Below, one piece after another: positions 1 through 64,000 of a DNA stretch of 64,000 nucleotides. The DNA is from an uncultured Candidatus Saccharibacteria bacterium (GTDB taxonomy: Bacteria > Patescibacteriota > Saccharimonadia > Saccharimonadales > JAGQNJ01). The position numbers were made by a program, and so were the translations under genes. The stretch is taken from positions 578,208-642,207 of the forward strand of contig OZ246406.1 of the NCBI GenBank assembly GCA_965231045.1, given 5' to 3'. Under the pieces are notes generated by a model. The model was not told where the DNA came from and ran no database searches. It saw only the letters and a program-made list of their open reading frames with translations. Each line of letters starts with the position of its first letter. The stretch's first letter is position 1.

Positions 1-130
1 CAAGAAGCTGGTTTTTCATATCACGCTTTGCGACTGTTCCAGTTAATTCCAGCAAACGATCAGCTAGCGTAGACTTGCCGTGATCGATATGTGCAATAAT
101 GCAAAAGTTTCTAATGTGGTCTTGTTTCAC
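1..130 (-). CDS. lepA: Elongation factor 4 (LepA), N-terminal fragment running off the window
   Basis: The reverse-strand translation from GTG at 130 reads [31 protein letters not shown]. This is the G1 motif AHIDHGKST of the LepA/translational GTPase family. Confidence 0.85.
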
Positions 131-161
131 AGTTGACTCATTATAACAGAGGTTAAGGAAT

Positions 162-1754
162 TTATACGTCCATTTTGATTGGTTTGAGAACGATGTTTTT
201 TACCTTAGCTATTACAGGCTGAGCTTCTTCAAGACCAAACAGTGAAGACATACCAACATAAACTGCAAGTGTAACACCAGAAATAAAGGCAAGCTTAGTA
301 CCAAGAGTAATAAACCCTTTGTCAGATATATTAAGCGGGAAGATTGAAATCATTATAAAAGCCGCCACTACCGCAAAGCCAGTAACTGACATTATTCTCA
401 TCATTGCACCAAGAAATGCTTTGTTGAAAATATGATGATCACGAACAACCATAATTACAGCCATAATTCCAACCTCGACTGCTGCCACAATAGATTGTGC
501 AAAAGCCAACCCTGCCACGCCGTAGGCAGTAGGTTTTGATAAGTTATAGGCCAAAAATAGGTTGAGACCAATAGCAAATAATGAGATAAACAGAGGCGTC
601 AACGTATCCTTCTGAGCGTAGAAATACCTTGAAAGCATCGTGTAAATTGTCCTAAACAATATTGCACCTGTTAGAAATCCAAATATCAAAGCAATCTGTG
701 GAGCATCTTTTGCAAAAATCATACGAGCCAAATAACCACGAGCAAAGAAACTCACCACAACTACTGGCATGGCTATCCAAATCATAGCTCTTAAGACTTT
801 TCGAAAATCCTGCCTAAACAAATCTGGACGATGTTGGGACATTCGTCCTGTTAGTCTTGGAAATGCAGCGGTCGAGATTGCGGTCCCAATAAGCAATATC
901 GGTGCCGTATGCAAAATATACGCATTTTCATAGTAGCTAATATTTCCCTCGCCTAATCGTCTGGCGAAGTTTGTTTCAGCGATACTGTTGATTGCATCAA
1001 CTCCTTGGTCAATCGATCGTGGTGGCAAGTTCCTAAGAACAACGTGGAAGTCTTTGTTTTTAAAGTCAATGGTTGGCCAATACTTAAATTTCATGCCCGC
1101 CATTCCAAACAATGCAATGAACACTTGGAATGATGCACCTACTAAAGCACCGATACCCAAGCCCACAATACCTATATTCCCACGGAAAACAAAAATACTT
1201 ACAATGATCGATAAGTTATAGACCAGTGGCGCCATAGCATAGAAGAAAAACCGCCCTTTGGTTTGTTGAACACTCATTAAAATTCCACCAAGTGTGAACA
1301 ACAGTGGGTTAAAGGCAATTATTCGCATTATCGTTGCTGCATTATTCAACTGTTCTGGCGTAAGATCTGGAGCGACAATGTTGTGCAGCAATGGCTTGGC
1401 AAATATGAATATTCCAAGCCCAACTATGGTCATAATTATGGCAAGTAAGTTAATCAGACTTGATGTAATTTTCCATGCGCCTTTGCTGTCACCTTTTTCA
1501 AAGTGATCAGACAATACAGGAATAAAGGCCACGCTCAAAGCACCTGCTGCCAGGGTCAAAAAGAAAAAATCTGGGATTTTGAACGCCGCAAAAAATGTAT
1601 CCGTACTTTGTGGACCTAGAGCACTAAAGTTTGCATTGATAAGTTTAACCCTAAGGAAACCTAAAAGCTGTCCTATTAAAGATGTGCCAATTAAGAGCAC
1701 TGCAGCGCCACTCAAAGAAATCCGCTTATTGGCTCGGGAAAATAATCGATTCAT
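162..1754 (-). CDS. murJ: Lipid II flippase MurJ/MviN family
   Basis: 530-aa polytopic membrane protein of about 14 TM segments. The N-terminal region and overall length are typical of MurJ/MviN. Confidence 0.75.
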
Positions 1755-1830
1755 TCCCCATAATTATAAGAGGTAAAGACTTAAATTAAAACCTTTAAAC
1801 ACTAACAATATTAATTATGATGCAGGTAGG

Positions 1831-3699
1831 CTAATAAAGGGCAGCTGAACTTGGCATTACTGAGCCCTTGAGAATTTCGAGCACTTCATCAGCTTCTACG
1901 GTTTCTTTTTCGATTAATGCATCCTTTAGATGTTCTAGTTTAGTTTTATTGGCCTTGATTACGTCTTTGGCACGACGGCTGGCTTCGGTAATCAGGTTTT
2001 CGACTTCATCATCAATAATCTTGGCTGTCTCATCAGAATATTGTCGTTCGTGAACCATTCTCTCAAGCATCATGCCTTCTTCTACATGGAAAACTTGATC
2101 ACGAAGTTTACGACCCATGCCCTGGTTTACAACCATATCACGTGCTAACTCAGCAGCTTTTTGCAAATCACTCCCGGCACCAGTTGTCACACGATCTGGG
2201 CCATACATAACCTCTTCTGCAACACGTCCACCAAGCATTCTAGCTAGGACGTCCTTGTATTCGATGATGCTGTGATAGCTTTTATCTTCTGGCGGGATAA
2301 ACCACGTTACACCCCCGGTACCACCGCGCGGAATTATAGTAACTTTATGAACCATGTCACTGTCTGGCAACACATGCCCGACAATGGCATGCCCTGCTTC
2401 ATGATAGGCTGTTAGCTCTTTTTCCTGATCGCTCATGATCTTGCTCTTGCGTTCTGGACCAATCGCAACTTTCTCAAACGCCGCTGTTACATCAGCTTGT
2501 GATATTTCTTTATGACTATGTCGAGCAGCGGTGATAGCAGCTTCGTTGGCAATGTTCGCAAGGTCAGCACCTGAGCTACCTGCAGTCTTGGCAGCCAATG
2601 CGTCTAAGTCGACGTTTTTGGCCAGTGGCTTTTTATCAAAATGAACTTTTAGGATTGCCTCGCGGTCTTTGCGATCAGGCAATGCAATGTTGACACGTCG
2701 ATCAAAACGACCTGGTCGAAGCAATGCTGGATCAAGCACATCGGCTCGGTTAGTTGCCGCGAGGACAATAACGTTCTGTCCTTGCTCAAAACCATCCATT
2801 TCAACCAAAATTTGGTTTAGTGTTTGTTCGCGCTCATCATGACCACCGCCCATTCCAGAACCACGTCGTCGTCCAACAGCATCGATTTCATCCACGAAAA
2901 TAATACATGGGGCATTCTTCTTGGCCTTAGCAAATAAATCACGAACACGTGATGCACCAACACCAACAAACATCTCTACGAATTCAGAACCAGAAATACT
3001 AAAGAATGGAACATTAGCTTCACCGGCAACTGCCCTAGCCAACATTGTTTTACCAGTTCCTGGAGGGCCAACTAGCAGCACGCCTTTTGGAATACGCGCC
3101 CCAATTGACTCAAACTTCTTAGGAAATTTCAAAAATTCAACAATCTCTTGTAAATCTATTTTAGCCTCATCACTTCCGGCAATATTAGCGAAAGTAACTT
3201 TATCTTTTTCATTGCCATACAGTCGAGCACGGCTTTTACCAAAGCTCATTGCTTGGTTGCCTTGACCTTGTGCGCTACGCAACATAAAGAACAATGCCAA
3301 AGTAATTAGGAGTACTGGTATTACTGAAACACCAATGTTTACCCAAGTTGAACCAGCGTTTGAGGGCTGTTTAACGTCGACCACAACATCACGATTTGTA
3401 AGCCCTTGCTCATAAATACTAGAGCCTGATTCTTTGTTAGACTTCTCGGTTGGTTGATCATCACCCTTTTTGGTAATTGTCAGTTGATCGCCTGTGACTG
3501 TAATCTTCTGGATTTCACCATTATTTGCTCGGTTGATAACATTCGAGAAATCGGCGTGCTTTAAGTTATCTGGTTTATATAAAGAAGCAAAAATAACTAA
3601 CCCAATAAGAATTAGGGCAACTATAAAGCCAATGTTTTTGAAGCCACGGCGCTTGTTGTAATCATTATTTCCACTCGGTTTAAAAGGTTTTTTATCCAT
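1831..3699 (-). CDS. ftsH: ATP-dependent zinc metalloprotease FtsH
   Basis: Has an N-terminal TM segment, Walker A GPPGTGKT, an AAA second region of homology and the HEAGH zinc motif. Confidence 0.95.
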
Positions 3700-3741
3700 G
3701 CGTGCATTTATTATACAGATTGAGTAGACAGAACGCCAATC

Positions 3742-4614
3742 TTAGGGTTTAAGTAACAACAAGTCTTTTTGAATTTCTATCGTTACGCCTTTCTTAACCG
3801 GAATAGTTTTGCCAGGCTTTAGAGTTTTTGCGCTAATCACAATTCGTTCGATTATTTTACGATCAAACTCTGTAACACCGTTTGTTCTTAGCCAGCTCGA
3901 TATTAATTCTTTGGCGAGTACATGATCGGAGTTAATTACATTTCTTTTATCTAAAGTTTTTTCCTGCTTTTGATATTCTGCTAGTAACTTGTCGATTTCG
4001 GGATTATGGTGAGAAAGCGTGGCATGAATATCTAGAAACTTCTGACGATCATGTTCGCTAAGTCTTGGAACAATCTCGTGCCGAATTTTATTTCTCAAAT
4101 AATTGGTATCGATATTGGTTGAATCTTCGTGCCAAGTAAGTGAGTTTTGTTTGGCATAGTTAATAAGTTCTTGCTTTGTAACTCCCAAAAATGGTCGTTT
4201 TAGTTTTTCTTGATCACTTAATGAAGTAATACCTTTTCGACCAGTACCACGAAGTAGGTTCAGAATAATTGTCTCGATTAAATCATCTTGGTGGTGGGCT
4301 GTAATGATCGATTTGGCGTGGTGTTTGTTCATGACTGATTCCAAAAATTCGTACCTGGCTTGGCGTGCAGTCGATTCACTAGCAGTACTCCCAAGATGCC
4401 CTTCAGCATATTCAAATAACAAACCATACTTACTGGCTAAGTTTTCTACAAATTTTTTGTCATCACCAGAATCCTCACGAATACCATGATCGAAATGCGC
4501 AACAACTAACTCAATATCAGGCTGCTTACTAAGTGCGTCAAGCAATACGACTGAATCAACCCCACCAGACACAGCAATAATATATCGTCCGGGCTTAAGT
4601 ACCTCGATTTTCAT
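3742..4614 (-). CDS. tilS: tRNA(Ile)-lysidine synthase
   Basis: Contains the PP-loop SGGVDS and HFDHGIR. I prefer the internal ATG (MKIEVLKPG...) at 4614 because the longer ORF would overlap the pyrB stop. Confidence 0.85.
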   Translation of the reverse strand: MKIEVLKPGRYIIAVSGGVDSVVLLDALSKQPDIELVVAHFDHGIREDSGDDKKFVENLASKYGLLFEYAEGHLGSTASESTARQARYEFLESVMNKHHAKSIITAHHQDDLIETIILNLLRGTGRKGITSLSDQEKLKRPFLGVTKQELINYAKQNSLTWHEDSTNIDTNYLRNKIRHEIVPRLSEHDRQKFLDIHATLSHHNPEIDKLLAEYQKQEKTLDKRNVINSDHVLAKELISSWLRTNGVTEFDRKIIERIVISAKTLKPGKTIPVKKGVTIEIQKDLLLLKP

Positions 4615-4621
4615 GCCTACA

Positions 4622-5782
4622 TCATAACAGGCCGAGTATGTTCTGTTCAGCAATAATATCTAGAAGCGCTTCTCTGGCATACAGTCCATTTTTTACTTGC
4701 GGGAAAAATATTGAACGTAGATCATGATCAATCGCTGTATCAATTTCATCTACCCTAGGCAATGGGTGCATAATCCTTGCATCTACAGACAAATCCTTAA
4801 TTGTGTCGGGGTTTAAGACAAATCCCATTTGTGGCTCTGGCTCTGGATCTGACCACCATTTTCTTACCGCCTGTATAGCCCGTCCCCCAAAGTGTTTAGC
4901 CTGAGCATATATTCTGTTATCAGGTTGAGGCATGCGTTCTTTCTGAGTTCTTGTCCAATATACAACATCGATTGAAGGATCTCTCAAGGCATCGTAAACA
5001 TCATTAGTTTCAGTGAATGGAGTACCACTTTTGTGAAGCACATCTTTTACCTCATCAGTCGCGGCAAGCCACGGGACTGATGCGAATGTCACACGAGTAC
5101 CATGAAAACGCGACATCAATCGTGCCAATGAATGAACAGTACGCCCATATCGGAGATCGCCGCCAAAGACTATGTGCCGATCATCTAGTGTCCCAAATTC
5201 ACGATGAATAGTATATGCATCAAGCAAAGCTTGGGTCGGATGCTCACCAGGCCCATCACCAGCATTAATTATTGGGGTTTCACTGGCTCTTGCTGCGCGA
5301 GATAAACTTCCCGATTCTCCATGCCTAATAACAACTGCAGAATACCCCATCTGATCCAATGTATGAGCATTATCTTCGATAGTCTCACCTTTTGCAGCAG
5401 AAGAAAATATGCCTGCAGCGTTAGTGTGCACAACATCCATGCCCAGCATCATGGCAGCGGTTCGAAAACTAAAGTCGGTACGTGTTGAAGGCTCATGGAA
5501 CGTCACACCAATTCGCAAGCCTTTGTGCTTTTCAACCATTTCGCGTCGGCCATCGAGCGTAGCATCCATTCCGCGCAGTTCATCAGCCCGTTGAAAAATT
5601 TCAGGCAGCAGCCCGGGAATAAATTGATCGGCAGAAATAACATGCCAATCATCACTGCCCTTAATAAAAGATTCGTAGAGTCTGGGCTGAACCGGCACAT
5701 CCATAAGAGGTTCTTGTGTATATGGCCCTCCTTCTGGTTGAAAAAGTCTTTCCTGCCCTTCAGTTTCTTGCCCAATACTCAT
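4622..5782 (-). CDS. pyrB: Aspartate carbamoyltransferase catalytic chain, atypical
   Basis: Shows the motifs STRTD (canonical STRTR), RHGESG, HPTQALLD, GDLRYGRTVHS, TRTQKER and HPLPRVDEI. It carries an extra N-terminal segment of about 45 aa and an insertion of about 30 aa before HPLPR. Confidence 0.85.
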   Translation of the reverse strand: MSIGQETEGQERLFQPEGGPYTQEPLMDVPVQPRLYESFIKGSDDWHVISADQFIPGLLPEIFQRADELRGMDATLDGRREMVEKHKGLRIGVTFHEPSTRTDFSFRTAAMMLGMDVVHTNAAGIFSSAAKGETIEDNAHTLDQMGYSAVVIRHGESGSLSRAARASETPIINAGDGPGEHPTQALLDAYTIHREFGTLDDRHIVFGGDLRYGRTVHSLARLMSRFHGTRVTFASVPWLAATDEVKDVLHKSGTPFTETNDVYDALRDPSIDVVYWTRTQKERMPQPDNRIYAQAKHFGGRAIQAVRKWWSDPEPEPQMGFVLNPDTIKDLSVDARIMHPLPRVDEIDTAIDHDLRSIFFPQVKNGLYAREALLDIIAEQNILGLL

Positions 5783-5793
5783 AAACCCTCCTT

Positions 5794-6132
5794 TTATTGC
5801 CCTAAGGCTCTTAATAATCCTTCTACTGCAAATAATTCTTCGTGAAATTCTGGTTTTCTTTTCTCTGCATCTTTTGTTGCACCATAATCCATACCTCGCT
5901 TATAGTGCAAATCCCAGTCTTCCTTTGTCATTGAACCAATTAATACTTCTGCTCTGTGCACATCAATTGCATCACGAAAGCCTTCACCATGTTCCGCTTG
6001 CATTGCACGCATATAAGTAACGATTGATCCCACGGCATCAGCTGGTGTTTCAATAACCGGTGCTTCAACAGCTACCGGTATTTCTACTGCTAGTGGCATA
6101 TTAACTCCTGGTGCATGTTCTATGGTTAACAT
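5794..6132 (-). CDS. Hypothetical protein (112 aa), first gene of the pyrB transcription unit
   Basis: An ORF preceded by the RBS AAAGGAGGGAG and a leader with a hairpin. No recognisable motif. Confidence 0.5.
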   Translation of the reverse strand: MLTIEHAPGVNMPLAVEIPVAVEAPVIETPADAVGSIVTYMRAMQAEHGEGFRDAIDVHRAEVLIGSMTKEDWDLHYKRGMDYGATKDAEKRKPEFHEELFAVEGLLRALGQ

Positions 6133-6231
6133 GGCTCCCTCCTTTTTATTTTTGATATAAAAAAACCTCCGTCAGGAGGCCCTACTTTGCGTTTGATTGT
6201 GTGTATTTTCCAGTACGCATACTGGAATTAT

Positions 6232-6261
6232 ATTATAACCCCTTTGCTTATGGTTTTACAA
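6232..6261 (-). promoter_or_regulatory. Sigma70-like promoter (TTGTAA-18-TATAAT) for the 5794..6132/pyrB unit
   Basis: The reverse strand reads TTGTAAaaccataagcaaaggggtTATAAT. It is followed by a leader of about 100 nt containing hairpin TTCCAGTA/TACTGGAA and CCTCC-tgac-GGAGG plus a U-run just before the RBS. Confidence 0.5.
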
Positions 6262-6371
6262 GTGGGTTCCCAAGCCAAGAGGATTTGGCTTGGGCTAAGC
6301 GTAACAATTGAGGAAAGCTGAAAATAAAAACAGCTCCCTGTTTTTAAGGAAGCTGAACTTCAATTGTAAGC

Positions 6372-6448
6372 TGGTAGCGGCGACTGGAATTGAACCAGTG
6401 ACCTTAGGCTTATGAGTCCTACGCTCTAACCAACTGAGCTACGCCGCC
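6372..6448 (-). tRNA. tRNA-Met (anticodon CAU), elongator type, CCA encoded
   Basis: GGCGGCGTAGCTCAGTTGGTTAGAGCGTAGGACTCATAAGCCTAAGGTCACTGGTTCAATTCCAGTCGCCGCTACCA forms a clean cloverleaf. The G1:C72 pair argues against an initiator. Confidence 0.9.
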
Positions 6449-6539
6449 ACGTCGTTAGTGCAAGCTCGAGAGCTTGCAAGCCAACGAGCAAAAACAAGTT
6501 GTCGCTCTCGGCACGCAAGCTCTTTGCTGCGCTTCCTCT

Positions 6540-6577
6540 CAAAATTGTAAACAGCTAAAGCTTGGTTTACAATTTTG
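6540..6577. repeat. Perfect 13-bp inverted repeat (CAAAATTGTAAAC / GTTTACAATTTTG) with a 12-nt loop
   Basis: Read directly from the sequence. A related palindrome TTACAAATTGTAA lies at 6584-6596, and a TGCAAGCT-cgag-AGCTTGCA hairpin lies nearer the tRNA. Confidence 0.8.
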
Positions 6578-6692
6578 TCTTTCTTACAAATTGTAAATAT
6601 ATCAGATTTCGCCCCTGTTGGCTAGTTGCTTTACGTATTATTAACAATGTTGCTTGTGTAAACCAACGCCCAGGTTTACACTGAGATTAAAG

Positions 6693-7094
6693 ATGGCAGT
6701 AACGGAACTTGAAACACCGGAACCTGGTGAACCTCTTCCTCGGCGAGAACAACTTGATACAGTTGAAGCACCCCGCATTGAGTTGTTTGGTGTTACATTT
6801 ACTGACGAGCAATATCGTGAAGAACTTGGGTTATATATAGGCCGCAAGATTCTGGTTACCAGCACTGCTATTCGGCATTTCAAAAGTCCACTAGGACTTA
6901 CGGTAAAATTCGAACAAGACCCTGTTAGCATCGAACAGGAGTTAACCCACGCTCTTAAAATCACTGGTCTACCAATGAATCGAGACGGTCAAGAAGCTTT
7001 GATGATACAGCTAATTCACCCAAAACTTGGGATGATCGAACCGTTTGTTCCACTAGATAGAGCAGTTACCCAAATCCACATCCCTATAGAATAA
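6693..7094 (+). CDS. Hypothetical protein (133 aa from the ATG; the ORF track starts at TTG 6654)
   Basis: Long ORF followed by a terminator hairpin. No recognisable domain. Confidence 0.5.
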   Translation: MAVTELETPEPGEPLPRREQLDTVEAPRIELFGVTFTDEQYREELGLYIGRKILVTSTAIRHFKSPLGLTVKFEQDPVSIEQELTHALKITGLPMNRDGQEALMIQLIHPKLGMIEPFVPLDRAVTQIHIPIE

Positions 7095-7096
7095 AA

Positions 7097-7120
7097 AGAG
7101 CCTTCTCGTAAGTAGGCTCT
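7097..7120. terminator. Bidirectional intrinsic terminator
   Basis: AGAGCCT-tctcgtaagt-AGGCTCT is flanked by an A-run on one side and a T-run on the other. Confidence 0.6.
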
Positions 7121-7160
7121 TTGGTTAAAACACTGACTGACCGTGCTAAATGATTGCTAT

Positions 7161-7253
7161 TTAAAGTTCTGCTAAAACTTTATCGATTTCTAAAATTTTT
7201 TCATCACTACTTGGTAGTAATTCATAAGCTAATTCTTGTACTAGCGATTGCAT
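7161..7253 (-). CDS. Candidate 30-aa small ORF (MQSLVQELAYELLPSSDEKILEIDKVLAEL)
   Basis: It lies below the ORF-track cutoff. An AAGGAA RBS sits 9 nt upstream, a near-consensus promoter lies at 7321-7348 and the terminator at 7097-7120 follows. Confidence 0.3.
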   Translation of the reverse strand: MQSLVQELAYELLPSSDEKILEIDKVLAEL

Positions 7254-7320
7254 GGAGTTTGTTCCTTTTTGTTGTTTTATTGTTTTTATTTGTTGCAACA
7301 ATACTCATTATTATACATGC

Positions 7321-7348
7321 TTTTGCTTTTTTGTCAACTATTTTGTAT
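7321..7348 (-). promoter_or_regulatory. Near-consensus sigma70 promoter TTGACA-16-TATAAT
   Basis: The reverse strand reads TTGACAaaaaagcaaaagcatgTATAAT. It sits directly downstream of the stop of 7355..8746. Confidence 0.6.
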
Positions 7349-7354
7349 TGGAGT

Positions 7355-8746
7355 TTATATCCCGAGTCTTTGTCGTAGAGTTGCCTGCTCATTTGGCAGA
7401 GGCCAGGCGTTAAATTTGCACCCCTGTAAATCAATAGATTGCTGCTCCATTACCGGTGCTGACTGACCAGCACCTGGACACCCAGAATGCCCAAATCCAA
7501 GCCAATGACCAACTTCATGATTGATTGCCATAGCACGGTATTCATCTAGGCTCCCACCGTTTTGGTTCCACGGTGTCGTAGCGTATTGCCATCTATCGTA
7601 GTTAATGATTACATTTGGATAAACTGTGCAACTCCAACTTGTATCGCAAATACTCCCGAAGCTTGGCATTTGATCGGCAGAAGCTAGCCAAACAGTCAGA
7701 TCACACCCACTGCTCGCCGGTACAAAGTTAATCTGGCCATCTAGGCCCCAGCCACGTTCATCACTAAAAGTGCCCGCAAGCTTACTCTGTAAAACACTAA
7801 GTGCGCTAGCGTCAACTCCACGTAATCCCGTGCAATATGTATATGTCTTGAGTGGTGTTGGTTCAAACGTAAAGTCCAATGTCTTTTTGTTCTGAATCGA
7901 AGCTTTGGTATCGCGCACGGCATCATTTATATTCTTAATACCAATCCCAAAATTTTTACCAACCTTCACTAGGAAACTTTTTATTTTGGCGTCGGTTAAT
8001 ATGTACGATGTGCCACTAACCTCGTGAAGATTCATTATTTCTTCTGGTGATAACTTCTTAGATTTGTCCTTGTAATGGTATGTTATTGAAACAGTCTGAC
8101 GCTCCTTCAAATCTTTAAGGTTTGAGGCCAGGTCTTTTTGGGTAACCTTGGGCTTAGTAATGATTACTGGTACGTCAACCCTGTTACTACCACTAGATAT
8201 ACTGTCTTGTAGTGATTGTTGGAGCTGATTCGTATCCAGGCTGTAGCCATCGGCCTCTGGAGCTATTTCAAAACTGCTTCCATTTATTACGACTTTGGCG
8301 TCTGTTGGGTCTTTCTTAAATGTATTCGCTAGATTTCCTGTAGCTGACTTATATGTATCATCAGTCTTTATAACAACCATAACTGGTTGATGTTTAAAAA
8401 AGTTCGCAACTGGTAGCCATGAGCGTTGCTTGATGGCACTTTGAGTGGTTTTCTCAGAATCAACAGATATTCCAATGTCCTTAGTGTTCATCGTTTCCGA
8501 CTTGTCTTGATATGAAAAAGTCAGACTATCTGGCAATAGGTTCATTTTGCCTAGTTTTTGCTCAAGATTTGTCTTGGAAATATTGCCAATATTCTGGTTT
8601 TGAATCTTAGTGCCTGGATATGTGCGATTCATAAAAATCACATAAATTAACAGATTAAATATGGCAAACCCGAGCAATATAGCTCCGGTGATAATCAGAC
8701 CCTTTTTTACACCTTTTTTGTTTAGAAGTTTATTCAGCCGCTTCAT
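7355..8746 (-). CDS. Membrane-anchored secreted zinc metallopeptidase (metzincin-like HExxHxxGxxH)
   Basis: Has an N-terminal TM helix and the C-terminal motif HEVGHWLGFGH with several Cys. The central region resembles YoaR/VanW-type extracellular domains; that part is inference. Confidence 0.7.
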   Translation of the reverse strand: MKRLNKLLNKKGVKKGLIITGAILLGFAIFNLLIYVIFMNRTYPGTKIQNQNIGNISKTNLEQKLGKMNLLPDSLTFSYQDKSETMNTKDIGISVDSEKTTQSAIKQRSWLPVANFFKHQPVMVVIKTDDTYKSATGNLANTFKKDPTDAKVVINGSSFEIAPEADGYSLDTNQLQQSLQDSISSGSNRVDVPVIITKPKVTQKDLASNLKDLKERQTVSITYHYKDKSKKLSPEEIMNLHEVSGTSYILTDAKIKSFLVKVGKNFGIGIKNINDAVRDTKASIQNKKTLDFTFEPTPLKTYTYCTGLRGVDASALSVLQSKLAGTFSDERGWGLDGQINFVPASSGCDLTVWLASADQMPSFGSICDTSWSCTVYPNVIINYDRWQYATTPWNQNGGSLDEYRAMAINHEVGHWLGFGHSGCPGAGQSAPVMEQQSIDLQGCKFNAWPLPNEQATLRQRLGI

Positions 8747-8799
8747 GACTTACTCTTATTATATGTCAGAATCATTGGAAAAAGCTGTAACAGATTACA

Positions 8800-8828
8800 T
8801 TGACATAATTACCTCTGTTTAGTAAGAT
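8800..8828 (+). promoter_or_regulatory. Promoter TTGACA-17-TAAGAT upstream of the initiator-like tRNA
   Basis: Reads TTGACAtaattacctctgtttagTAAGAT. The tRNA starts about 24 nt downstream. Confidence 0.6.
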
Positions 8829-8851
8829 GTAGTCTGCTCTATAGCAGATAA

Positions 8852-8926
8852 AGCGGGATGGAGCAGCGGCAGCTCGCGTGGCTCATAACCACGAGGTCCC
8901 AGGTTCGAGTCCTGGTCCCGCAACCA
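8852..8926 (+). tRNA. tRNA-fMet-like (anticodon CAU), initiator type, CCA encoded
   Basis: AGCGGGATGGAGCAGCGGCAGCTCGCGTGGCTCATAACCACGAGGTCCCAGGTTCGAGTCCTGGTCCCGCAACCA resembles E. coli tRNA-fMet. It has an unpaired 1:72 (A:A) and discriminator A. Confidence 0.85.
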
Positions 8927-8943
8927 AATTAGCACCTCTGTAG

Positions 8944-8973
8944 CAGTCCTATTCTATGCAATAGGGCTGTTTT
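8944..8973 (+). terminator. Intrinsic terminator after the initiator-like tRNA
   Basis: CAGTCCTATT-ctatgc-AATAGGGCTG is followed by TTTT. Confidence 0.65.
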
Positions 8974-9137
8974 CATGTCAAGGGTATTTGGGGATTCATG
9001 TCATCAATGTGTCATCAAACCTCGCGCGGTTACTAACCCGAAGGTTTTAGTCATGCATAGGCGTGAGGGCTTTACGGGCCCGGTGCCATAACATACAATA
9101 GAGTTATCAAGCATATTGCTTGAACGGCTTAGACAGT

Positions 9138-9180
9138 AAAGAACCCCCTACCTTTCGGAAGGGGGTTCTTTGTTTTGTTT
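9138..9180 (+). terminator. Strong intrinsic terminator
   Basis: AAAGAACCCCC-tacctttcggaa-GGGGGTTCTTT is followed by GTTTTGTTT. Confidence 0.7.
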
Positions 9181-9213
9181 GGTGGGTTGTTTTTGATGAG
9201 CCACTACAACACG

Positions 9214-9305
9214 TGGCGGTAGGTGGGGGATTCGAACCCCCGAATGCCGGCTTAGACATCATCCGTTTTGGAGACGGTTACAATCAACCACTCTGCCAAC
9301 CTACC
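9214..9305 (-). tRNA. Unusual 92-nt tRNA, anticodon CCA (Trp), with a 20-nt variable region
   Basis: GGTAGGTTGGCAGAGTGGTTGATTGTAACCGTCTCCAAAACGGATGATGTCTAAGCCGGCATTCGGGGGTTCGAATCCCCCACCTACCGCCA has a 7-bp acceptor, T-arm GGGGG-TTCGAAT-CCCCC and discriminator G. Its anticodon loop CTCCAAA is identical to that of E. coli tRNA-Trp. Confidence 0.6.
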
Positions 9306-9593
9306 AACTTAAAAAAGTACCCGTGAGCAAGGTGGCGGTTTGAACCACAACGCTCATAGATACTCTATTGTAAATATAAGTGGGTAGATCTAAACCTTTA
9401 TCCCGCCGTGTACCCGGTCACGGTTAGCACTCACTATACTGAGAGTGCTAAATACTGTCAAGAAGTTGGTATCTGTTTTTGAGGTGTGCTATTTACAACA
9501 TGCATGTGCTTATCTGTTAACCCTGTTTACTACGCCGTACTTACCGATAACGATCATGGTTAACCAAATGAGCATTGCTACAATATCTTCAAT

Positions 9594-10028
9594 ATGACAT
9601 ATAGAGGAATGGAGCACGAGCCACAGCCAGGCGAAAAGCCAGAAGTCGCCTTTTGGTTTTTTATCCGCTCAGTCCCTGCCGGCGGTGCACCGCGCTACAT
9701 CAAAGAGGGCTGGGTCAATGTTCCCTTGCCTTGTCGTCGACCACGCGGTGAAGGTCCCGAGCTACATCTAGGTGGTGATGTTGACACCGGAGCCCTAGAC
9801 ATCGTTCCGGATGGTGTGTCGATCGATGCCGATGACGCCATCAAGGCTCTGCGATTGTTCGACCGCCACGAGGCTGCTGATTGGTGGCAGAGCTACATGG
9901 ATGACTGCTACGGCACAGCAGTTGGTGAAGGATTGGTATTCCGTGCTGCAGAAGGTCATCTAGTGCCGCCAAGCATGGCCCATCGATTGCTACCCGGACT
10001 TGAAGACTTCGACCGCATCGAGCCCTAG
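9594..10028 (+). CDS. Hypothetical protein (144 aa), markedly GC-richer than its surroundings
   Basis: Long ORF with protein-like composition and no recognisable motif. The start could instead be the ATG at 9609. Confidence 0.5.
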   Translation: MTYRGMEHEPQPGEKPEVAFWFFIRSVPAGGAPRYIKEGWVNVPLPCRRPRGEGPELHLGGDVDTGALDIVPDGVSIDADDAIKALRLFDRHEAADWWQSYMDDCYGTAVGEGLVFRAAEGHLVPPSMAHRLLPGLEDFDRIEP

Positions 10029-10172
10029 CTCCATGTCATCGCGGATGTCATCACAACTCACACCAACCAGCTAGACAGTCGCACACCAGCGCACATTCGG
10101 AATCGTCAAAAACCTCTGTTGACAGGCACTGATGCCCATAATCACCAACAGGGGGGAATGAGGCGCGACTCT

Positions 10173-10243
10173 CTCATAACCACGAGGTCCCAGGTTCGTT
10201 CGCAAAGCGGATGACGAAGTCATCTGTACTGGTCCCGCAACCA
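10173..10243 (+). pseudogene. Duplicated 3' half of the initiator-like tRNA with a 30-nt insertion in the T-loop
   Basis: 10173-10198 is identical to 8882-8907, and 10229-10245 is identical to 8912-8928. The AGTC of the T-loop is replaced by ttcgcaaagcGGATGACgaaGTCATCtgta. The 5' half of a cloverleaf is absent. Confidence 0.75.
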
Positions 10244-10253
10244 AAAGCACTTT

Positions 10254-10278
10254 GGTCTCAGACACCTGAGGTCTTTTT
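10254..10278 (+). terminator. Intrinsic terminator after the tRNA fragment
   Basis: GGTCTCAG-acac-CTGAGGTC (two G:U pairs) is followed by TTTTT. Confidence 0.55.
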
Positions 10279-10302
10279 GTTTGGTTTTGATATGATATAG
10301 CA

Positions 10303-11136
10303 ATGGAGATTCCTTTAACACCAGGGACTAAATTTATTTTATCGACCTCAGGCAAGGAGTGGGCCCTAGAACGACACAACACAGCGTTGCAAAATTTTGA
10401 TGCAGACCTTACCTACTTTACTTTTGGTCGGCCAATTACAGCAGAAGAATACGTAGGCTTATTTAGGGCACCGATTGTACGAGGAGGTGCCTTAACAGGC
10501 CAAGGTCTCAAGACGGGCATAATCCCATTTATTGATAGTCTCGACCCGCTCGCTGAAAAGCTTGGGTCGGTAAATACCGTAGTGAACATTGATGGCAAAT
10601 TACATGGTTACAACACTGATGCATTTGGTTTTAAAGCCGCCATTACTAATTACTTGGATATGTCGGATAAAGAAATTAATTCTGCTGTTGTCTATGGAAA
10701 CAGTGGTGTTTCTGGTGTCGCGGTTCGTATTTTGCAAAAACTTGGTCTAGAAGTTGGGATGGCTGGCCGCAATGCAGAAAATGTTAAGAAAAAAATGGGC
10801 GAACTCGGTCTAGCCCAAGTTGAAGGTCCGTACGATTTGGTAGTAAACGCTACGCCAATTTCTTCTAAACCAGTCGAAGAAGCAGTTGGACTCGTGCCTT
10901 TGTTAGAAACTGCAAAAGTGGTGTTTGACCACAGCATGCCAGAATTGGATGGTGGCACTAACTATCTCAAAGAATACAGCGAGCAGCATAACCTCGACTT
11001 TATTCCTGGTAATGATATGTACATTCCTCAGATGATTCAACAATGGACACTTTTCTTGAACGGTGTTGAGTCACGTTCTGGTGAGCCGCTGTCAGTTGGC
11101 GAAGCCGACATAAAAGCGGCCTGGAAGCTAGACTGA
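10303..11136 (+). CDS. Shikimate/quinate dehydrogenase-family protein (divergent)
   Basis: SVNTVV, GYNTDAFGF, VNATP and GNDMYIPQ align with AroE motifs. The NADP-binding glycine loop is degenerate (GNSGVSG). Confidence 0.6.
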   Translation: MEIPLTPGTKFILSTSGKEWALERHNTALQNFDADLTYFTFGRPITAEEYVGLFRAPIVRGGALTGQGLKTGIIPFIDSLDPLAEKLGSVNTVVNIDGKLHGYNTDAFGFKAAITNYLDMSDKEINSAVVYGNSGVSGVAVRILQKLGLEVGMAGRNAENVKKKMGELGLAQVEGPYDLVVNATPISSKPVEEAVGLVPLLETAKVVFDHSMPELDGGTNYLKEYSEQHNLDFIPGNDMYIPQMIQQWTLFLNGVESRSGEPLSVGEADIKAAWKLD

Positions 11137-11212
11137 GCTCTTTCCAACGAGCTAGCTATACCAGTATGAGGTTCCAATTCGAGTGAACCTCGGCAACCAA
11201 GTAAGAGTTTTC

Positions 11213-11247
11213 AGATAGAGATAGGTTCCAAAATCTATCTCTTTTTG
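11213..11247 (+). terminator. Intrinsic terminator
   Basis: AGATAGAGAT-aggttccaaa-ATCTATCTCT is followed by TTTTGTTT. Confidence 0.7.
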
Positions 11248-11340
11248 TTTGCCTGAATTTTCACCTCTGTAGTTTAAGTTCGAGCACTTGGGAAGTTTAA
11301 TTTATCTTGAAAAGCCAACCCGATAGTATAATTAACTATT

Positions 11341-11562
11341 ATGGAATCACTGATTTTTGGTAGTTTAATAGCATTAATAGTGTTCGGTATTGTGCTAGTT
11401 GTTTTAATTGTTGTGCCCTTTATATTGATTTTCTTTGTTATTCGTAACTGGAGACACTACCGTAGCGGCACTTCTAATATTGTTCCATTTGTAATAACTT
11501 CAGCCTTACTATTTGTTAATATTTATCTTCTTGCACGGCTCTATATAGATCATCACCAATAA
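11341..11562 (+). CDS. Small membrane protein (73 aa, 2 TM)
   Basis: The hydrophobic profile shows two TM helices. No known motif. Confidence 0.45.
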   Translation: MESLIFGSLIALIVFGIVLVVLIVVPFILIFFVIRNWRHYRSGTSNIVPFVITSALLFVNIYLLARLYIDHHQ

Positions 11563-11589
11563 ATTTCACATTTTTGTTAAACTGTAAGT

Positions 11590-11844
11590 ATGCCAAAGGA
11601 GTTTTCAACAGAAGAAGCCAAAAGTATTGGCGAAAAGATTGGGGTAGATTTTAACAAATTTGACCTCGAGCAATTTCGAATGGGCTTAGCCGTTGAACTC
11701 GAGCATGGCACTCAGTGGGGAGATAGTACAAACGTGACCAAAGACGACCCGCTTGTGACAGGCCGGATTGTTTGGGCACATCTTAAGGAAATTCCTGATT
11801 ATTACACCCGTCTTAACAAGATGGAAAAAGAAGCAGGAAGTTAA
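11590..11844 (+). CDS. Hypothetical conserved-looking small protein (84 aa)
   Basis: ORF with balanced composition containing LAVELEHG and AHLKEIPDYYTRL segments. The family was not confidently identified. Confidence 0.5.
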   Translation: MPKEFSTEEAKSIGEKIGVDFNKFDLEQFRMGLAVELEHGTQWGDSTNVTKDDPLVTGRIVWAHLKEIPDYYTRLNKMEKEAGS

Positions 11845-11854
11845 GGGAGAAATT

Positions 11855-12442
11855 ATGAAAAATTTTGTCATCGCAGCTTTAGTAATAGCTGTATTAGGCC
11901 TTGGTGGATGGGTAGCTTACGATAAGTTGGCCACAAAATCAGATAGTTCAAGCAGTAGCAGTAGCAGCAGTAGTTCTGCTTCAGGTACTACAGCAACAAA
12001 TTCAGCAACTACTTTGGATCTGAGCAACAAAGGTCTAACAAAAGTTGGCTCTGATGTTTATAACAAAACTGGCACAACCGTATTAATTCTATCTAATAAC
12101 AACCTGACCTCTCTACCATCAGAAATGGGTAAGATGACTAAACTTCAAGTCCTCAAACTGGACCACAACCGACTTGAAGGTTCATTGATTGGTGAAATCC
12201 GTAAAATGCCACTTGTGACACTCGATGCTAGCAACAACAACATGACAGGCGTTCCTGCCGAGATCGGCCAACTTAACAAATTAGAAACTCTAGACTACAG
12301 CAATAACAAAATCGATACTTTGCCAAATGAAATCTATAATCTTAAGCAATTGAAAACTTTGAATCTTACAGGCAACCCCATTTCTGCCGACAAAGTTAGC
12401 AAACTAAAATCTGAACTACCAAGCACGAACATCATTATCTAG
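11855..12442 (+). CDS. Leucine-rich-repeat surface protein with N-terminal anchor and poly-Ser linker
   Basis: Starts at MKNFVIAALVIAVLGLGGW after a GGGAGA RBS. It has a 10-Ser run and then about seven LxxLxLxxNxL repeats. Confidence 0.8.
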   Translation: MKNFVIAALVIAVLGLGGWVAYDKLATKSDSSSSSSSSSSSASGTTATNSATTLDLSNKGLTKVGSDVYNKTGTTVLILSNNNLTSLPSEMGKMTKLQVLKLDHNRLEGSLIGEIRKMPLVTLDASNNNMTGVPAEIGQLNKLETLDYSNNKIDTLPNEIYNLKQLKTLNLTGNPISADKVSKLKSELPSTNIII

Positions 12443-12470
12443 CTCGTTATTTACTTGGTATTATTAGTGC

Positions 12471-13583
12471 ATGACCTTAGATGCAGTTGTGCACGCCCTG
12501 TCAACATCCTTTGCTATGGGATGGGAAATACTGTGGGCTTTGATTCTCGGGTTTTTCTTGTCGGCAATCGTACAAGCCCTGGTTCGTAAAGCAACTATCG
12601 GTAAACTCATGCCTGATGATTCGGCAAAAACTTTGGCAATCGCCACAGCGCTTGGTGCGGCATCGTCATCTTGCTCTTATGCGGCTGTTGCCCTCGCCCG
12701 CTCACTTTTTCGCAAAGGTGCAAATTTTACCGCTATAGTCGCTTTTGAAATTGCATCAACTAATCTAGTTATTGAGCTTGGTATCATCATGGCCATTTTA
12801 CTTGGCTGGCAGTTCACGCTCGCTGAATTTATTGGTGGACCAATAATGATTATTATTCTAGCCGTTATATTTCGTCTCACCCTTCGCAAGCAAATGTTAG
12901 AAGATGCCCTAAAGCAGGCCGAGAAAGGCGAGCAAGGCAAAATGGAAATGCACGCCGCTATGGATATGAGTGTGCAAGAAAAAGGGAGTTTCTGGAGAAG
13001 GCTATTCTCCAAGAGCGGTATTAATTCAGTAAGTAGCCTTTATGTTATGGATTGGCAGGCAATCTGGAAAGATATTGTTATTGGACTTTTGATTGCCGGA
13101 TCTATTGCAGCTTGGGTACCAGAGAGCTTTTTTGCTAAATTCTTCTTTACCGACCACCCAGTTTTTAGCAAAATTTGGGGCCCACTAATTGGACCATTTA
13201 TTTCAGTTATTAGCTTCGTTTGTTCAATCGGAAACGTCCCTTTAGCTGCCGTACTTTGGAATAGCGGTATAAGTTTTGGCGGGGTCATTAGTTTTATATT
13301 TGCCGATTTAATCGTCATCCCTATACTTTTGATCTACCGAAAATACTACGGGACTAAAATGGCCATCTATAAATTTGTAACCTTCTACATTGCCATGGTG
13401 TTGGCCGGATATATAATAGAATTCTTGTTTAGCTGGCTACACCTCATCCCGACTGAGCGTAACGCAACTGTGCTCGAAGCATCAATAGCCTGGAACTATA
13501 CAACTATACTTAATCTAATATTTCTAACACTATCAGGGTATCTTATATATCGTTACGCCCGTTCCGGCCGAGTCCAAATGTAA
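12471..13583 (+). CDS. Predicted permease (polytopic, ArsP/DUF318-like)
   Basis: 370 aa with about 9-10 TM segments, including Cys-containing conserved-looking segments (SSSCSYAAV, VCSIGNVPLAAVLW). Confidence 0.6.
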   Translation: MTLDAVVHALSTSFAMGWEILWALILGFFLSAIVQALVRKATIGKLMPDDSAKTLAIATALGAASSSCSYAAVALARSLFRKGANFTAIVAFEIASTNLVIELGIIMAILLGWQFTLAEFIGGPIMIIILAVIFRLTLRKQMLEDALKQAEKGEQGKMEMHAAMDMSVQEKGSFWRRLFSKSGINSVSSLYVMDWQAIWKDIVIGLLIAGSIAAWVPESFFAKFFFTDHPVFSKIWGPLIGPFISVISFVCSIGNVPLAAVLWNSGISFGGVISFIFADLIVIPILLIYRKYYGTKMAIYKFVTFYIAMVLAGYIIEFLFSWLHLIPTERNATVLEASIAWNYTTILNLIFLTLSGYLIYRYARSGRVQM

Positions 13584-13611
13584 TCACGAAATGCTGCAAA
13601 GTAGCGTCAAC

Positions 13612-13639
13612 TTGACATCCCAGATTTGTGGAGTACATT
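13612..13639 (+). promoter_or_regulatory. Promoter TTGACA-16-TACATT driving a terminator-containing leader of about 150 nt
   Basis: Reads TTGACAtcccagatttgtggagTACATT. Confidence 0.5.
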
Positions 13640-13757
13640 AACAGGTATGGTATCAACTAAGGCTATCCCGATGACAAAGCTTGCCGCAGCGATTGTGGTT
13701 AGTGAGGGGAGTGCCTTATAGTTTGTAGCCAATAAATAAAGTAACTGGACAAACGAG

Positions 13758-13790
13758 CCTCCCCGAACAAACGGGGAGGTTTTATTTTGT
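13758..13790 (+). terminator. Intrinsic terminator/attenuator immediately upstream of the RBS of 13808..14074
   Basis: CCTCCCCG-aacaaa-CGGGGAGG is followed by TTTTATTTTG. An outer GGACAAA/TTTGTCC pairing is possible, and an upstream GGGGAG could act as an antiterminator. Confidence 0.65.
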
Positions 13791-13807
13791 CCGAAAGGAG
13801 ATAATAA

Positions 13808-14074
13808 ATGCAAACTTTAGAAACAGAAAGGCCAGTTGTAGGTTTTGGCAACAGCGATAATGGTAGATTTGCTGAAGCCGACTTACTAGTAGTCGAGTCG
13901 GACCACCCAGAACAACGTAGAGTGGTTCAGGGCGCCATACAATTTATCTGGGATAAACTACGGCTTTATCCAGTCGAGGCTAGCCCAGCAATGAGCCAGC
14001 ACTTTGGACATGCCGAACGACGCAATGACCCTGCCCCACAATTTGATGATCCAAATACGGGTCATCTGGGTTAG
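13808..14074 (+). CDS. Hypothetical protein (88 aa)
   Basis: ORF with RBS AAAGGAG placed 8 nt upstream. No known motif. Confidence 0.45.
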   Translation: MQTLETERPVVGFGNSDNGRFAEADLLVVESDHPEQRRVVQGAIQFIWDKLRLYPVEASPAMSQHFGHAERRNDPAPQFDDPNTGHLG

Positions 14075-14076
14075 TG

Positions 14077-14520
14077 CTAGCTGTTGCGGTGGAAGAAGAA
14101 GTCGCGCCAAGCCTGTAGGTTTTGCTCATAAAATGGTTGGTGCGACTGCGTATCGGTTTGTTTTTTAGTTTCTTCTTTTATTTCAATGCTATGGGCCAAT
14201 GCCACAGCCTTTGGAACATTGAGAACTTTTTCACCTGGGGCAGCCTTACCAAACTGGCGACGCGCTGCAAGCTCTAAGAATTCGTTAGTATCAAGATATT
14301 GATTTTTGAGTTTTTGGTTTTCGTTCTCTAGTTTATAGACCTGATTTTGTTGATCTATTTTGGAAATTTGCTTTTGTAAATCTGCGTTGGTTTGAATAGC
14401 CTTAACACAACTCCAACTAACCAATAAAATCAGTATGCCAAATATAACTTGCCCCAAAACACGTATGTCGGTGATGTTGTGAAGTATATAGCTAGTTTGA
14501 GTTTTTATTTTTTCAATCAT
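14077..14520 (-). CDS. Septum-formation initiator (FtsB/DivIC-like) protein
   Basis: Has a single N-terminal TM followed by a coiled coil (QKQISKIDQQNQVYKLENENQKLKNQ). Confidence 0.55.
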   Translation of the reverse strand: MIEKIKTQTSYILHNITDIRVLGQVIFGILILLVSWSCVKAIQTNADLQKQISKIDQQNQVYKLENENQKLKNQYLDTNEFLELAARRQFGKAAPGEKVLNVPKAVALAHSIEIKEETKKQTDTQSHQPFYEQNLQAWRDFFFHRNS

Positions 14521-14610
14521 TTTACGATTCTATTATAACAAAATAGCATAATAACTGTGGTAATTAGTATTGCTTTTTTTAAATAAAAGTATTATGATAG
14601 TGCTTCTGAA

Positions 14611-15141
14611 ATGGTAGATTGTTTCGAAGTTGATAGATTTAACGACGTTTCAAGTCGTGCTCAACAGGCCGCAGGTGTTGACCCTGCTATGTGTTTTCAC
14701 ATGCGTGAAATTGCCGGGTCAGCAGAAGATAAGACACCTATTCCAATATATCTGGGGCATATTGCTGCCGGGGTTTATCCACTGGTTCGAGAAGAGGGCC
14801 GCTGGCGAACCCATGACATTGTTGATCACAGTGATCGTGTTCGTTCACTTCACCCTGCCAATCGCCCAATAATTGAAGAAGCTGCAATTGCCGGATTAGA
14901 TGCTCATGTTCAAGGTAATACGCAACTTGCTGAGGCGCTAACCTTTGCCGTCGATGATTACATGTGTAATCGGCAAGGTCTTTGGGCAAATGCCTTGTAT
15001 AGAATGTTACTTTTACTCGATAAAGTGACTAGCCCTGAAGGAAATACTAGCTTCCGTATTGAACTTGATCGAGTACAAACAACGCATGCTCGTGCTATCG
15101 CGGCCGCTTTAGAAGAATTACAGCCAAAAGTATATAGCTAA
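14611..15141 (+). CDS. Hypothetical protein (176 aa)
   Basis: Long ORF with no recognisable motif. Confidence 0.5.
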   Translation: MVDCFEVDRFNDVSSRAQQAAGVDPAMCFHMREIAGSAEDKTPIPIYLGHIAAGVYPLVREEGRWRTHDIVDHSDRVRSLHPANRPIIEEAAIAGLDAHVQGNTQLAEALTFAVDDYMCNRQGLWANALYRMLLLLDKVTSPEGNTSFRIELDRVQTTHARAIAAALEELQPKVYS

Positions 15142-15199
15142 GAAATCTCTAAACTGGTATACTCACATCTGTTACCACGATGTCATACATCGGCGACGC

Positions 15200-15275
15200 G
15201 GGGGTGTAGCTCAGTGGTTAGAGCAGTCGGCTCATAACCGATTGGTCCCAGGTTCAAGTCCTGGCACCCCCACCA
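15200..15275 (+). tRNA. tRNA with anticodon CAU, tRNA-Ile2 (lysidine)-like, CCA encoded
   Basis: GGGGGTGTAGCTCAGTGGTTAGAGCAGTCGGCTCATAACCGATTGGTCCCAGGTTCAAGTCCTGGCACCCCCACCA has D and T arms close to those of E. coli tRNA-Ile2. An extended -10 (TGgTATACT) lies about 40 nt upstream. Confidence 0.8.
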
Positions 15276-15284
15276 CATTTGAAT

Positions 15285-16328
15285 ATGAATACAACTAAAC
15301 TCCACCCTAGAGTCTCAGCGAGACTCATCATTATCGTTATTACCGCCTGTCTGATTGTTTTTGGTGCCCTACAATTTCTCGAAGCAAATCCAAAACAAGT
15401 TGCCGTAACTCCAGCCCCTAGACTAAGTGTTGATGAGTTTTCATATGAATCAAGTAAGCTGACCGATTTAGTCGACAAAGACAGTCCAAAAGATGCCTTT
15501 GCCTATATCGAAGATAATTTGCCCACCAACCCCTCATTTGCACGCGATTGTCACCCACTACTTCACGAAGTAGGCCACGAAGCATTTCATAAATACGGTA
15601 GCTTTTCTGAAGCCATAAAGTTTCAGAACGAACTTTGTAATTCTGGATACACGCATGGGGTTATTGAATCTGCCTTTGATCATACCAAAGATATTTCAAG
15701 TCTTGTAAAAACCATCTGCAATATTGATAGTCAAACTAAATTCCAGCAATGGGAATGTTTCCATGGTGTTGGTCATGGCGTGATGATTTATAGCAACCAA
15801 GATGTTAACAAATCTTTAGAACTTTGCGCCAAGTTACCTTCACAATTTGCCACTGATTCATGCAAGAACGGCTTGTTCATGGAGCGCTTTGTCGTAATTG
15901 ATCATATTGGTAACATTAACCCAAAAAAGACGGTTGATTTAAACTTTTGTGAATTACAACAACCTGAAAACAAAGCCGACTGTTACTTATATGCTCCAAG
16001 TGGATACCTAACGATTCACACTAATGAATACAAAGCGGCACTTGAATGGTGCAAAGGTTCTCAGCCCAATTATTATCAAGCATGTATTAGGGGTGTTGGT
16101 ACACAAGTTATGAAAGATAATATAACTCAGCCAACTATTGCGTTGAGCATTTGCGACAAAGCACCAAAAAATACCAATGATACCTGCATAAGAGGTGCTG
16201 TAGGCTTACAAATTGTCAACGATGGTTCGGTGCAACGAGCAAAAGAACTCTGTCAAAACGAATTCAAAAAATACAAAATAGCTTGTGTAGAGGAAGTATC
16301 AGCTAGCCAAAGCTTATTGTCACTATAG
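15285..16328 (+). CDS. Membrane-anchored Cys-rich extracytoplasmic protein with an HExxH motif
   Basis: Has an N-terminal TM, the motif LHEVGHEAFH and repeated C..G(V/T)GH segments. The ATG lies only 10 nt after the tRNA 3' end. Confidence 0.6.
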   Translation: MNTTKLHPRVSARLIIIVITACLIVFGALQFLEANPKQVAVTPAPRLSVDEFSYESSKLTDLVDKDSPKDAFAYIEDNLPTNPSFARDCHPLLHEVGHEAFHKYGSFSEAIKFQNELCNSGYTHGVIESAFDHTKDISSLVKTICNIDSQTKFQQWECFHGVGHGVMIYSNQDVNKSLELCAKLPSQFATDSCKNGLFMERFVVIDHIGNINPKKTVDLNFCELQQPENKADCYLYAPSGYLTIHTNEYKAALEWCKGSQPNYYQACIRGVGTQVMKDNITQPTIALSICDKAPKNTNDTCIRGAVGLQIVNDGSVQRAKELCQNEFKKYKIACVEEVSASQSLLSL

Positions 16329-16329
16329 A

Positions 16330-16361
16330 TTATCGAGACTTTTTGAGGGTTTCGCCCCACC
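16330..16361. repeat. Direct repeat copy 1 (orphan copy of the FMN-reductase 3' end)
   Basis: ttatcgagactttttgagggtttcgccccacc matches 20447-20478 at 31 of 32 positions. Confidence 0.95.
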
Positions 16362-16373
16362 TTAGGCTTTCAA

Positions 16374-17405
16374 TTAAACTCGGTTAATAAGTAACTGTTT
16401 TACTGCCATAGTTGCGTAGCAGCCTGTGGGCAAAAAGAAATCTAACTGAAGTTTAAACTTTCCTCTATGTAGCTCATCAATACTAACTGTACTCGTATAA
16501 ACTTTAGTGCCTATTAAAGACTGCCTAGTCTTCATATAAGTTTCAACCCCCGTTGCTTTGGAGTATTTATATCCTTGAATATTAATAAATGGAGTGACTG
16601 CAGTTTTATAATTTTGTAGCACAGGGAGTCTATACCCATCAAAAATATCAACCATTTTGGTGTTTTTAATAGATGCTAAAGATTGAGCCACTATTTCGTT
16701 CCATAAGTAGCTAGTATAGGCTGAAATAAAGAAATCAATCTTTTTAGGATTTAGTCTACTGAAAATATCATTAGTTATAGAGTCTTTGTTATATCCGTCG
16801 ATTTTTGCATTACCGCTTTCTATATAGAATTTCAGCGCTTTCTCTTTATCATCCAATACAATGGCTTCACCAATTTTCTGTGATACAAAAGGACCTCCTG
16901 GTAAACCAAATCTCTGCTGGTCATAATAATTTACAAATATATGCTCACTATTATTACTAATTGATTTAAAAAGCTTGTTTGCTTCGCTTTCAGTAAGCCC
17001 GCGTAGTGTTACCCCAAAAATATTGCCATGAAGCTTTTTTTCTTCTAAGGGTTTTTTGGAATAACCATGAAGTCTAAATCTTATGTACCTATCTTTACTA
17101 TTGTGTAATTTATTAAGCTGATCTAAATCACTTTGTTGAAGTGTCTTTTTTGCAGACATGTACTGCTTAGTGATACCATCTTCATCTTTAAGACCAAGGC
17201 AGTTAATATAGTCTCTGCTAATACCTAGATTTACAGCTAATATATCGATGACTTCGAAGGTCGTAAAACTGCTTTTTTCTACTTGGATAATTGTGTATGG
17301 GAAGCTTTTTGGTTGCGTCTGAATATCTGTCGGCAAACTTGGGACTTCATCAACTATAAAGTCTGAATTTAGTTCCTTAATTGAAATGTCTTTATAGATT
17401 TTCAT
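16374..17405 (-). CDS. truD: TruD-family pseudouridine synthase-like protein
   Basis: GLKDEDGITKQ (catalytic Asp region), NYYDQQRFG and FFLPTGCYATMAVKQLLIN align with E. coli TruD motifs. The gene is AT-richer than its neighbours. Confidence 0.8.
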   Translation of the reverse strand: MKIYKDISIKELNSDFIVDEVPSLPTDIQTQPKSFPYTIIQVEKSSFTTFEVIDILAVNLGISRDYINCLGLKDEDGITKQYMSAKKTLQQSDLDQLNKLHNSKDRYIRFRLHGYSKKPLEEKKLHGNIFGVTLRGLTESEANKLFKSISNNSEHIFVNYYDQQRFGLPGGPFVSQKIGEAIVLDDKEKALKFYIESGNAKIDGYNKDSITNDIFSRLNPKKIDFFISAYTSYLWNEIVAQSLASIKNTKMVDIFDGYRLPVLQNYKTAVTPFINIQGYKYSKATGVETYMKTRQSLIGTKVYTSTVSIDELHRGKFKLQLDFFLPTGCYATMAVKQLLINRV

Positions 17406-17595
17406 GCTATCCTCAGAATATAATTTGACTGGGTGGCGTCATTTTAAAATGCTTTGGTCTATGTTTCGTATAAACCCGAGGCTATAAAATACTCATTGCC
17501 ACACGCAGTCAAATTAAGTGGATTATTATAGTACTCTCCTTGAAGTAATTCAATAACTTATTTTGAATATTGGTATTTTATGATATAACAAGTCC

Positions 17596-17934
17596 ATGGG
17601 ACCCAAGAAACTAGATAGAGACTTTAAAACCGTCAAGGTAACTTGTAATGAAGGTCACGAAGTAGCAAGATATCGTAAGCCCAAAGCCGAATGGGGGCAT
17701 AGAACCCATAAACTGTGGCTTGTTCAAGAACGGATAGGAAGGCTTTCGACTGAGCCACCAATACTAGTTGAAGACGAAAAAACACATGAAGAGTTTTTAG
17801 ATATTCCTGAAGTTGATACGCCCATCTTCTGTGGAGACAAAAATTGTGGGTTGCAAGTTGGTACCATTGCTATGATTAAGGGAACTGTTGCCTTGGAGTT
17901 AGCTGAGCAAAACCTAAAACCGACTAAAGGCTAA
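17596..17934 (+). CDS. Hypothetical 112-aa protein with Cys/His pairs (possible zinc binding)
   Basis: Contains C17-x3-H and C79-x4-C. Its 3' end overlaps the convergent PreA-like gene by 4 nt. Confidence 0.5.
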   Translation: MGPKKLDRDFKTVKVTCNEGHEVARYRKPKAEWGHRTHKLWLVQERIGRLSTEPPILVEDEKTHEEFLDIPEVDTPIFCGDKNCGLQVGTIAMIKGTVALELAEQNLKPTKG

Positions 17935-19160
17935 TCACCGTTAGGTAGTTTAATCGCCCCTTCAACTGGGCAAACTGCAACACAGAGCCCACAACCGACA
18001 CAAGCCTCGCCGATTATTTTCACAATATGACCGTTTCGATTACTACTCGTTTCTGTTTCAAAAGCTTCTGGCAGGCAGGAAGGAACACACCTATCACAAC
18101 CAGTGCATATATTCTCATCTATGATAGGAATTTGTGGCTCAAGTTCTGTCGGCTGGTTCATAATATCTAAGGCCTGGCCTTGAGCTTCTTTGATACTGCC
18201 GATATTATGGTCACTCATGTAAGAAACAAGTGACTTAGTAAGTGTAGTTAGTGCTTCAGGTGCATTTGTCCCTCTGTCATGAAGATAAGAGTAAACCTGC
18301 ACAAGACTTGCCCCGGCATAGATCATTTTCATCGCCCGTTCGGCAGTTGTCACCCCTCCACTTGCTATAACGGGCAAACCTACTTCATTGCTAATAAGCG
18401 CAACGTCCGTAAGTGCAATGTGAAACAATGAGCTTCCAGACAAACCGCCACGTGCGCCTTCAACACCAAGAACACGCTCGGGTCTACCTTGCTTGTTAAT
18501 CTCAAAATCGAACACAGGGCCAAGAGTATTAACTGCAACAATACCGTCAGCTCCAGACTCCTTAGCGATTTCACTCAAATGAACAATATAATCTGAATGA
18601 CCAAGTTTTAAAGCTACGGGTGTTTGTACCCCCGCTTCTTTTATTGATCCAACAAGTTGCTTAAGGTGTTCTTCATCTCGTGTAATATAACCGATAACAC
18701 CGTTGGTCACACCACATCCGACATTTATTTCAATGTACGGAAAACTATAATCATCCACCTCTTTACAGACCTGCACACAACCATCAATATCTCTCCCAGA
18801 AACAGCCATAACTACTCTATCCGTTTTACTCAATTCTTCTAGGTAGGGGCGCCAATAGCTAATATCTGAACCAGTCCATTCAGCATTTAACATGTTTACA
18901 TTTGAGCGAGCACCCACCTGGTAAAGATGCGGGGAAGGATGAACCGACCTTTCCATGACTAGACGAGTCGTCCGTGGAACCACTGCACCTGCACCTGCAT
19001 CAATAAATGGCTGGACAGATTCTACCTGCTCAATAAGCGTTCCTGAAGCAACAACCAATGGCGATCGATAAGTCTTCCCAAATACCTCAGTTTCCAAACC
19101 CATTGAGGGGTCAATATTACCAAGCAGCTCATTTCCTGATTCAATACTAATATTGGGCAT
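17931..19160 (-). CDS. Dihydroorotate/dihydropyrimidine dehydrogenase-family flavoprotein with C-terminal 2x[4Fe-4S] ferredoxin domain (PreA-like)
   Basis: DHODH-like motifs are PLVVASG, IEINVGCGV, AVNTLGP, GGLSGSS, IASGGV and GASLVQV. The C-terminus carries CTGCDRCVPSC and CVGCGLCVAVCP. Confidence 0.8.
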   Translation of the reverse strand: MPNISIESGNELLGNIDPSMGLETEVFGKTYRSPLVVASGTLIEQVESVQPFIDAGAGAVVPRTTRLVMERSVHPSPHLYQVGARSNVNMLNAEWTGSDISYWRPYLEELSKTDRVVMAVSGRDIDGCVQVCKEVDDYSFPYIEINVGCGVTNGVIGYITRDEEHLKQLVGSIKEAGVQTPVALKLGHSDYIVHLSEIAKESGADGIVAVNTLGPVFDFEINKQGRPERVLGVEGARGGLSGSSLFHIALTDVALISNEVGLPVIASGGVTTAERAMKMIYAGASLVQVYSYLHDRGTNAPEALTTLTKSLVSYMSDHNIGSIKEAQGQALDIMNQPTELEPQIPIIDENICTGCDRCVPSCLPEAFETETSSNRNGHIVKIIGEACVGCGLCVAVCPVEGAIKLPNGD

Positions 19161-19746
19161 AGAAATCCTCCGCTAGTGACACGATTTCTTCAACTTGTTG
19201 ATCACGTACCGCACGGTTAACATCAAATACTTCATCTACAATACCTTTTTCATATGCACGGGTTACTTCATCAATTTCTGTCATCGCCAAATCTAGACGT
19301 AAGCTAACATTATCAGTACCAGAAGCTTCCCTATCCAATAAGTTCAGCTCAAGCGTTTCACGTGCAGCGGTTAGGCCAATAATGATTGATGGGCGCGTAA
19401 TAACTAAATCGGAGTATTTCTCAATTATTGAGGAATGAACCTCAACAAGTTGATCTCGGGTAGGAGCAAAAGTATCCCCAACAAATCCATATAGCGGACT
19501 TCTCTTTTCGCGAAATGGCCTGTGTGGCAGTACGATGTTGCCGGATCCGACTCTGTCCCAAAACTCACCTAAAGGCACGCCTGATTCTCTTGAAGCTGCC
19601 TCGCCCACTCGTATAGGACGTGTGGTTACCACAATAGGCTCACTAAGTATCAAGGGAGCTAATCTATCTTTGATGCGATCCTTAATGTGTTCTTTGCCTA
19701 CACCTGAAGGCCCGCATAGGGCAACAATGGGTCTGACTTCACTCAT
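19147..19746 (-). CDS. Guanylate-kinase-like P-loop protein (atypical Walker A GPSGVGKE)
   Basis: GPSGVGK plus a TTRPIRVGE segment resembles Gmk. It overlaps the downstream PreA-like gene by 14 nt. Confidence 0.6.
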   Translation of the reverse strand: MSEVRPIVALCGPSGVGKEHIKDRIKDRLAPLILSEPIVVTTRPIRVGEAASRESGVPLGEFWDRVGSGNIVLPHRPFREKRSPLYGFVGDTFAPTRDQLVEVHSSIIEKYSDLVITRPSIIIGLTAARETLELNLLDREASGTDNVSLRLDLAMTEIDEVTRAYEKGIVDEVFDVNRAVRDQQVEEIVSLAEDFYAQY

Positions 19747-19813
19747 GTTTGCGAACTATACAATATAAGTTCAATTTTTACAATATATATTATCTCCGTG
19801 TTACTATGCTTGC

Positions 19814-20443
19814 ATGGTTATTCAATTCAAGGCTAACGACGCCCGGGGAACCCAACAATATTGTATACATTGTCAATTACCTGGCGTTATTGTCACTAAT
19901 GCCGAAGGTGGACAAGAACTATTTAGATGCACAAACTGCGGTAAAGAAAGTCAGCGAGCTATAATTATCGACCCTTCGGTCAAATGGTGGATAGATGATA
20001 AAAAAATATACTGGCATCAATCAGTTGGGGCAATTCTCATAAACAATGAAGGTAAAATTCTGTTATTTAGACGTACAAAGTTTCCAATTGCTACAGTGTT
20101 CCCGGCAGGGCATATTAATGCTAACGAACAGCCTGAAGAAGCATTTATTAGAGAAGTAAAAGAGGAAACAGGCATTTCATTAAAAAAAGATCAGGCAATT
20201 TTGCTTAATCATGAGGTTATTCATGATGATAGTTGTAGAAGAGGATCCGACGATCATGAATGGTGGATTTACGCCGCCTATGTCAAAAACTCACATGTAC
20301 TAATTGATAAGAGAGAGGGCAAGCACCCTCAGTGGAAATCTCTTGGTGAGATTAATACAACTGACATGCCTCATGCTGCAAAATACATTTTAGAAAAAAA
20401 TTCCTTGGCCATAAAAGAGTTTATAGATAGACAGGAAAACTAA
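19814..20443 (+). CDS. NUDIX hydrolase with N-terminal zinc ribbon
   Basis: CIHC-x18-CTNC is followed by the Nudix box GHINANEQPEEAFIREVKEETGI. Confidence 0.8.
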   Translation: MVIQFKANDARGTQQYCIHCQLPGVIVTNAEGGQELFRCTNCGKESQRAIIIDPSVKWWIDDKKIYWHQSVGAILINNEGKILLFRRTKFPIATVFPAGHINANEQPEEAFIREVKEETGISLKKDQAILLNHEVIHDDSCRRGSDDHEWWIYAAYVKNSHVLIDKREGKHPQWKSLGEINTTDMPHAAKYILEKNSLAIKEFIDRQEN

Positions 20444-20446
20444 AAC

Positions 20447-20478
20447 TTATCTAGACTTTTTGAGGGTTTCGCCCCACC
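20447..20478. repeat. Direct repeat copy 2 (the functional 3' end of the FMN-reductase gene)
   Basis: ttatctagactttttgagggtttcgccccacc encodes ...WGETLKKSR* on the minus strand. Confidence 0.95.
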
Positions 20479-21007
20479 ACTTTAGATTTTCGAGCATTCC
20501 ATCAATATTGCCTTGCACGTATTTTTCTTCCACACTACCATCTTCTTTTAAGGCTTCCCAAGGATGAACAATGCCGACAAAAGTCTTGGACAGGGGCATC
20601 ATGCCAACCTTAGCGGCAACATCAACTAATTGCTCAACAGCGCGAGTCGCACCATAGGTGCCATAGCCAACAAAAGCCACGGGCTTTCTATCCCACTCAT
20701 GATAAACGCTATCAATCGCGTTCTTAAGTGGCGCCGGAATACCGTTATTATACTCAGCTGTTATAAAAACAAACCCATCTAATTCATTAACCTTTTTACT
20801 CCAAGCTATTGTCTCCTCTTGCGTGTAATGTCCGGATGACGGTGATTCAGGCTCGCTTAAGAAAGGTAAGTCGATTTCTTTGAGATCAAGCAATTCAAAT
20901 TCTAGATCAGGATTGTTTGAAACTTGGTTCATAAACCAATCGGCAATTTTACGGCCCGATCGGGTAGGGCGGGTAGTGCTAACAACGACACCAATTTTTA
21001 GACTCAC
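20447..21007 (-). CDS. NAD(P)H-dependent FMN reductase family oxidoreductase
   Basis: The flavodoxin-like N-terminus IGVVVSTTRPTRSGRKIADW and a 186-aa length are typical of the family. It uses a GTG start. Confidence 0.75.
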   Translation of the reverse strand: MSLKIGVVVSTTRPTRSGRKIADWFMNQVSNNPDLEFELLDLKEIDLPFLSEPESPSSGHYTQEETIAWSKKVNELDGFVFITAEYNNGIPAPLKNAIDSVYHEWDRKPVAFVGYGTYGATRAVEQLVDVAAKVGMMPLSKTFVGIVHPWEALKEDGSVEEKYVQGNIDGMLENLKWWGETLKKSR

Positions 21008-21047
21008 GGTAGGTTCCTTTCATAATTTTTATCAATCACTACACATT

Positions 21048-21066
21048 GTATAGTTACTAACTATAC
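21048..21066. promoter_or_regulatory. Perfect 19-bp palindrome GTATAGTTA-C-TAACTATAC, candidate HxlR operator
   Basis: It sits in the divergent intergenic region between the FMN reductase and the HxlR-family regulator. Confidence 0.55.
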
Positions 21067-21099
21067 TTTGTAAAGCATATTTGTTATGATTCTAATAAC

Positions 21100-21414
21100 A
21101 TGCCCACCAAATCTATTTCAAAACCTGGCTGTATAGAATGTACATTATCTATAATTGGTGATAAATGGACCCCTCTTATTGTTCGTGATTTGACCGTATC
21201 CGGCTCATCGTTTTGCCAGCTCGAGAAATCTCTTGTTGGTATCAGCCCACGAACTCTTAGTCAGCGACTAAATAAACTAGAGGATGAAAAAATCGTTACC
21301 AAAAGCCTGTACTGTGAACACCCACCGCGCTACCGTTATGAACTCACCAAAAAAGGCAAAGAGCTTCAGGCCGTCCTAACTCAAATGGCAAACTGGGGCG
21401 AACGCTATTCTTGA
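21100..21414 (+). CDS. HxlR-family winged-helix transcriptional regulator
   Basis: IIGDKWTPLIVRDL and RTLSQRLNKLEDEKIV are typical of HxlR/MarR-like regulators. Confidence 0.8.
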   Translation: MPTKSISKPGCIECTLSIIGDKWTPLIVRDLTVSGSSFCQLEKSLVGISPRTLSQRLNKLEDEKIVTKSLYCEHPPRYRYELTKKGKELQAVLTQMANWGERYS

Positions 21415-22361
21415 GCCAGAAGTGTAAGTAGTTCGTCAATTGAATCGGCATGCATTAGCTTGTCTCGAAGTTCTTTGGCGCCATCAAAGCCTTGGATGTA
21501 GATCTTACAAAACTTATTAAGGGTTGGTAGACGACGTTCGTTATTTGGCCAAGTTTTGGCAAAAAGCTTAACGTGTTTAGCATACAGTTCTCTACGCTCC
21601 TTTTCACCCATATTCGCCCACGGGCTTTTTTTGGCAAAAACAAATGGATCATGAAAGACCCCTCGGCCAATCATGATCCCATCAAGATTGTATTGTTTTG
21701 CAAGTTCTAGGCCTTGCTGACGAGAATCAACATCGCCATTGCCAACAATCAAGGTGGTGGGGGAGAGTTTATCGCGCATCTCGCGTATTTGTCCAATTGC
21801 ATCCCAATGTGCTGGAACTTTGGACATCTCTTTGACAGTACGCCCATGAATAGTTAACATGTTAAGTTTATATCTCATTAAAAATTCTGGCCAACTATAG
21901 TCAATTTGTTTTGTCCCAAGTCGCGTTTTTACACTAATAGGGAAGTCCAAGTCCCCTGCCGCTTCCCTAACCGCCTCTATAATCTCCCCTGCTAGACCTC
22001 TGTTATCAATTAAGGCTGAGCAAACGCCATTTTGGACTACATTTCGCACTGGACACCCCATATTAATATCTACCCCAGCAAAACCCATTTTTATAAGTTC
22101 TTTGGTGGTTTTGTAATAATTTTCGGGGTTTTTACCCCATATTTGAGCGATTATTGGCTTTTCTTTATCTGTGAATTGCAATTTCTTGAGTAGTTTTGGG
22201 CGACCAGGACTTTGTAAGCCATCAACATTCACAAATTCTGTGAAATACATATCCGGGGAGGCACAATCTGCCACAATTTGACGGAAAACTGTGTCAGTCA
22301 CATCGTCCATCGGTGCTAAAACAAAAAATGGTTTTGGTAATTTATCTAAAACACTACTCAC
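21405..22361 (-). CDS. dus: tRNA-dihydrouridine synthase
   Basis: Contains LAPMDDVTD, NMGCP, a TIHGRT-type TIM-barrel FMN enzyme signature, and IGNGD. Confidence 0.85.
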   Translation of the reverse strand: MSSVLDKLPKPFFVLAPMDDVTDTVFRQIVADCASPDMYFTEFVNVDGLQSPGRPKLLKKLQFTDKEKPIIAQIWGKNPENYYKTTKELIKMGFAGVDINMGCPVRNVVQNGVCSALIDNRGLAGEIIEAVREAAGDLDFPISVKTRLGTKQIDYSWPEFLMRYKLNMLTIHGRTVKEMSKVPAHWDAIGQIREMRDKLSPTTLIVGNGDVDSRQQGLELAKQYNLDGIMIGRGVFHDPFVFAKKSPWANMGEKERRELYAKHVKLFAKTWPNNERRLPTLNKFCKIYIQGFDGAKELRDKLMHADSIDELLTLLAQE

Positions 22362-22402
22362 AAAAAGAGCTCACACTTAGTTTTATTTTAAGAAATTATA
22401 GT

Positions 22403-22780
22403 TTATTCAAACAATTTTGCTTGATCACCAGGCTCAACGGCTGGATATTGAGGCTCAGCAACTGGCTCGACTTCAACAGCAGTATCAACTGCAGATTGTC
22501 CGTTCTTAAGACCAAACTTTTCAACACGAATCGCATGTAATGCATCACGGCTGGCGTCTAGGGTTTCTCGTGGTACAGTTTCAATACCAGCATGACTTGC
22601 CCGCTCAATTTTCTTTCTTTGTTCACCGGCGTCAATTCTATCAGCCTGAGCAAGACCTGCTCTACCTGTTCGTGGTTTATATGGTTTTGGCTTTGGGCGA
22701 TCAAAATCACTATTAGAAGATCCTGGGAAGGTCCCATCGAAATCTCGTTCTAAATCGCGATCTGTTCTAGTGTTTGACAT
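22403..22780 (-). CDS. Hypothetical, probably disordered protein (125 aa)
   Basis: ORF with charged, low-complexity composition. No motif. Confidence 0.4.
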   Translation of the reverse strand: MSNTRTDRDLERDFDGTFPGSSNSDFDRPKPKPYKPRTGRAGLAQADRIDAGEQRKKIERASHAGIETVPRETLDASRDALHAIRVEKFGLKNGQSAVDTAVEVEPVAEPQYPAVEPGDQAKLFE

Positions 22781-22860
22781 AACAGATTGTATTATATCAC
22801 GTTTATGCTAAATTTACAACCTTGAGCGCATTTTTAGAACTTTGTGCGATAATTGAATGA

Positions 22861-23580
22861 ATGAACTTATACATATTTGCCGCTACTAAGCTGTTCGGTG
22901 TTGAGGTGCCCGTTACCTCACTCTTCACCTACGGAGCCAGCGCCTTTGTTATTCTCTTTGCACTACCAAGCTATATATCAACAATTCGCCAACGAGGTAT
23001 ATTCTTAGGGCTTTTGCTGTTGTCACTACTCGGTGTATTCGCTATTGCCTTTGAGACGTTAGCCGTTAAGACCGGGCTACCTTACGGCAAGTATACTTAT
23101 GACACTGTTCTAGGTAATAAAGTATTAGGAGGCGCACCTTGGACTATAGGTATCGCTTACCCAGTTTTGCTACTTGGAGCATTCTGGTTAGCTAGTAAAA
23201 TATACCGAGGCTTCTTGCGCCCATTCCTGACAGCCGCATTCACCGCTGCAACAACAGTCGTGCTAGACTCTGCGGCCGTAAAATTACAACTCTGGAAATG
23301 GGAAACACCTGGACATTTTTATGGTGTTCCGCTTACCCACTTTATAGGCTGGGCCGTAGCCGGACTGGCTGGAGCTTGGTTTATACAAATGTTTTGGGGT
23401 GATCGTGATGTTAAGCGTGGACTAGCTTACAGCGGTTTATTAATGATGGTCTTCTGGACAGGTGTAAACCTAGGTATTAATCAATTTGTTCCAGCAGCTG
23501 CTGGTGCAGCAATCAGCATAGTTATGATCGCGCTCATGATTCTCGAAAAAAGATCGTCGAAAAAAGACAAAGAAGATTAA
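22861..23580 (+). CDS. Polytopic membrane protein (possibly DUF422/carotenoid-biosynthesis-protein-like)
   Basis: 239 aa with about 7 TM segments. It has a GLPYGKYTY segment; the family assignment is from memory only. Confidence 0.45.
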   Translation: MNLYIFAATKLFGVEVPVTSLFTYGASAFVILFALPSYISTIRQRGIFLGLLLLSLLGVFAIAFETLAVKTGLPYGKYTYDTVLGNKVLGGAPWTIGIAYPVLLLGAFWLASKIYRGFLRPFLTAAFTAATTVVLDSAAVKLQLWKWETPGHFYGVPLTHFIGWAVAGLAGAWFIQMFWGDRDVKRGLAYSGLLMMVFWTGVNLGINQFVPAAAGAAISIVMIALMILEKRSSKKDKED

Positions 23581-24696
23581 CTATTCCCAGCGGAAAACTC
23601 GAAACGCAATAACGTAAACGATTATCATCCAAATAAATATCAGAGCAAGTTGTGGCCCCAGTTGAGTAAGATGCTTGCCTTCCGTAGCAATCAACCGAAT
23701 ACCATCAATAACTGGCGTCAGTGGCAAAAAGTTTGAGACACTTTGTAACCATTGTGGCATCAAAAATCTTGGGAAAAAGGTGCCTGATAGAAACATCATC
23801 GGGAAAACAACCAAGTTCGCCAGCGGAGCAGACTGACGCTCGTTTTTAGCCCAACCACCGATGGCTAGACCTATACCTAAAATCATAGTGATACCGAGGA
23901 CAATAAAAATTACCAGTTCAATGTAATTTCCAACAACCTTTAAGTGAAATACCGTCATCGCTACTATAAACATCAAAGCAATCGCCATTAGACCCACAAC
24001 TGCTTGAGAAAGCATATTGGCCGTGAAATACTGCCAAACCTTCAACGGAGTAGTATGTAGTCGACGTAGAACGCCTTGCTTCTTTAACTCAGGGAAAACA
24101 TTAACTGGACCAAAAATACCCATACCAATAATGCTAAAACCAAGTAGTCCAGCAAATACATAATCAAATTGGGTTAAGGCTTTAGTACTACTTTGCTCGG
24201 CGGTCACGCTAAATGGCGTAACAATAGTCACAAACTTAGCATTTATAGAATTGAATTGCTGTTGCATGATTGAAGCTAAGGCTTGGCCAGCCTGCTGATT
24301 GTTTTGTTTGTAGTATATCTTCGCCTGACCTGATGGATACTGTTGGCCTGGTTGGACATGACCAAAGTCTGTAGGTAGCACGATTGTGGCATCAAGCTGC
24401 CCACGACTCATTTTTTCGTTGGCTTTATCAAGAGTTACTGCCTGATCATCAACTTTTAAGATTTTTTGCTTCTTGGCATCTTCAACATACTGCTTGGCAA
24501 ATTCACTATCACTTTGGTTAATAAGAGCTACCCTAAATGAGGTGTCATTACTCTTGCCGAATATACCTCCAAAAACAAACAAAAAGATTAATGGGAATAG
24601 GAAAATGAAAAATATTGCTGTTTTATCGCGAAAGGCGCGACGGATTGAGATTTTGGCAAAGACTTTAACTGGTAGGAATTGTTTTTTCAGATTCAT
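23581..24696 (-). CDS. ABC-2 type transporter permease
   Basis: An N-terminal TM and a large extracytoplasmic loop precede a 5-TM C-terminal bundle. It is coupled (1-nt overlap) to an ABC ATPase. Confidence 0.75.
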   Translation of the reverse strand: MNLKKQFLPVKVFAKISIRRAFRDKTAIFFIFLFPLIFLFVFGGIFGKSNDTSFRVALINQSDSEFAKQYVEDAKKQKILKVDDQAVTLDKANEKMSRGQLDATIVLPTDFGHVQPGQQYPSGQAKIYYKQNNQQAGQALASIMQQQFNSINAKFVTIVTPFSVTAEQSSTKALTQFDYVFAGLLGFSIIGMGIFGPVNVFPELKKQGVLRRLHTTPLKVWQYFTANMLSQAVVGLMAIALMFIVAMTVFHLKVVGNYIELVIFIVLGITMILGIGLAIGGWAKNERQSAPLANLVVFPMMFLSGTFFPRFLMPQWLQSVSNFLPLTPVIDGIRLIATEGKHLTQLGPQLALIFIWMIIVYVIAFRVFRWE

Positions 24697-25454
24697 TAGT
24701 CTCTCAACTCCTTACCTGTTAAATCAATAAAGACATCTTCAAGATCGGCCTGTTCAACATGCTGCTCTTTTTTAAAGCCTCTTTTGAGTAACTGCTTGAC
24801 CAAGTTCTTTGGCGTATCCATGGCAATAATCTTGCCATTGTCCATAATTGCCACACGATCACATAGTAGCTCAGCTTCTTCCATATAGTGTGTTGTCAGA
24901 ATCACGGTTACGCCTTTATCACGTATGTCTTTAACTAAATCCCATAAATTGCGTCTAGCCTGCGGATCAAGCCCGGTGGTTGGCTCGTCCATAAAGAACA
25001 CAATCGGTTTATGTACGAGTGATGCCACGATGCTAAAACGCTGCTTTTGCCCGCCAGAAAGATTTTCTACGTAAGAGCTGGCTTTGTCTAACAATCCAAC
25101 TTCCTCTAATAAATGTTTGGCGTGTACTTTTTGACCATAAGCCGAAGCTAGTTGTTCAAGCTGTTCTGTAAGCTTTACCTTGTCCATAAATGCTGGGCTT
25201 TGAGGCTGCACACCAATAATGTGCTTAACCTTTTGGGCCTCTTTTGAAACATCAAGACCGTCTACAATGGCTTGACCGCCATCAATAGGACGAAGGGTTT
25301 CGATCATTTCAAGTGTCGTTGTTTTACCAGCACCATTTGGGCCCAAGATTCCAAAAATTTCACCCTTTTGGACTTCAAAGCTAATATCTTTGACGACTGG
25401 TTTGCCGTCATACTCTTTGCGTAATTTAGTAACTATTAGAATTGGTTTGGACAT
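24696..25454 (-). CDS. ABC transporter ATP-binding protein
   Basis: Has Walker A GPNGAGKTT, signature LSGGQKQR and Walker B FFMDEP. Confidence 0.9.
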   Translation of the reverse strand: MSKPILIVTKLRKEYDGKPVVKDISFEVQKGEIFGILGPNGAGKTTTLEMIETLRPIDGGQAIVDGLDVSKEAQKVKHIIGVQPQSPAFMDKVKLTEQLEQLASAYGQKVHAKHLLEEVGLLDKASSYVENLSGGQKQRFSIVASLVHKPIVFFMDEPTTGLDPQARRNLWDLVKDIRDKGVTVILTTHYMEEAELLCDRVAIMDNGKIIAMDTPKNLVKQLLKRGFKKEQHVEQADLEDVFIDLTGKELRD

Positions 25455-25485
25455 ACTCTGTAACTATATCACTTAATATAAAAAG

Positions 25486-25514
25486 AAAAACACCCCATTC
25501 TCAGGGGTGTTTTT
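25486..25514. terminator. Bidirectional intrinsic terminator
   Basis: AAAAACACCCC-attctca-GGGGTGTTTTT. Confidence 0.7.
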
Positions 25515-25530
25515 GGCTTCTCGGGCTTAT

Positions 25531-25725
25531 TTAGCCTTTTTTAACTGTAAGAAAGCCGTTGCGTGGGTTTTCGTTCACGCTGTAGCCATCTGGAAGATCG
25601 CAAGCTTCTGGACGTTGGTCCTTGCTAAAGTAGTAAATTCGCTGTTGCTTGCCGCCACGTAGTGTAACGTCTTTGCTGTTTAGGTAGTATGTAACACCCT
25701 TGCTATTTGTGTGCTTGTAAGCCAT
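25531..25725 (-). CDS. Small hypothetical protein (64 aa from MAYKHTN)
   Basis: ORF with a terminator downstream. The internal ATG is preferred over the long N-terminal extension. Confidence 0.45.
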   Translation of the reverse strand: MAYKHTNSKGVTYYLNSKDVTLRGGKQQRIYYFSKDQRPEACDLPDGYSVNENPRNGFLTVKKG

Positions 25726-26051
25726 CTGTATAACTCTCCCTCTTAGGTTTACGTTAGTACCTCCTACCATACTCTGGAGCGTTTTTGTTTGTCAACCTTG
25801 TTGTTGGTTTTCTAGAGCATATTTCTACCTTAAGCACATATTTTCACCTCTGTTATTTTGATATAAAAAACTGTTGTAAAAGTTCTGCCATTATCTTGTG
25901 GGTAACTTCTATAAAACTCCATATTTTAATGAAAAAGTAAACTGTTTGTCCTTGAACACAAAGTTCTTTTGGAAAAGATATTGCGCGCAGGCATGCTTAT
26001 GCTTTACACTATGGAGTATCATAATCAAAATAATAGAGGTAGAGGGATTAT

Positions 26052-26627
26052 ATGGATTTTTCTCAACGTACTGGTCGTCCAGCGCCAACACACAGCGACC
26101 AACCAAGCGCATCAAGCGCGCCTAAAAAGGCCAAAAAAAGTCGTTCACTTAGTAACTTGAAACTAATTTCAGTTGTACTACTTTATTCAATAACTATTCT
26201 TATTGCTGCATTAGCAATCTACGCTTTTATTCTTGGCGGGCGTGATAATAGTGAAGCAAAGTTTGTAGCACCTGATAACTACCAAGCAGTATTTCTAAAT
26301 GGTGGGCAGGTCTACTTCGGTAAAATTACAAGTGTTAATCCAAAATATCTAACCCTAAATGACATCTACTACCTACGAGTTAACCAACAAGTTCAACCCG
26401 GTCAACAAGCTAATCAAAATGATATTTCATTAGTTAAGTTAGGTTGTGAGCTACATGGTCCACAAGATCAAATGGTTGTAAACCAAGATCAAATCGTGTT
26501 CTGGGAGAACCTAAAGAGTGATGGTCAAGTTGCCAAAGCAGTTAAGCAATTCAAGGATCAAAATCCAAATGGCTTGAAGTGTGATCAGCCGCAAAGCAGT
26601 TCATCAAGCACCCAAAAGAAACAATAA
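26052..26627 (+). CDS. Membrane-anchored hypothetical protein (191 aa)
   Basis: A disordered basic N-terminus and a single TM precede an extracytoplasmic domain. A terminator follows. Confidence 0.5.
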   Translation: MDFSQRTGRPAPTHSDQPSASSAPKKAKKSRSLSNLKLISVVLLYSITILIAALAIYAFILGGRDNSEAKFVAPDNYQAVFLNGGQVYFGKITSVNPKYLTLNDIYYLRVNQQVQPGQQANQNDISLVKLGCELHGPQDQMVVNQDQIVFWENLKSDGQVAKAVKQFKDQNPNGLKCDQPQSSSSSTQKKQ

Positions 26628-26650
26628 GTTAGCTAGAAATAACTTTAGGA

Positions 26651-26681
26651 ACGACTCGCCAAACAGGCGGGTCGTTTTTTA
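26651..26681 (+). terminator. Intrinsic terminator
   Basis: ACGACTCGCC-aaaca-GGCGGGTCGT is followed by TTTTTT. Confidence 0.7.
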
Positions 26682-27290
26682 TTCATGATGCTTAAGTACA
26701 TATTTAACTAACTTATCGCCTACAAATTTCAAAGCAAAAAGTATAAAGAATAATGCACTGATCAGGATACTAAAACCGGCTAGGTCTGGCGACCAACGTG
26801 GAGGCTCGAAATTAAACTTATAAAGAGCATCAGGAATTGGCTGCTGTTTTTCCCCGTGTGTTGATACATAGTTAGTAATACATGGAACCCTTGGGCCACC
26901 AGAGAAACTACCTGGATAAAGACGCTCGCACTCAGCTTGGGCTTGATTGTATACATTACTGTTAGCTGTATCAGTACGCGCTTTCTCGGCAGCAACCAGG
27001 CGATCGTAACGATACTTGAGTTGTACAGGCTGCTGAATAGATGTCCCTGTTGCCAGGTTGGTATTCATATGTGAATAAACATATTCTCGAAGCTGCTTAA
27101 GTGCAGCCTCAACATCACCATTGTCTTTATCAACTTGGTTGACATGATCCCTAAGCTTTATGGCATTAAGATTGTTTTGTCTTAGCGCTACAACTGCAAT
27201 AACGCCAAAGATAATAAATCCGGCCAAGAAGTACCAGTAGCTAATTACGCGTAGTTTTCTCCAGAGGTGGTGGAGTTTGCCTTTATCCAT
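26679..27290 (-). CDS. Membrane protein, hypothetical (203 aa from MDKGKLHH)
   Basis: Has TM helices at both the N- and C-termini. The shorter start avoids overlap with the divergent Mur-ligase gene. Confidence 0.5.
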   Translation of the reverse strand: MDKGKLHHLWRKLRVISYWYFLAGFIIFGVIAVVALRQNNLNAIKLRDHVNQVDKDNGDVEAALKQLREYVYSHMNTNLATGTSIQQPVQLKYRYDRLVAAEKARTDTANSNVYNQAQAECERLYPGSFSGGPRVPCITNYVSTHGEKQQPIPDALYKFNFEPPRWSPDLAGFSILISALFFILFALKFVGDKLVKYVLKHHE

Positions 27291-27350
27291 AGTTTTTATT
27301 TTAGGTTTTATCCAAGGATTATTATAGCACTTATCTGTTAGACTATACTC

Positions 27351-28655
27351 ATGCATATATTTTTTAGCGGTATTGGTGGCACGGCTATCGGCCCTTTAGC
27401 TTTAATTGCTAAGCAAGCTGGCTACAAAGTATCAGGCTCGGACAAACAGGATTCTCAGTATATTGAGTACTTAAAAAAGCATGGCGTTACCGATATTTAC
27501 ATCGGCCAAACCCGTGAAGCTATCGCCGACGCTCATGGTAAGCAACCGATTGATTGGTACGTGTATAGCTCAGCGGTCGAGAAAGAAAACCCAAATCACC
27601 CAGAGCTATTGTTTGTAAAAGAGCAAGACATTAAGCATAGCAAGCGTGATGAACTACTGAACCAAATCATTAGTGACAAAAATCTGAAGATGTTGGCTAT
27701 TGCCGGGACTCACGGCAAATCCACGACCACCGCTATGACTGTATGGATGTTCAAAGAGCTAGGGATTCCACTTAGTTACTCTGTTGGTGCCAAGATTAGC
27801 TTTGGTGATATGGGCCAGTATGAAGAAAAAAGTGAGTATTTTGCCTATGAGTGCGACGAATTTGATCGCAACTTTTTAGCCTTCGAACCATTTATCAGCA
27901 TCATTAGTGGCGTTAGTTGGGATCACCATGAAATATTCCCGACTCGTGAAGATTACCAAGAGGCCTTCAAAGAGTTTATTAGCCAATCTCAACACACCAT
28001 TCTGTGGGAAGAAGATGCTCAATACCTAGGTCTTGAGCCTAGTGATTCACTCTCGATTCAAGATTCACGCAGTATTGAATTTACTAAACCTGAGATTGAT
28101 TTGCCTGGGCTTTATACCCGACTCGACGCTTGGTTAGTTGTAAAAACTATGGAGCGAATTACACAAAAGCCAATTGATGAGTTGGTAGAAGTCATCAATA
28201 GATTTCCAGGGCTGCAGAGACGCATGGAAGAAATTATCCCGAACTTATTTAGTGATTATGCGCATACACCAGAGAAAATCCGTGGTGGCTTAAGTGTGGC
28301 ATTAGAGCTAGCCGAAAAGTACGGCCAAAAAGTAGTTATTGTCTACGAACCACTGACAAACCGGCGACAACACTACATGATTGATGACTATAAAGATTGT
28401 TTTAATGGTGCGGCAAAAGTTTATTGGGTTCCTAGCTATCTAGCTCGTGAAGATCCAAATCAACGAGTTATTCCACCAAGTGAGATGATTGAACATCTTT
28501 CAGATCCATCCATCGCTGAGCCTATGGAACGCGATAGCAAACTAAAGGCCGTCATCGAAAAACATCTAGCAGCCGGGGACATGGTAGTTTGTATGGCTGG
28601 TGGAGGCGGAGACAGCCTAGACGAATGGCTCCGTTCCGAGTTTGCTAGCAACTAG
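27351..28655 (+). CDS. Mur ligase family protein (MurC/Mpl-like)
   Basis: Contains GIGGTAIGPLA and the Mur-ligase P-loop AGTHGKSTTTAM. Length is 434 aa. Confidence 0.75.
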   Translation: MHIFFSGIGGTAIGPLALIAKQAGYKVSGSDKQDSQYIEYLKKHGVTDIYIGQTREAIADAHGKQPIDWYVYSSAVEKENPNHPELLFVKEQDIKHSKRDELLNQIISDKNLKMLAIAGTHGKSTTTAMTVWMFKELGIPLSYSVGAKISFGDMGQYEEKSEYFAYECDEFDRNFLAFEPFISIISGVSWDHHEIFPTREDYQEAFKEFISQSQHTILWEEDAQYLGLEPSDSLSIQDSRSIEFTKPEIDLPGLYTRLDAWLVVKTMERITQKPIDELVEVINRFPGLQRRMEEIIPNLFSDYAHTPEKIRGGLSVALELAEKYGQKVVIVYEPLTNRRQHYMIDDYKDCFNGAAKVYWVPSYLAREDPNQRVIPPSEMIEHLSDPSIAEPMERDSKLKAVIEKHLAAGDMVVCMAGGGGDSLDEWLRSEFASN

Positions 28656-29116
28656 TTTTCCCAGCCATATTCGGTGTAAGTCTTCCCTTTTTGAATCTCT
28701 TCGATAGCGAACTTAACTGATGGTATTACGTTTTTGGGGAGCTTCTTAGGGTCCAGCCAGGTCAGTTCGCTATGTATGTGTGGCTCAGCGTTGTACAGCT
28801 TACCTTGCCACTCGGTCGCAGTAAAGTACATATCCACCCAATCTTTTGCGTTACTACTAGGCTCATATCTATGTACAACAAGTGTAGGCTTAAGATCTTG
28901 TGAGGTAATTACTACGCCTACCTCTTCTTTAGCTTCACGGATGGCAGCTGCCATGTAAGATTCATCTTTTTCAACCTTACCGGATGGTAAACCATAGTAA
29001 TTATTCATCCAGTCTGTATTGCTTCGCAGCACAAATGCCACTTTGCCATCTTTTTCAAACAAAACGTAAGTAGCTATGTAGGGTTGAGCGGTGTTATAAC
29101 TCATTTTACGCTCCAT
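28652..29116 (-). CDS. NUDIX hydrolase
   Basis: Nudix box GKVEKDESYMAAAIREAKEEVGV. Confidence 0.85.
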   Translation of the reverse strand: MERKMSYNTAQPYIATYVLFEKDGKVAFVLRSNTDWMNNYYGLPSGKVEKDESYMAAAIREAKEEVGVVITSQDLKPTLVVHRYEPSSNAKDWVDMYFTATEWQGKLYNAEPHIHSELTWLDPKKLPKNVIPSVKFAIEEIQKGKTYTEYGWEN

Positions 29117-29559
29117 TCTTGGCGAGGATTGTCAGGAAAGTTTTTGTTATCGAATAAAACAATCTTGGTTGGCTTTAGTACATAAATAATATGCGCGTTT
29201 TCACCGGCTATAATTGAATCAAGAAAATTCTTAGAAGTGCCGTGTTTTCGTCCGTAATTAGGAACAATCTGTTCATATTTATGCCAGTCTACCTTCTCAG
29301 CAACTCCTTCAACAGACAGCCCAATCACATAATCTTCATCTTCACTGTCCTGATGAACCAATATCGCCGCCGAAGCTTTTGGATTTTCTTCAAGTTCCTT
29401 TGAATGACGTCGATCTGGCGTGCTTAGCCAGTAGATATTTAAGTCGTCGTCAGAGTAATAATGCAAATTACACACCCACGGCTGATCGTTAGCACAGGTA
29501 GCTAACTGTATAATTCTCATGTCAAAAACATACTTTCTAATTAGTTCCTCGGCACTCAT
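29101..29559 (-). CDS. Pyridoxamine 5'-phosphate oxidase-family (general stress protein 26-like) protein
   Basis: Size and split-barrel-like sequence pattern fit the family. It overlaps its operon neighbours. Confidence 0.55.
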   Translation of the reverse strand: MSAEELIRKYVFDMRIIQLATCANDQPWVCNLHYYSDDDLNIYWLSTPDRRHSKELEENPKASAAILVHQDSEDEDYVIGLSVEGVAEKVDWHKYEQIVPNYGRKHGTSKNFLDSIIAGENAHIIYVLKPTKIVLFDNKNFPDNPRQEWSVK

Positions 29560-29897
29560 CGATTATCCCCTTTGCCTTTAATGACATCCCGCTTCTTGCG
29601 ATCTTGTAGCTTTTTGACATTGAGTTGCATGATTTCCTCAAAAGATATTCCCAAGCTATTGGCCAGAACGGCAATATACCAAACAACATCACCAAGTTCT
29701 TTTTTCATATCTTGTAGAAATTCATCATTTATATCACCCTTGTTATAGGCGACCATTTTCTTCCACTTTTCAACAACTTCACCGGCCTCACCAGCAACAC
29801 CCATAGCCCATATTGTCTTATCCATTAATGTATCTTTGTATTTTGGGTCGGTATACGCAGTGGTAAGCGCTTGTTTTTGGTACTCATCAAAGGTCAA
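29556..29897 (-). CDS. MazG-like nucleotide pyrophosphohydrolase
   Basis: 113-aa all-alpha protein with EAGEVVE and ELGDVVWY motifs. Confidence 0.7.
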   Translation of the reverse strand: MTFDEYQKQALTTAYTDPKYKDTLMDKTIWAMGVAGEAGEVVEKWKKMVAYNKGDINDEFLQDMKKELGDVVWYIAVLANSLGISFEEIMQLNVKKLQDRKKRDVIKGKGDNR

Positions 29898-30484
29898 TTG
29901 GTTATCCTCCCGTTCTCATCTATTTTAACAGCTCCAGGCCGTAGGACATCGATAGCGTCATCAATAATACGAATAACAGTTGATGGAGGTCTATTACTTA
30001 GGTCCCCGCCATCAACATAAAAATCAACTTTATCACCAAAATATTTTTGCGCTTCATCGATAGTATTGGCCGGTGGATCACCAGGGGTATTAGCACTGCT
30101 TGTAACCAAAGGCCCTGTCTGTTTGAGCAGCCTCTGAAGCTGCTCATCCTTTGGTATACGAATCGCTAAGCTCATCTTGCCTTGGTGCAGGTACGCCAAT
30201 GCTGGCCCAGTAGGAATAATAATGCTAAGTGGATTTGGCCAATATTGCTCAACTGCCTTTAGGTAGCGATGTTTTATACCCAACTTCTCCAGCTGGTCAA
30301 TATTGGCGGCAATTATCGTGCCGGGCTTGTTTTCGCGCTTTTTTAGTTCATACAATCTCTGTGCAGCCTTTTCATCTGCCGCACACGCCATAACACCATA
30401 AATTGTATCTGATGGAATTACACCAATTTGACCTTCACTGAGAAGTTCAACAATGAGCTTTTCTGTTATGGATTTAATTATCAC
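29894..30484 (-). CDS. tsaC: L-threonylcarbamoyladenylate synthase (YrdC/TsaC family)
   Basis: Shows PSDTIYGV, SIRIP and TSSANTPG patterns of the YrdC domain. Confidence 0.85.
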   Translation of the reverse strand: MIIKSITEKLIVELLSEGQIGVIPSDTIYGVMACAADEKAAQRLYELKKRENKPGTIIAANIDQLEKLGIKHRYLKAVEQYWPNPLSIIIPTGPALAYLHQGKMSLAIRIPKDEQLQRLLKQTGPLVTSSANTPGDPPANTIDEAQKYFGDKVDFYVDGGDLSNRPPSTVIRIIDDAIDVLRPGAVKIDENGRITN

Positions 30485-30529
30485 GTGGTTTTCCTTCTTG
30501 CTTATGGTTTATACTATTTACTAAGTAAT

Positions 30530-31417
30530 ATGTTACAAAACTTTATTGATCAAAAAGTTTCGGGTTTTCAATATTCAGGTCACTTGATTGCCCAATGGAT
30601 GGACCAGCATCTGGTTAACATCATTATTATTTTGATCGGCGCATACATTTTACGCAAGTTTGGCACCAAGTTTATCAGTACCGTGATGCATAAAACTGTT
30701 CGACATGACCTATTCCCTAGTGAAGCAGACCGCAAAAAACGAATCAAGACGCTCGATGATTTGATAGGAGCTATTGTGCGTGTAACAACCTGGCTAATAG
30801 CTATATTTATGATTGTAAGTGAGCTTGGAATTAATACTGCCCCGCTTCTGGCAAGTGCCGGAGTGTTGGGTCTAGCAATAGGTTTTGGGGCTCAGTCACT
30901 TGTGAAAGATTTCGTGACTGGAATTTTTATCATTACTGAAAATCAATATCGGGTTGGTGATGTTGTCCAAATTGGTGCCGTTAAAGGAACTGTAGAAGCT
31001 ATAACTATCCGTACGACCATTGTTCGTGAGCTTAATGGAGACCTTCATCATATTCCAAACGGCACAATAACAGTTACGACCAACAAAACTATGGGATTTG
31101 GTTCAATAAATGAGGATATAACAGTCGCTCGCGACACTGATATCGCCGAACTTGAACACATCATAAACCATGTTGGCGAAGAAGTTGCCGCCGTACCCGA
31201 GCTTAAGAATCTTGTTAAGGAGCCCCCTCATTTCTCAAGTGTTAAAGGTTTTGATGCATCGGGAATTGTTGTAAAGATTTTGGGCAAGACAAGTACAGGT
31301 GATGCCTGGCAAGTCAGAAGTGAATTTTATAAACGTCTAGTTAAAGCTCTTGAAAAGCACGGCATAGAAGTACCTTACCAACAGGTTACCGTACATTCTT
31401 CGACCAAAAAAAAGTAG
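30530..31417 (+). CDS. mscS: Small-conductance mechanosensitive channel (MscS family)
   Basis: GFGAQSLVKDFVTGIFIITENQYRVGDVVQIG is the MscS pore/beta-domain signature. The start is taken at MLQNFIDQ. Confidence 0.8.
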   Translation: MLQNFIDQKVSGFQYSGHLIAQWMDQHLVNIIIILIGAYILRKFGTKFISTVMHKTVRHDLFPSEADRKKRIKTLDDLIGAIVRVTTWLIAIFMIVSELGINTAPLLASAGVLGLAIGFGAQSLVKDFVTGIFIITENQYRVGDVVQIGAVKGTVEAITIRTTIVRELNGDLHHIPNGTITVTTNKTMGFGSINEDITVARDTDIAELEHIINHVGEEVAAVPELKNLVKEPPHFSSVKGFDASGIVVKILGKTSTGDAWQVRSEFYKRLVKALEKHGIEVPYQQVTVHSSTKKK

Positions 31418-31419
31418 TT

Positions 31420-31815
31420 TTATAATCCTAAAGTTGTATTGGTAAGATCGTCGGTCTTAAAATCATTGGTATCGTCGATGTTATTAAGACTTTGGTCTAT
31501 ATTTTTCTTGGCATTATCAATGTCATCCGGCGAAACCCTACCGCTATCCTTCGTTACTTCTGTAACTTGAGGTTTTTGGGCTGGTTGTTTTGTTTTATTT
31601 CGGGCAATGATAAAAACAGTAATCGCTCCAACAATAATCAGTATGCACAGAGTTATGGCGATCGTTATTGCGATTACTGGCCCTTTTTTCTTTGGCGGTT
31701 TTGGCATTTCAGGCAATATTGTCGGGATGCCTTGCGATGAAGGACTCTGAGGCATTGGTCGTGGGCCAGAAATGTCTGGATTAACATGTAGTGGTAATTG
31801 ATTGTTTGGCTGCAT
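31420..31815 (-). CDS. Single-pass membrane protein, hypothetical
   Basis: Has a Pro-rich N-terminus and one TM. Confidence 0.45.
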   Translation of the reverse strand: MQPNNQLPLHVNPDISGPRPMPQSPSSQGIPTILPEMPKPPKKKGPVIAITIAITLCILIIVGAITVFIIARNKTKQPAQKPQVTEVTKDSGRVSPDDIDNAKKNIDQSLNNIDDTNDFKTDDLTNTTLGL

Positions 31816-32426
31816 TATTGGGAACTCCCAGTAGTATCGCCTTTAGCTAGCTTTGCTTTAATCTGATCCAAGCTAGATTTCACGGTGTTTGTGACATAAC
31901 TCCTAATGTCAGTAATTGCCGGCGTAAACTTATCGTGATATAACCTAGCCGTTTCCAGTGCTCCTCGAAAACCATATGGGTTAGCCACACAATCAACTGC
32001 CACGGCATCATCAATTGCCTGCTTATAAGCGTTCAGATTATTAGAAAAGTCCGTGACTTTTGCATTATACGTATCATTTACGCTTTTCAGGTCTGTCGTC
32101 TCAAAGGCTTGAGCATTGAGTTTGGTTTGCAAATCAGAAAGATTACTCGATATTTCCTTGTATGATTTATCGCGAGTTGTTTTAGCATTGCTTACACGAG
32201 CCTGCAGCTCTTTTAATTTAGCTTGTGCAATGCCACAACGAACTTTTAGTGTTGTCTCAAGGGCTTTAGTATCAATGTTTCGTTCTTTTATATATTGCTG
32301 TAGTCGCTGATCAAGAGTTGAATTTTGGGCATGAACTTCACCTGTCAGTGGCAAAAAAGTTGCACCGAACATGCCAACCAGCATCATAAGCACAATAAAT
32401 AATCGATTGGGTGTATATTTACGCAT
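31815..32426 (-). CDS. Secreted coiled-coil protein, hypothetical
   Basis: Has a signal-peptide-like N-terminus and a helical repeat composition. Confidence 0.45.
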   Translation of the reverse strand: MRKYTPNRLFIVLMMLVGMFGATFLPLTGEVHAQNSTLDQRLQQYIKERNIDTKALETTLKVRCGIAQAKLKELQARVSNAKTTRDKSYKEISSNLSDLQTKLNAQAFETTDLKSVNDTYNAKVTDFSNNLNAYKQAIDDAVAVDCVANPYGFRGALETARLYHDKFTPAITDIRSYVTNTVKSSLDQIKAKLAKGDTTGSSQ

Positions 32427-32461
32427 TTTACTTAAGACTTATTTTAGCATAAGCGTTAATA

Positions 32462-32704
32462 TTAAGAAGTTTTTGAGGCTATATAAGTCATCACCACGGC
32501 AGCAGCCACAAATTGCGGGAATATCATATAAAACATGTCACTTACCGAATGTTGAGTGCGAACAGCAGCAATAAGTACCGTTACCAAAAAGAAAATGAAT
32601 GGGACATACATTAACCATCCCTGCCATGAATTTGGCAAGTAACTTCCTCGTACTTTTATAAACCACTTTTTTGGTTTACTTGATTTTGTCGATTTCTTTG
32701 GCAA
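32462..32704 (-). CDS. Small membrane protein (80 aa)
   Basis: Has a basic N-terminus and two TM helices. Confidence 0.4.
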   Translation of the reverse strand: MPKKSTKSSKPKKWFIKVRGSYLPNSWQGWLMYVPFIFFLVTVLIAAVRTQHSVSDMFYMIFPQFVAAAVVMTYIASKTS

Positions 32705-32903
32705 GGTTTTTGTCCTTATCTGTTATTTTTTGTTCGTTATGAGTAAATAGTAGCCCCTTAACTCTGCCCCAACCAAGCTCAATGTCCGGATGATGATTAT
32801 TTTTCTCGGCAATGGCTCCAATCTTATTTACGAAATCAAGCGCAGACTTGAAGTCATCAAAATCAAACGTCTTAACCAAAACTCCATACTCTTCGCGCCA
32901 CAT
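32676..32903 (-). CDS. Pterin-4a-carbinolamine dehydratase
   Basis: FVNKIGAIAEKNNHHPDIELGWGRV is the PCD/DCoH signature. Confidence 0.8.
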   Translation of the reverse strand: MWREEYGVLVKTFDFDDFKSALDFVNKIGAIAEKNNHHPDIELGWGRVKGLLFTHNEQKITDKDKNLAKEIDKIK

Positions 32904-32946
32904 ATCCTTATCATATCATCCTAAGGTAAAAGCTCGGCACAGTGCG

Positions 32947-34905
32947 CTAGTAGTAATACCACTTGTCGACACCACCGGTGTTGCTAACGTCTTTGATCTT
33001 TTTTGGATCGCCGCCGTCAATATTCAATACATAATCAGCTGTTTCTTGTTCAGTATTAATTCTATAAACCAGTGTGTTGTCAGACACCCAATAAACCGGG
33101 TATTTAAGTCCACTCTGGGTCCGCAACACTGTTTCCTTTTTGCTATCTACGTCATAGATAATCAACACACCCTTGCCATCACGTTGATCAATCCATACAC
33201 TCTTTTTGTTTGATGGATTTTGGATATAAATCCTAGTTTTTGGATTAGCTGGCGTAACAATCTTGGTTGGTGCATTTTGATTTGCTAAATCATATTTATA
33301 CCAGTCTTGTTGGGCGGCAAAAGTCAGATCATCGTAGTTAGTTCTAAATATATTCCAAGTCTCCTTACCAAGCACAACTTGCTTGTCACTGCCATCTGGT
33401 TTTATCCTAAGCAAACTTACATCGGTACCGTTTTGATAGGCAGCTGCAGGGGCATAGTAGATTACGTTTGAAACCAAAACTAAGTCATTAAAGTAATTGG
33501 CCGATGCCAGCTCCTTAGTTTCGTCCTTATCTGGCTCATAACTCATCAATCGATAACGCTTAGGGTTGCTAGCGCTTGCGCCTGCGGCAATCTGCACGTA
33601 AACAAATCGAGAATCTGCCCAGCCAATAACTTGAATTCGTTCTGACGTCCCAAGAGTTTTAACTTTGTTGTCATCCAAATTAACTAAATTAAGTGTGCTC
33701 AACAAAAATCCGTCTTTATTACGCTGGTTGTCACGTGTCGAAACGACTGCCACCAAATTCTTCGTTGGGTGTGGAGCCAACGTCATGTCATCACGCTCAG
33801 ATCCCGTACCGGCTAGAGCAATTGCTTCATTTTTGCCGTCAACATCAATCTTATACACATCAAACTTTCCCGAACGGTTAGAAACAAAAGCATGTTTGTG
33901 AGACGGCACCATATTAACCTTTTGTTCGACTTCATTGTTATCTGAAAGAGCCATTTTTTCATCACGATAATTCTTAGCCGATACAGTAACGTCTGAAGCT
34001 AGATCATTTTTATCAAGCGTTAAAACTATCTTGCCGTTCTCATCCGAAAATGCACTTGATTCTCCACTAGATGCTTCAGCCTTTTCAACCGGTTTACCAG
34101 AAAGAAAATCAGTAACAACAAACGTGTACTGCACACCGGCTGGGTCAAGTTTTTGCTGCCCAAGTGGGTTACTCCCCCAACCTATGACAATATGTCTCTC
34201 AATAGGTGCAAAAGCCCGCTTTTTTATTTCTAGATCGGTTGCGCCAAGTTTAACTTTTGTTAATGTTACTGATCCATTATCATCAGTTTGTCCGGTTTGG
34301 CCATGCACGGTGACCTGAACATTTTTAAGGGGCTGCTGTGTACTATTATCAAGAATAGTAATTGATGCCTTACTTCTAACTCCAACTGTATTTAGCATAA
34401 AGTATCTTGTTGTCGGGTAGGTTGCTAGTCCGGCAATAATCAGCAGCAATGCAGCAATTGTTATGTTTCGCGCTTTCTTGTTATGCCACCAGGACTTGAA
34501 AAAGTTTTTGATTTTCTGACCTAGGGTTTTCTTTGGCTCTGGAGCCTCGTCCAAGGCTTTCTGTCTATCTTCAACCTCTAGAATTTCGTCGCTTTCACTA
34601 GCTGCAATTTCATCCACGGCTTTATCAAGTTTTGGGTCATCTTGTGCTTCGGCATTGCTATTTGTGGGTGTTTCATCGGCTTGCTTAGGAGTTTCTTCTG
34701 GCGCTTCATTTTCTACTGGCTTTTCTTGTGTAGGTATTTCTGGTGCAGTAGAGAGTGGCTTCTCGGAAATTTCATTTTTTATGTCATGGGGCAAATTCTC
34801 GGCTGGTTTTTCACCAGACTGAGTAGGCCCCATTATTGCTTCAATTTTTTGGTTGAGTTCGTCTTGGGCTTTTTGAAATTTTTCTTCTTGCGGATTTTTT
34901 GCCAT
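32947..34905 (-). CDS. Large membrane-anchored extracytoplasmic protein (Ig/CarboxypepD_reg-like modules plus beta-propeller-like C-terminus)
   Basis: An acidic N-terminus and a single TM precede beta-rich repeats. It is a paralogue of 41886..43679. Confidence 0.55.
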   Translation of the reverse strand: MAKNPQEEKFQKAQDELNQKIEAIMGPTQSGEKPAENLPHDIKNEISEKPLSTAPEIPTQEKPVENEAPEETPKQADETPTNSNAEAQDDPKLDKAVDEIAASESDEILEVEDRQKALDEAPEPKKTLGQKIKNFFKSWWHNKKARNITIAALLLIIAGLATYPTTRYFMLNTVGVRSKASITILDNSTQQPLKNVQVTVHGQTGQTDDNGSVTLTKVKLGATDLEIKKRAFAPIERHIVIGWGSNPLGQQKLDPAGVQYTFVVTDFLSGKPVEKAEASSGESSAFSDENGKIVLTLDKNDLASDVTVSAKNYRDEKMALSDNNEVEQKVNMVPSHKHAFVSNRSGKFDVYKIDVDGKNEAIALAGTGSERDDMTLAPHPTKNLVAVVSTRDNQRNKDGFLLSTLNLVNLDDNKVKTLGTSERIQVIGWADSRFVYVQIAAGASASNPKRYRLMSYEPDKDETKELASANYFNDLVLVSNVIYYAPAAAYQNGTDVSLLRIKPDGSDKQVVLGKETWNIFRTNYDDLTFAAQQDWYKYDLANQNAPTKIVTPANPKTRIYIQNPSNKKSVWIDQRDGKGVLIIYDVDSKKETVLRTQSGLKYPVYWVSDNTLVYRINTEQETADYVLNIDGGDPKKIKDVSNTGGVDKWYYY

Positions 34906-34967
34906 GATGTTTTCACTATTCTAACAAAAAACGCTTAAGGTTTATAGATGTTACTGTAAATTACTAG

Positions 34968-35342
34968 CTACTGGTCGCTGGTAAATTTTCTGATAATAAA
35001 AAATGCGCCGATCAAGAGAATTAAGGCAACTACGCCTATAAATGCATTGCTTTGAGCGGAAGTTATTGTTTTTGATGAATGAGTTTGGTTGTCTGCTTCA
35101 CTTGCTAATAAACTCTCTACATTAGATCCGCTACTAGACGGAACTGTAATTATTGCATTGGCTTGGGGATTACTAAAAAGGCTTGTTCCGCCAATAACGG
35201 TCTGAAGATTACTATCTTGGGCGCTGCCAGTCTGTAGATTTCCAGGAGCTACCTGAGGATTTTGAGTCTGTGTTGCGCCGCCAGTTCCTTGAAACTGACC
35301 ATCACCTTGATCAATTGTTACCATACCCTTAAACACTAGCAT
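34968..35342 (-). CDS. Hypothetical Gln/Ser-rich protein with C-terminal TM anchor
   Basis: The ORF overlaps the upstream gene by 14 nt. A C-terminal hydrophobic helix is followed by RKFTSDQ. Confidence 0.4.
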   Translation of the reverse strand: MLVFKGMVTIDQGDGQFQGTGGATQTQNPQVAPGNLQTGSAQDSNLQTVIGGTSLFSNPQANAIITVPSSSGSNVESLLASEADNQTHSSKTITSAQSNAFIGVVALILLIGAFFIIRKFTSDQ

Positions 35343-36207
35343 CTGCAGGCGTCATTGTCGACATTATTGGCCTCACAAACTCTACTTGATTTGGGTCAAA
35401 AGCTGGTTGGTAGGTGGCTATAAGACTACCGAGGCCGACCCCTTGAACAGTTGATTTTTTTGGAACCGTAATCTCGTCACCTCTGCTCTTATATTCTGTA
35501 GTTCCATCAACTAAAAATGTAACTTCACCGCTATCAACGTAATAAGTTGTGTCGCCAGCATGGTTTACAATAGCCCTGCTAACGCCATTGAGTGAAATAC
35601 GACTTGCACTTCTATGCGATTGTCGTGCTATTTCATGAATATCCCAGTTAGGCTTAGCAAAACCATCTTTGAGCTCCTCCGGTACTTCTCGGTATTTCCC
35701 AAAAAGCCAATAGTCACCATCGTGCTCATTATTTAATGCGCTAATATAATTAAAACCCGCTTTTTGGGCAACGCTAGCACTTGCTACATTGCCTTGTTTA
35801 ATAAACGCTCCGACATTTCTGAAGCCAACTTTTTCTAGAAGGTAACTGGCCGTTGCATTAGCTGCCCGCCCGCCGTATCCACGTCCAACATGTTGCTGCG
35901 CAACCCACCAACCAATCTCGGCATAAGGGTCAATTGGATACTGTGAAACAACAGCGTAACTTGTTGAACCTACTAATTCATCGCCAGCCCATATACCTAA
36001 GACTTTGCACACATTCTGTTTAGCCAATGAACGTCTTGTACTTTCAAGGCTCCTATAAATAAACGGCGTAGGGTTGTCAAAGTTACCAACGTGGTCACGA
36101 CAGGCATCGACTGTTTCAAATATAATCTCAGCATCATTAACAGTAGCCTGTCTTAATACAAGTTCATTATCAACCGGAATAACAACCGGCTCACTAAACT
36201 CTTTCAT
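35329..36207 (-). CDS. GNAT N-acetyltransferase (RimJ/RimL-like) fused to a cupin-like C-terminal domain
   Basis: The acetyl-CoA-binding region QHVGRGYGGRAA is followed by a beta-rich C-terminus. Confidence 0.65.
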   Translation of the reverse strand: MKEFSEPVVIPVDNELVLRQATVNDAEIIFETVDACRDHVGNFDNPTPFIYRSLESTRRSLAKQNVCKVLGIWAGDELVGSTSYAVVSQYPIDPYAEIGWWVAQQHVGRGYGGRAANATASYLLEKVGFRNVGAFIKQGNVASASVAQKAGFNYISALNNEHDGDYWLFGKYREVPEELKDGFAKPNWDIHEIARQSHRSASRISLNGVSRAIVNHAGDTTYYVDSGEVTFLVDGTTEYKSRGDEITVPKKSTVQGVGLGSLIATYQPAFDPNQVEFVRPIMSTMTPADASV

Positions 36208-36243
36208 AGAATAGATATATTATATAACTTAATTGATAATTAT

Positions 36244-36870
36244 TCAATTACCGAGTAGTCGCTCAAGCTCGGGTTTAACTCTTTCTGAAATTAACTTATG
36301 TCCTTTGTCATTTAAATGAATGCCGTCCGCAAACATTTCTGGCTTATTACTTATGTCCTCGAAACTCATAACTAATGGTAGTTTATTTTCTTGGCAAAAA
36401 TTTCGAAGTACTTTTTCAAATTCTAGAATTCGCTCATTAGTATATCCTTTGCCACTCGATGAATACTTCCAAGGATTAGATAGTTTATCATCTACACCAT
36501 GAAGGCCAACAAAAATAATGTCTTTGGTGATTGATTGAGCTGCTGGCAATAATTCATCTAGTTTGGTTTTAAATTCTGCTGGGCTTGAATACGGCTCACC
36601 TTTGGTCAAAAGTGTATCGTTTGTTCCGATTGCAAAAATCAATACTTCATCTTCACGATAAATTTGGCGGGCTTTTACTTCATTATTTATCCGGTTAATA
36701 ACACCTTCTATAGTATCTCCAGAAACGCCAAGGTTATATATCTCTACCCAATCACTATCCAGATCGTTTAGGGCTTTTTGAGCATAGTTCTTAATCAGCC
36801 TACTTACCCAACCACCTTCGCTATCCCAAAACCCTTGGGTTATGCTATCGCCAAAAACAAAAACTCTCAT
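36244..36870 (-). CDS. SGNH/GDSL hydrolase
   Basis: Block I is FGDSITQG. A GxND block and a DGIHLN (DxxH) block are also present. Confidence 0.8.
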   Translation of the reverse strand: MRVFVFGDSITQGFWDSEGGWVSRLIKNYAQKALNDLDSDWVEIYNLGVSGDTIEGVINRINNEVKARQIYREDEVLIFAIGTNDTLLTKGEPYSSPAEFKTKLDELLPAAQSITKDIIFVGLHGVDDKLSNPWKYSSSGKGYTNERILEFEKVLRNFCQENKLPLVMSFEDISNKPEMFADGIHLNDKGHKLISERVKPELERLLGN

Positions 36871-37472
36871 CCCTCAACACCCTCGCCAAGTAGTCTAATA
36901 ATCTTTTCTCTATACAATGGGCTGGCCATATTAAAAGGATGTCTTGTTCCTGTAGGCACAACGATTGGGTGGGCGTGTCCCGATAGTTCTTCGGTTGCCT
37001 TCTTAATATGACGGCCAAAACGGTGGTTTTTATTGATTTCAGCATCCGTGGCCAAAACATAGGTCTTAGTAGTGGGCCTGATTTCATCTGCGATATGTCC
37101 AAGATGATATTTTTTTAGGTCTTCTTTCATGTACTCTGGGTGCCATTCACTGAATCTAAGTTGTTCGGCAAAGTTATCACTAATTGATGCGAGTACAAGG
37201 CGCTTAGGGCGAATGCTTGGATCCATTTTAGCCGCAGCAATTAGTAGAGCATTTGCTCCATAAGAAAACCCGCCAGCTACATGTGGACGATGCTTATTTA
37301 GTGCTTTGTGCGTAACGTTAATATAATCCGTCATTACTCTCAAAAACCAACGCATCTTTACTATATCCAGATCAACATCTGGATATGCTTCTTGAAATTC
37401 TTGGCGGAACTTTCTATATCTAGGTAACCATGGGTTTTCTAAGAACCCGGGGACAAAGATTACTTTCTTCAT
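36867..37472 (-). CDS. Alpha/beta-fold serine hydrolase-like protein
   Basis: Has the GFSYGA nucleophile elbow (GxSxG). Length is 201 aa. Confidence 0.55.
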   Translation of the reverse strand: MKKVIFVPGFLENPWLPRYRKFRQEFQEAYPDVDLDIVKMRWFLRVMTDYINVTHKALNKHRPHVAGGFSYGANALLIAAAKMDPSIRPKRLVLASISDNFAEQLRFSEWHPEYMKEDLKKYHLGHIADEIRPTTKTYVLATDAEINKNHRFGRHIKKATEELSGHAHPIVVPTGTRHPFNMASPLYREKIIRLLGEGVEG

Positions 37473-37488
37473 ATCTATATTGTACTAG

Positions 37489-38271
37489 CTATTGTCGTTG
37501 GCGATAGCGCCAAATTGATAGCGGAATAAACACCGCCAGGATTCCGATTACCCAAAGCATCAACTTCCAAACAGCACCAGTACTTGGCAGACCGAGTGCC
37601 AGTTCACGAGCAGCGTTAACAGCAAACGTTACTGGCTGGTTGCGAGCAAAAGCTTGCAGCCAACTAGGCATCGTAGATATCGGAACGAAGGCAGCGCTAG
37701 CAAACGTTAGTGGAAAAACCATTACGAACGATGCGAGCTGAGCTGTTTCGGCATCTTTAACTGTCATTCCAATATAGGCAGCAACCCATGAGAATGAGAA
37801 GCTAAATGCCAGCACGCAAAAGGCCATACCGAGTGCTCCAGCAATTCCGTTTTGGAATCGGAAACCATAGATTGAGCCCATGATCAGCATTATGCACATG
37901 ACCACGACGTTTCGAAGCATGTCGGAGATTGTACGCCCAGCCATGACAGCAGCTCGGTTCATAGGCAGGCTACGGAATCGGTCAATGATTCCCTTGCCCA
38001 TGTCCTCAGCCAAACCAATTCCTGTATTGAGCGCTCCAAACAAAGTCGTTTGAACCAAAATGCCTGGCAACAAGTAGTTGATATATTTTCCGCCAGGGAC
38101 AGCAGCACCAATAGCTCCACCAAACACAAAGTTAAATAATGTTAGGAAAATAATCGGTTGAATCGATGAGAAAAATAGCAGTTGCGGCAAGCGAACATAA
38201 CGAAGCAAGTTACGCTTAGTTATTGCCCAGGTGTCTGTGATGCTGCGGTAAGTTATTACGAGCGGGTTCAT
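37489..38271 (-). CDS. ABC-2 transporter permease (DrrB-like)
   Basis: A 6-TM, 260-aa protein coupled to a DrrA-like ATPase. Confidence 0.8.
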   Translation of the reverse strand: MNPLVITYRSITDTWAITKRNLLRYVRLPQLLFFSSIQPIIFLTLFNFVFGGAIGAAVPGGKYINYLLPGILVQTTLFGALNTGIGLAEDMGKGIIDRFRSLPMNRAAVMAGRTISDMLRNVVVMCIMLIMGSIYGFRFQNGIAGALGMAFCVLAFSFSFSWVAAYIGMTVKDAETAQLASFVMVFPLTFASAAFVPISTMPSWLQAFARNQPVTFAVNAARELALGLPSTGAVWKLMLWVIGILAVFIPLSIWRYRQRQ

Positions 38272-39242
38272 TTTTTACCTCGCTTTTGTTTCTTAGGGAT
38301 TGTTTGATCTTTGGCTCTTTCGCCAGTCAGAGTCAGGAATACATCATCTAGCGATGGGCGATGCAATGAGATACCTTCTGGAGCAACGTTTGCACTATCA
38401 AGTGCCCGAACAATTTCTAGCAAGCTCTTAGAGCCTTCTTTAACTGGAACAGTTATGGTTGTTCCCTCGGTGGTTGGTTTTTTGGACGATAAGCCTTTTA
38501 CGGCCTTAATGGCATTTTCAACTTGGCCTTCGGATACTTCAAACTCAACAACATCACCACCAAGTCGGGCTTTGAGCTGGTCACTTGTGCCCTCGGCAAT
38601 TACTTTTCCGTGATCAATTACTGCGATCATATCGGCAAGCTCATCAGCTTCTTCTAGATACTGTGTCGTTAACAATATGCTCGTACCTTGTTTTACAAGG
38701 CCGCGGATTGTTTCCCATAAATCAAGTCGTGTTCGTGGATCAAGACCAGTTGTTGGTTCGTCCAAGAATAAAATTTTTGGGTTAGCAACCAAACTTGCTC
38801 CGAGATCGAGCCGGCGACGCATACCTCCTGAGTATGTTTTTACCTGGCGATTAGCCGCATCATTAAGGTTCAAATCTTTTAGGATTTCTTGCGCTCGTTT
38901 CTTAGCTTCTTTGTGACTTAAGTGATACAGCCTACCGACCATGTATAGGTTTTCGCGGCCAGTCAGAAACTCATCAACTGCCGCGTACTGGCCAGCAAGA
39001 CCAATGATTTCGCGCACACGGTCCGGGTGTTCAACGACGTCATTGCCTAGTACTTGCAGCGAACCTTTATCTGGCTCTAGTAGGGTAGCCAACATACGGA
39101 CTAAAGTAGTTTTACCAGCGCCGTTAGGGCCCAGCAAGCCAAAAATTGTACCTTCCTCAGCACTAAGGGTTACATTTTGCAGTGCTTTTACTTCACCACC
39201 AAATGTTTTAGAGATATTTTTAGCTTCAAATGCCTTCATCAC
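38268..39242 (-). CDS. ABC transporter ATP-binding protein (DrrA-like)
   Basis: Has GPNGAGKTT, YSGGMRRRLDL and LFLDEPTTGLD. Confidence 0.9.
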   Translation of the reverse strand: MMKAFEAKNISKTFGGEVKALQNVTLSAEEGTIFGLLGPNGAGKTTLVRMLATLLEPDKGSLQVLGNDVVEHPDRVREIIGLAGQYAAVDEFLTGRENLYMVGRLYHLSHKEAKKRAQEILKDLNLNDAANRQVKTYSGGMRRRLDLGASLVANPKILFLDEPTTGLDPRTRLDLWETIRGLVKQGTSILLTTQYLEEADELADMIAVIDHGKVIAEGTSDQLKARLGGDVVEFEVSEGQVENAIKAVKGLSSKKPTTEGTTITVPVKEGSKSLLEIVRALDSANVAPEGISLHRPSLDDVFLTLTGERAKDQTIPKKQKRGKK

Positions 39243-39272
39243 TAAACAATATAAGCCCTGATACTTAACACG

Positions 39273-40232
39273 TCAAGTATTAAGTTGTGCGACAAGTTTT
39301 ACGACTTCTTGTGCACAACCCCACGAAAGTGTATATCCAGAACCGCCGTGCCCGTAGTTATGAACAATGCTTCCATTTTTTCTTTTTTCTATTTCTAGCC
39401 TTACTTCATCACGAGCAGGTCTTAATCCCACTTTTTCTTCAAGAATCTCAACATCGCTAAATTCTGAATAAAATGCTCCTGCTCTTTTAATGATTCCTTC
39501 TGTGTCCCTTGGATTAATTTTCAAATTCCAGTCATTTGCCTGGATTGTTCCACCAATAATAATGTCGTTAATTCTAGGGATGATGACTGTCATTTCATTT
39601 GGATCTGTGTCGTCAGCAACAACATTTTTGAATCCGTTATGCTTTATTCGGACAACTTGACCTCTTACTGGAAATAGCTTTTTATCACCCAACAATTTTC
39701 GTGAACCCAAGCCAGAACAGTTTACTACAATCTTATCCTCATTTAACTCCAGGTTTATATCATCTATCTCCCTTTTTTCAAGTGTTCCACCTAATTTATT
39801 AAATCGATTAACTAGCCACTTCATGTAGAAGCTACTATCCATAAGAATTGCTTCTGTTTGATGACCATCAACAAAGCCTTCAGGCATATCATTTTGCTTT
39901 GGTCTTTTCCAGCTATCAACTGCATCAGCCCACGATGGCTTGTCGACTTTATTACGATAGATTTCTAAAACATCACGAAACACGCAACCACTCTCAGGAT
40001 CACTAACAACATTTTCTTTTAAGTAAGTAAGAGTATCACGAGCCCACTTCATTACTTTTTCATGGGGACTTGATAAGTATGGCATCCAAAAGGCAGCAGC
40101 AATATCTGAAGTGGTATTTGGTGGCAAATCCTTAGCCGCAATATGTACTTTGTAGCCCTCCTGAAGCAATAAGACACCACAAGAGAGGCCTGACACACCG
40201 GCACCAATAATTAATACTTCTTTTTTAGACAT
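39273..40232 (-). CDS. D-amino-acid oxidase (DAAO family, FAD-dependent)
   Basis: IIGAGVSGLS, TSDIAAAFWMPY, VNCSGLG, PVRGQ, GLRPARDEVRLE and HNYGHGGSGYTLSWGCA align along the full length with eukaryotic DAAO. Confidence 0.85.
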   Translation of the reverse strand: MSKKEVLIIGAGVSGLSCGVLLLQEGYKVHIAAKDLPPNTTSDIAAAFWMPYLSSPHEKVMKWARDTLTYLKENVVSDPESGCVFRDVLEIYRNKVDKPSWADAVDSWKRPKQNDMPEGFVDGHQTEAILMDSSFYMKWLVNRFNKLGGTLEKREIDDINLELNEDKIVVNCSGLGSRKLLGDKKLFPVRGQVVRIKHNGFKNVVADDTDPNEMTVIIPRINDIIIGGTIQANDWNLKINPRDTEGIIKRAGAFYSEFSDVEILEEKVGLRPARDEVRLEIEKRKNGSIVHNYGHGGSGYTLSWGCAQEVVKLVAQLNT

Positions 40233-40241
40233 AACAACGTA

Positions 40242-41219
40242 CTATTTACTTACGAAATCACATAACTCATTCCAGATTGGATCGGCGATTTCGATTTCTC
40301 CATTTCGTTCAATTTCTTTGGCGTGCATATCGCCACGCTCACCTGGCAATAGAACACCTTCTGAACCCGGAAGTGGTTTTGCAGACTTAATATCACTTAC
40401 TAATTCCGCAGATTCTTTCATAAACTGATCCTTAGAAACCAATAATCCAGGATCAATTGCTAGCACAAATGTTCCCGCACCTTTTTCCTTGTTTGTATTA
40501 ATGAATGATGCGTCAACTAGTGGTCCGCCCAAGACTTGCACTAGCAATGATAGACCGAAACCCTTATGGCCTGCGAGGGTAGCGACAGATCCATCTAGCA
40601 CTTTTGCTGGGTCAGTTGTTGGCTTACCTTCTGAATCAAAGCCTATTCCTTCTGGTAACTGTTCGCCCTTTAATTTTGCTTCAACAACACCGAAGAAAGC
40701 AGAAGCAGCTGTAGTAGTATCAAAAACAACCACACCATCACTTGTTGGAAATGCATAGCTTAACGGATTTGTCCCCAATTTTGCTTCAGCAGAGCCAAAA
40801 GGCGCCACAAAAGGTGGTGTCCCCACACAAACCAAGCCAATATAGCCCAATTCTGCTACTCTTCTACTAAAGTAACCTATGGCGCCAGAAGAGCTAAAGG
40901 TATGGTTTGACCCAACAAGGCCAATGCCATGTTCGCCAGCAAGCTCGCAAGCAAGCTGAACAGCGTTTTCTGTAGCAACCATGGCGTGACCACCAGAAAC
41001 TTGAGCTCCACACCTATCTTTTTTAATAACCTTGTATTCTTCCACTTCACTTGCTTTTGGAACACCGCCAGTAGCTATTTTTGTAATGCCCTGGTTATTA
41101 CCGCGAAGCTGAGCATACAAAAGGACATCAGAAATAACTTTAGCATCTTCTCCTTCATAGCCCAGTTTTTTAACACCAGCCATTACTTTATCTTTTAGGT
41201 CTTGTAGCTTTACTTTCAT
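40242..41219 (-). CDS. Ldh_2 family (malate/L-lactate/ketimine) dehydrogenase
   Basis: The length and the GSNHTFSSSGAIGYF and GHKGFGLSL segments are typical of the Ldh_2 family. Confidence 0.7.
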   Translation of the reverse strand: MKVKLQDLKDKVMAGVKKLGYEGEDAKVISDVLLYAQLRGNNQGITKIATGGVPKASEVEEYKVIKKDRCGAQVSGGHAMVATENAVQLACELAGEHGIGLVGSNHTFSSSGAIGYFSRRVAELGYIGLVCVGTPPFVAPFGSAEAKLGTNPLSYAFPTSDGVVVFDTTTAASAFFGVVEAKLKGEQLPEGIGFDSEGKPTTDPAKVLDGSVATLAGHKGFGLSLLVQVLGGPLVDASFINTNKEKGAGTFVLAIDPGLLVSKDQFMKESAELVSDIKSAKPLPGSEGVLLPGERGDMHAKEIERNGEIEIADPIWNELCDFVSK

Positions 41220-41221
41220 AT

Positions 41222-41842
41222 TCAGGCTCCTGTTACGATTCTTCCTTCATCATTATTAACTACGAAGGCTTGGTTGTCATCAATAATTACCAGTTCTTCT
41301 GGCGAATACATGCTTTGTAAATACGGTACCCTATCGTTGTAGTTGGGGTTATCGGCATGTGGAACAACCACTTTATCCACCAAGCTAAGTCCAGTTGTGT
41401 AGTGCTTGATGACACCCGGCGGGTCAAGCTCACTTTCAAAACCCTTAGTAGTTTTGCCAGCAATTATTGCACCGGCACTTTCACCAACAAACACTACGCC
41501 TTGGTCTAATACGCTTTTAACGACTTGGTGAAAGCCACTTGCCCGAACCGCAAAAAGTAAGTCAGTTGTGTTTCCGCCGCAAACATAAAGCATATTAAAG
41601 CTGCTCAATCGCTCCCTGAGTTTTTCTGGTTCTTCAAAATCATTCAAATCAACTTGCTCTGTATTGTGCAAACCTATGTCACCCAAATCTTTAACGAGTT
41701 CGGCTAGTTTTGCTTCGCGTTCAGGACGATAATCTTTGGCGTTAGGAATAATCGCTACGCTAGTCTCAGCAAAGTCTCTCTGTAGTAACTCGCCTAGATC
41801 ACCAGGCGTTGGTATTCGATACGAGCTTAGGTAAAGTTTCAT
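41222..41842 (-). CDS. Peptidase S51 (dipeptidase E-like)
   Basis: Contains LYVCGGNT and FVGESAGAII (Ser nucleophile region). Length is 206 aa. Confidence 0.7.
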   Translation of the reverse strand: MKLYLSSYRIPTPGDLGELLQRDFAETSVAIIPNAKDYRPEREAKLAELVKDLGDIGLHNTEQVDLNDFEEPEKLRERLSSFNMLYVCGGNTTDLLFAVRASGFHQVVKSVLDQGVVFVGESAGAIIAGKTTKGFESELDPPGVIKHYTTGLSLVDKVVVPHADNPNYNDRVPYLQSMYSPEELVIIDDNQAFVVNNDEGRIVTGA

Positions 41843-41885
41843 ATCCCTATATTCTCACGAATCAATTGTTATGAGCGTTGTATTT

Positions 41886-43679
41886 TTAGAATCCGCCGTA
41901 ACCACCACCGTAACCAGTAAAGTCAGCCGATGGCTTGTGATAGTCACTAACTTTTAGAACCTGGCTCAAATCTTTTACGCCTGATTTTGGCAGTATATAA
42001 AGCTCGCTCGAATTCTTAGACACTAGCAAGTAATCGTCAGTGTACCAACCATAAGGAATAAATTCACTCAGTGAAGCTACTTCTTTTTCGTTCTCTCCAT
42101 CTTTGTCACCAACAAATAATGTATTCTTCCCGTCACGTGGTTCATACCAGAAAGTTTGTTTTCCTGATGGGGAAAGCAAGTAAGTTGGATAGAATTTACT
42201 GAAAGTATCCTGGGTAATCGTTGAGTTTTGGACTTTATTATCTTTATACTCAACAAACTGGTTCTGTGCATTATAGCTATAGACTTCGAAGTATATCTCT
42301 TCAGGTTCATAGAGTTTAGCAAATATGTACGTAACTCTATCAGCCGGTGCTGTTGAGAAGTCTTTTAAAGATGCTTTATTGCTACCACTTGGATCAACAG
42401 AAACAATTTGAGTTTTTCTGTTGCTTGGATCGTATATTCCCCCTTGGTCCCAAACTTTTGTGTAAACAACCTTTGTTGGAAGAACGTATACATTACTTAT
42501 AGTTTGCTTTGCATAGTCATAGTTGCCAGTTCCAATACCAACTGTTTCATCTAAAACATTTATTTTCTTGTTATCTGCATCGTAGCTCTTAAGTGCGGTT
42601 GCCTTGTCCTGCCATAATTGCAAACCTTTACGATTAACTGTGTATACAAAGCTATGTCCGGTCCAGCCATTAAGAGTGAATGAAGCATTTCCCTCATCTA
42701 TGGTCTTTGTACTGTCATTGCTTGTATCAATTAGGAACAATTTTTCACTGTCGCCACCGTCACGTTTTGACTTTAGCAATAAGTACTTCCAATCACGCGA
42801 AGCTAAAAGAACAGTATCGTAAGTGTCTTCTTTACCAGTGCCAGCTAGAACTGTCTTGCGATCACTACCATCAAGATTCGTTTTTACTACATCGACTTTA
42901 CCCGACTTCTTGGATAGAAAGTATATTTTTCCGGCTGGCGTCACTTGAAATGTGTTAGCAGGATCCTCTTGTTCTGTAACTTTAAGCTCTGCTTCATTCT
43001 GATTATAACCATCACCAGAAAGGGTTACTTTTTGGCTTGTCTGATCTACACCAACAACAACAATAGCCTTGCCTTCTTTGTCTGTTCTTGCTTGCGTATC
43101 GATTGTTTTTACCAGTACATTTTCTACTGGCTGACCGCCCACTTTGTTAACTACTCTAACAGGCACTTGTCGCCCAGTTGCTTTCAAAGAAATTTCAAAA
43201 CTAGCCTTTGATTTTCTTATAGGGACTAGTGCATTCGAACTAGAGTCTGCGTAGTATTTTTTTGTAACAACAACTTTGTGATTACCTACAGGCACTGAGC
43301 TAAGATGCGCATCTCCATCGCTTCCAGTAGTTGCATTTTTTCCGGCAACACTAACGCTTGCTTCACTAATTGCCTTTCCTGTTTGAGAATCTTTAACATG
43401 TATAGCGATGTCTTGTTTTAGAAACAAGCCGAGAATACCATACCGACTAAATGGTATGGCAAATAGAATAAGTAATACTATTAAAACTGATGCGGGTATG
43501 CTTATTTTCTTATGTGATTTGTACCAAGATACAAACTGTTTTATCTTCCCATTTTTAGAATTTGTTTCTTGTGTAGGCACTTCTTGCACATTTTCTACCG
43601 GCTTTTCTTCCGCTACTGACTCGTTTTTGGTTTCGGGTTTTTGTTCTTCTTCACTCAGAGCTTTATTATCTTCGGCCAT
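41886..43679 (-). CDS. Large membrane-anchored extracytoplasmic protein, paralogue of 32947..34905
   Basis: Same architecture as its paralogue. The C-terminus ends in GYGGGYGGF. Confidence 0.55.
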   Translation of the reverse strand: MAEDNKALSEEEQKPETKNESVAEEKPVENVQEVPTQETNSKNGKIKQFVSWYKSHKKISIPASVLIVLLILFAIPFSRYGILGLFLKQDIAIHVKDSQTGKAISEASVSVAGKNATTGSDGDAHLSSVPVGNHKVVVTKKYYADSSSNALVPIRKSKASFEISLKATGRQVPVRVVNKVGGQPVENVLVKTIDTQARTDKEGKAIVVVGVDQTSQKVTLSGDGYNQNEAELKVTEQEDPANTFQVTPAGKIYFLSKKSGKVDVVKTNLDGSDRKTVLAGTGKEDTYDTVLLASRDWKYLLLKSKRDGGDSEKLFLIDTSNDSTKTIDEGNASFTLNGWTGHSFVYTVNRKGLQLWQDKATALKSYDADNKKINVLDETVGIGTGNYDYAKQTISNVYVLPTKVVYTKVWDQGGIYDPSNRKTQIVSVDPSGSNKASLKDFSTAPADRVTYIFAKLYEPEEIYFEVYSYNAQNQFVEYKDNKVQNSTITQDTFSKFYPTYLLSPSGKQTFWYEPRDGKNTLFVGDKDGENEKEVASLSEFIPYGWYTDDYLLVSKNSSELYILPKSGVKDLSQVLKVSDYHKPSADFTGYGGGYGGF

Positions 43680-43736
43680 AAGATAATCCTTTATAGGTTA
43701 GTTTAATTAAAACGAATTATACTGCTACAGCTTAGA

Positions 43737-44327
43737 TTAATCTAGGAATTTTTCAGGGAGTTGACCACCCTGCTCCATAACAAACCTATAGCGTTGTTCG
43801 AACGCTTTGCGAGACTCGGGCAAAGTAATTTTACGCGTCCAGTCTTTTTCGGCCTTAACCTGAGTATCACCCATTAGTTGCTCATAATGCTTTTGGGGGT
43901 TCTCGCGCCACCAAAAATACATAAACGGCCCAACTAAATGTGAGCAGCCATCGGCTGATGAAACAAGTTGAACTTCTAGTGGGGCTTCATACATATCTAT
44001 TTCCATTTTGCGATCCATAGTCTCGATATAGCCAACAGCTTTTTCAACAAAAGCTGGGTCAAAACCAAGCTCGGTTAGTTTTTTGCGACCTTCAGTCTGT
44101 GTAGTTCTGTATTGATCTGCAAAATTCAACATTTTGCCATAATCGTGCAGCCACACCATTACGTGTACCAAGTCTTTATCAGCCTGCGGATAATGTTCCA
44201 GCAGTTCATCGGCGATTCGCTCAACAATTTCTAGATGCCACTCAACAAACCAATAATGATGAATAAAATCCGGATTAGCCGCAGCTTGTTTTACATGATT
44301 TTTAAATGCTTCGATTTTATCCTGCAT
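43737..44327 (-). CDS. HD-domain phosphohydrolase-like protein
   Basis: Has a H...HD pattern (WHLEIVE ... WLHDYGK). Confidence 0.6.
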   Translation of the reverse strand: MQDKIEAFKNHVKQAAANPDFIHHYWFVEWHLEIVERIADELLEHYPQADKDLVHVMVWLHDYGKMLNFADQYRTTQTEGRKKLTELGFDPAFVEKAVGYIETMDRKMEIDMYEAPLEVQLVSSADGCSHLVGPFMYFWWRENPQKHYEQLMGDTQVKAEKDWTRKITLPESRKAFEQRYRFVMEQGGQLPEKFLD

Positions 44328-44329
44328 AA

Positions 44330-45640
44330 CTATGGAGCTAGGCGGTTAATATCACGTGGGAAGAGTGCGGCTTCTTTAATGTTATTAAAGCCAATGAGTT
44401 TCTGGACAACGCGTTCAAGCCCAAGACCAAAACCACCATGTGGCGGCATGCCATATTTCATTGCGTTTAGTAGTGGCAAAAAGCCAGGATCGTTTGGATC
44501 GCCACCGGCCAGTTTTTTGAGCTGGGCTACAACTACCTTATAGTCATTCTCCCGCATACTGCCAGTAGTAATTTCAACCCCGCGGAACAAAAGGTCGACA
44601 CGATCGGCAAGCTTTGGATCTTTCTCATTAGCCTTGTGATAAAACTTCATTTCATCAGCTGGCCATTCACTTACAAACACTGCTTCACTGCCCAAGTTTT
44701 TCTTGGCATATTCACATATCCAACGCTCTTCGTCAGGCCTGAGGTCTTTTTCACCGACACTATTTTCGTTCATAGCTTTGGAATACTTTTCGTGAATTTC
44801 GGCCATAGAAATAACTGGAATTTCTTTTGGCAAAGTTGGCTTTGTGGCATTCCAACGCTTAAGTTCAGTTTCGTACTTCGCCCAAACACCATCAACAACA
44901 GCGTGTAGCAATCCGCCAAGGAATAGTTCAAGATCTTTGAGAGTAATGAAACCCATTTCGCCGTCGACTGAAACGTATTCTGTCATATGACGAGTTGTAG
45001 CACTTGGCTCAGCACGATAAACTGGCGCAATTTCATACACTCGCTCAAAAACACCTACCATCATTTGCTTGTAGAATTGTGGACTTTGAGCAAGCGTAGC
45101 GGTTTTGCCAAAGTAGTCCATAGTAAAGACTTCTGCACCGCCTTCAGTTGGCTCAGCTAAAAGTTTTGGGCTATGCATTTCTGTAAAGCCGTTTTCGTCA
45201 AAATAGTTACGAATAATCTTGCAGACTTCAGCTTGAATCTTAAAAATAGCGGTTTCTTGCAAGTTACGTAGTCCGATTACTCGGTTATCAAATAAGGTCT
45301 CAAGATGCTCACTTTTGTGAGAGAGTGGTTTATCAATCTCGATAGGTGGTTCATCAGTTACTGGCACAAGCACAGTTAATTTTGGATCGCGTAGTTCAGC
45401 ACCACCAGGTGCCCGCTCCTCTTCATGGACTTTGCCTTCAACTTGTAGAACAGTTCCGATTTGTAAACCACGAAGTTTCTCGACTTCGTTTTTGTCCTCA
45501 ACTACAACTTGTACAAGACCACTACGATCCCGAACGTTAATAAATGTCAGTCCACCGAGCAGGCGTTTTTTATGTAGCCAACCTTGGATTGTTGCAGTTT
45601 TACCAGTTTCTTTTTTTACTTCGCTTGCGAGAATTCTCAT
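44330..45640 (-). CDS. aspS: Aspartyl-tRNA synthetase, archaeal/type-2 (436 aa)
   Basis: Has an OB-fold N-terminus, LAQSPQFYKQ, class II motifs FRGVEITTGSMRE and GGFGLGLERV. Confidence 0.85.
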   Translation of the reverse strand: MRILASEVKKETGKTATIQGWLHKKRLLGGLTFINVRDRSGLVQVVVEDKNEVEKLRGLQIGTVLQVEGKVHEEERAPGGAELRDPKLTVLVPVTDEPPIEIDKPLSHKSEHLETLFDNRVIGLRNLQETAIFKIQAEVCKIIRNYFDENGFTEMHSPKLLAEPTEGGAEVFTMDYFGKTATLAQSPQFYKQMMVGVFERVYEIAPVYRAEPSATTRHMTEYVSVDGEMGFITLKDLELFLGGLLHAVVDGVWAKYETELKRWNATKPTLPKEIPVISMAEIHEKYSKAMNENSVGEKDLRPDEERWICEYAKKNLGSEAVFVSEWPADEMKFYHKANEKDPKLADRVDLLFRGVEITTGSMRENDYKVVVAQLKKLAGGDPNDPGFLPLLNAMKYGMPPHGGFGLGLERVVQKLIGFNNIKEAALFPRDINRLAP

Positions 45641-45778
45641 TTTGGGTTATCTCCAGTTATTACTTTGTTGGTTTAGCTAATTAGGACCGTTAGCAAACAC
45701 ACTCGCTAGTAGCGTGCGCTGGTCCGAAGATTGCTATTGTCAACAAAATAACAGGTCATTACAAAAGGGTACTATACC

Positions 45779-46882
45779 CTATTTTTCGTCTTCTGTCTCT
45801 GTATTTTCTTCTTTTTCTGATTCAACTTTTTCTACTGGCTCAATTGTTTTATCATCAATGACAATCGTTTCGTCTATCTTTGCTTCTTTGGATTTTTTCT
45901 TTTTTGAAACGGCAGATTTGTCATGATGTCTTTCAAAGTCAGAGTTAGGCATATCACCAAGCATCTGTCTTACGACTTCTGTAATACTCAAAACTCCAAT
46001 GATATCTTCCTTGTCATTCACGACAATGAAAAGTGGATGCTTGGTTTCAGCAATAGTGTTAAAAGCCTCCGAAACTTTATCGTCCTCGTGCAGATAGAGA
46101 ATACGCTTAACCATAACGTCCTTTACGAAACCGCCAGCTTTAGCATCAAGCATATCGGCTATTCCCAATACACCCACAAGATTCTTCTTATCGCCACCCT
46201 CGTAAACTGGGAAGTGACTATGCCCGCTGGAATGTAATTCATCCATTAGCACGGGCCCAACCATATCGTGAGTTGTAACTAACTTTACTTTTCGCCAAGG
46301 TGTCATAATGTCACCCACTTTGCGGTCGCTCAGTACAAGCATATTGGCCACGATATTAAGATCGTGCTTGCTAACTCGGTTATCAATCTGAGCTTTTTGC
46401 TGAGCAATGAACTCCAGAATGTCATCTTTGGTATATAGGCCAGTGTGGACAGTTATAGGTCGGAATCGAGAGATAAAATTAAACAATCTAACTAATGGGG
46501 TGTGTAGCCATTCAAGAATGGCTGCCAATGGTCGAGCCACAAGTCTGGCAATCAGCACACCTGGCCGGGTTATGTGTGATCCAGGCATCCATGCAAACCC
46601 AAACCAAATACAGGCAACACAACCAAACAAGGCAACTGGCCAAGGCAGATTAACAGATAAGAACACAAAAAATCCACCGGCACTAAGTCCAATTATCATC
46701 CATAGAAACATGTCTAAACTCAACCCGTACGCAACGACTCGATAGAACAATCTTGATATGTCATCACCCTGATTGGCCTGCCTCTTCAGCTCTCTCACAG
46801 GAACATGATGGTATGTTTTCTGTAGTGAAATAGCAATGAAGAGCAAACTGGCCAATAGTAGACCGAGTAAAAACGTTAGCAT
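45779..46882 (-). CDS. CNNM/CorC-family transporter (DUF21 plus CBS pair) with acidic tail
   Basis: A 4-TM N-terminal domain is followed by tandem CBS-like segments. Confidence 0.75.
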   Translation of the reverse strand: MLTFLLGLLLASLLFIAISLQKTYHHVPVRELKRQANQGDDISRLFYRVVAYGLSLDMFLWMIIGLSAGGFFVFLSVNLPWPVALFGCVACIWFGFAWMPGSHITRPGVLIARLVARPLAAILEWLHTPLVRLFNFISRFRPITVHTGLYTKDDILEFIAQQKAQIDNRVSKHDLNIVANMLVLSDRKVGDIMTPWRKVKLVTTHDMVGPVLMDELHSSGHSHFPVYEGGDKKNLVGVLGIADMLDAKAGGFVKDVMVKRILYLHEDDKVSEAFNTIAETKHPLFIVVNDKEDIIGVLSITEVVRQMLGDMPNSDFERHHDKSAVSKKKKSKEAKIDETIVIDDKTIEPVEKVESEKEENTETEDEK

Positions 46883-46968
46883 GTTCCCATATTACGTTTT
46901 TTGGACTGATTTTCAAAGTCCGTCAAAATTCAGGTATGATATAAGGACAAAAAGGAGAGTTAGTACGT

Positions 46969-47637
46969 ATGGATAAACGATTTTTAATTGTGTTGGCAGC
47001 CCTTGTAGTTCTGTTTGGTGGATTTGTTTGGTTTTCAAAATCAAAAGAAAAGGCCAAAGCCCCATCAGGTGGTAATGAGTCTCTAGTAACTTCCCATGTC
47101 CAAGGAGCTGGCAAGAAAAACGTTACCTTAGTTGAATACGGTGACTTCCAGTGCCCAGCTTGTGGGGCGTATTTCCCAATCGTTGAACAAGTTCGCAAGA
47201 AATATGGTGATGATATTAAATTCCAATTCCGTAACTTTCCTCTTGTTCAAGTTCATCAAAATGCCATGGCCGGTCATCGTGCAGCCGAAGCCGCAAATAT
47301 GCAAGGTAAGTTTTGGGATATGTACGAGCTCCTATATACCAACCAGCAATCCTGGAGCAATACCAGTAACCCAACGGCCGTAATGGAACAATATGCTGCT
47401 CAGATAGGCCTTGATATTAATAAGTTCAAACAAGATTACTCGAGCTCAAAAGTTAATGACATCATTAACGCCGACATCAGCTCCGGCCAATCACTAAATG
47501 TTAGTTCTACGCCAACGTTCTTTCTTAATGGTAAAAAGCTCGATCCATCACCTGACCGTTCTGTAGAAGCGTTTAGCAAACTCATCGATGACGCGATCAA
47601 CAGCTCGGCAGGGTCTACTAAATCAAATAGCCAATAA
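46969..47637 (+). CDS. DsbA-family thiol:disulfide oxidoreductase
   Basis: Has an N-terminal anchor and the active site FQCPAC in a thioredoxin fold. Confidence 0.8.
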   Translation: MDKRFLIVLAALVVLFGGFVWFSKSKEKAKAPSGGNESLVTSHVQGAGKKNVTLVEYGDFQCPACGAYFPIVEQVRKKYGDDIKFQFRNFPLVQVHQNAMAGHRAAEAANMQGKFWDMYELLYTNQQSWSNTSNPTAVMEQYAAQIGLDINKFKQDYSSSKVNDIINADISSGQSLNVSSTPTFFLNGKKLDPSPDRSVEAFSKLIDDAINSSAGSTKSNSQ

Positions 47638-47643
47638 AGAAAT

Positions 47644-47663
47644 CAGCCAAGATATCTTGGCTG
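47644..47663. terminator. 20-nt perfect palindrome CAGCCAAGAT/ATCTTGGCTG, terminator-like (T-rich tract on the minus strand)
   Basis: Read directly from the sequence. It lies between the DsbA stop and the 13-mer motif. Confidence 0.5.
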
Positions 47664-47694
47664 TGACAGAGGTGAAAACTAATATTTTTATATA

Positions 47695-47787
47695 TTAGTA
47701 GTTGATAAATTGTTGCCATGCTGGTCGCTTGACTTGTACAGCAACGTACAATCTTCGCGATGGCATAACTTTAACTTTTACGGGCAT
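47695..47787 (-). CDS. Candidate 30-aa basic small ORF (MPVKVKVMPSRRLYVAVQVKRPAWQQFINY)
   Basis: It lies below the ORF-track cutoff. A strong AAGGAG RBS sits 8 nt upstream, and the palindrome at 47644-47663 follows. Confidence 0.3.
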   Translation of the reverse strand: MPVKVKVMPSRRLYVAVQVKRPAWQQFINY

Positions 47788-47977
47788 TTTGCTCGCTCCT
47801 TTTTTGTTTTATTGATTTTGTAAATATGCAAGATGCTTTCCACTAGAGCAATCTTGCTTGCGATTTTTTTTGTTTTATTTTTGTCTTCTACAGTATCAGT
47901 GTTAACCACCTGCACTGCAACGAAGTGTACTCTTATTTTTGCATAAGCGTTTCAACCTTGTCAACTATTTTCCAACA

Positions 47978-47996
47978 GATAATAATTATCAATTTT
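47978..47996 (+). promoter_or_regulatory. Fur-box-like AT-rich operator candidate overlapping the NRAMP promoter
   Basis: GATAATAATTATCAATTTT matches the Fur consensus GATAATGATAATCATTATC at 14 of 19 positions. TTGTCA-17-AATAAT lies adjacent. Confidence 0.3.
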
Positions 47997-48033
47997 ATAA
48001 TTTGTCATATATACTCCAAATAGAGTAAAAACA

Positions 48034-49401
48034 ATGAAAAAAGATATTGTAACAAAAAGTATTGAAGCTCCTGCTGAACTGTTAGATAAAACCCTTGAGA
48101 CCACTCAAGACATTGGACGTCGCCTACAAAATGACAAGACGCTAAAAAGAGGCAAAGATTACTGGGATACACTAGGGCCAGGCCTTACGACGGGCGCATC
48201 TGACGATGACCCATCTGGAATTGCTACATACTCTCAAGCTGGTGCACAGTTTGGGTTCCAGCTCCTTTGGATGGCAGCCTTTACCTTTCCTCTTATGTCC
48301 GTGGTTCAAGAAATGTGTGCTCGTATCGGTTTGGTAACTGGTCGCGGTTTAGCAGCGAATATTCGTATAGTTTTATCCCGAAGAGTCTTATATATATGTT
48401 CAATTCTACTTTTTGCGGCCAATGCCTTTAACATTGGGGCCGACTTAGGAGCAATGGCAAAAGGCGCTCAACTTATAGCTCCGGGATTCAATTTTACTTT
48501 GTTAGTTATTGGATTTGCCATATTGATGCTTGGACTACAGATATTTACTCCTTATGAACGATACGCAAAATATCTTAAGTGGTTAGCCATGGTTTTGTTC
48601 GCCTATATTCTGTCTGCAATTTTGGCACACCTTAACTGGAGCGATGTTTTACATCATGCTGTAGTTCCACATATAACATTCAGCAAAGAACAAATTTTAT
48701 TAATCTGCGCCATCCTAGGTACGACTATTTCACCTTATCTATTCTTTTGGCAAACATCACAAGAGGTTGAAGACCAAATTGCTCAAGGCAAAACAACTGT
48801 GCCAATGCGACAAGGCGCTTCTAAGCAGGAAGTAAAGAGTATGCGTATAGATGTTTGGTCAGGCATGCTCTTATCTAATCTTGTTATGTTCTTTATTATC
48901 GCAGCATGTGGTGCTCTGTTATTTACTAAAGGTATAACAAACATTGATTCTGCTGCCCAGGCCGCAGAAGCGCTAAGGCCATTTGCCGGTAATGCTTCAT
49001 ACTTCCTTTTTGCAGCCGGGATTATTGGTACGGGGCTCCTAGCAATACCTGTTTTAGCCGGCTCAAGTTCATACGCCATTTCTGAAAGCCTCAAAAAACA
49101 AGGCAGTTTGAGCAAAAATCTCAAACAAGCCTATGCTTTTTATGGTGTGATTATTATTTCAATGATGGTTGGCCTTGCTATTAATTTTATTGGGCTTAAC
49201 CCAATAAAGGCATTGATTTATTCTGCAGTAGCTAACGGAATTGTTGCACCAGTAGTGCTGGTATTGATATTGCTAATTAGCAGTAATAAAAAAGTTATGG
49301 GTGAATGGGTTAATGGACCAATAACTAAAATAGTCGGATGGTCCACGACCGTACTAATGATTGCAGCGGGTGGAGCAGCAATCTTTGCACTATTTTCATA
49401 G
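48034..49401 (+). CDS. NRAMP-family divalent metal transporter (copy 1)
   Basis: An 11-12 TM protein with GPGLTTGASDDDPSGIATYSQAGAQFG. Confidence 0.8.
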   Translation: MKKDIVTKSIEAPAELLDKTLETTQDIGRRLQNDKTLKRGKDYWDTLGPGLTTGASDDDPSGIATYSQAGAQFGFQLLWMAAFTFPLMSVVQEMCARIGLVTGRGLAANIRIVLSRRVLYICSILLFAANAFNIGADLGAMAKGAQLIAPGFNFTLLVIGFAILMLGLQIFTPYERYAKYLKWLAMVLFAYILSAILAHLNWSDVLHHAVVPHITFSKEQILLICAILGTTISPYLFFWQTSQEVEDQIAQGKTTVPMRQGASKQEVKSMRIDVWSGMLLSNLVMFFIIAACGALLFTKGITNIDSAAQAAEALRPFAGNASYFLFAAGIIGTGLLAIPVLAGSSSYAISESLKKQGSLSKNLKQAYAFYGVIIISMMVGLAINFIGLNPIKALIYSAVANGIVAPVVLVLILLISSNKKVMGEWVNGPITKIVGWSTTVLMIAAGGAAIFALFS

Positions 49402-49455
49402 ACTACTCTTAAGTGTTTAAGTGATATGATTATGTAAAGCTTAAGCATATTATTT

Positions 49456-50844
49456 ATGGCAAACAGAATAACTCCCAATAAAGCCCTTAAGACAGCCGAG
49501 AAGGACCTAAAAAAGTCTGAGAAGATTGTCACAAATAATTTACGTAAATACGTGCTAAATCGTAAAAGATTTGGTAGGTTCCTACGTATATTAGGGCCCG
49601 GTCTTGTTACAGGCGCTGCTGATGATGATCCGTCTGGAATTGCAACTTACTCTCAGGCAGGTGCCGGCTTTGGCTATGGTTTGCTATGGGCATTTCCTTT
49701 AATGTTTCCGCTTTTACTGGCCGTACAAGAATCATGCGCTCGTATCGGTGCAATTACAGGTAAAGGTTTAGCCGCCGTTATTAAAGAAAACTATAACAAA
49801 AAACTCCTGTATCTTTGTGTAATATTAGTTGTAGTTGCTAACACCATAAATATTGGAGCCGATTTGGGGGCTATGGCAGCAACAACCCAATTATTAGTCC
49901 CCGTATCGTTTGCAGCATTAGCGATATTTTTTGCAGTAGTTATCGTCTTGCTGGAAATCTTTGTTAGTTATAAAACGTATGCTCGCATACTTAAGTGGCT
50001 CGCCCTTGCCCTATTTGCCTATCCGATAACCGCATTTATTGTTGGGCAACCATGGGGTGAAGTTATTAAGGCAACCTTTCACCCGGCCCTGCATTTCGAT
50101 TTTACGACTGTCTATATTTTAGTGGGCATGATTGGTACTACAATTTCGCCTTATTTGTTTTTTTGGGATACGTCAGAAGTTGTTGAAGGTGAACTGGCTA
50201 GCAAACGACTAAGCTCAGCTGGCAGTACACCAAAAATAACTAAACATTTCTTGCACAGCATAAGAGTTGATAACTTCACTGGAATGGCTTTAGCAAGCAT
50301 CGGTGCATGGTTTATCGTGGTAACCTGTGCTTCAGTACTATTCAAAAATGGCATTACTCAGATTAACACTGCAGCTGATGCTGCTCGAGCAATTGAGCCA
50401 CTTGTTAAGAATTTCCCGAATGCCGGGATAATAGCCAAGCTTATTTTCTCTGTCGGAATTTTAGGTCTTGGCCTGTTAGCTGTTCCTGTTTTGGCAGGAT
50501 CAAGTTCATACGCAATAACTGAAGCCTTGGGTTGGAAAGAGGGTCTAAACCGTAAGTTCAAAAGAGCTGTGGGATTTTATGTGGTTATTATTATTGCCAC
50601 ATTATTAGGGCTAGGCATGAATTTCCTAGGTATTGACCCAATAAAAGCCTTAGTATTTACAGCTGTATTTAATGGTATAGCTGCCGTACCGTTATTATTT
50701 ATGATTGCTCGAGTTGGTAATAACCGGGCAATTATGGGACAGTACAAAAATAGTCATTTATCTAATATTTTTGTCAGATTGGCGTTTCTAACAATGTTAG
50801 CTGCGGTTATTGTCTTATTTTATACATTTGTAACTAAGGCGTGA
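49456..50844 (+). CDS. NRAMP-family divalent metal transporter (copy 2, tandem paralogue)
   Basis: Contains GPGLVTGAADDDPSGIATYSQAGAGFG and is colinear with copy 1. Confidence 0.8.
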   Translation: MANRITPNKALKTAEKDLKKSEKIVTNNLRKYVLNRKRFGRFLRILGPGLVTGAADDDPSGIATYSQAGAGFGYGLLWAFPLMFPLLLAVQESCARIGAITGKGLAAVIKENYNKKLLYLCVILVVVANTINIGADLGAMAATTQLLVPVSFAALAIFFAVVIVLLEIFVSYKTYARILKWLALALFAYPITAFIVGQPWGEVIKATFHPALHFDFTTVYILVGMIGTTISPYLFFWDTSEVVEGELASKRLSSAGSTPKITKHFLHSIRVDNFTGMALASIGAWFIVVTCASVLFKNGITQINTAADAARAIEPLVKNFPNAGIIAKLIFSVGILGLGLLAVPVLAGSSSYAITEALGWKEGLNRKFKRAVGFYVVIIIATLLGLGMNFLGIDPIKALVFTAVFNGIAAVPLLFMIARVGNNRAIMGQYKNSHLSNIFVRLAFLTMLAAVIVLFYTFVTKA

Positions 50845-50899
50845 GGTTTGCAGATATAAATCTATCCATGTAGAGTGAATATGAGGAAATAAAACAAAC

Positions 50900-52588
50900 A
50901 TGCATAATTCCATTTTTATAGAACTCTCGGCACTGCTTGCACTTTGTGCGGTTATTGGCATGATTATGCGCGCACTCAGACAGCCACTGTTGATTGGCTA
51001 TATACTTACTGGGCTAATCGTAGGGCCTTCAGTTCTTGCTTTGTTTAAAAGTACCGAAGCCACTCAGGTTATGGGGAGTTTTGGTGTCGCCTTACTATTG
51101 TTTATTGTTGGTCTTGGCCTGAATCCTAAAGTAATAAAAGAAGTTGGTAAAGTCTCGCTCTTTGCTGGTATGGGACAAATTGTATTTACCACTAGTGTTG
51201 GTTTTGTTTTAGTTCACGCTCTGGGTTACGATACGACAACATCAATATACGTTGGTCTGGCTCTAGCATTTAGTAGCACCATTATTATTCTTAAGCTGCT
51301 TAGTGATAAAAAGGAACAGCATAAACTCTACGGAAAAATTGCCGTTGGTATGTTGTTGGTTCAGGATATAACAGCATGTATCGCTTTAATTGCAGCCAGT
51401 GCCAGTACAAGCGGCAACTTCAACTTAAATGAGCTAATATGGCTAATTCTTAAAGGAAGTTTACTGGTCTGTGGCACCATTTTGTTCAGCCAAGTTATCA
51501 TAAAACCGCTCAATCGATTTCTTAGTCGATCGCAAGAGCTGCTTTTCTTATTTGCACTGGCTTGGGGTTTTGGTATAGCCACAATTTTTTACTTGAGTGG
51601 ATTTTCTGTGGAGATTGGCGCCTTGCTGGCCGGAGTTTGCATGGCTAGCATGCCATATGCTCAGGAAGTAGGTTCGCGTCTTAGACCATTACGTGATTTC
51701 TTTATAGTCGTATTCTTTATAACACTTGGTGCAAGCGTAAATATCCGAACACTTGGTAACTTATTTTGGCAAGCGATTGCCTTATCATTATTCATATTAG
51801 TTGTTAAACCACTGATTGTAATGATCATTATGGGGGCACTAGGTTACACGAAAAAAACCAGTTTTGCGACCGGTGTTGTCATGGGTCAAATTAGTGAATT
51901 TTCATTAATTCTTTTGCTACTTGGGGTTGCCAATAATCAAATTAACAGCCAGGCAGTTTCATTGGTTACGGTCATGGGCATAGGGACTATCGCCCTATCG
52001 TCTTACTTTATTACTTATTCAGATGGTATATATAAGTTTATTGAAAATTATTTGCCGCTGTTCGAGCGAAAAAAAGTACGCAAAGAACAAGAGAAACATA
52101 AAGCCTACGACGCTATATTGTTTGGTTTTCAGCGTGGCGGAGTAGAGTTCGTAGATGTTTTAGAAAAGGTCTCCAAGAAATATATAGTTATTGATTATGA
52201 TCCTGAGTCGATTGATCAAATGGATCGTCGGCATATTCCATATATTTATGGCGATGCGACTGACTTTGAACTACTTGAGGAAATTAATTTTGATGGAGCC
52301 AAGCTTGTTGTATCAATAATCACCGACTTTGATACCAACGTATTCCTACTTAAACACCTGCAGCAACACAACCCAAATGCTGTTATGGTTTGCCATGCCG
52401 ATAAAGTAGAACAAGCAGTTGAGCTGTATGGATTGGGCGCTAGCTTTGTTGTAATGCCTCACTTCATCGGCAACGAAAAGGTTAGCGCGTTTATACGAAA
52501 GAATGGTTACAAGAAATCTGAGTTTAAGCGCTACCGTGACAAGCACTTATCATACTTACAAAATCACTTTGGCCTAGAAGAGTCGTAG
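50900..52588 (+). CDS. Cation:proton antiporter (CPA2/Kef-type) with C-terminal TrkA-N/RCK-like domain
   Basis: About 12 TM segments of the Na_H_exchanger type are followed by a soluble Rossmann-like C-terminus. Confidence 0.8.
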   Translation: MHNSIFIELSALLALCAVIGMIMRALRQPLLIGYILTGLIVGPSVLALFKSTEATQVMGSFGVALLLFIVGLGLNPKVIKEVGKVSLFAGMGQIVFTTSVGFVLVHALGYDTTTSIYVGLALAFSSTIIILKLLSDKKEQHKLYGKIAVGMLLVQDITACIALIAASASTSGNFNLNELIWLILKGSLLVCGTILFSQVIIKPLNRFLSRSQELLFLFALAWGFGIATIFYLSGFSVEIGALLAGVCMASMPYAQEVGSRLRPLRDFFIVVFFITLGASVNIRTLGNLFWQAIALSLFILVVKPLIVMIIMGALGYTKKTSFATGVVMGQISEFSLILLLLGVANNQINSQAVSLVTVMGIGTIALSSYFITYSDGIYKFIENYLPLFERKKVRKEQEKHKAYDAILFGFQRGGVEFVDVLEKVSKKYIVIDYDPESIDQMDRRHIPYIYGDATDFELLEEINFDGAKLVVSIITDFDTNVFLLKHLQQHNPNAVMVCHADKVEQAVELYGLGASFVVMPHFIGNEKVSAFIRKNGYKKSEFKRYRDKHLSYLQNHFGLEES

Positions 52589-53169
52589 ATCTTATTCTTT
52601 AATATGTAAGCCTGGACGTCTTTGTGTAAGATATCGCTATGCCCAATATTTTTTAGGTCTTTTTTGGCATTAGATGATGAGTATCTGGGCAAAATAGGTG
52701 GCAATATTTGAAAGGAGCTGCTTGGGTGTTTCTTTTTAATCTTGGCCGTCTGAGATTGCATTTCGGCTTTCTGTTCATTGCTACGCAAAACGACACACAC
52801 TTCAGCTTCCTTTAGTAATTTATCAATGCCTTCCCATTCACCCATATGCTTTAACATATCTGATCCAATGATAATTACTGGTTTGTGATCTGGGTATCGC
52901 TTGTGAATCATTTTAAGCGTTGCGTCGGTTGTAATGTTCGGTTCTTTCGATCCGACAACTTCAAATTTATCATGGTGTTCCACGGCAGTTTTCAGCATTT
53001 TTAGACGATCTTCGTAGTTGGCAATTCTCTCCTTGCGGTGTGGGGATTTTTCAATCATAAATAAAACTTTATCAAGCCCCATAATCATTTGGGCGGACAA
53101 AGCCACCTCAATATGCCCGACATGTACCGGATCAAACGTGCCACTAAAAATCCCGATCTTATTCGTCAA
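52564..53169 (-). CDS. nadD: Nicotinate-nucleotide adenylyltransferase
   Basis: Contains GIFSGTFDPVHVGH (HxGH). The TTG start at 53169 lies 6 nt after the AAGGAG RBS, whereas the ORF-track start at 53175 abuts the RBS. Confidence 0.85.
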   Translation of the reverse strand: MTNKIGIFSGTFDPVHVGHIEVALSAQMIMGLDKVLFMIEKSPHRKERIANYEDRLKMLKTAVEHHDKFEVVGSKEPNITTDATLKMIHKRYPDHKPVIIIGSDMLKHMGEWEGIDKLLKEAEVCVVLRSNEQKAEMQSQTAKIKKKHPSSSFQILPPILPRYSSSNAKKDLKNIGHSDILHKDVQAYILKNKIYDSSRPK

Positions 53170-53188
53170 GTCCAACTCCTTCGCAGCA
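53166..53188. repeat. Direct repeat copy A (nadD RBS/start region)
   Basis: tcaagtccaactccttcgcagca matches 53286-53308 at 22 of 23 positions. Confidence 0.9.
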
Positions 53189-53279
53189 ATTACGGCTTCG
53201 CCTTATGAGACAAACCAAGGTTTTTCTCATCGCGCCGGGCGTGGAGTAAATCCACTGCACGGGCTGCTCTTTTCCTGCT

Positions 53280-53480
53280 CTAATTATCAAGTCCAACTCC
53301 TTCACAGCATTTTGTAGGCATTTTGCATTCGGGGCAAACAAAATGACCATGAACCGGGATTATTGGGTAGTGTCCGCAGTTATCACAAAAGAATTCAGGT
53401 GACTTTTCACTAATTAGCTGCTCATAAATTTCGTCAGGCTGCGATTGCTTCTGGTTGTTGGTGCTCTCTTGGGAGTTCAT
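53280..53480 (-). CDS. Small zinc-ribbon protein (66 aa from ATG; 72 aa from TTG 53498)
   Basis: Contains CDNC-x15-CPEC and a terminal CC. It overlaps the 3' end of 53434..55035 in the +1 frame. Confidence 0.5.
   Translation of the reverse strand: MNSQESTNNQKQSQPDEIYEQLISEKSPEFFCDNCGHYPIIPVHGHFVCPECKMPTKCCEGVGLDN
53286..53308. repeat. Direct repeat copy B (3' end of the zinc-ribbon ORF)
   Basis: tcaagtccaactccttcacagca lies 120 bp from copy A. Confidence 0.9.
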
Positions 53481-55035
53481 GATATTTTTTCCGTTCAAAC
53501 AGTTTTATTATATGCCCTTCTGAGCTTTCACCTTCTTTTTCGTCCACATTAACATCAATATCATCGGCTTTTTCTAGCTTCTCTCCCCGATCATCTCTTT
53601 CGGTACAATTTTTACAAATACTACATGGGCCAACTTTTGTTTTGCCTGGTCTAGTCTTACAATCTTTGATAATACAAACGCCTATTTTCCATTCCCATTT
53701 TTCTTTAGGAATATCCCCTTCAAACTTACCGCCGTATGCTTCCTGAGGATTGATATTTTTGATACCCATAATTTCTTCTTTTGTTATCCCGCCTAAGACA
53801 CTTTTCTCGGCAAGATCTATATTGCCAGGGCAGCCTCCATAGGATCGTTTTTCGGCAATCCCTGTGCGAATATTTTGCGCCAGCAGTTGGTCTACATTTA
53901 TAGGGGCTGTATGCATATAGCGCATCGCGTGGGGCTTAACTTGAAGTTGATTTGTAGTTTTTACTCTTGGCTTTAATGACTCCGCCAAACCTTTACGCAT
54001 TTCTTCGGCCACGGCATAACGAATAACTGAATCTAATAAACTACCATCCTCATCACTCAAGAATTTCGAGTTACTTATGCGCATGAGTTGCTGGCGAATA
54101 TCGGACTTAAGCTGACTATTATTTTCGTGAACTGTTTGGGCAAAACTCCTTAACACATCATTGTTTTTACCCGTATAAACCGCCTCCGCCAACGGAATAT
54201 AATAATGATCAAAGAATTGTCTGAGCACTTTCTCGCTCGATTCCATATATCTCGTAACTGAATGTTTATTAGTAACTTTATTAATCCGCTTGTTATATTC
54301 AACTCGCATTTTCTTAACAAACTCATGTGCCTCATCAGAAGTTGCTTGTATAATTTTGCGATGCTTAAGCCATGTGTTGTCTGACTCATCTTCAGGAATA
54401 GACATACCATTTTCTTCAAGCAAAGCTCTAAATTTGTCTTTGTCAGTAACCTCAAAAGAGAATGATCCAGTTGTGAGCGTTCCATCATCATTCATCGAGT
54501 AGGTTTGAACATACACAAGGAACTCTTTATAGCCAAATTTCTTGTCATAAATTTCTGGATGGTCTTTTAAGTCTTTTTGAGCGGCAAAGCTCACTCCCCA
54601 CAGTGTCTGACCGGGTAGTAATTTATCGTTGTCTTTACCAACTTCTTCATCAATCTCGTCTCTTGTTGCTTGGCCTTGGTATCTTTTATCTAGCTTAGCC
54701 ATTTTAGCTGAAGCAAGAGCGCCATTTCTAAGCACATCGACCATTGGCTGACCATCACGAGCCCGAACTTTGTTATCAATAACCGCGTGGGTTCTAATGT
54801 TATTTATTTCAAGTTGTTCGCCAAATTCTTTATCAGTTTTGAGCATTTCTGCTTCGGCAGTCGCAAAATCATCAAAAGCTAAATCTAGGATGGTTTCTTT
54901 ATACTCAACATCAACAGTTGGCTCAACGGCTACATGTCCAAGCTTACGCAAAGTTGAAAGTGAATGCGCATACACTTCTGGTTGCGTTCCTTCCCTCAAT
55001 TTTGGTTCTAGTTCTACCACTTCGGCTAGTGACAT
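53434..55035 (-). CDS. Uncharacterised 533-aa cytoplasmic protein with C-terminal Cys cluster (C-x4-C-x11-C-x2-C-x2-C)
   Basis: Long ORF with no signal peptide and no family recognised. It lies immediately downstream of the cobalamin-riboswitch-like leader. Confidence 0.6.
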   Translation of the reverse strand: MSLAEVVELEPKLREGTQPEVYAHSLSTLRKLGHVAVEPTVDVEYKETILDLAFDDFATAEAEMLKTDKEFGEQLEINNIRTHAVIDNKVRARDGQPMVDVLRNGALASAKMAKLDKRYQGQATRDEIDEEVGKDNDKLLPGQTLWGVSFAAQKDLKDHPEIYDKKFGYKEFLVYVQTYSMNDDGTLTTGSFSFEVTDKDKFRALLEENGMSIPEDESDNTWLKHRKIIQATSDEAHEFVKKMRVEYNKRINKVTNKHSVTRYMESSEKVLRQFFDHYYIPLAEAVYTGKNNDVLRSFAQTVHENNSQLKSDIRQQLMRISNSKFLSDEDGSLLDSVIRYAVAEEMRKGLAESLKPRVKTTNQLQVKPHAMRYMHTAPINVDQLLAQNIRTGIAEKRSYGGCPGNIDLAEKSVLGGITKEEIMGIKNINPQEAYGGKFEGDIPKEKWEWKIGVCIIKDCKTRPGKTKVGPCSICKNCTERDDRGEKLEKADDIDVNVDEKEGESSEGHIIKLFERKKYHELPREHQQPEAIAA

Positions 55036-55165
55036 AAAAAATCCTGCTCGTTGAGCAGGGATAGAATGGTTGTCTTTCGCTCCTGCTCGGGAGACTTTCT
55101 TAGGCTGTATCGGGCTTTAACCGTTGCGGCACAGCGTAGGAATTTCACCTACTTCCAGCTTATTT
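55036..55165 (-). promoter_or_regulatory. Cobalamin (B12) riboswitch candidate with intrinsic-terminator expression platform
   Basis: The minus strand reads GGAAGTAGGTGAAATTCCTACGCTGTGCCGCAACGGTTAAAGCCCGATACAGCC. This matches the conserved GGAA..GGTGAAAxTCC..GC.G..CCGC.AC.GT.A core and a B12-box-like AGCCCGAxAC.GCC. It is followed by GAGCAGG...CCTGCTC-aac-GAGCAGG-ATTTTTT and then the ATG. Confidence 0.65.
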
Positions 55166-55232
55166 ATTTTGTTAAGTAATAGTAGTATATCACCAACTAA
55201 ACACACTATATGTAGTAGTTTTGGCTATATTT

Positions 55233-56042
55233 TTAGCGAATAAAAGCAATGGCAAGTATTAGTATACCTAAGGCTACACGATAATATGCAAATAGATTTA
55301 GCGTGTGCTTTGATAAGTACTTAAGCAAAAATTGAATTGCGAATATTCCACTAATAAAGGCTGAAAGAATTCCGGCAATAAATAAACCCTTCTCACTTCC
55401 AACTGAACTTATTGCTGACTTTTTCAATAGCGTGTCGAGGATTGCGCCAAACATGATTGGAATCCCGAGTAAGAACGAAAACCGGGTTGCCGCCACGCGG
55501 TCCATTCTCGCGAATAAACCAGTGGTTATCGTTGCGCCAGATCGTGAAACTCCCGGCACAATTGCCAATGCTTGGGCTGCGCCGATTGCCAGTGATTGTT
55601 TGAGAGTAACATCTTCTGACTCTGTCTTTTTCTTAACCCTTTTGGCATACCACTCAGCCAAGAACATAATCCCTCCAGCAACAATCAATGAGCAGGCAAC
55701 TAGTTTTGACGATCGAAATGTTGACTCGGCCGTGTCTTTAAGTAAGAATCCGGCTACGGCCGCCGGGACTGTTGCCAGAACCAAAAACCAAGCCAGTTTA
55801 AACTCTTTGGCTTGTTTATTAAATACAGCTTTTATTAGTGTCCAAATGTCCTTATGAAAATAAATTAATAATGCAGTTAGCGTGCCGATATTTAATGCCA
55901 TATCAAATAAGAATCCGGCTTGGGCAGTTTGATTAACTCCTAACCACTGATGAAACAAAATTAAGTGGCCTGAGCTAGACACAGGGATAAACTCAGTTAA
56001 GCCTTGAACAATTCCTAATATAATCGCTTGGATAATATTCAT
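55233..56042 (-). CDS. uppP: Undecaprenyl-diphosphate phosphatase
   Basis: Has the BacA signatures GLTEFIPVSSSGHL and PGVSRSGATI. Confidence 0.9.
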   Translation of the reverse strand: MNIIQAIILGIVQGLTEFIPVSSSGHLILFHQWLGVNQTAQAGFLFDMALNIGTLTALLIYFHKDIWTLIKAVFNKQAKEFKLAWFLVLATVPAAVAGFLLKDTAESTFRSSKLVACSLIVAGGIMFLAEWYAKRVKKKTESEDVTLKQSLAIGAAQALAIVPGVSRSGATITTGLFARMDRVAATRFSFLLGIPIMFGAILDTLLKKSAISSVGSEKGLFIAGILSAFISGIFAIQFLLKYLSKHTLNLFAYYRVALGILILAIAFIR

Positions 56043-56074
56043 TCATTAGCCAGTATACATGAGCAATATTGAAC

Positions 56075-57049
56075 TTAGAAGCTACAAGCTGTCGTTCCAG
56101 AATCCAAAGTCTTACCTGACTCGTCGATAAATGCCCAGCGATAGTAATGGTTATACAAATCGAGTTTCAAAAATCCATATTTACCACCAACAATTGCTTC
56201 CTGATTTTTTTCGCTGCCTTTTATGTCATACAAAACTTTGCCGCCAGTCCCAACTGTAAATTGTCTAATGCCATGTGCCTCATCTTTGGTTTGATCAAGT
56301 CGCTGTTTTGCAAAACGCTCATATATATGATCATGCCCGTTAAGCACGACATCCGTACTATGCTCCTGTAATACTTGCCATAAATTACGCCCTCGATTCC
56401 GTTCTGTGGAGTTGTCAAAATACTTTCCAGATGTAAAAACTGGATGATGCCAAAAAGCTAAACTACATTGCTGATTATCCTGGCTTAGTTCTTTCTTTAG
56501 CCAAGTTATTTCATTACTATTATCATCACAGCTACCAATTTTGTCGCAGTTAGAATTTAGGGCAAAGATCTTCCATCCACCAATGTTTTGGCTATAGTAT
56601 GATTGACTGATTTTACTAAATAGCGAGCTATCCTTCCAGAAACCCATATATCCAGCAGCGTTTGGTGTTTCATACTCGTGATTGCCGGGCGCAGGCAAAC
56701 TCTTAGTTTTTAAATCACCCAGGAGAGGCCCAAATACGTTCTGAAAATTAGTAAGTTCACCTTTGTCATATTGTAAATCTCCTAGCAAAAGAACGGCTTC
56801 GGGATTAACGTTTTTAATTTGATTAAGGACTTCTGCTTGATGACAAGTTGTGGTGGTTTTAGGTGCGCCGGCGGGGCAGGCGATATCTCCCAATGCTGCA
56901 ATTGTATGAGGGACTTCTTTATCGCTATTTGCTACTGAGTCAGATAACTGCTGGCTAGTAATTTTCTGAGAATAATAATACAGGCTGGTTAGACCAATCC
57001 CAACTACGATTAAAAAAATAACTCCCAGGATTTTTTTGCGCGTGGTCAT
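56075..57049 (-). CDS. Membrane-anchored calcineurin-like metallophosphoesterase
   Basis: Contains LGDIACP, GDLQYD, GNHEY and GHDHIYER. Confidence 0.75.
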   Translation of the reverse strand: MTTRKKILGVIFLIVVGIGLTSLYYYSQKITSQQLSDSVANSDKEVPHTIAALGDIACPAGAPKTTTTCHQAEVLNQIKNVNPEAVLLLGDLQYDKGELTNFQNVFGPLLGDLKTKSLPAPGNHEYETPNAAGYMGFWKDSSLFSKISQSYYSQNIGGWKIFALNSNCDKIGSCDDNSNEITWLKKELSQDNQQCSLAFWHHPVFTSGKYFDNSTERNRGRNLWQVLQEHSTDVVLNGHDHIYERFAKQRLDQTKDEAHGIRQFTVGTGGKVLYDIKGSEKNQEAIVGGKYGFLKLDLYNHYYRWAFIDESGKTLDSGTTACSF

Positions 57050-57051
57050 TT

Positions 57052-57501
57052 TTATTTCTTCCCTTTTAATGCCGTCAGTCTTGGCATGAAGCTTTGAGCC
57101 GCACCCTCAAGCCCTAAAACCTTTAGGGCACCAACCAAAACATAAAGCTGATCAATAGACATCGTGTCGGCTTTGTTTGTTGATTCAACCTGTTTGAAAA
57201 AATATTCAACTTTCTCAACTAACCACTTTTCTTGAGCCTCAGTTACTTTGTTGGTCGTAACTGGTGCTTTGTCGCTCATGTCTACTACCTCAAGTGAGCG
57301 TGCTTCATGATCACGTTTTACAATATGACCACGTTTAATCAGACTGTTTACGTGTAAAGCCACCGTGGCAACGGATGTGTAGTTAAGCCCTACCATAATT
57401 TCGCGATAACTAGGGCTATAGCCATGTTCTTTTATAAAGTTTTCAATAAAACTTAATATTTCTCTTTGTTTTTTAGTTGGACGAACTTTTGAGTTATCCA
57501 T
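57052..57501 (-). CDS. LexA-type winged-helix DNA-binding protein lacking the S24 peptidase domain
   Basis: The N-terminus KKQREILSFIENFIKEHGYSPSYREIMVGLNYTSVATVALHVNSLIKRGHI resembles the LexA DNA-binding domain. The C-terminal half is helical with no Ser/Lys dyad region. Confidence 0.6.
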   Translation of the reverse strand: MDNSKVRPTKKQREILSFIENFIKEHGYSPSYREIMVGLNYTSVATVALHVNSLIKRGHIVKRDHEARSLEVVDMSDKAPVTTNKVTEAQEKWLVEKVEYFFKQVESTNKADTMSIDQLYVLVGALKVLGLEGAAQSFMPRLTALKGKK

Positions 57502-57989
57502 TATTTCTTCCTCGTTGTCTTATACCGAACATGTTTTGATCTGTGTAAATGTGGGGCTGCTGCGCGCTTTGGCCCTGGTGAAGTTTTTTTGGCAAATACC
57601 CAAAGTTTATACCAAACGTAGTTCCAAATAGTAAAGAAACCAGCTGACACAAATTGCCCAATATATGGTGTTATACCGACTTTGTTTAGACTCCAAACAA
57701 TTGCAGTGTCTATACCTAGATTAATAACTGAAAGTAACACATAACGGCCTGTAACCTTTTGGATTTGTTTTTTGGCATTTGTATCGCTAAAGACCCAGAA
57801 TCGCTCCAGAAGAAAATTAACTGTTAACCCAAATATATATGAGGCGATCTTAGCCGGTACAATCCCCCATTTTAGTCCGCTATATAATATGGCAAACATT
57901 GCATAACCGGACCAAAACCAAGCACCACCGGTTAATGCATACTCAATAAGTCGGTTTAAAGTTTTCTTACTTGATTGTTTTTTGCTCAT
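57501..57989 (-). CDS. GtrA-family membrane protein
   Basis: A 4-TM protein with a basic tail and GtrA-like spacing. Confidence 0.7.
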   Translation of the reverse strand: MSKKQSSKKTLNRLIEYALTGGAWFWSGYAMFAILYSGLKWGIVPAKIASYIFGLTVNFLLERFWVFSDTNAKKQIQKVTGRYVLLSVINLGIDTAIVWSLNKVGITPYIGQFVSAGFFTIWNYVWYKLWVFAKKTSPGPKRAAAPHLHRSKHVRYKTTRKK

Positions 57990-58042
57990 AACGCTTGTGA
58001 CTAAGTATACAAGAAAATGGTATAGTTATGGGGTAAAACCCC

Positions 58043-59470
58043 ATGAAGAACAACGCCTCGCTTCTCTACAGTTTATTTTTAATCGTCGGCGATTTCCTAT
58101 CGTTACTATTGGCCTTTGTCAGTGCTTACGTTTTAAGAGTTAAGATTGATGCCCGGCCTATTCTTGAGCCAGTACCGGCCAGAACTTATTTGGCAATTTT
58201 CTTAGTACTAGTCCCATTTTGGCTAATTATCTTCGCTCTACTCGGTCTTTATAACCACAATATCTATGAAAAACGCTTCAGCGAGTTTGGCCGATTACTT
58301 GTTGGTTCATTTATTGGCTTTTTATTTGTACTGTCTTACGCCTATATAAGCCGGAAGGCAATTTTCCCTTCCAGACTGGTTCCTCTTTACGGTTTCATGT
58401 TTGCGTTCTTATTCTTGGTTCTATTCAGAAACTTAGCCAGGGCCCTTAGAACAATGTTCTTTGGATTGCGCTGGGGCATAACCAATGTACTAATTGTCGG
58501 TAATACTGCTATTGCCAAAGAGTTAATTCAATCTCTAGCCGATATTAGACGTTCTGGCTATCAAGTAGTTGGGCTTGTTGGTGGACATGGATCAAAGTCA
58601 GTTCGTAATTTTGGGACATTTAAAGAAGCTATCGCCGGAGTCGGGAAAAATAACATTCACACTATTGTCCAGACCGAGCTTTATGCCGATGCCGATAAAA
58701 ATAACGAAATCCTAACCTATGCCCAAAACAATCACATAGCTTACAAGTTTGTGCCAGGTAACAGTGAATTATTCGTTGGCAACATTGATGTTGAATTGTT
58801 CCGCTCATCAATTCCGGTAATTGCAGTACATCAGACCAAACTGGTTGGCTGGGGACGGGTGGCCAAAAGGTTGTTTGATCTTAGTATTGCCTTGCTGCTC
58901 TTGATACTACTGTCACCATTTTTCCTAATAATGAGCATCTTAATATTTATATTTGATCCAGGCCCAATATTCTTTAGACAAAAGCGAGTCACCAGATACC
59001 ACACGCCATTTAAAATTTACAAATTCCGAACCATGAAGCGCAAATACAATGGTATTACGCCTGAGGAAGCTTTTGAAAAAATGGGCAAGCCAGAGATGGC
59101 TAAGAAGTATCGAGCAAATGGTGACCAATTACCAAATGATCCGCGTATTACACGCATTGGCCGATTTATGCGCCGACTTAGTATCGATGAACTTCCGCAA
59201 ATTATTAATGTTATAAAAGGTGATTTGAGTTTGGTTGGCCCACGCGCGTTAGTGCCTGAGGAAATTTCTGCAGCTGAGGCCAAAGAAAATATTCTTAGCG
59301 TAAAGTCTGGCATCACTGGCTTGGCAGTTGTTTCTGGGCGACGAGACATTCCATATGAAGAACGTCGCAAACTTGATTTGTACTACGTTCAAAACTGGAG
59401 TTTTTGGTTAGACATTGTGATTATCGCAAAAACATTCCGCGCAGTGCTTAGCAGACGAGGCGCTCAGTGA
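58043..59470 (+). CDS. Polyprenyl-phosphate hexose-1-phosphate transferase (WbaP/EpsB-type sugar transferase)
   Basis: The N-terminal TM domain is followed by the C-terminal bacterial sugar transferase core (PGPIFFRQKRVT, KFRTM, DELPQIINVIKGDLSLVGPR). Confidence 0.85.
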   Translation: MKNNASLLYSLFLIVGDFLSLLLAFVSAYVLRVKIDARPILEPVPARTYLAIFLVLVPFWLIIFALLGLYNHNIYEKRFSEFGRLLVGSFIGFLFVLSYAYISRKAIFPSRLVPLYGFMFAFLFLVLFRNLARALRTMFFGLRWGITNVLIVGNTAIAKELIQSLADIRRSGYQVVGLVGGHGSKSVRNFGTFKEAIAGVGKNNIHTIVQTELYADADKNNEILTYAQNNHIAYKFVPGNSELFVGNIDVELFRSSIPVIAVHQTKLVGWGRVAKRLFDLSIALLLLILLSPFFLIMSILIFIFDPGPIFFRQKRVTRYHTPFKIYKFRTMKRKYNGITPEEAFEKMGKPEMAKKYRANGDQLPNDPRITRIGRFMRRLSIDELPQIINVIKGDLSLVGPRALVPEEISAAEAKENILSVKSGITGLAVVSGRRDIPYEERRKLDLYYVQNWSFWLDIVIIAKTFRAVLSRRGAQ

Positions 59471-60585
59471 AAATTGATGAAAACTTAAAAGTTGCGCTGG
59501 TCTGTGACTGGCTTACAGGAATTGGTGGAGCAGAACGATTATTTTTAGAGCTTCACCGTATGTTTCCAAATGCCCCAATTTACACATCACAATACGATCC
59601 CAAAAAAATTGATTGGTTCAAGGATGCTGACGTGCGAACGCTGTGGCTACAAAAGCTGCCCAAAAGTCTAAAGAAATTTCTGCCTGTTCTGCGCGCTCGT
59701 GCTTTTCGAAAACTTGACCTGAGTGAATATGATCTTGTTATTTCGATGACTGGCGCCGAAGCCAAATCTGTAAAAACTGGACCGAATACTATTCATATTT
59801 GTTATTGCAACGCACCTACTCATTATTACTGGAGCCGCTACGACCAATACATGAAAGATCCAGGATTTGGCGCACTGGATTTCTTGGCCAGAATTGGTTT
59901 GAAACTTTTTGTTGGCCCACTTAGAAAATTTGATTACAAAATGGGTCAACATCCTGATTACATGATTGGCAACTCCAAGCACATCGCCGCCGAAATCAAA
60001 AAATACTATGGTCGTGACGTTCCGCACATTTACCCACCAGTTGATTTGGATCGATTCAAACAAGAACTCAACATAAACCGTGAAGGATTTGTTGTGACTG
60101 GACGGCAAACTCCATACAAGAGTGTAGATCTAGCAGTAGGCGCTTGCACAAAGCTTGAGCTTCCACTTACAGTAATTGGTGATGGGCCTGAGCACGATAA
60201 GCTCGTAAAAATGGCCGGACCGACTATCAAATTTTTGGGCCAAGCTCCAGATGAAGACGTCGTTAAGTATTTTCGCAATTCACTCGCCCTTCTATTCCCT
60301 ACTAACGTTGAAGATTTTGGGATCACGGCCGTTGAAGCCTTAGCAGCCGGAACGCCTGTAATCGCATTTAATGGCGGTGGACCAGCTGAGTATATTGAAC
60401 CTGAAAAAAATGGCTTGCTGTTTGACAAACAGTCAGTTGACTCAGTTGTAAATTCGCTCAAAAAATTTCAAACCCTAAAGTTCGATCAAAAAACTATTCA
60501 AGATACTGCTGAGCAATTTTCAATTGATAACTTCAAAAAGAACATTACTGAGTTCGTAGAGAAATGTCTGAAAGGCAAACATTGA
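59467..60585 (+). CDS. Glycosyltransferase family 4
   Basis: Has the EDFGITAVEALAAGTPVIA (E-x7-E) motif and is start-stop coupled to the upstream gene. Confidence 0.8.
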   Translation: MKIDENLKVALVCDWLTGIGGAERLFLELHRMFPNAPIYTSQYDPKKIDWFKDADVRTLWLQKLPKSLKKFLPVLRARAFRKLDLSEYDLVISMTGAEAKSVKTGPNTIHICYCNAPTHYYWSRYDQYMKDPGFGALDFLARIGLKLFVGPLRKFDYKMGQHPDYMIGNSKHIAAEIKKYYGRDVPHIYPPVDLDRFKQELNINREGFVVTGRQTPYKSVDLAVGACTKLELPLTVIGDGPEHDKLVKMAGPTIKFLGQAPDEDVVKYFRNSLALLFPTNVEDFGITAVEALAAGTPVIAFNGGGPAEYIEPEKNGLLFDKQSVDSVVNSLKKFQTLKFDQKTIQDTAEQFSIDNFKKNITEFVEKCLKGKH

Positions 60586-61598
60586 AAACCGTTCTTGTGA
60601 CTGGTGGTGCTGGGTTCATCGGTTCGCACACAGTTGTCGAGTTGGTTAATTCTGGCTACACACCAGTCATAGTTGATGACTTTAGTAATTCTGATCGTTC
60701 AGTCTTAGATCGCTTAGAAAAAATTATTGGTGCAAAGCCCGAGTGCTATGATTGCCGATATCAAGACAAAGAATTCCTAGCTAAGATCTTCAAAGAACAT
60801 AAAGTTGACGGAGTTATTCATTTTGCAGCTTTTAAATCAAATGGTGAATCGCTAGAAAAACCTCTGAAATATTTTCAAAATAATGTGGCTGGGCTTGTGG
60901 TCTTACTTGATGCTATGGAGCAAGCAGGTTTGGCTAATCTAATTTTTTCTTCATCGGCTACAGTATATGGAGAAGCGAAAAAGTTACCGATAACTGAAGA
61001 TTCGCCAGTTATGTCGGCAGCTTCTGCTTATGGCTCATCTAAGCAAATTGGAGAAATCATCGTTCACGATGTTACCAAAGCCAGCAAACATCTAAAGAGT
61101 CTTTCGCTGCGTTACTTTAACCCAATTGGTGCTCACGATTCAGCCTTAATTGGCGAGTTGCCAAAAGGCGTGCCGGCAAATTTAGTACCATTTCTAACTC
61201 AGGCTGCAGCGGGCTTACGTGCTGAGCTAACAGTTTTTGGAAACGATTATCCAACTCCGGATGGAACATGTATTCGTGATTACATACATGTTGTTGATTT
61301 GGCCAAAGCTCATATAAAAGCTCTTGAGTACATAAACAACCAAAAACCTGGATTTAATGATGTCTGTAACATTGGCACAGGCAAAGGTGCGAGCGTAATG
61401 GAAGTTATAAATACGTTTGAAAAATCTACCGGTCAAAAGGTCCCGTACAAAATTGGCCCACGCCGTGAAGGAGATGTCGTAGAATCATACGCCAGCGTAG
61501 ATAAAGCACACGACATGCTTAACTGGAAGGCAGAAAAATCTTTGGCCGAGGCGCTAGCCGATGCTTGGCGCTGGCAACAACAACTTAAGACTACTTAG
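60564..61598 (+). CDS. galE: UDP-glucose 4-epimerase
   Basis: Has [11 protein letters not shown] and a YGSSK (YxxxK) motif. The 344-aa length and C-terminal region are GalE-like. Confidence 0.9.
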   Translation: MSERQTLKTVLVTGGAGFIGSHTVVELVNSGYTPVIVDDFSNSDRSVLDRLEKIIGAKPECYDCRYQDKEFLAKIFKEHKVDGVIHFAAFKSNGESLEKPLKYFQNNVAGLVVLLDAMEQAGLANLIFSSSATVYGEAKKLPITEDSPVMSAASAYGSSKQIGEIIVHDVTKASKHLKSLSLRYFNPIGAHDSALIGELPKGVPANLVPFLTQAAAGLRAELTVFGNDYPTPDGTCIRDYIHVVDLAKAHIKALEYINNQKPGFNDVCNIGTGKGASVMEVINTFEKSTGQKVPYKIGPRREGDVVESYASVDKAHDMLNWKAEKSLAEALADAWRWQQQLKTT

Positions 61599-62046
61599 CT
61601 GGGTGCTTCTCGTGACCTGTGGCCTGGTTTATCCGAGTCGAGCTATCACGCTTTACAACCTTGTCGCTACCGACTCCAAAAACCATTTTGATTCCAAATT
61701 CTTCACAAACTTCAGACTCAGGTACAACTCGCTTACCATCGCGGTCTCCACCGTTTGCAAAAATAATTTGGTCTTTAGGATATTTTACGGCAATTTCACG
61801 TAAGGTTTTAATGACTGGCGGATCTGTGTCAAAAGACAATACTACTTCATCAACTGCTTTTAGTGCAGACATTAATCTTGCGCGGTTCATTTCATCAAGG
61901 ATTATTTTGCCTTTTTTTAGCAACTGCTGCTGGTCATTATTTACAATAACAATTAGGTAATCTCCTAATGCTCGTGCAGCTTCAATCATATCTAAATGTC
62001 CCCCGTGCAACGGGTTAAAGTATCCGCTAACAACTACTCGTTTCAT
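61591..62046 (-). CDS. Cytidylyl/adenylyltransferase-family protein (TagD/RfaE-domain-II-like)
   Basis: Contains SGYFNPLHGGHLDMIE (HxGH nucleotidyltransferase motif). Length is 151 aa. Confidence 0.7.
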   Translation of the reverse strand: MKRVVVSGYFNPLHGGHLDMIEAARALGDYLIVIVNNDQQQLLKKGKIILDEMNRARLMSALKAVDEVVLSFDTDPPVIKTLREIAVKYPKDQIIFANGGDRDGKRVVPESEVCEEFGIKMVFGVGSDKVVKRDSSTRINQATGHEKHPAK

Positions 62047-62117
62047 TAGAACTATAATAACAAAATTGTGGAGATTCCAAAGCGCACATATAATATAAGT
62101 ACAATTAAGGAGTACCT

Positions 62118-63464
62118 ATGACCCAAGAAATCTTTGACGAAATCTTTAAAGCCTACGACATTCGTGGAAAAGTTGGATCAGAATTAAAACCAGAGCTTAT
62201 TGAGCTAGTTGGCCGAGCTGTTGCCGAATGGCTACCTAACGAAGGACCGGTTGCAGTTGGCCGCGATATGCGTCCAGACTCAGCAGAACTTGCTCAAGCG
62301 ATTATCAAAGGTTTAACTGAGCAGGGCCGTGACGTATGGGACATAGGCGAAGTTACCAGTGACATGATTTATTTTGCTACTGGGCATAACAAGTTAGCTG
62401 GTGGTGTGATGATTACAGCCAGCCACAACCCGGGTGAATACAATGGTATTAAGTTTTGTGCCGATGAGGCTAAACCAATTGGTATTGAATCGGGATTACT
62501 AGATATTAAGAAATTAGCTCTGGCCAATCAATGGAGTGAAAAACCTGCCGGCAAAGTTATCGAAAAAGATATTGTCGAAGATTGGATCACACATGCCCTT
62601 TCATTTATTGATCCAAGCAATCTTAAAGAATTAAAACTCGTTGTTGATGCTGGAAACGGCATGGCCGGAAAAATCTTCCCCGAGCTTGAGCCGTATGTAC
62701 CGTTTGATGTTACAGAACTCTATTTTGAACTAGACGGCTCCTTCCCTAACCATATTGCAAATCCACTTGAGCCAAAAAATTTGGTTGATGTAATTTCTAA
62801 GGTAAAAGAAACCGGCGCTGATGCTGGGTTAGCATTTGATGGTGACGGTGACCGAGCTGTTTTGATTGATGAAACTGGTGAGCCTATTTCTGGTACGGTT
62901 ATGAGTGCAATATTGGCAGAATATTTCCTGAAGAAAAATCCTGGATCAACGATTCTGCTGAATGCAATTTGTGGACAAGCAGCTGTTGATGCTGTTAATA
63001 AAAATGGCGGCAAAGTCGTTCGAACTAAAGTTGGGCATTCATTTATAAAAGGTGAAATGCGAAAACACAATGGTTTGTTTGCCGGTGAGCACAGTGGGCA
63101 TTATTATTTCCGTGATAATTTCATGGCTGATTCAGGACTTATTGCGGCTGTTGTTGCTCTAGCTGTACTGTCTAATAGTGGCAAAAAACTTTCCGAGCTT
63201 GCTAATCAATATCGTACCTATCAGCAAATTAATGAAACCAACTTTGAAGTTGCCGACAAAGATGCAACTATGAAGAAAGTAGCCGCCGCCTTCCCTGATG
63301 CTGATGCCGATTGGCTCGACGGCCTAACACTTAGATTTAAGAACTCATGGGTGAATGTTCGTCTAAGTAATACAGAGCCCCTACTTCGACTTAATGCCGA
63401 AGCCAAAGACAAGGCTGAGCTCGATAAACTCGTTGCAAAAGTTACCGAACTTATTAAGCAATAA
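62118..63464 (+). CDS. Phosphomannomutase/phosphoglucomutase
   Basis: Has the active-site loop TASHNPGEYNGIK, the metal loop FDGDGDR and GEHSGHYYF. Confidence 0.9.
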   Translation: MTQEIFDEIFKAYDIRGKVGSELKPELIELVGRAVAEWLPNEGPVAVGRDMRPDSAELAQAIIKGLTEQGRDVWDIGEVTSDMIYFATGHNKLAGGVMITASHNPGEYNGIKFCADEAKPIGIESGLLDIKKLALANQWSEKPAGKVIEKDIVEDWITHALSFIDPSNLKELKLVVDAGNGMAGKIFPELEPYVPFDVTELYFELDGSFPNHIANPLEPKNLVDVISKVKETGADAGLAFDGDGDRAVLIDETGEPISGTVMSAILAEYFLKKNPGSTILLNAICGQAAVDAVNKNGGKVVRTKVGHSFIKGEMRKHNGLFAGEHSGHYYFRDNFMADSGLIAAVVALAVLSNSGKKLSELANQYRTYQQINETNFEVADKDATMKKVAAAFPDADADWLDGLTLRFKNSWVNVRLSNTEPLLRLNAEAKDKAELDKLVAKVTELIKQ

Positions 63465-63490
63465 GCGCTGAAATATTGGTATACTACTAG

Positions 63491-64000
<510 letters not shown>

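Follow-up and report, generated by a model that had tools for sequence, protein, structure and literature searches.

Textbook accounts, to our knowledge, restrict class-II tRNA architecture in bacteria to the tRNAs for Leu, Ser, Tyr, and Sec. Among these, tRNA-Sec has an 8/5 acceptor/T geometry, a 6-bp D-stem with a 4-nt loop, and the anticodon UCA. Two described groups combine a class-II body with a non-matching anticodon. Allo-tRNAs are Ser/Sec-like bacterial tRNAs with varied anticodons (PMC7590224 and PMC7609411), and in nematode nev-tRNAs a class-II body bears an anticodon for Gly or Ile (PMC3333845). No report of an allo-tRNA or nev-tRNA with a CCA anticodon was found in the searchable literature. 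A further body of work concerns tRNAs on mobile DNA: the tRNA arrays of phages and plasmids are seen as cargo for anti-defence or for codon supply, and their tRNAs are typically unlike those of the host in the D, anticodon, and variable arms, according to PMC12803027 (citing PMC10264068 and PMC11555353).

Identity rules for the two synthetases of concern here have been laid out in PMC9976931. Serine identity is anticodon-independent and rests on the extra arm, to which G73, acceptor pairs, and G30-C40 contribute; a C2-G71 pair counts as a SerRS anti-determinant. Since SerRS ignores the anticodon, tRNA-Ser variants with foreign anticodons stay serylated and mistranslate. Bacterial Trp identity comprises G73, C34-C35-A36, and the first acceptor pair (A1-U72), with G2-C71, G3-C70, G4-C69, and G5-C68 as further determinants. 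Mistranslating tRNA-Ser variants are engineered or sporadic, whereas the class-II tRNA with a Trp anticodon described below, hereafter tRNA(CCA), is a natural and recurrent gene on mobile DNA.

Within the window, i.e. the whole 64,000-nt stretch of DNA analysed, ARAGORN calls a 92-nt tRNA with anticodon cca, and the Rfam tRNA model scores 50.9 bits on 9217-9305 (E 5.8e-08; gathering score 29), so that the length and anticodon given in the first-pass annotation stand. That annotation also placed the gene correctly while giving no strand; it lies on the minus strand. Read 5' to 3', the RNA begins GGUAGGU-U-G-GCAG-AGUGGUUGA-UUGU-A-ACCGU-CUCCAAA-ACGGA-U- and continues GAUGUC-UAAGCC-GGCAUU-C-GGGGG-UUCGAAU-CCCCC-ACCUACC-G-CCA. 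It has a 7-bp acceptor stem (GGUAGGU/ACCUACC), discriminator G73, an encoded CCA end, a perfect 5-bp T-arm (GGGGG/CCCCC), and an anticodon arm (ACCGU-CUCCAAA-ACGGA) of 4 bp plus an A27.A43 mismatch. All of these parts, and a 20-nt variable region, had been listed beforehand and are present. The D-stem has 4 bp, two of them G.U pairs, and a 9-nt D-loop (AGUGGUUGA) that includes G18G19; this D-arm (UGGCAGAGUGGUUGAUUGU) is of serine type, in agreement with the class-II resemblance first proposed for it. U8 and G9 are at their usual positions and the acceptor/T geometry is 7/5.

One structural statement has to be reversed. The 20 nt between the anticodon and T arms had been thought to form no obvious class-II stem, yet U-[GAUGUC]-UAAGCC-[GGCAUU]-C pairs into a 6-bp helix closing a 6-nt loop, with U44 and C48 on either side, and this helix is present in the whole-molecule minimum free energy fold as well as in the isolated region (-4.5 kcal/mol). 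As the variable region forms a helix, tRNA(CCA) is a genuine class-II tRNA. Logan assemblies of independent runs (SRR13287411/15/16/21 and SRR14092351/372/387) carry the identical tRNA(CCA), and an assembly artefact is thereby excluded. All 21 Logan contigs match the window at 100% identity over all shared sequence and represent one clonal strain.

The canonical 7/5 geometry makes the molecule neither a tRNA-Sec nor an allo-tRNA. Assignment to tRNA-Sec was rejected on this geometry together with the 4-bp D-stem, the 9-nt loop, and the CCA anticodon, and assignment to the allo-tRNAs was rejected since their acceptor/T geometry is 8/4 or 9/3. An allo-tRNA-like species had been offered as one explanation of the gene, and half of that comparison holds: as in allo-tRNAs, a long extra arm and identity elements of one amino acid, here serine, are joined to the anticodon of another, but the geometry differs. 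The nev-tRNAs likewise have a class-II body with a non-matching anticodon, but they are eukaryotic and leucine-type.

The gene is located in an insert of about 1.3 kb at an initiator tRNA-Met gene (Table 1). The insert has 49.9% GC vs 41.3% for the window and is bracketed by att-like copies of the tRNA-fMet 3' half. The left copy is the 3' half of the tRNA gene itself. The right copy is displaced and interrupted, with 27 unrelated nt between its two blocks. A duplicated 3' half of this kind is what an element leaves behind when it integrates into a tRNA gene, and the earlier placement of tRNA(CCA) inside an integrated islet is thereby upheld. Only tRNA(CCA) and one orphan 144-aa ORF make up the contents of the insert. 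No integrase was found in the window and no other credible RNA element in the insert, and a BLAST comparison of the insert with plasmids gave no match. A promoter-like site is found about 128 nt upstream of the tRNA(CCA) 5' end, and a terminator-like inverted repeat stands between the convergent tRNA-fMet and tRNA(CCA) genes. That promoter and terminator are consensus matches only was counted against the explanation favoured below.

Table 1. Features of the insert and its target gene, in window coordinates
Feature	Position	Strand	Remarks
Initiator-type tRNA-Met, integration target	8852..8926	+	A1.A72 mismatch, A11:U24
Left att-like repeat copy	8880..8928		tRNA-fMet 3' half
Inverted repeat, terminator-like on both strands	9138..9171	.	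15-nt arms, 93% complementary, 4-nt loop
Class-II tRNA(CCA)	9214..9305	-	ARAGORN; Rfam tRNA 50.9 bits; fold; domain parse
Promoter-like site TTGACA-17 nt-TATAGT	9433..9461	-	consensus scan, 11/12 positions; pattern match only
Orphan 144-aa ORF, 56.6% GC	9594..10028	+	sole protein cargo of insert; divergent from tRNA(CCA)
Right att-like repeat copy, displaced tRNA-fMet 3' half	10171..10245	+	direct repeats
Right copy, block 1	10171..10198		26-28 nt, anticodon loop to T-loop
Right copy, block 2	10226..10245		20 nt, T-stem 3' strand, acceptor 3' strand, CCA

The 144-aa ORF has a single homologue among 5.8 billion proteins (57% identity, locus L042, where the tRNA is absent) and no match in Pfam, PHROG, or NCBIfam; its AlphaFold (AF2) model has a mean pLDDT of 38.6 and is unusable. 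The ORF as a conserved partner of the tRNA was considered and rejected, as it is unrelated to the HigB-like ORFs beside acidobacterial copies described below. A 79%-identical copy at the nucleotide level is present on a short contig from a JGI metagenome (L133), followed by an uninterrupted displaced tRNA-fMet 3' half and then a terminator. Judging from this arrangement, L133 shows the element family a second time, again at tRNA-fMet as the target. Relatives with about 50% protein identity keep the gene order MurJ-FtsH-TilS-DUF3152-tRNAfMet without tRNA(CCA), and one of them (L039) has a serine recombinase at the corresponding site. The proposal that tRNA(CCA) is a mobile-element tRNA thus draws support from the att-like duplication, the foreign GC content, absence in syntenic relatives, the L039 recombinase, and the second instance in L133.

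Genes around the insert are housekeeping genes, encoding MurJ, FtsH, TilS, aspartate carbamoyltransferase, TruD, dihydroorotate dehydrogenase, and DivIC, and the named homologues of a neighbouring DUF3152/PG_binding_4 gene are from Candidatus Saccharibacteria or Saccharimonadales. On this basis the host is an uncultured member of the Saccharibacteria (CPR). No tuf/secE/nusG cluster was found at the window edges. All eight TGG codons of the neighbouring gene fall on columns in which 105-119 of 119 homologues have W, and TGA is the stop codon of 14 of the 62 genes. UGG is Trp in this host, and the genetic code is standard. Reassignment of the UGG codon was rejected because the TGG codons fall on conserved Trp columns.

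These host data bear on two minor readings of the gene. The first is that tRNA(CCA) reads UGA stops because its anticodon stem is unpaired at the top (4 bp plus A27.A43). [quoted passage not shown] The body is serine-type class II rather than that of an otherwise ordinary tRNA-Trp, and the effect is known from class-I tRNA-Trp bodies only. TGA is moreover an ordinary stop in the window, no gene of the insert has an in-frame TGA in need of suppression, and many standard-code bacteria have a 4-bp-stem tRNA-Trp with no reassignment (PMC13092985). UGA reading as the role of this tRNA is therefore regarded as very improbable; as a side effect, A27.A43 may weaken tRNA(CCA) or add some UGA reading. 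The second is that the class-II gene has replaced the canonical one and is the only tRNA-Trp of the genome. ARAGORN finds no other tRNA-Trp within the 64-kb window, but the gene is in an att-bracketed insert of foreign GC that is absent from relatives using UGG for Trp at the same conserved positions. The ancestral genome must for this reason have had another tRNA-Trp, the later loss of which would be required, and this is the most improbable of the readings considered.

The body of tRNA(CCA) is that of a bacterial tRNA-Ser. Serine-type features include the length and sequence type of the D-loop, C11:G24, G1:C72, G2:C71, G30:C40, C48, G73, and the long paired extra arm, of the size that is the major determinant for SerRS (PMC9976931); pair 2:71, being G2:C71, is not the C2:G71 anti-determinant. 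Among 872 collected tRNAs, the nearest neighbours are tRNA-Ser(UGA) genes, genuine phage genes among them, at no more than 76% identity, whereas class-I tRNA-Trp genes reach 63% at most. The best match among 50,697 annotated phage genomes is likewise a genuine tRNA-Ser(UGA), in Flavobacterium phage immuto. A tRNA-Trp with an insertion, which was among the first suggestions, was rejected on the same comparison, since the whole body, and not the variable region only, is of serine type.

With canonical tRNA-Trp(CCA) the gene has in common the anticodon CCA in a CUCCAAA loop, the discriminator G73, G2:C71, and G5:C68. It differs in having a 20-nt extra arm in place of a variable loop of about 5 nt (4-5 nt in class-I tRNA-Trp), and in having G1:C72, U3:A70, and A4:U69 in place of the Trp determinants A1:U72, G3:C70, and G4:C69. 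From tRNA-Ser it differs in the anticodon, which is CCA rather than NGA or GCU, and in carrying the main Trp determinants besides, so that TrpRS may compete. In its mode of action it would be comparable to an anticodon-variant tRNA-Ser.

The explanation favoured, with moderate confidence in the whole, is that an intact, probably expressed, and horizontally acquired class-II tRNA, with a serine body and a Trp anticodon, is the cargo of an integrase-less element remnant of about 1.3 kb integrated into the initiator tRNA-Met gene. Such a tRNA would pair with UGG codons, which mean Trp in the host. SerRS, ignoring the anticodon and reading the extra arm, G73, and acceptor pairs, would find every element of serine identity in place. 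Of the bacterial Trp determinants the two strongest, anticodon CCA and G73, are there as well, and the minor ones of the acceptor are mostly missing. We infer from a complete serine set combined with CCA and G73 that tRNA(CCA) is a dual-identity tRNA. Its charging is thus ambiguous, probably favoured for SerRS by structure and possible for TrpRS through CCA and G73; the initial annotation, which had called the SerRS/TrpRS identity ambiguous, was fair on this point. If the gene is expressed, there is about an even chance that the product would be mainly seryl-tRNA, with low-level Trp-to-Ser substitution at UGG; mainly tryptophanyl-tRNA, giving a spare Trp decoder with a foreign body, would be appreciably less probable but still a serious prospect, and a poorly charged tRNA would be the least probable outcome. 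In ranking the readings of the gene from these features, we place mainly serine charging first, with a spare Trp decoder as a strong contender behind it and a silent relic after both. Efficient insertion of serine at invariant Trp positions should be harmful, which speaks for low activity, TrpRS charging, or non-function. Counted against the favoured explanation are also the origin of all assemblies in one clonal strain, and the A27.A43 mismatch with the two G.U pairs of the D-stem.

In the second-ranked reading, TrpRS charges the tRNA by way of CCA and G73, and the foreign body keeps it unseen by tRNA-targeting nucleases or toxins. This would be the same role as has been proposed for phage and plasmid tRNA sets, which are regarded as anti-defence and have altered bodies (PMC12803027). 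Chief among the bacterial Trp determinants are G73 and C34-C35-A36 (PMC9976931), and G2:C71 and G5:C68 are present as well. If Trp were decoded faithfully, the harmless persistence of such genes would be explained. The window copy, however, is without A1:U72, G3:C70, and G4:C69 and has the full serine set, and nothing known stops SerRS from charging it. The host is in addition a small-genome episymbiont without a tRNA array, and the element carries one tRNA only. As an account of the window copy a faithful spare tRNA is possible but doubtful; further points in its favour come from related genes in phages.

These relatives were collected with a pattern consisting of a serine-type D-arm and a CUCCAAA anticodon loop, which matched 8 contigs of the GTDB species set, 13 of IMG/VR, and 85 of JGI metagenomes. 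ARAGORN reports 98 of the 102 loci analysed as class-II tRNAs of 84-99 nt with anticodon cca, and de-duplication leaves 75 distinct, well-formed class-II tRNA(CCA) sequences. Since the pattern prescribes the D-arm and the anticodon loop, the conservation of these two parts is built into the set. Elsewhere, pairing in the acceptor, anticodon, and T stems is 95-100% canonical, and each position shows 3-7 pair types. In 70 of 75 members the extra arm gives a better fold than shuffled sequence; G73 occurs in 73 of 75, and C48 in all 75. By this covariation, class-II tRNA(CCA) is a real, structurally constrained family. A class-II tRNA of canonical geometry with a Trp anticodon is accordingly not a one-off but is represented by some 75 distinct sequences, the helices of which covary. 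The searchable literature, incomplete in its coverage, yielded no account of a class-II or serine-bodied tRNA with a CCA anticodon, and the family is apparently both widespread and undescribed. BLAST searches with the window insert and two phage-type members for the CCA form in cultured phages returned only ordinary tRNA-Ser(UGA) genes, some of them unannotated (Flavobacterium phage immuto, Pseudomonas phage RVTF4, Xanthomonas phage Xoo-sp13, and Acidovorax phage ACP17).

The window tRNA has every feature common to the 75 members, i.e. the serine-type D-arm, CUCCAAA loop, paired extra arm, G73, C48, and 7/5 geometry. Its best identity to other family members is about 74-75%, no higher than to tRNA-Ser(UGA). 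Searches of IMG/VR and JGI metagenomes for close relatives with any anticodon, by exact acceptor plus D-arm, by D-arm alone, and by T-arm plus acceptor, found none; this too was counted against the favoured explanation.

Family members can be grouped into two forms. Most are in arrays of 8-30 tRNAs typical of large phages, which also hold long-armed Met, His, Cys, Asn, Glu, Lys, and other tRNAs. Among 77 long CCA tRNAs, pair 1:72 is A:U in 41, G.U in 10, U:A in 9, and G:C in 8; pair 2:71 is C:G in 34 and G:C in 31; and pair 3:70 is G:C in 56. Co-resident class-I tRNA-Trp (n=11) have A:U at 1:72 in 10, C:G and G:C at 2:71 in 8 and 3, respectively, and G:C at 3:70 in 8, and co-resident tRNA-Ser (n=48) have G:C at 1:72 in 38, G:C at 2:71 in 43, and A:U at 3:70 in 39. 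Acceptor ends of the array form therefore match those of co-resident class-I tRNA-Trp, not tRNA-Ser, with Trp-type A1:U72, G3:C70, and G73. The phage array form gives the impression of a tRNA-Ser body that has been fitted with the identity elements of tRNA-Trp, given that A1-U72, G3-C70, and G73 are Trp determinants and C2-G71 acts against SerRS (PMC9976931). This convergence of phage members on a Trp acceptor end, often with the SerRS anti-determinant, speaks for Trp-accepting spare tRNAs. Together with the long-armed versions of other tRNAs in the same arrays, it also suggests a systematic remodelling of tRNA bodies by large phages in which synthetase identity is preserved, which bears on the current idea that phage tRNAs escape tRNA-targeting defences. 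The window gene resembles phage and plasmid arrays in that it is on mobile DNA and most of its family is inside arrays, but it is a lone tRNA on a 1.3-kb chromosomal remnant and has a serine-type acceptor end.

The solitary form is a minority (L017, L046, L099, L106, L019, L053, L081, L092, and the window copy), displaying G1:C72, usually G2:C71, and often an encoded CCA end, and its copies are found on contigs of bacteria, with transposases or toxin-antitoxin genes nearby. Placement of the window copy in this serine-type group is by shared features (about 74% identity), not by demonstrated common descent. Four Acidobacteria-like copies have kept CCA although their anticodon stem, extra arm, and T-stem differ through compensatory changes, so that CCA on a serine-type body is maintained by selection there and is no sporadic mutation. 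HigB/Gp49-type toxin-antitoxin pairs repeatedly adjoin solitary copies in Acidobacteria-like contigs.

A more far-reaching reading, which we consider unlikely, is that solitary serine-type tRNA(CCA) genes are deliberate mistranslators, serylated by SerRS and placing serine at UGG. If true, a mistranslating tRNA would be a mobile-element device that degrades or diversifies the proteome when expressed, and it could act as an addiction, stress, or abortive-infection factor. Such a role would fit the repeated placement beside HigB/Gp49-type pairs. The phage-array relatives would then have been re-tuned to TrpRS. Even more speculative would be a tRNA-dependent conversion of Ser-tRNA(CCA) to Trp-tRNA, which nothing supports. 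On the favoured explanation, the serine-type copy of the window is a natural test case both for competition between SerRS and TrpRS over one tRNA and for the question whether mobile elements spread mistranslating tRNAs in nature. tRNA(CCA) also offers a ready-made scaffold for orthogonal tRNAs in synthetic biology. Annotation labels such genes tRNA-Trp by anticodon, which may be wrong.

The last reading to be weighed is that the window copy is a non-functional relic, a tRNA-Ser on a decaying element whose anticodon has mutated to CCA and which is silent, poorly processed, or uncharged, and thus neutral. The Ser anticodon CGA is one base change from CCA. Loss of the integrase and interruption of the right att copy indicate an element in decay, which could extend to its cargo; the clonal occurrence, the want of close relatives in IMG/VR and JGI metagenomes, and an anticodon-stem mismatch that is unique to the window copy among the 75 members are in keeping with this. 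Against decay of the tRNA itself, the acceptor stem, T-arm, extra arm, G18G19, T-loop, C48, and CCA end are intact, as the Rfam score reflects, and a near-consensus promoter-like site and a terminator-like hairpin accompany the gene. A serine-type body with CCA moreover recurs in unrelated bacteria, with CCA kept through compensatory stem divergence. A further point against a relic is L092, in which the anticodon arm is identical to that of the window copy except for U43, so that 27:43 is paired; the A27.A43 mismatch is thus probably a single recent U43-to-A change. A relic is regarded as improbable.

The lengthening of the extra arm extends beyond tRNA(CCA). About 60 further long-armed tRNAs (82-91 nt), of isotypes that are normally class I, are present in phage-like tRNA arrays (loci L022-L122), among them Met (9), His (8), Cys (8), Asn (7) and Glu (6), with Pro, Val, Lys, Thr, Ile, Gln, Asp and Arg also represented. 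Isotype hallmarks are retained, e.g. G-1 in tRNA-His and U73 in tRNA-Cys. At least nine such tRNAs are carried by a single 242-kb contig (L057; ERZ869929 NODE-4), L060 and L047 provide further example loci, and an 88-nt tRNA-Cys is found in a cultured jumbo phage, Pseudomonas phage RVTF4. Some large phages appear to give class-II bodies to many of their tRNAs.

In three Acidobacteria-like contigs (L017, L046 and L106) an ORF of ~135 aa for a Gp49/HigB(RelE)-like toxin, together with an XRE-type HTH antitoxin, adjoins the solitary class-II tRNA(CCA) in divergent orientation. This linkage is conserved across all three contigs, and transposases lie close by. On another contig, L081, a class-II tRNA(CCA) stands in tandem with a class-II-bodied tRNA-Cys(GCA) of 91 nt, bearing U73, and a tRNA-His. 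The codons for the first two anticodons, UGG and UGY, lie either side of UGA.

Variation within the family of 75 distinct class-II tRNA(CCA) sequences includes the T-arm. Of the 75, 55 carry G.U at T-stem pair 51:63, where the window tRNA has G:C. In five members the T-loop reads UCCGAAU or UCCAAAU, with C54 replacing U54; loci for these T-arm features include L017, L046, L106, L032 and L056. Such differences may tune how EF-Tu binds these tRNAs or how they are modified. Family statistics exclude some matches from Bacteroidota MAGs (L020, L024 and L018) in which a Ser-type D-arm and a CCA loop are combined with an acceptor stem whose pairing is broken at the 3' end. These may represent integration scars or pseudogenes derived from tRNA-Ser.

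The interval from the initiator tRNA-Met, the integration target of the insert carrying the window tRNA, to DivIC is different in every relative and is therefore a hot spot for integration. The window's version also carries a divergent AroE-like gene and genes for a DUF5661 protein, an LRR protein and an ArsP-type permease; that of relative L039 carries a 526-aa serine recombinase. The initiator-type tRNA-Met itself has two G:C pairs in the anticodon stem versus the usual three. Its 1:72 position is A1/A72 in the window and L039 and C1/A72 in relative L038, so the position stays mismatched although the base has changed. The window copy further differs from both relatives by compensatory changes at 7:66 and 50:64.

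Coordinates of features in the window and in collected loci
Feature	Locus	Positions	Strand	Remark
Broken-acceptor tRNA-like match	L020	6654-6739		Bacteroidota MAG
Broken-acceptor tRNA-like match	L024	6003-6089		Bacteroidota MAG
Broken-acceptor tRNA-like match	L018	2268-2354		Bacteroidota MAG
tRNA(CCA) and toxin-antitoxin region	L017	458-1749		Acidobacteria-like contig
tRNA(CCA) and toxin-antitoxin region	L046	3759-4808		Acidobacteria-like contig
tRNA(CCA) and toxin-antitoxin region	L106	3150-4256		Acidobacteria-like contig
Three-tRNA tandem	L081	3626-3913		
tRNA-Cys, phage RVTF4	L135	2669-2756		
Initiator-type tRNA-Met	window	8852-8926	+	
Initiator-type tRNA-Met	L038	5851-5925		
Initiator-type tRNA-Met	L039	5301-5375		
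tRNA-Met-DivIC stretch	window	8927-14076		
tRNA-Met-DivIC stretch	L038	2455-5925		
tRNA-Met-DivIC stretch	L039	3764-5375		
AroE-like shikimate dehydrogenase	window	10303-11136		scores below family cut-offs
AdoCbl-II riboswitch match	window	55097-55175	-	41.1 bits; gathering score 36.5
533-aa ORF	window	53434-55035	-	
Third CAU-anticodon tRNA	window	6372-6448	-	
TilS gene	window	3742-4653	-	

Elsewhere in this Saccharibacteria genome, a 533-aa ORF in which no Pfam domains were found has a match to the AdoCbl-II (cobalamin) riboswitch upstream of it. The third CAU-anticodon tRNA of the window, ~1.7 kb from the gene for the lysidine synthetase TilS, may be a TilS-modified tRNA-Ile2 rather than a Met tRNA.

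Follow-up and report, generated by a model that had tools for sequence, protein, structure and literature searches.

Bacteriophage T4 makes modified nucleotides with the gp56 dCTPase, the gp42 dCMP hydroxymethylase and the gp1 dNMP kinase, that is, with an NTP pyrophosphatase, then a base-modifying enzyme for the NMP, and then a dedicated NMP kinase. In PreT-PreA and mammalian DPD, an FMN TIM barrel is combined with C-terminal 2x[4Fe-4S], and PreA has PreT as its FAD/NAD(P)H partner. Integrase-less, att-flanked elements of the CIME type carry cargo without a recombinase between direct repeats by which the 3′ end of the target gene is duplicated and restored, and the empty site is found in relatives. 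PumJ and the kinase PumH have been proposed as suppliers of pseudouridine or a phosphorylated derivative (PMC8724604, PMC10127198), and it is biochemically unsettled whether the substrate of PumJ is a free nucleotide or tRNA (PMC10127198).

Here, we analysed a 64,000-nt stretch of DNA from an uncultured Candidatus Saccharibacteria bacterium (the window), in which five genes resemble each of these systems in part. They encode a TruD-like pseudouridine synthase, a 112-aa Cys/His protein (CH112), a PreA-like flavoprotein, a Gmk-like P-loop kinase and a zinc-ribbon Nudix hydrolase, and these assignments, made in an earlier note from the letters of the DNA, are right at family level as judged by Pfam and other searches. 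No published description of the cluster was found in the literature, in agreement with the note, which had named no described system of this composition. Beyond the note, we found that the five-gene module is a rare Saccharibacterial variant of a much wider CPR/Patescibacteria cluster, and that its TruD-like enzyme falls in the PumJ-type clade.

A duplicated gene end brackets five genes

The target gene encodes an NADPH-dependent FMN reductase (20447-21007, minus strand; Pfam FMN_red, 7.7e-33), and its last 10 codons and stop (20447-20478, TTATCTAGAC...) recur at 16330-16361 (TTATCGAGACTTTTTGAGGGTTTCGCCCCACC) with one mismatch in 32 positions, at a spacing of 4117 nt. Read on the minus strand, 20447-20478 gives ...WGETLKKSR*, which closes the FMN_red ORF, and the sole mismatch turns AGA into CGA, which is Arg both ways, so that the coding sense is kept, as had been claimed. 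The repeat pair lengthens to 40 nt at 90% in a repeat search, and when a 3-nt gap is allowed, the similarity continues for about 10 nt deeper into the FMN reductase gene. The orphan copy, a distal att-like boundary, accordingly covers 16330-16371 on the minus strand, with a core at 16330-16361 and a gapped extension to about 16371, while the copy on the FMN reductase side, also on the minus strand, forms the proximal att-like boundary. No terminator-like structure was found at either of the two copies. At up to 3 mismatches, the 32-mer matches the window only at these two expected places, and 0 matches were obtained in 100 shuffles, which confirms the repeat and rules out a common dispersed one. 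Exactly five ORFs were called between the two copies, as the earlier note had counted.

The module is inserted at the FMN reductase gene end

Four relatives (L093, L096, L099 and L100; FMN reductase identity 76-81%) share the flanking synteny Dus-HxlR-FMN reductase ... DivIC and, rather than carrying the same gene order without repeats, lack the module. In all four, the site holds only a gene for a 124-aa YggT-like protein, and this gene is missing in both module-bearing lineages, so that simple integration alone does not account for the site. The orphan FMN reductase 3′ end beyond the TruD-like gene recurs in two other module-bearing lineages, L088 and L091. The L088 orphan (43 nt, 93%) fits the gene end of L088 itself, which differs from that of the window at 11 of 32 positions. 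The L091 orphan is 40 nt long (80%); it differs from the window orphan at 7 of 32 positions, and 88 nt on the module side are identical. Compared with L091, the window is 92-99% identical over 16326-20525 and 78-82% identical in the FMN reductase and HxlR genes; the value jumps from about 79% to roughly 96% near 20520, within about 40 nt of the FMN reductase-side repeat. The final ~70 nt of the FMN reductase gene (20447 to about 20519) are thus module-like, at about 96% identity to L091, and the remainder is at 78-82%. On the X349 side, the identity to L091 is mosaic with no clean step.

Outside this genome, the five genes were found together at L008, L090, L088, L091 and L112, with partial copies at L107-L111, and L008, L090 and L112 carry the whole module at loci unrelated to the window site. 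The FMN reductase gene does not belong to the conserved cluster: it is absent beside the module in L008 and L090, where no bracketing repeats were found, and FMN reductase and HxlR are present in relatives without the module. The module contains no integrase or transposase domain, as the note had stated, and none was found in the 10 kb annotated with Pfam on the FMN reductase side; an excised form was likewise not observed. Taken together, the module-free relatives, the recurrent orphan, the unrelated loci and the identity step support the proposal of a mobilised cargo module, and the insertion at the FMN reductase gene end holds.

The module may have entered by recombination at the FMN reductase 3′ end, with incoming DNA that brought its own copy of the gene end; the native end would have been displaced and left as the orphan beyond the TruD-like gene, and a recombinase would have been supplied in trans. 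This resembles the CIME-type elements in the rebuilt gene end, the cargo without recombinase and the empty site, whereas here the target codes for a protein in a CPR bacterium and the module, at only 4.1 kb, has no room for more genes. Alternatively, no site-specific element took part: the module and the YggT-like gene would be alternative occupants of a hotspot, swapped by homologous recombination via the flanking genes, and the copy of the FMN reductase 3′ end would be left over from an old illegitimate event, with its similarity held by gene conversion. Such swapping fits the absence of the YggT-like gene where the module is present, the interval between FMN reductase and DivIC that is different in every relative, the different history of FMN reductase, HxlR and part of X349 from that of their neighbours, the lack of an integrase, and the repeat-free L008 and L090. 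However, three lineages carry an in-frame copy of the target 3′ end, 32-43 nt long, at the same boundary, and in L088 this copy fits that lineage's own diverged gene end; this is a classical footprint of integrase-type recombination, unexpected under homologous replacement. We regard the swap, together with an illegitimate origin of the copy, as possible but rather doubtful.

The module is one variant of a CPR-wide cluster

In at least 32 CPR loci, genes for an 81-aa Cys protein and for F7 or CYTH accompany the grouped TruD-like, PreA-like and Gmk-like genes. The distribution of this accessory cluster is patchy, and around it, in about 35 CPR loci, lie common housekeeping genes and no defence islands. 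A thymidine-kinase-like gene, read by eye, adjoins it in L017 and L026.

The phosphohydrolase slot is occupied in the window by the Nudix hydrolase (19814-20443, plus strand; Pfam NUDIX, 5.9e-18), which carries an N-terminal CxxC...CxxC zinc ribbon and the Nudix box GHINANEQPEEAFIREVKEETGI and has weak best matches to MutT and RppH. Elsewhere, this slot holds F7 (CYTH-like; cyaB, 8.4e-5) or F81 (Pfam CYTH, 2.6e-19), and the interchange of CYTH and Nudix fits hydrolysis rather than cyclisation.

CH112 (17596-17934, plus strand) carries invariant C17, H21, C79 and C84 and has no Pfam or NCBIfam match; only about 3 clusters of true homologues were found among 1.84 billion representatives, and its AF2 model is unusable (pLDDT 42). 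The protein is restricted to this module type, where it occupies the slot of the 81-aa Cys4 protein of other variants; in L039, the Nudix type of the window occurs together with the 81-aa protein. CH112 adjoins the PreA-like gene in every locus that has it, and other module genes are near wherever the contig reaches far enough. Between the divergently oriented TruD-like gene and CH112, the intergenic region (17406-17595) contains a promoter-like TTGAAT-17-TATAAT on the minus strand (17553-17525), called purely from its match to the consensus.

The TruD-like enzyme groups with PumJ and the malayamycin synthase

The TruD-like enzyme (16374-17405, minus strand) matched Pfam TruD at 1e-41, covering only profile positions 17-198 of 412, whereas the canonical TruD P0055 matches the profile at full length (1e-144). 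The catalytic Asp74 lies in GLKDEDG, and K73 and D74 are invariant in the alignment. An AF2 model (pLDDT 94) gave TruD and Pus7 as the best Foldseek matches, with TM 0.55-0.64. In the NJ tree, the TruD-like clade is sister to enzymes of actinomycete and Xenorhabdus BGCs, far from E. coli TruD, and the motifs NYYDxQRFG and GLKDE[DE]G are common to this clade and the C-nucleoside BGC enzymes, including PumJ and the malayamycin synthase. After the catalytic Asp, the TruD-like proteins have acidic KDE[DE], in contrast to basic KDK[HR] in the TruD of E. coli and M. mazei. The enzyme does not belong with tRNA TruD: its NCBIfam TruD score of 116.9 is under the cut-off of 172.2, and it groups elsewhere in the tree. 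In P0054, the TruD-like protein is fused to an HD/YfbR-type nucleotidase.

As with PumJ and PumH, a pseudouridine-forming enzyme is paired here with a P-loop nucleotide kinase. However, the module lacks the oxidase, aminotransferase, ATP-grasp ligase, radical SAM enzyme and enolpyruvyl transferase of the PumJ and malayamycin pathways and adds a DPD-like reductase and an NTP hydrolase, the Gmk-like family profile found no member near actinomycete TruD-like genes, and the hosts are tiny-genome CPR bacteria rather than actinomycete producers.

The flavoprotein retains uracil-binding residues and the kinase lacks guanine contacts

The PreA-like protein (17931-19160, minus strand) is a PreA/DPD-like FMN flavoprotein with C-terminal 2x[4Fe-4S] (Pfam DHO_dh, 2.6e-29, and Fer4 families), and its family profile matched pig DPD at 2.9e-45. 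DPD N609/E611, N668, C671, N736 and K709 correspond to N92/E94, N146, C149, N211 and K185, and by this residue correspondence the uracil-binding Asn residues and the catalytic Cys of DPD are retained in the predicted active site. In contrast, the position of DPD K574 is Arg, the score against the PreA equivalog (134.9) is far under the cut-off of 335, and the PreT partner gene is absent from every locus examined; a faint Dus match was also seen (0.0042). Unlike in PreT-PreA and DPD, an NMP kinase is joined to the PreA-like protein by fusion or translational coupling, and this points to a nucleotide, not a free base, as the substrate.

This kinase is encoded at 19147-19746 on the minus strand, overlapping the PreA-like gene by 14 nt, and in L048 the two are fused. 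It has the P-loop GPSGVGKE, matched Guanylate_kin weakly (6e-4) and scored 31.5 against TIGR03263 (cut-off 160). Alignment to E. coli Gmk shows an invariant P-loop, TTRxxR, Y82, R138 and R149 and replacement of the guanine-contacting S38 and E73. The arginines for the NMP phosphate and the LID are thus kept and the guanine contacts lost, and the predicted specificity is for a base other than guanine.

A predicted pathway on uridine-type nucleotides

The anatomy, conservation, insertion and active-site residues described above are observed, whereas the substrates, the order and direction of steps, the final product and the physiological role are our inference. The Nudix hydrolase (CYTH in other variants) would convert uridine tri- or diphosphate to the monophosphate; the TruD-like enzyme would turn the N-glycoside into a C-glycoside, taking UMP to pseudo-UMP, a reaction also proposed for its closest relatives PumJ and the malayamycin synthase; the DPD-like Fe-S flavoprotein would add or remove two electrons at uracil C5-C6, by a path through the two [4Fe-4S] clusters and possibly the small Cys protein; and the Gmk-like kinase would re-phosphorylate the modified monophosphate. 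The nucleotidase fusion (P0054) and the kinase fusion (L048) point to small-molecule substrates. We know of no metabolite that needs both U-to-pseudo-U isomerisation and C5-C6 reduction, and the literature search found no paper on 'dihydropseudouridine'. The scheme follows the T4 order of steps, but the module enzymes are not homologous to those of T4, the module does not reside on phage DNA, it would isomerise and reduce where T4 substitutes at C5, and incorporation of its product into nucleic acid is pure conjecture.

Saccharibacteria and other CPR bacteria depend on scavenged nucleotides, and the module might instead serve salvage and sanitation of modified pyrimidine nucleotides from degraded host RNA, chiefly pseudouridine and dihydrouridine. 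The PreA-like protein would oxidise dihydro-UMP to UMP, DPD-type chemistry being reversible, usable products would re-enter the pool through the kinase, and the Nudix or CYTH protein would lower modified NTPs and NDPs to NMPs, preventing misincorporation; Nudix proteins are classic house-cleaning enzymes, and the weak MutT and RppH matches, the nutrient-use-like patchiness of the cluster and the thymidine-kinase-like neighbour in two loci agree with this. However, U-to-pseudo-U isomerisation is strongly downhill owing to C-glycoside thermodynamics, so a TruD-type enzyme is poorly suited to recovering UMP from pseudo-UMP, the known route of pseudouridine breakdown is by PsuK and PsuG, and the nearest TruD-like relatives are biosynthetic, leaving salvage unlikely. 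It seems quite improbable to us that the module acts on RNA, with the TruD-like protein as a tRNA pseudouridine synthase, the PreA-like protein as a ferredoxin-dependent dihydrouridine synthase, the kinase and CYTH/Nudix remodelling RNA 5′ phosphates and the small zinc protein binding RNA. The fold and catalytic Asp are as in TruD and Pus7, RNA triphosphatases are found in CYTH and RppH in Nudix, and the weak RppH and faint Dus matches point the same way. Free-nucleotide use by PumJ-type enzymes is, moreover, still undemonstrated in the literature (PMC10127198). Yet the TruD-like enzyme failed the equivalog cut-off and matched half of the profile that P0055 matches in full, its motif is acidic where that of tRNA TruD is basic, nucleotidase and kinase fusions occur, the kinase site is of the NMP-kinase and not the polynucleotide-kinase type, and a separate ordinary Dus gene lies nearby in every relative.

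Phage defence had also been suggested, and an induced depletion or alteration of the UTP pool, or a nucleotide signal, would suit an accessory, mobile module in a variable hotspot; CYTH proteins can be cyclases, and the Nudix protein weakly matched the PADLOC candidate PDC-S07 (2.6e-11). However, four of the five proteins had no PADLOC match, sensor, effector and nuclease-type partner are all absent, no related copies were found among IMG/VR viral contigs, the neighbours are housekeeping genes, and the CYTH/Nudix interchange speaks for hydrolysis. With no meaningful PADLOC match and no viral relatives, the suggestion found no support, and an anti-phage or signalling role appears very unlikely.

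In contrast, the pyrimidine-nucleotide reading of the earlier note is strengthened by the PumJ-type clade, the DPD uracil residues and the kinase without guanine contacts. Overall, we propose, with a probability of about one half, that the five genes move horizontally as a cassette, the Saccharibacterial variant of a CPR cluster, which would provide its hosts with a pathway on free uridine-type nucleotides.

Repeats and gene content of the module

Two 32-nt direct repeats, at 16330-16361 and 20447-20478, differ by a single base and are spaced 4117 nt apart, just as the earlier note had reported. The pair is unique within the 64-kb window, where no further match with three or fewer mismatches was found, and shuffled sequences gave none (0). 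The copy at 20447-20478 is the end of a gene on the minus strand for a 186-aa NADPH-dependent FMN reductase (FMNred; Pfam 7.7e-33), and we call the copy at 16330-16361 the orphan. The mismatch is G/T on the plus strand and CGA/AGA on the coding strand, so that Arg is kept either way, as had been claimed. The similarity of the two copies extends ungapped over 40 nt at 90% identity, and with a 3-nt gap it reaches about 10 nt further into FMNred. A reading of the repeat as a terminator was dropped, with no terminator-like structure at either copy. The copies enclose exactly five ORFs, which together with their Pfam matches bear out the gene content first described: a TruD-like gene, a 112-aa Cys/His protein (CH112), a PreA-like flavoprotein, a Gmk-like kinase carrying the GPSGVGKE P-loop, and a Nudix protein with a zinc ribbon, including a 14-nt gene overlap. 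An Rfam search of the module returned no match.

The module as mobilised cargo

In a GTDB scan, the nearest genomes were MAGs of Candidatus Saccharibacteria, as are the syntenic relatives. Proteins identical to those of the window were found in metagenome assemblies only (Logan SRR13287415 and others, and one 840-kb NCBI contig). Four relatives (L093, L096, L099 and L100) carry FMNred genes 76-81% identical to that of the window and no module. They share the order Mur ligase ... ABC transporter, Caroten_synth, Dus, HxlR and FMNred, with DivIC on the other side, and in each a 124-aa YggT-like gene directly follows FMNred, then a variable gene. The search for an empty site that the earlier note proposed thus found a module-free FMNred neighbourhood in all four, but with the YggT-like gene there. 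We also observed that the FMNred-DivIC interval is a variable hotspot, in which the YggT-like gene is always present and what follows it differs between genomes: a homologue of X349 (the gene beyond the orphan in the window), an MFS transporter, a Peptidase_S66 (MccF-like) gene or small ORFs.

The module occupies the FMNred site in three lineages, namely the window, L091 (TruD-like protein 96% identical) and L088 (TruD-like 68%, FMNred 77%), and in each the FMNred 3′-end is duplicated right after the TruD stop codon. The L088 orphan spans 43 nt at 93% identity and agrees with the gene end of L088 itself, which is unlike that of the window at 11 of 32 positions; the L091 orphan is degenerate (80% over 40 nt). 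The same five genes were found in the same order in L090 (TruD-like 50%) and L008 (40%), in unrelated contexts without FMNred or bracketing repeats, and further module copies are present in six JGI metagenome contigs. The five genes therefore travel together elsewhere, in L008, L088, L090, L091 and L112, and L107-L111 carry partial copies. We considered whether an FMN reductase might be a component of the module, but an FMN_red gene beside it was seen in neither L008 nor L090, nor in about 35 loci of the candidate phyla radiation (CPR). In L112, an unrelated metagenome contig whose module has the gene arrangement of the window, the Nudix gene is directly followed by a distant member of the FMN_red family (3484-4041; 185 aa, 25-31% identity to the gene of the window), which may reflect a functional link to the PreA-like flavoprotein or a coincidence.

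We then compared the window with L091 base by base. The stretch containing the module (16326-20525) is 92-99% identical, the rest of FMNred and HxlR is 78-82% identical, and the region past HxlR does not align. The step in identity falls at about 20520, some 40 nt outside the repeat, indicating that the last ~70 nt of FMNred travel with the module. The orphans of the window and L091 differ at 7 of 32 positions and are thus as divergent as the body of the FMNred gene, while the 88 nt on the module side of the orphan are identical. This pattern is expected if the incoming DNA carries its own gene end and displaces the native one: in the proposed event, the arriving module would bring its own FMNred end and the native end would be pushed to its far side.

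The X349 side of the comparison is mosaic, with a divergent patch at 15855-16253 amid similar stretches. This patch, in the 3′ part of X349, is ~76% identical to L091 between stretches of 92-98%, and most of its mismatches occur at every third base; X349 itself, which has no Pfam match, encodes a Cys-rich protein whose N-terminus carries a hydrophobic segment. The YggT-like gene is missing from both module-bearing lineages, and no recombinase domain was found in the module or the annotated flanks, in line with the absence of an integrase or transposase noted earlier. A 196-aa gene after the L088 orphan was considered as a YggT gene and rejected, being no homologue of YggT, so a simple integration picture is not rescued there. 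The module shares with site-specifically integrated elements the direct repeats that duplicate the 3′-end of the target and the empty site in relatives, whereas an integrase of its own is not present in the module or annotated flanks. In the NJ tree of FMNred, module-bearing and empty lineages interleave; we did not use this tree to argue for independent gains, because the history of FMNred differs from that of the module. Taken together, the empty relatives, the repeated copies of the 3′-end and the occurrence of the module at unrelated loci uphold the reading of a mobilised cargo module. Given the mosaic X349 side, the lack of the YggT-like gene and the lack of a recombinase, entry could have proceeded by an integrase acting in trans or by replacement at a recombination hotspot.

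Several other features of the window were recorded. About 1.3 kb after a tRNA-Met gene (8852-8926), its 3′ half recurs as a partial copy (10171-10245) that is split by ~27 nt; between them the GC content rises to 0.53-0.55, and a 92-nt 'tRNA-Trp' (9214-9305, minus strand) and a 144-aa ORF (9594-10028) are found, so that 8852-10245 resembles the remains of an element that had integrated in tRNA-Met. A third tRNA-Met (15200-15279) adjoins the start of X349, and several ~105-kb Logan contigs stop just past X349, suggesting that the assembly breaks there or that the junction varies between strains. An 80-nt direct repeat (49007-49086 and 50444-50523; 73% identity, 1437 nt apart) probably represents two tandem paralogous membrane-protein genes, and an AdoCbl-II (cobalamin) riboswitch lies at 55097-55175 on the minus strand (41.1 bits; Rfam gathering score 36.5).

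Active sites of the module enzymes

The AF2 model of the TruD-like protein (pLDDT 94) gave 1z2z, 1sb7 and 5kkp as the top Foldseek matches (E 1e-17 to 1e-15, TM 0.55-0.64). The TruD/Pus7 fold and the catalytic Asp in the GxKD motif are present, with K73 and D74 invariant in 41 sequences. The protein scores 116.9 with TIGR00094 TruD, below the cut-off of 172.2, and lies far under the cut-offs of the remaining TruD models. It covers only positions 17-198 of the 412 in the Pfam TruD profile, the N-terminal half, compared with 2-412 at 1e-144 for a canonical TruD (P0055), and is 22.6% identical to E. coli TruD over 239 aa. The patterns NYYDxQRFG and GLKDE[DE][GA][IV]T found CPR genes together with genes from Streptomyces and Xenorhabdus biosynthetic gene clusters, and an NJ tree with a single outgroup and no bootstrap recovered these CPR and cluster-borne genes as sister groups, widely separated from E. 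coli TruD. By its motifs and this sister position, the TruD-like enzyme is assigned to the PumJ/malayamycin-type clade, which includes TruD-like genes from nucleoside-antibiotic clusters of actinomycetes and Xenorhabdus, for example in Streptomyces malaysiensis (L055). The PumJ-type enzyme, with the kinase PumH, has been proposed to supply pseudouridine or a phosphorylated derivative (PMC8724604, PMC10127198). However, the tailoring enzymes of such antibiotic clusters, which in the Xenorhabdus locus (L073) include an amidinotransferase, a radical SAM enzyme, 2OG oxygenases, a MurA-like transferase and an aminotransferase, are absent from the CPR loci and the window. In another compared protein (P0054, 563 aa), an HD_3/YfbR-like 5′-nucleotidase domain stands N-terminal to the TruD-like domain.

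The PreA-like protein matches pig dihydropyrimidine dehydrogenase at 2.9e-45. It combines an FMN barrel with a C-terminal 2x[4Fe-4S] domain in which all eight Fe-S Cys are invariant, and it keeps the equivalents of the pyrimidine-binding Asn residues N609, N668 and N736 and of the catalytic C671. Domain layout and active-site residues are thus shared with PreA and dihydropyrimidine dehydrogenase, while a PreT- or GltD-like gene was found in none of ~35 loci and the score with the PreA equivalog NF006183 is 134.9, below the cut-off of 335.

The Gmk-like protein keeps the P-loop, the TTRxxR phosphate clamp and the LID arginines, and S13, G16, K17, T41, R42, R45, Y82, R138 and R149 (E. coli numbering) are invariant in 18 sequences. 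In contrast to guanylate kinase, with which it shares these elements, it has lost the guanine-specifying Ser and Glu: S38 is replaced by V, W or others, and E73 by P, Q, H or others. We take these two to be the guanine-reading residues, as seen in known Gmk structures. The score with TIGR03263 guanylate kinase is 31.5, below the cut-off of 160. The Gmk-like and PreA-like genes, which overlap in the window, are fused in L048 (11841-13562; 573 aa); a search for Gmk-like homologues returned at least five proteins, with no fusion among the matches listed.

The Nudix protein matches the Pfam NUDIX fold at 5.9e-18, and the GX5EX7REUXEEXGU box is readable in the translation; the searches gave no assignment to a Nudix subfamily. 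CH112 is extremely rare: in a set of 1.84 billion representatives we count about three genuine clusters of homologues, and it occurs only with modules of the gene arrangement seen in the window. Four of its seven matches were repetitive eukaryote-like proteins that we dismissed as false positives. Its predicted structure, from four sequences, was unusable (pLDDT 42).

Related clusters across CPR bacteria

An alignment scan for TruD-like genes with one genome per species yielded 80 loci, and in at least 32 of them PreA-like and Gmk-like genes are found no more than about 3 kb from the TruD-like gene. These loci come from Saccharibacteria, Paceibacterota, Uhrbacteria, Kerfeldbacteria, unclassified Patescibacteria and one DPANN-labelled contig; the loci that depart from the grouping are few and mostly on short contigs. 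Four architectures were recognized, with F2 denoting a family of 81-aa proteins with five invariant cysteines and F7 a CYTH-type family: type A (TruD-F7 / Gmk-PreA-F2) in 22-23 loci, type B (F2-TruD-Gmk-PreA-CYTH) in 3-4 loci, type C (Nudix + TruD + F2-PreA-Gmk) in L039, and type D (Nudix / Gmk-PreA / CH112 / TruD) in the window, L008, L088, L090, L091 and L107-L112. F7 is a divergent CYTH protein (cyaB match 8.4e-5) that cross-hits the profile of F81, a clear CYTH protein (2.6e-19). Comparison of the four architectures indicates that one slot is always filled by a phosphohydrolase, CYTH or Nudix, and another by a small Cys-rich protein. An hhalign comparison of CH112 with the 81-aa family gave a probability of 7.6% over 23 columns. 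Searches of F2 against the PDB gave zinc-finger and zinc-ribbon noise only, and a C2H2-like reading was dropped as the histidines are not conserved.

In five Chloroflexi/Anaerolineae loci (L044, L045, L053, L058 and L061), TruD-like genes nest within the CPR clade without PreA-like or Gmk-like partners; their neighbours are a short-chain dehydrogenase or large genes of unknown function.

A literature search found no description of a cluster of TruD, DPD-like and Gmk-like genes, in agreement with the earlier statement that no described system of this composition was known to its author. The families to which the enzymes belong are known, and PumJ/PumH, the closest system, has only the first step in common; there is an appreciable chance that the chemistry of the cluster is new.

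A proposed nucleotide pathway and its alternatives

The enzyme families and the active-site residues support the earlier interpretation of a nucleotide module, and as judged from these sequences a nucleotide pathway is a plausible function. The different lines of evidence agree on free uracil-type mononucleotides as the most likely substrates; that the module proteins act on RNA we consider unlikely. In the order and direction that we infer, and with the product that we infer, the hydrolase would yield an NMP, the isomerase would turn it into a C-nucleotide, the reductase would alter the C5-C6 bond and the dedicated kinase would re-phosphorylate the product, a step logic that may parallel that of phage modified-nucleotide pathways. 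A more far-reaching hypothesis, to which we give a probability of roughly one in four, is an undescribed CPR pathway, sometimes carried on a mobile cassette, in which a direct UMP-to-pseudo-UMP isomerase, a ferredoxin-type uracil-ring reductase and a dedicated NMP kinase would make a new C-nucleotide, such as 5,6-dihydropseudouridine di- or triphosphate. This compound might be used as a building block, as a cofactor, or as an antimetabolite against or from actinobacterial hosts.

The same enzymes might instead salvage or sanitise nucleotides of pseudouridine and dihydrouridine that derive from host RNA; this use is biologically attractive, but the TruD step would then be thermodynamically awkward, and we regard this explanation as doubtful. 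A role in defence or signalling is improbable. PADLOC 2.0 matched the Nudix protein alone, weakly, to the candidate model PDC-S07 and none of the other four proteins, and no relatives of the module were found in IMG/VR viral contigs; these data lend no support to defence or signalling, and the phage-defence option raised earlier was set aside on the same grounds.

Significance for Saccharibacteria and the CPR

The mobile elements of Saccharibacteria are poorly known, and few concrete footprints of cassette mobility are available in this group; the att-like duplication described here, in a protein-coding gene, is one of them. As a compact system free of tailoring genes, the CPR loci could serve to decide whether free uridine nucleotides are isomerised by PumJ-type TruD enzymes, and a direct UMP-to-pseudo-UMP isomerase would be of interest to makers of pseudouridine for mRNA medicines. 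The nucleotide economy of CPR bacteria is central to their dependence on hosts, and the proposed pathway would be a first lead on the function of a conserved CPR cluster without an assigned role.
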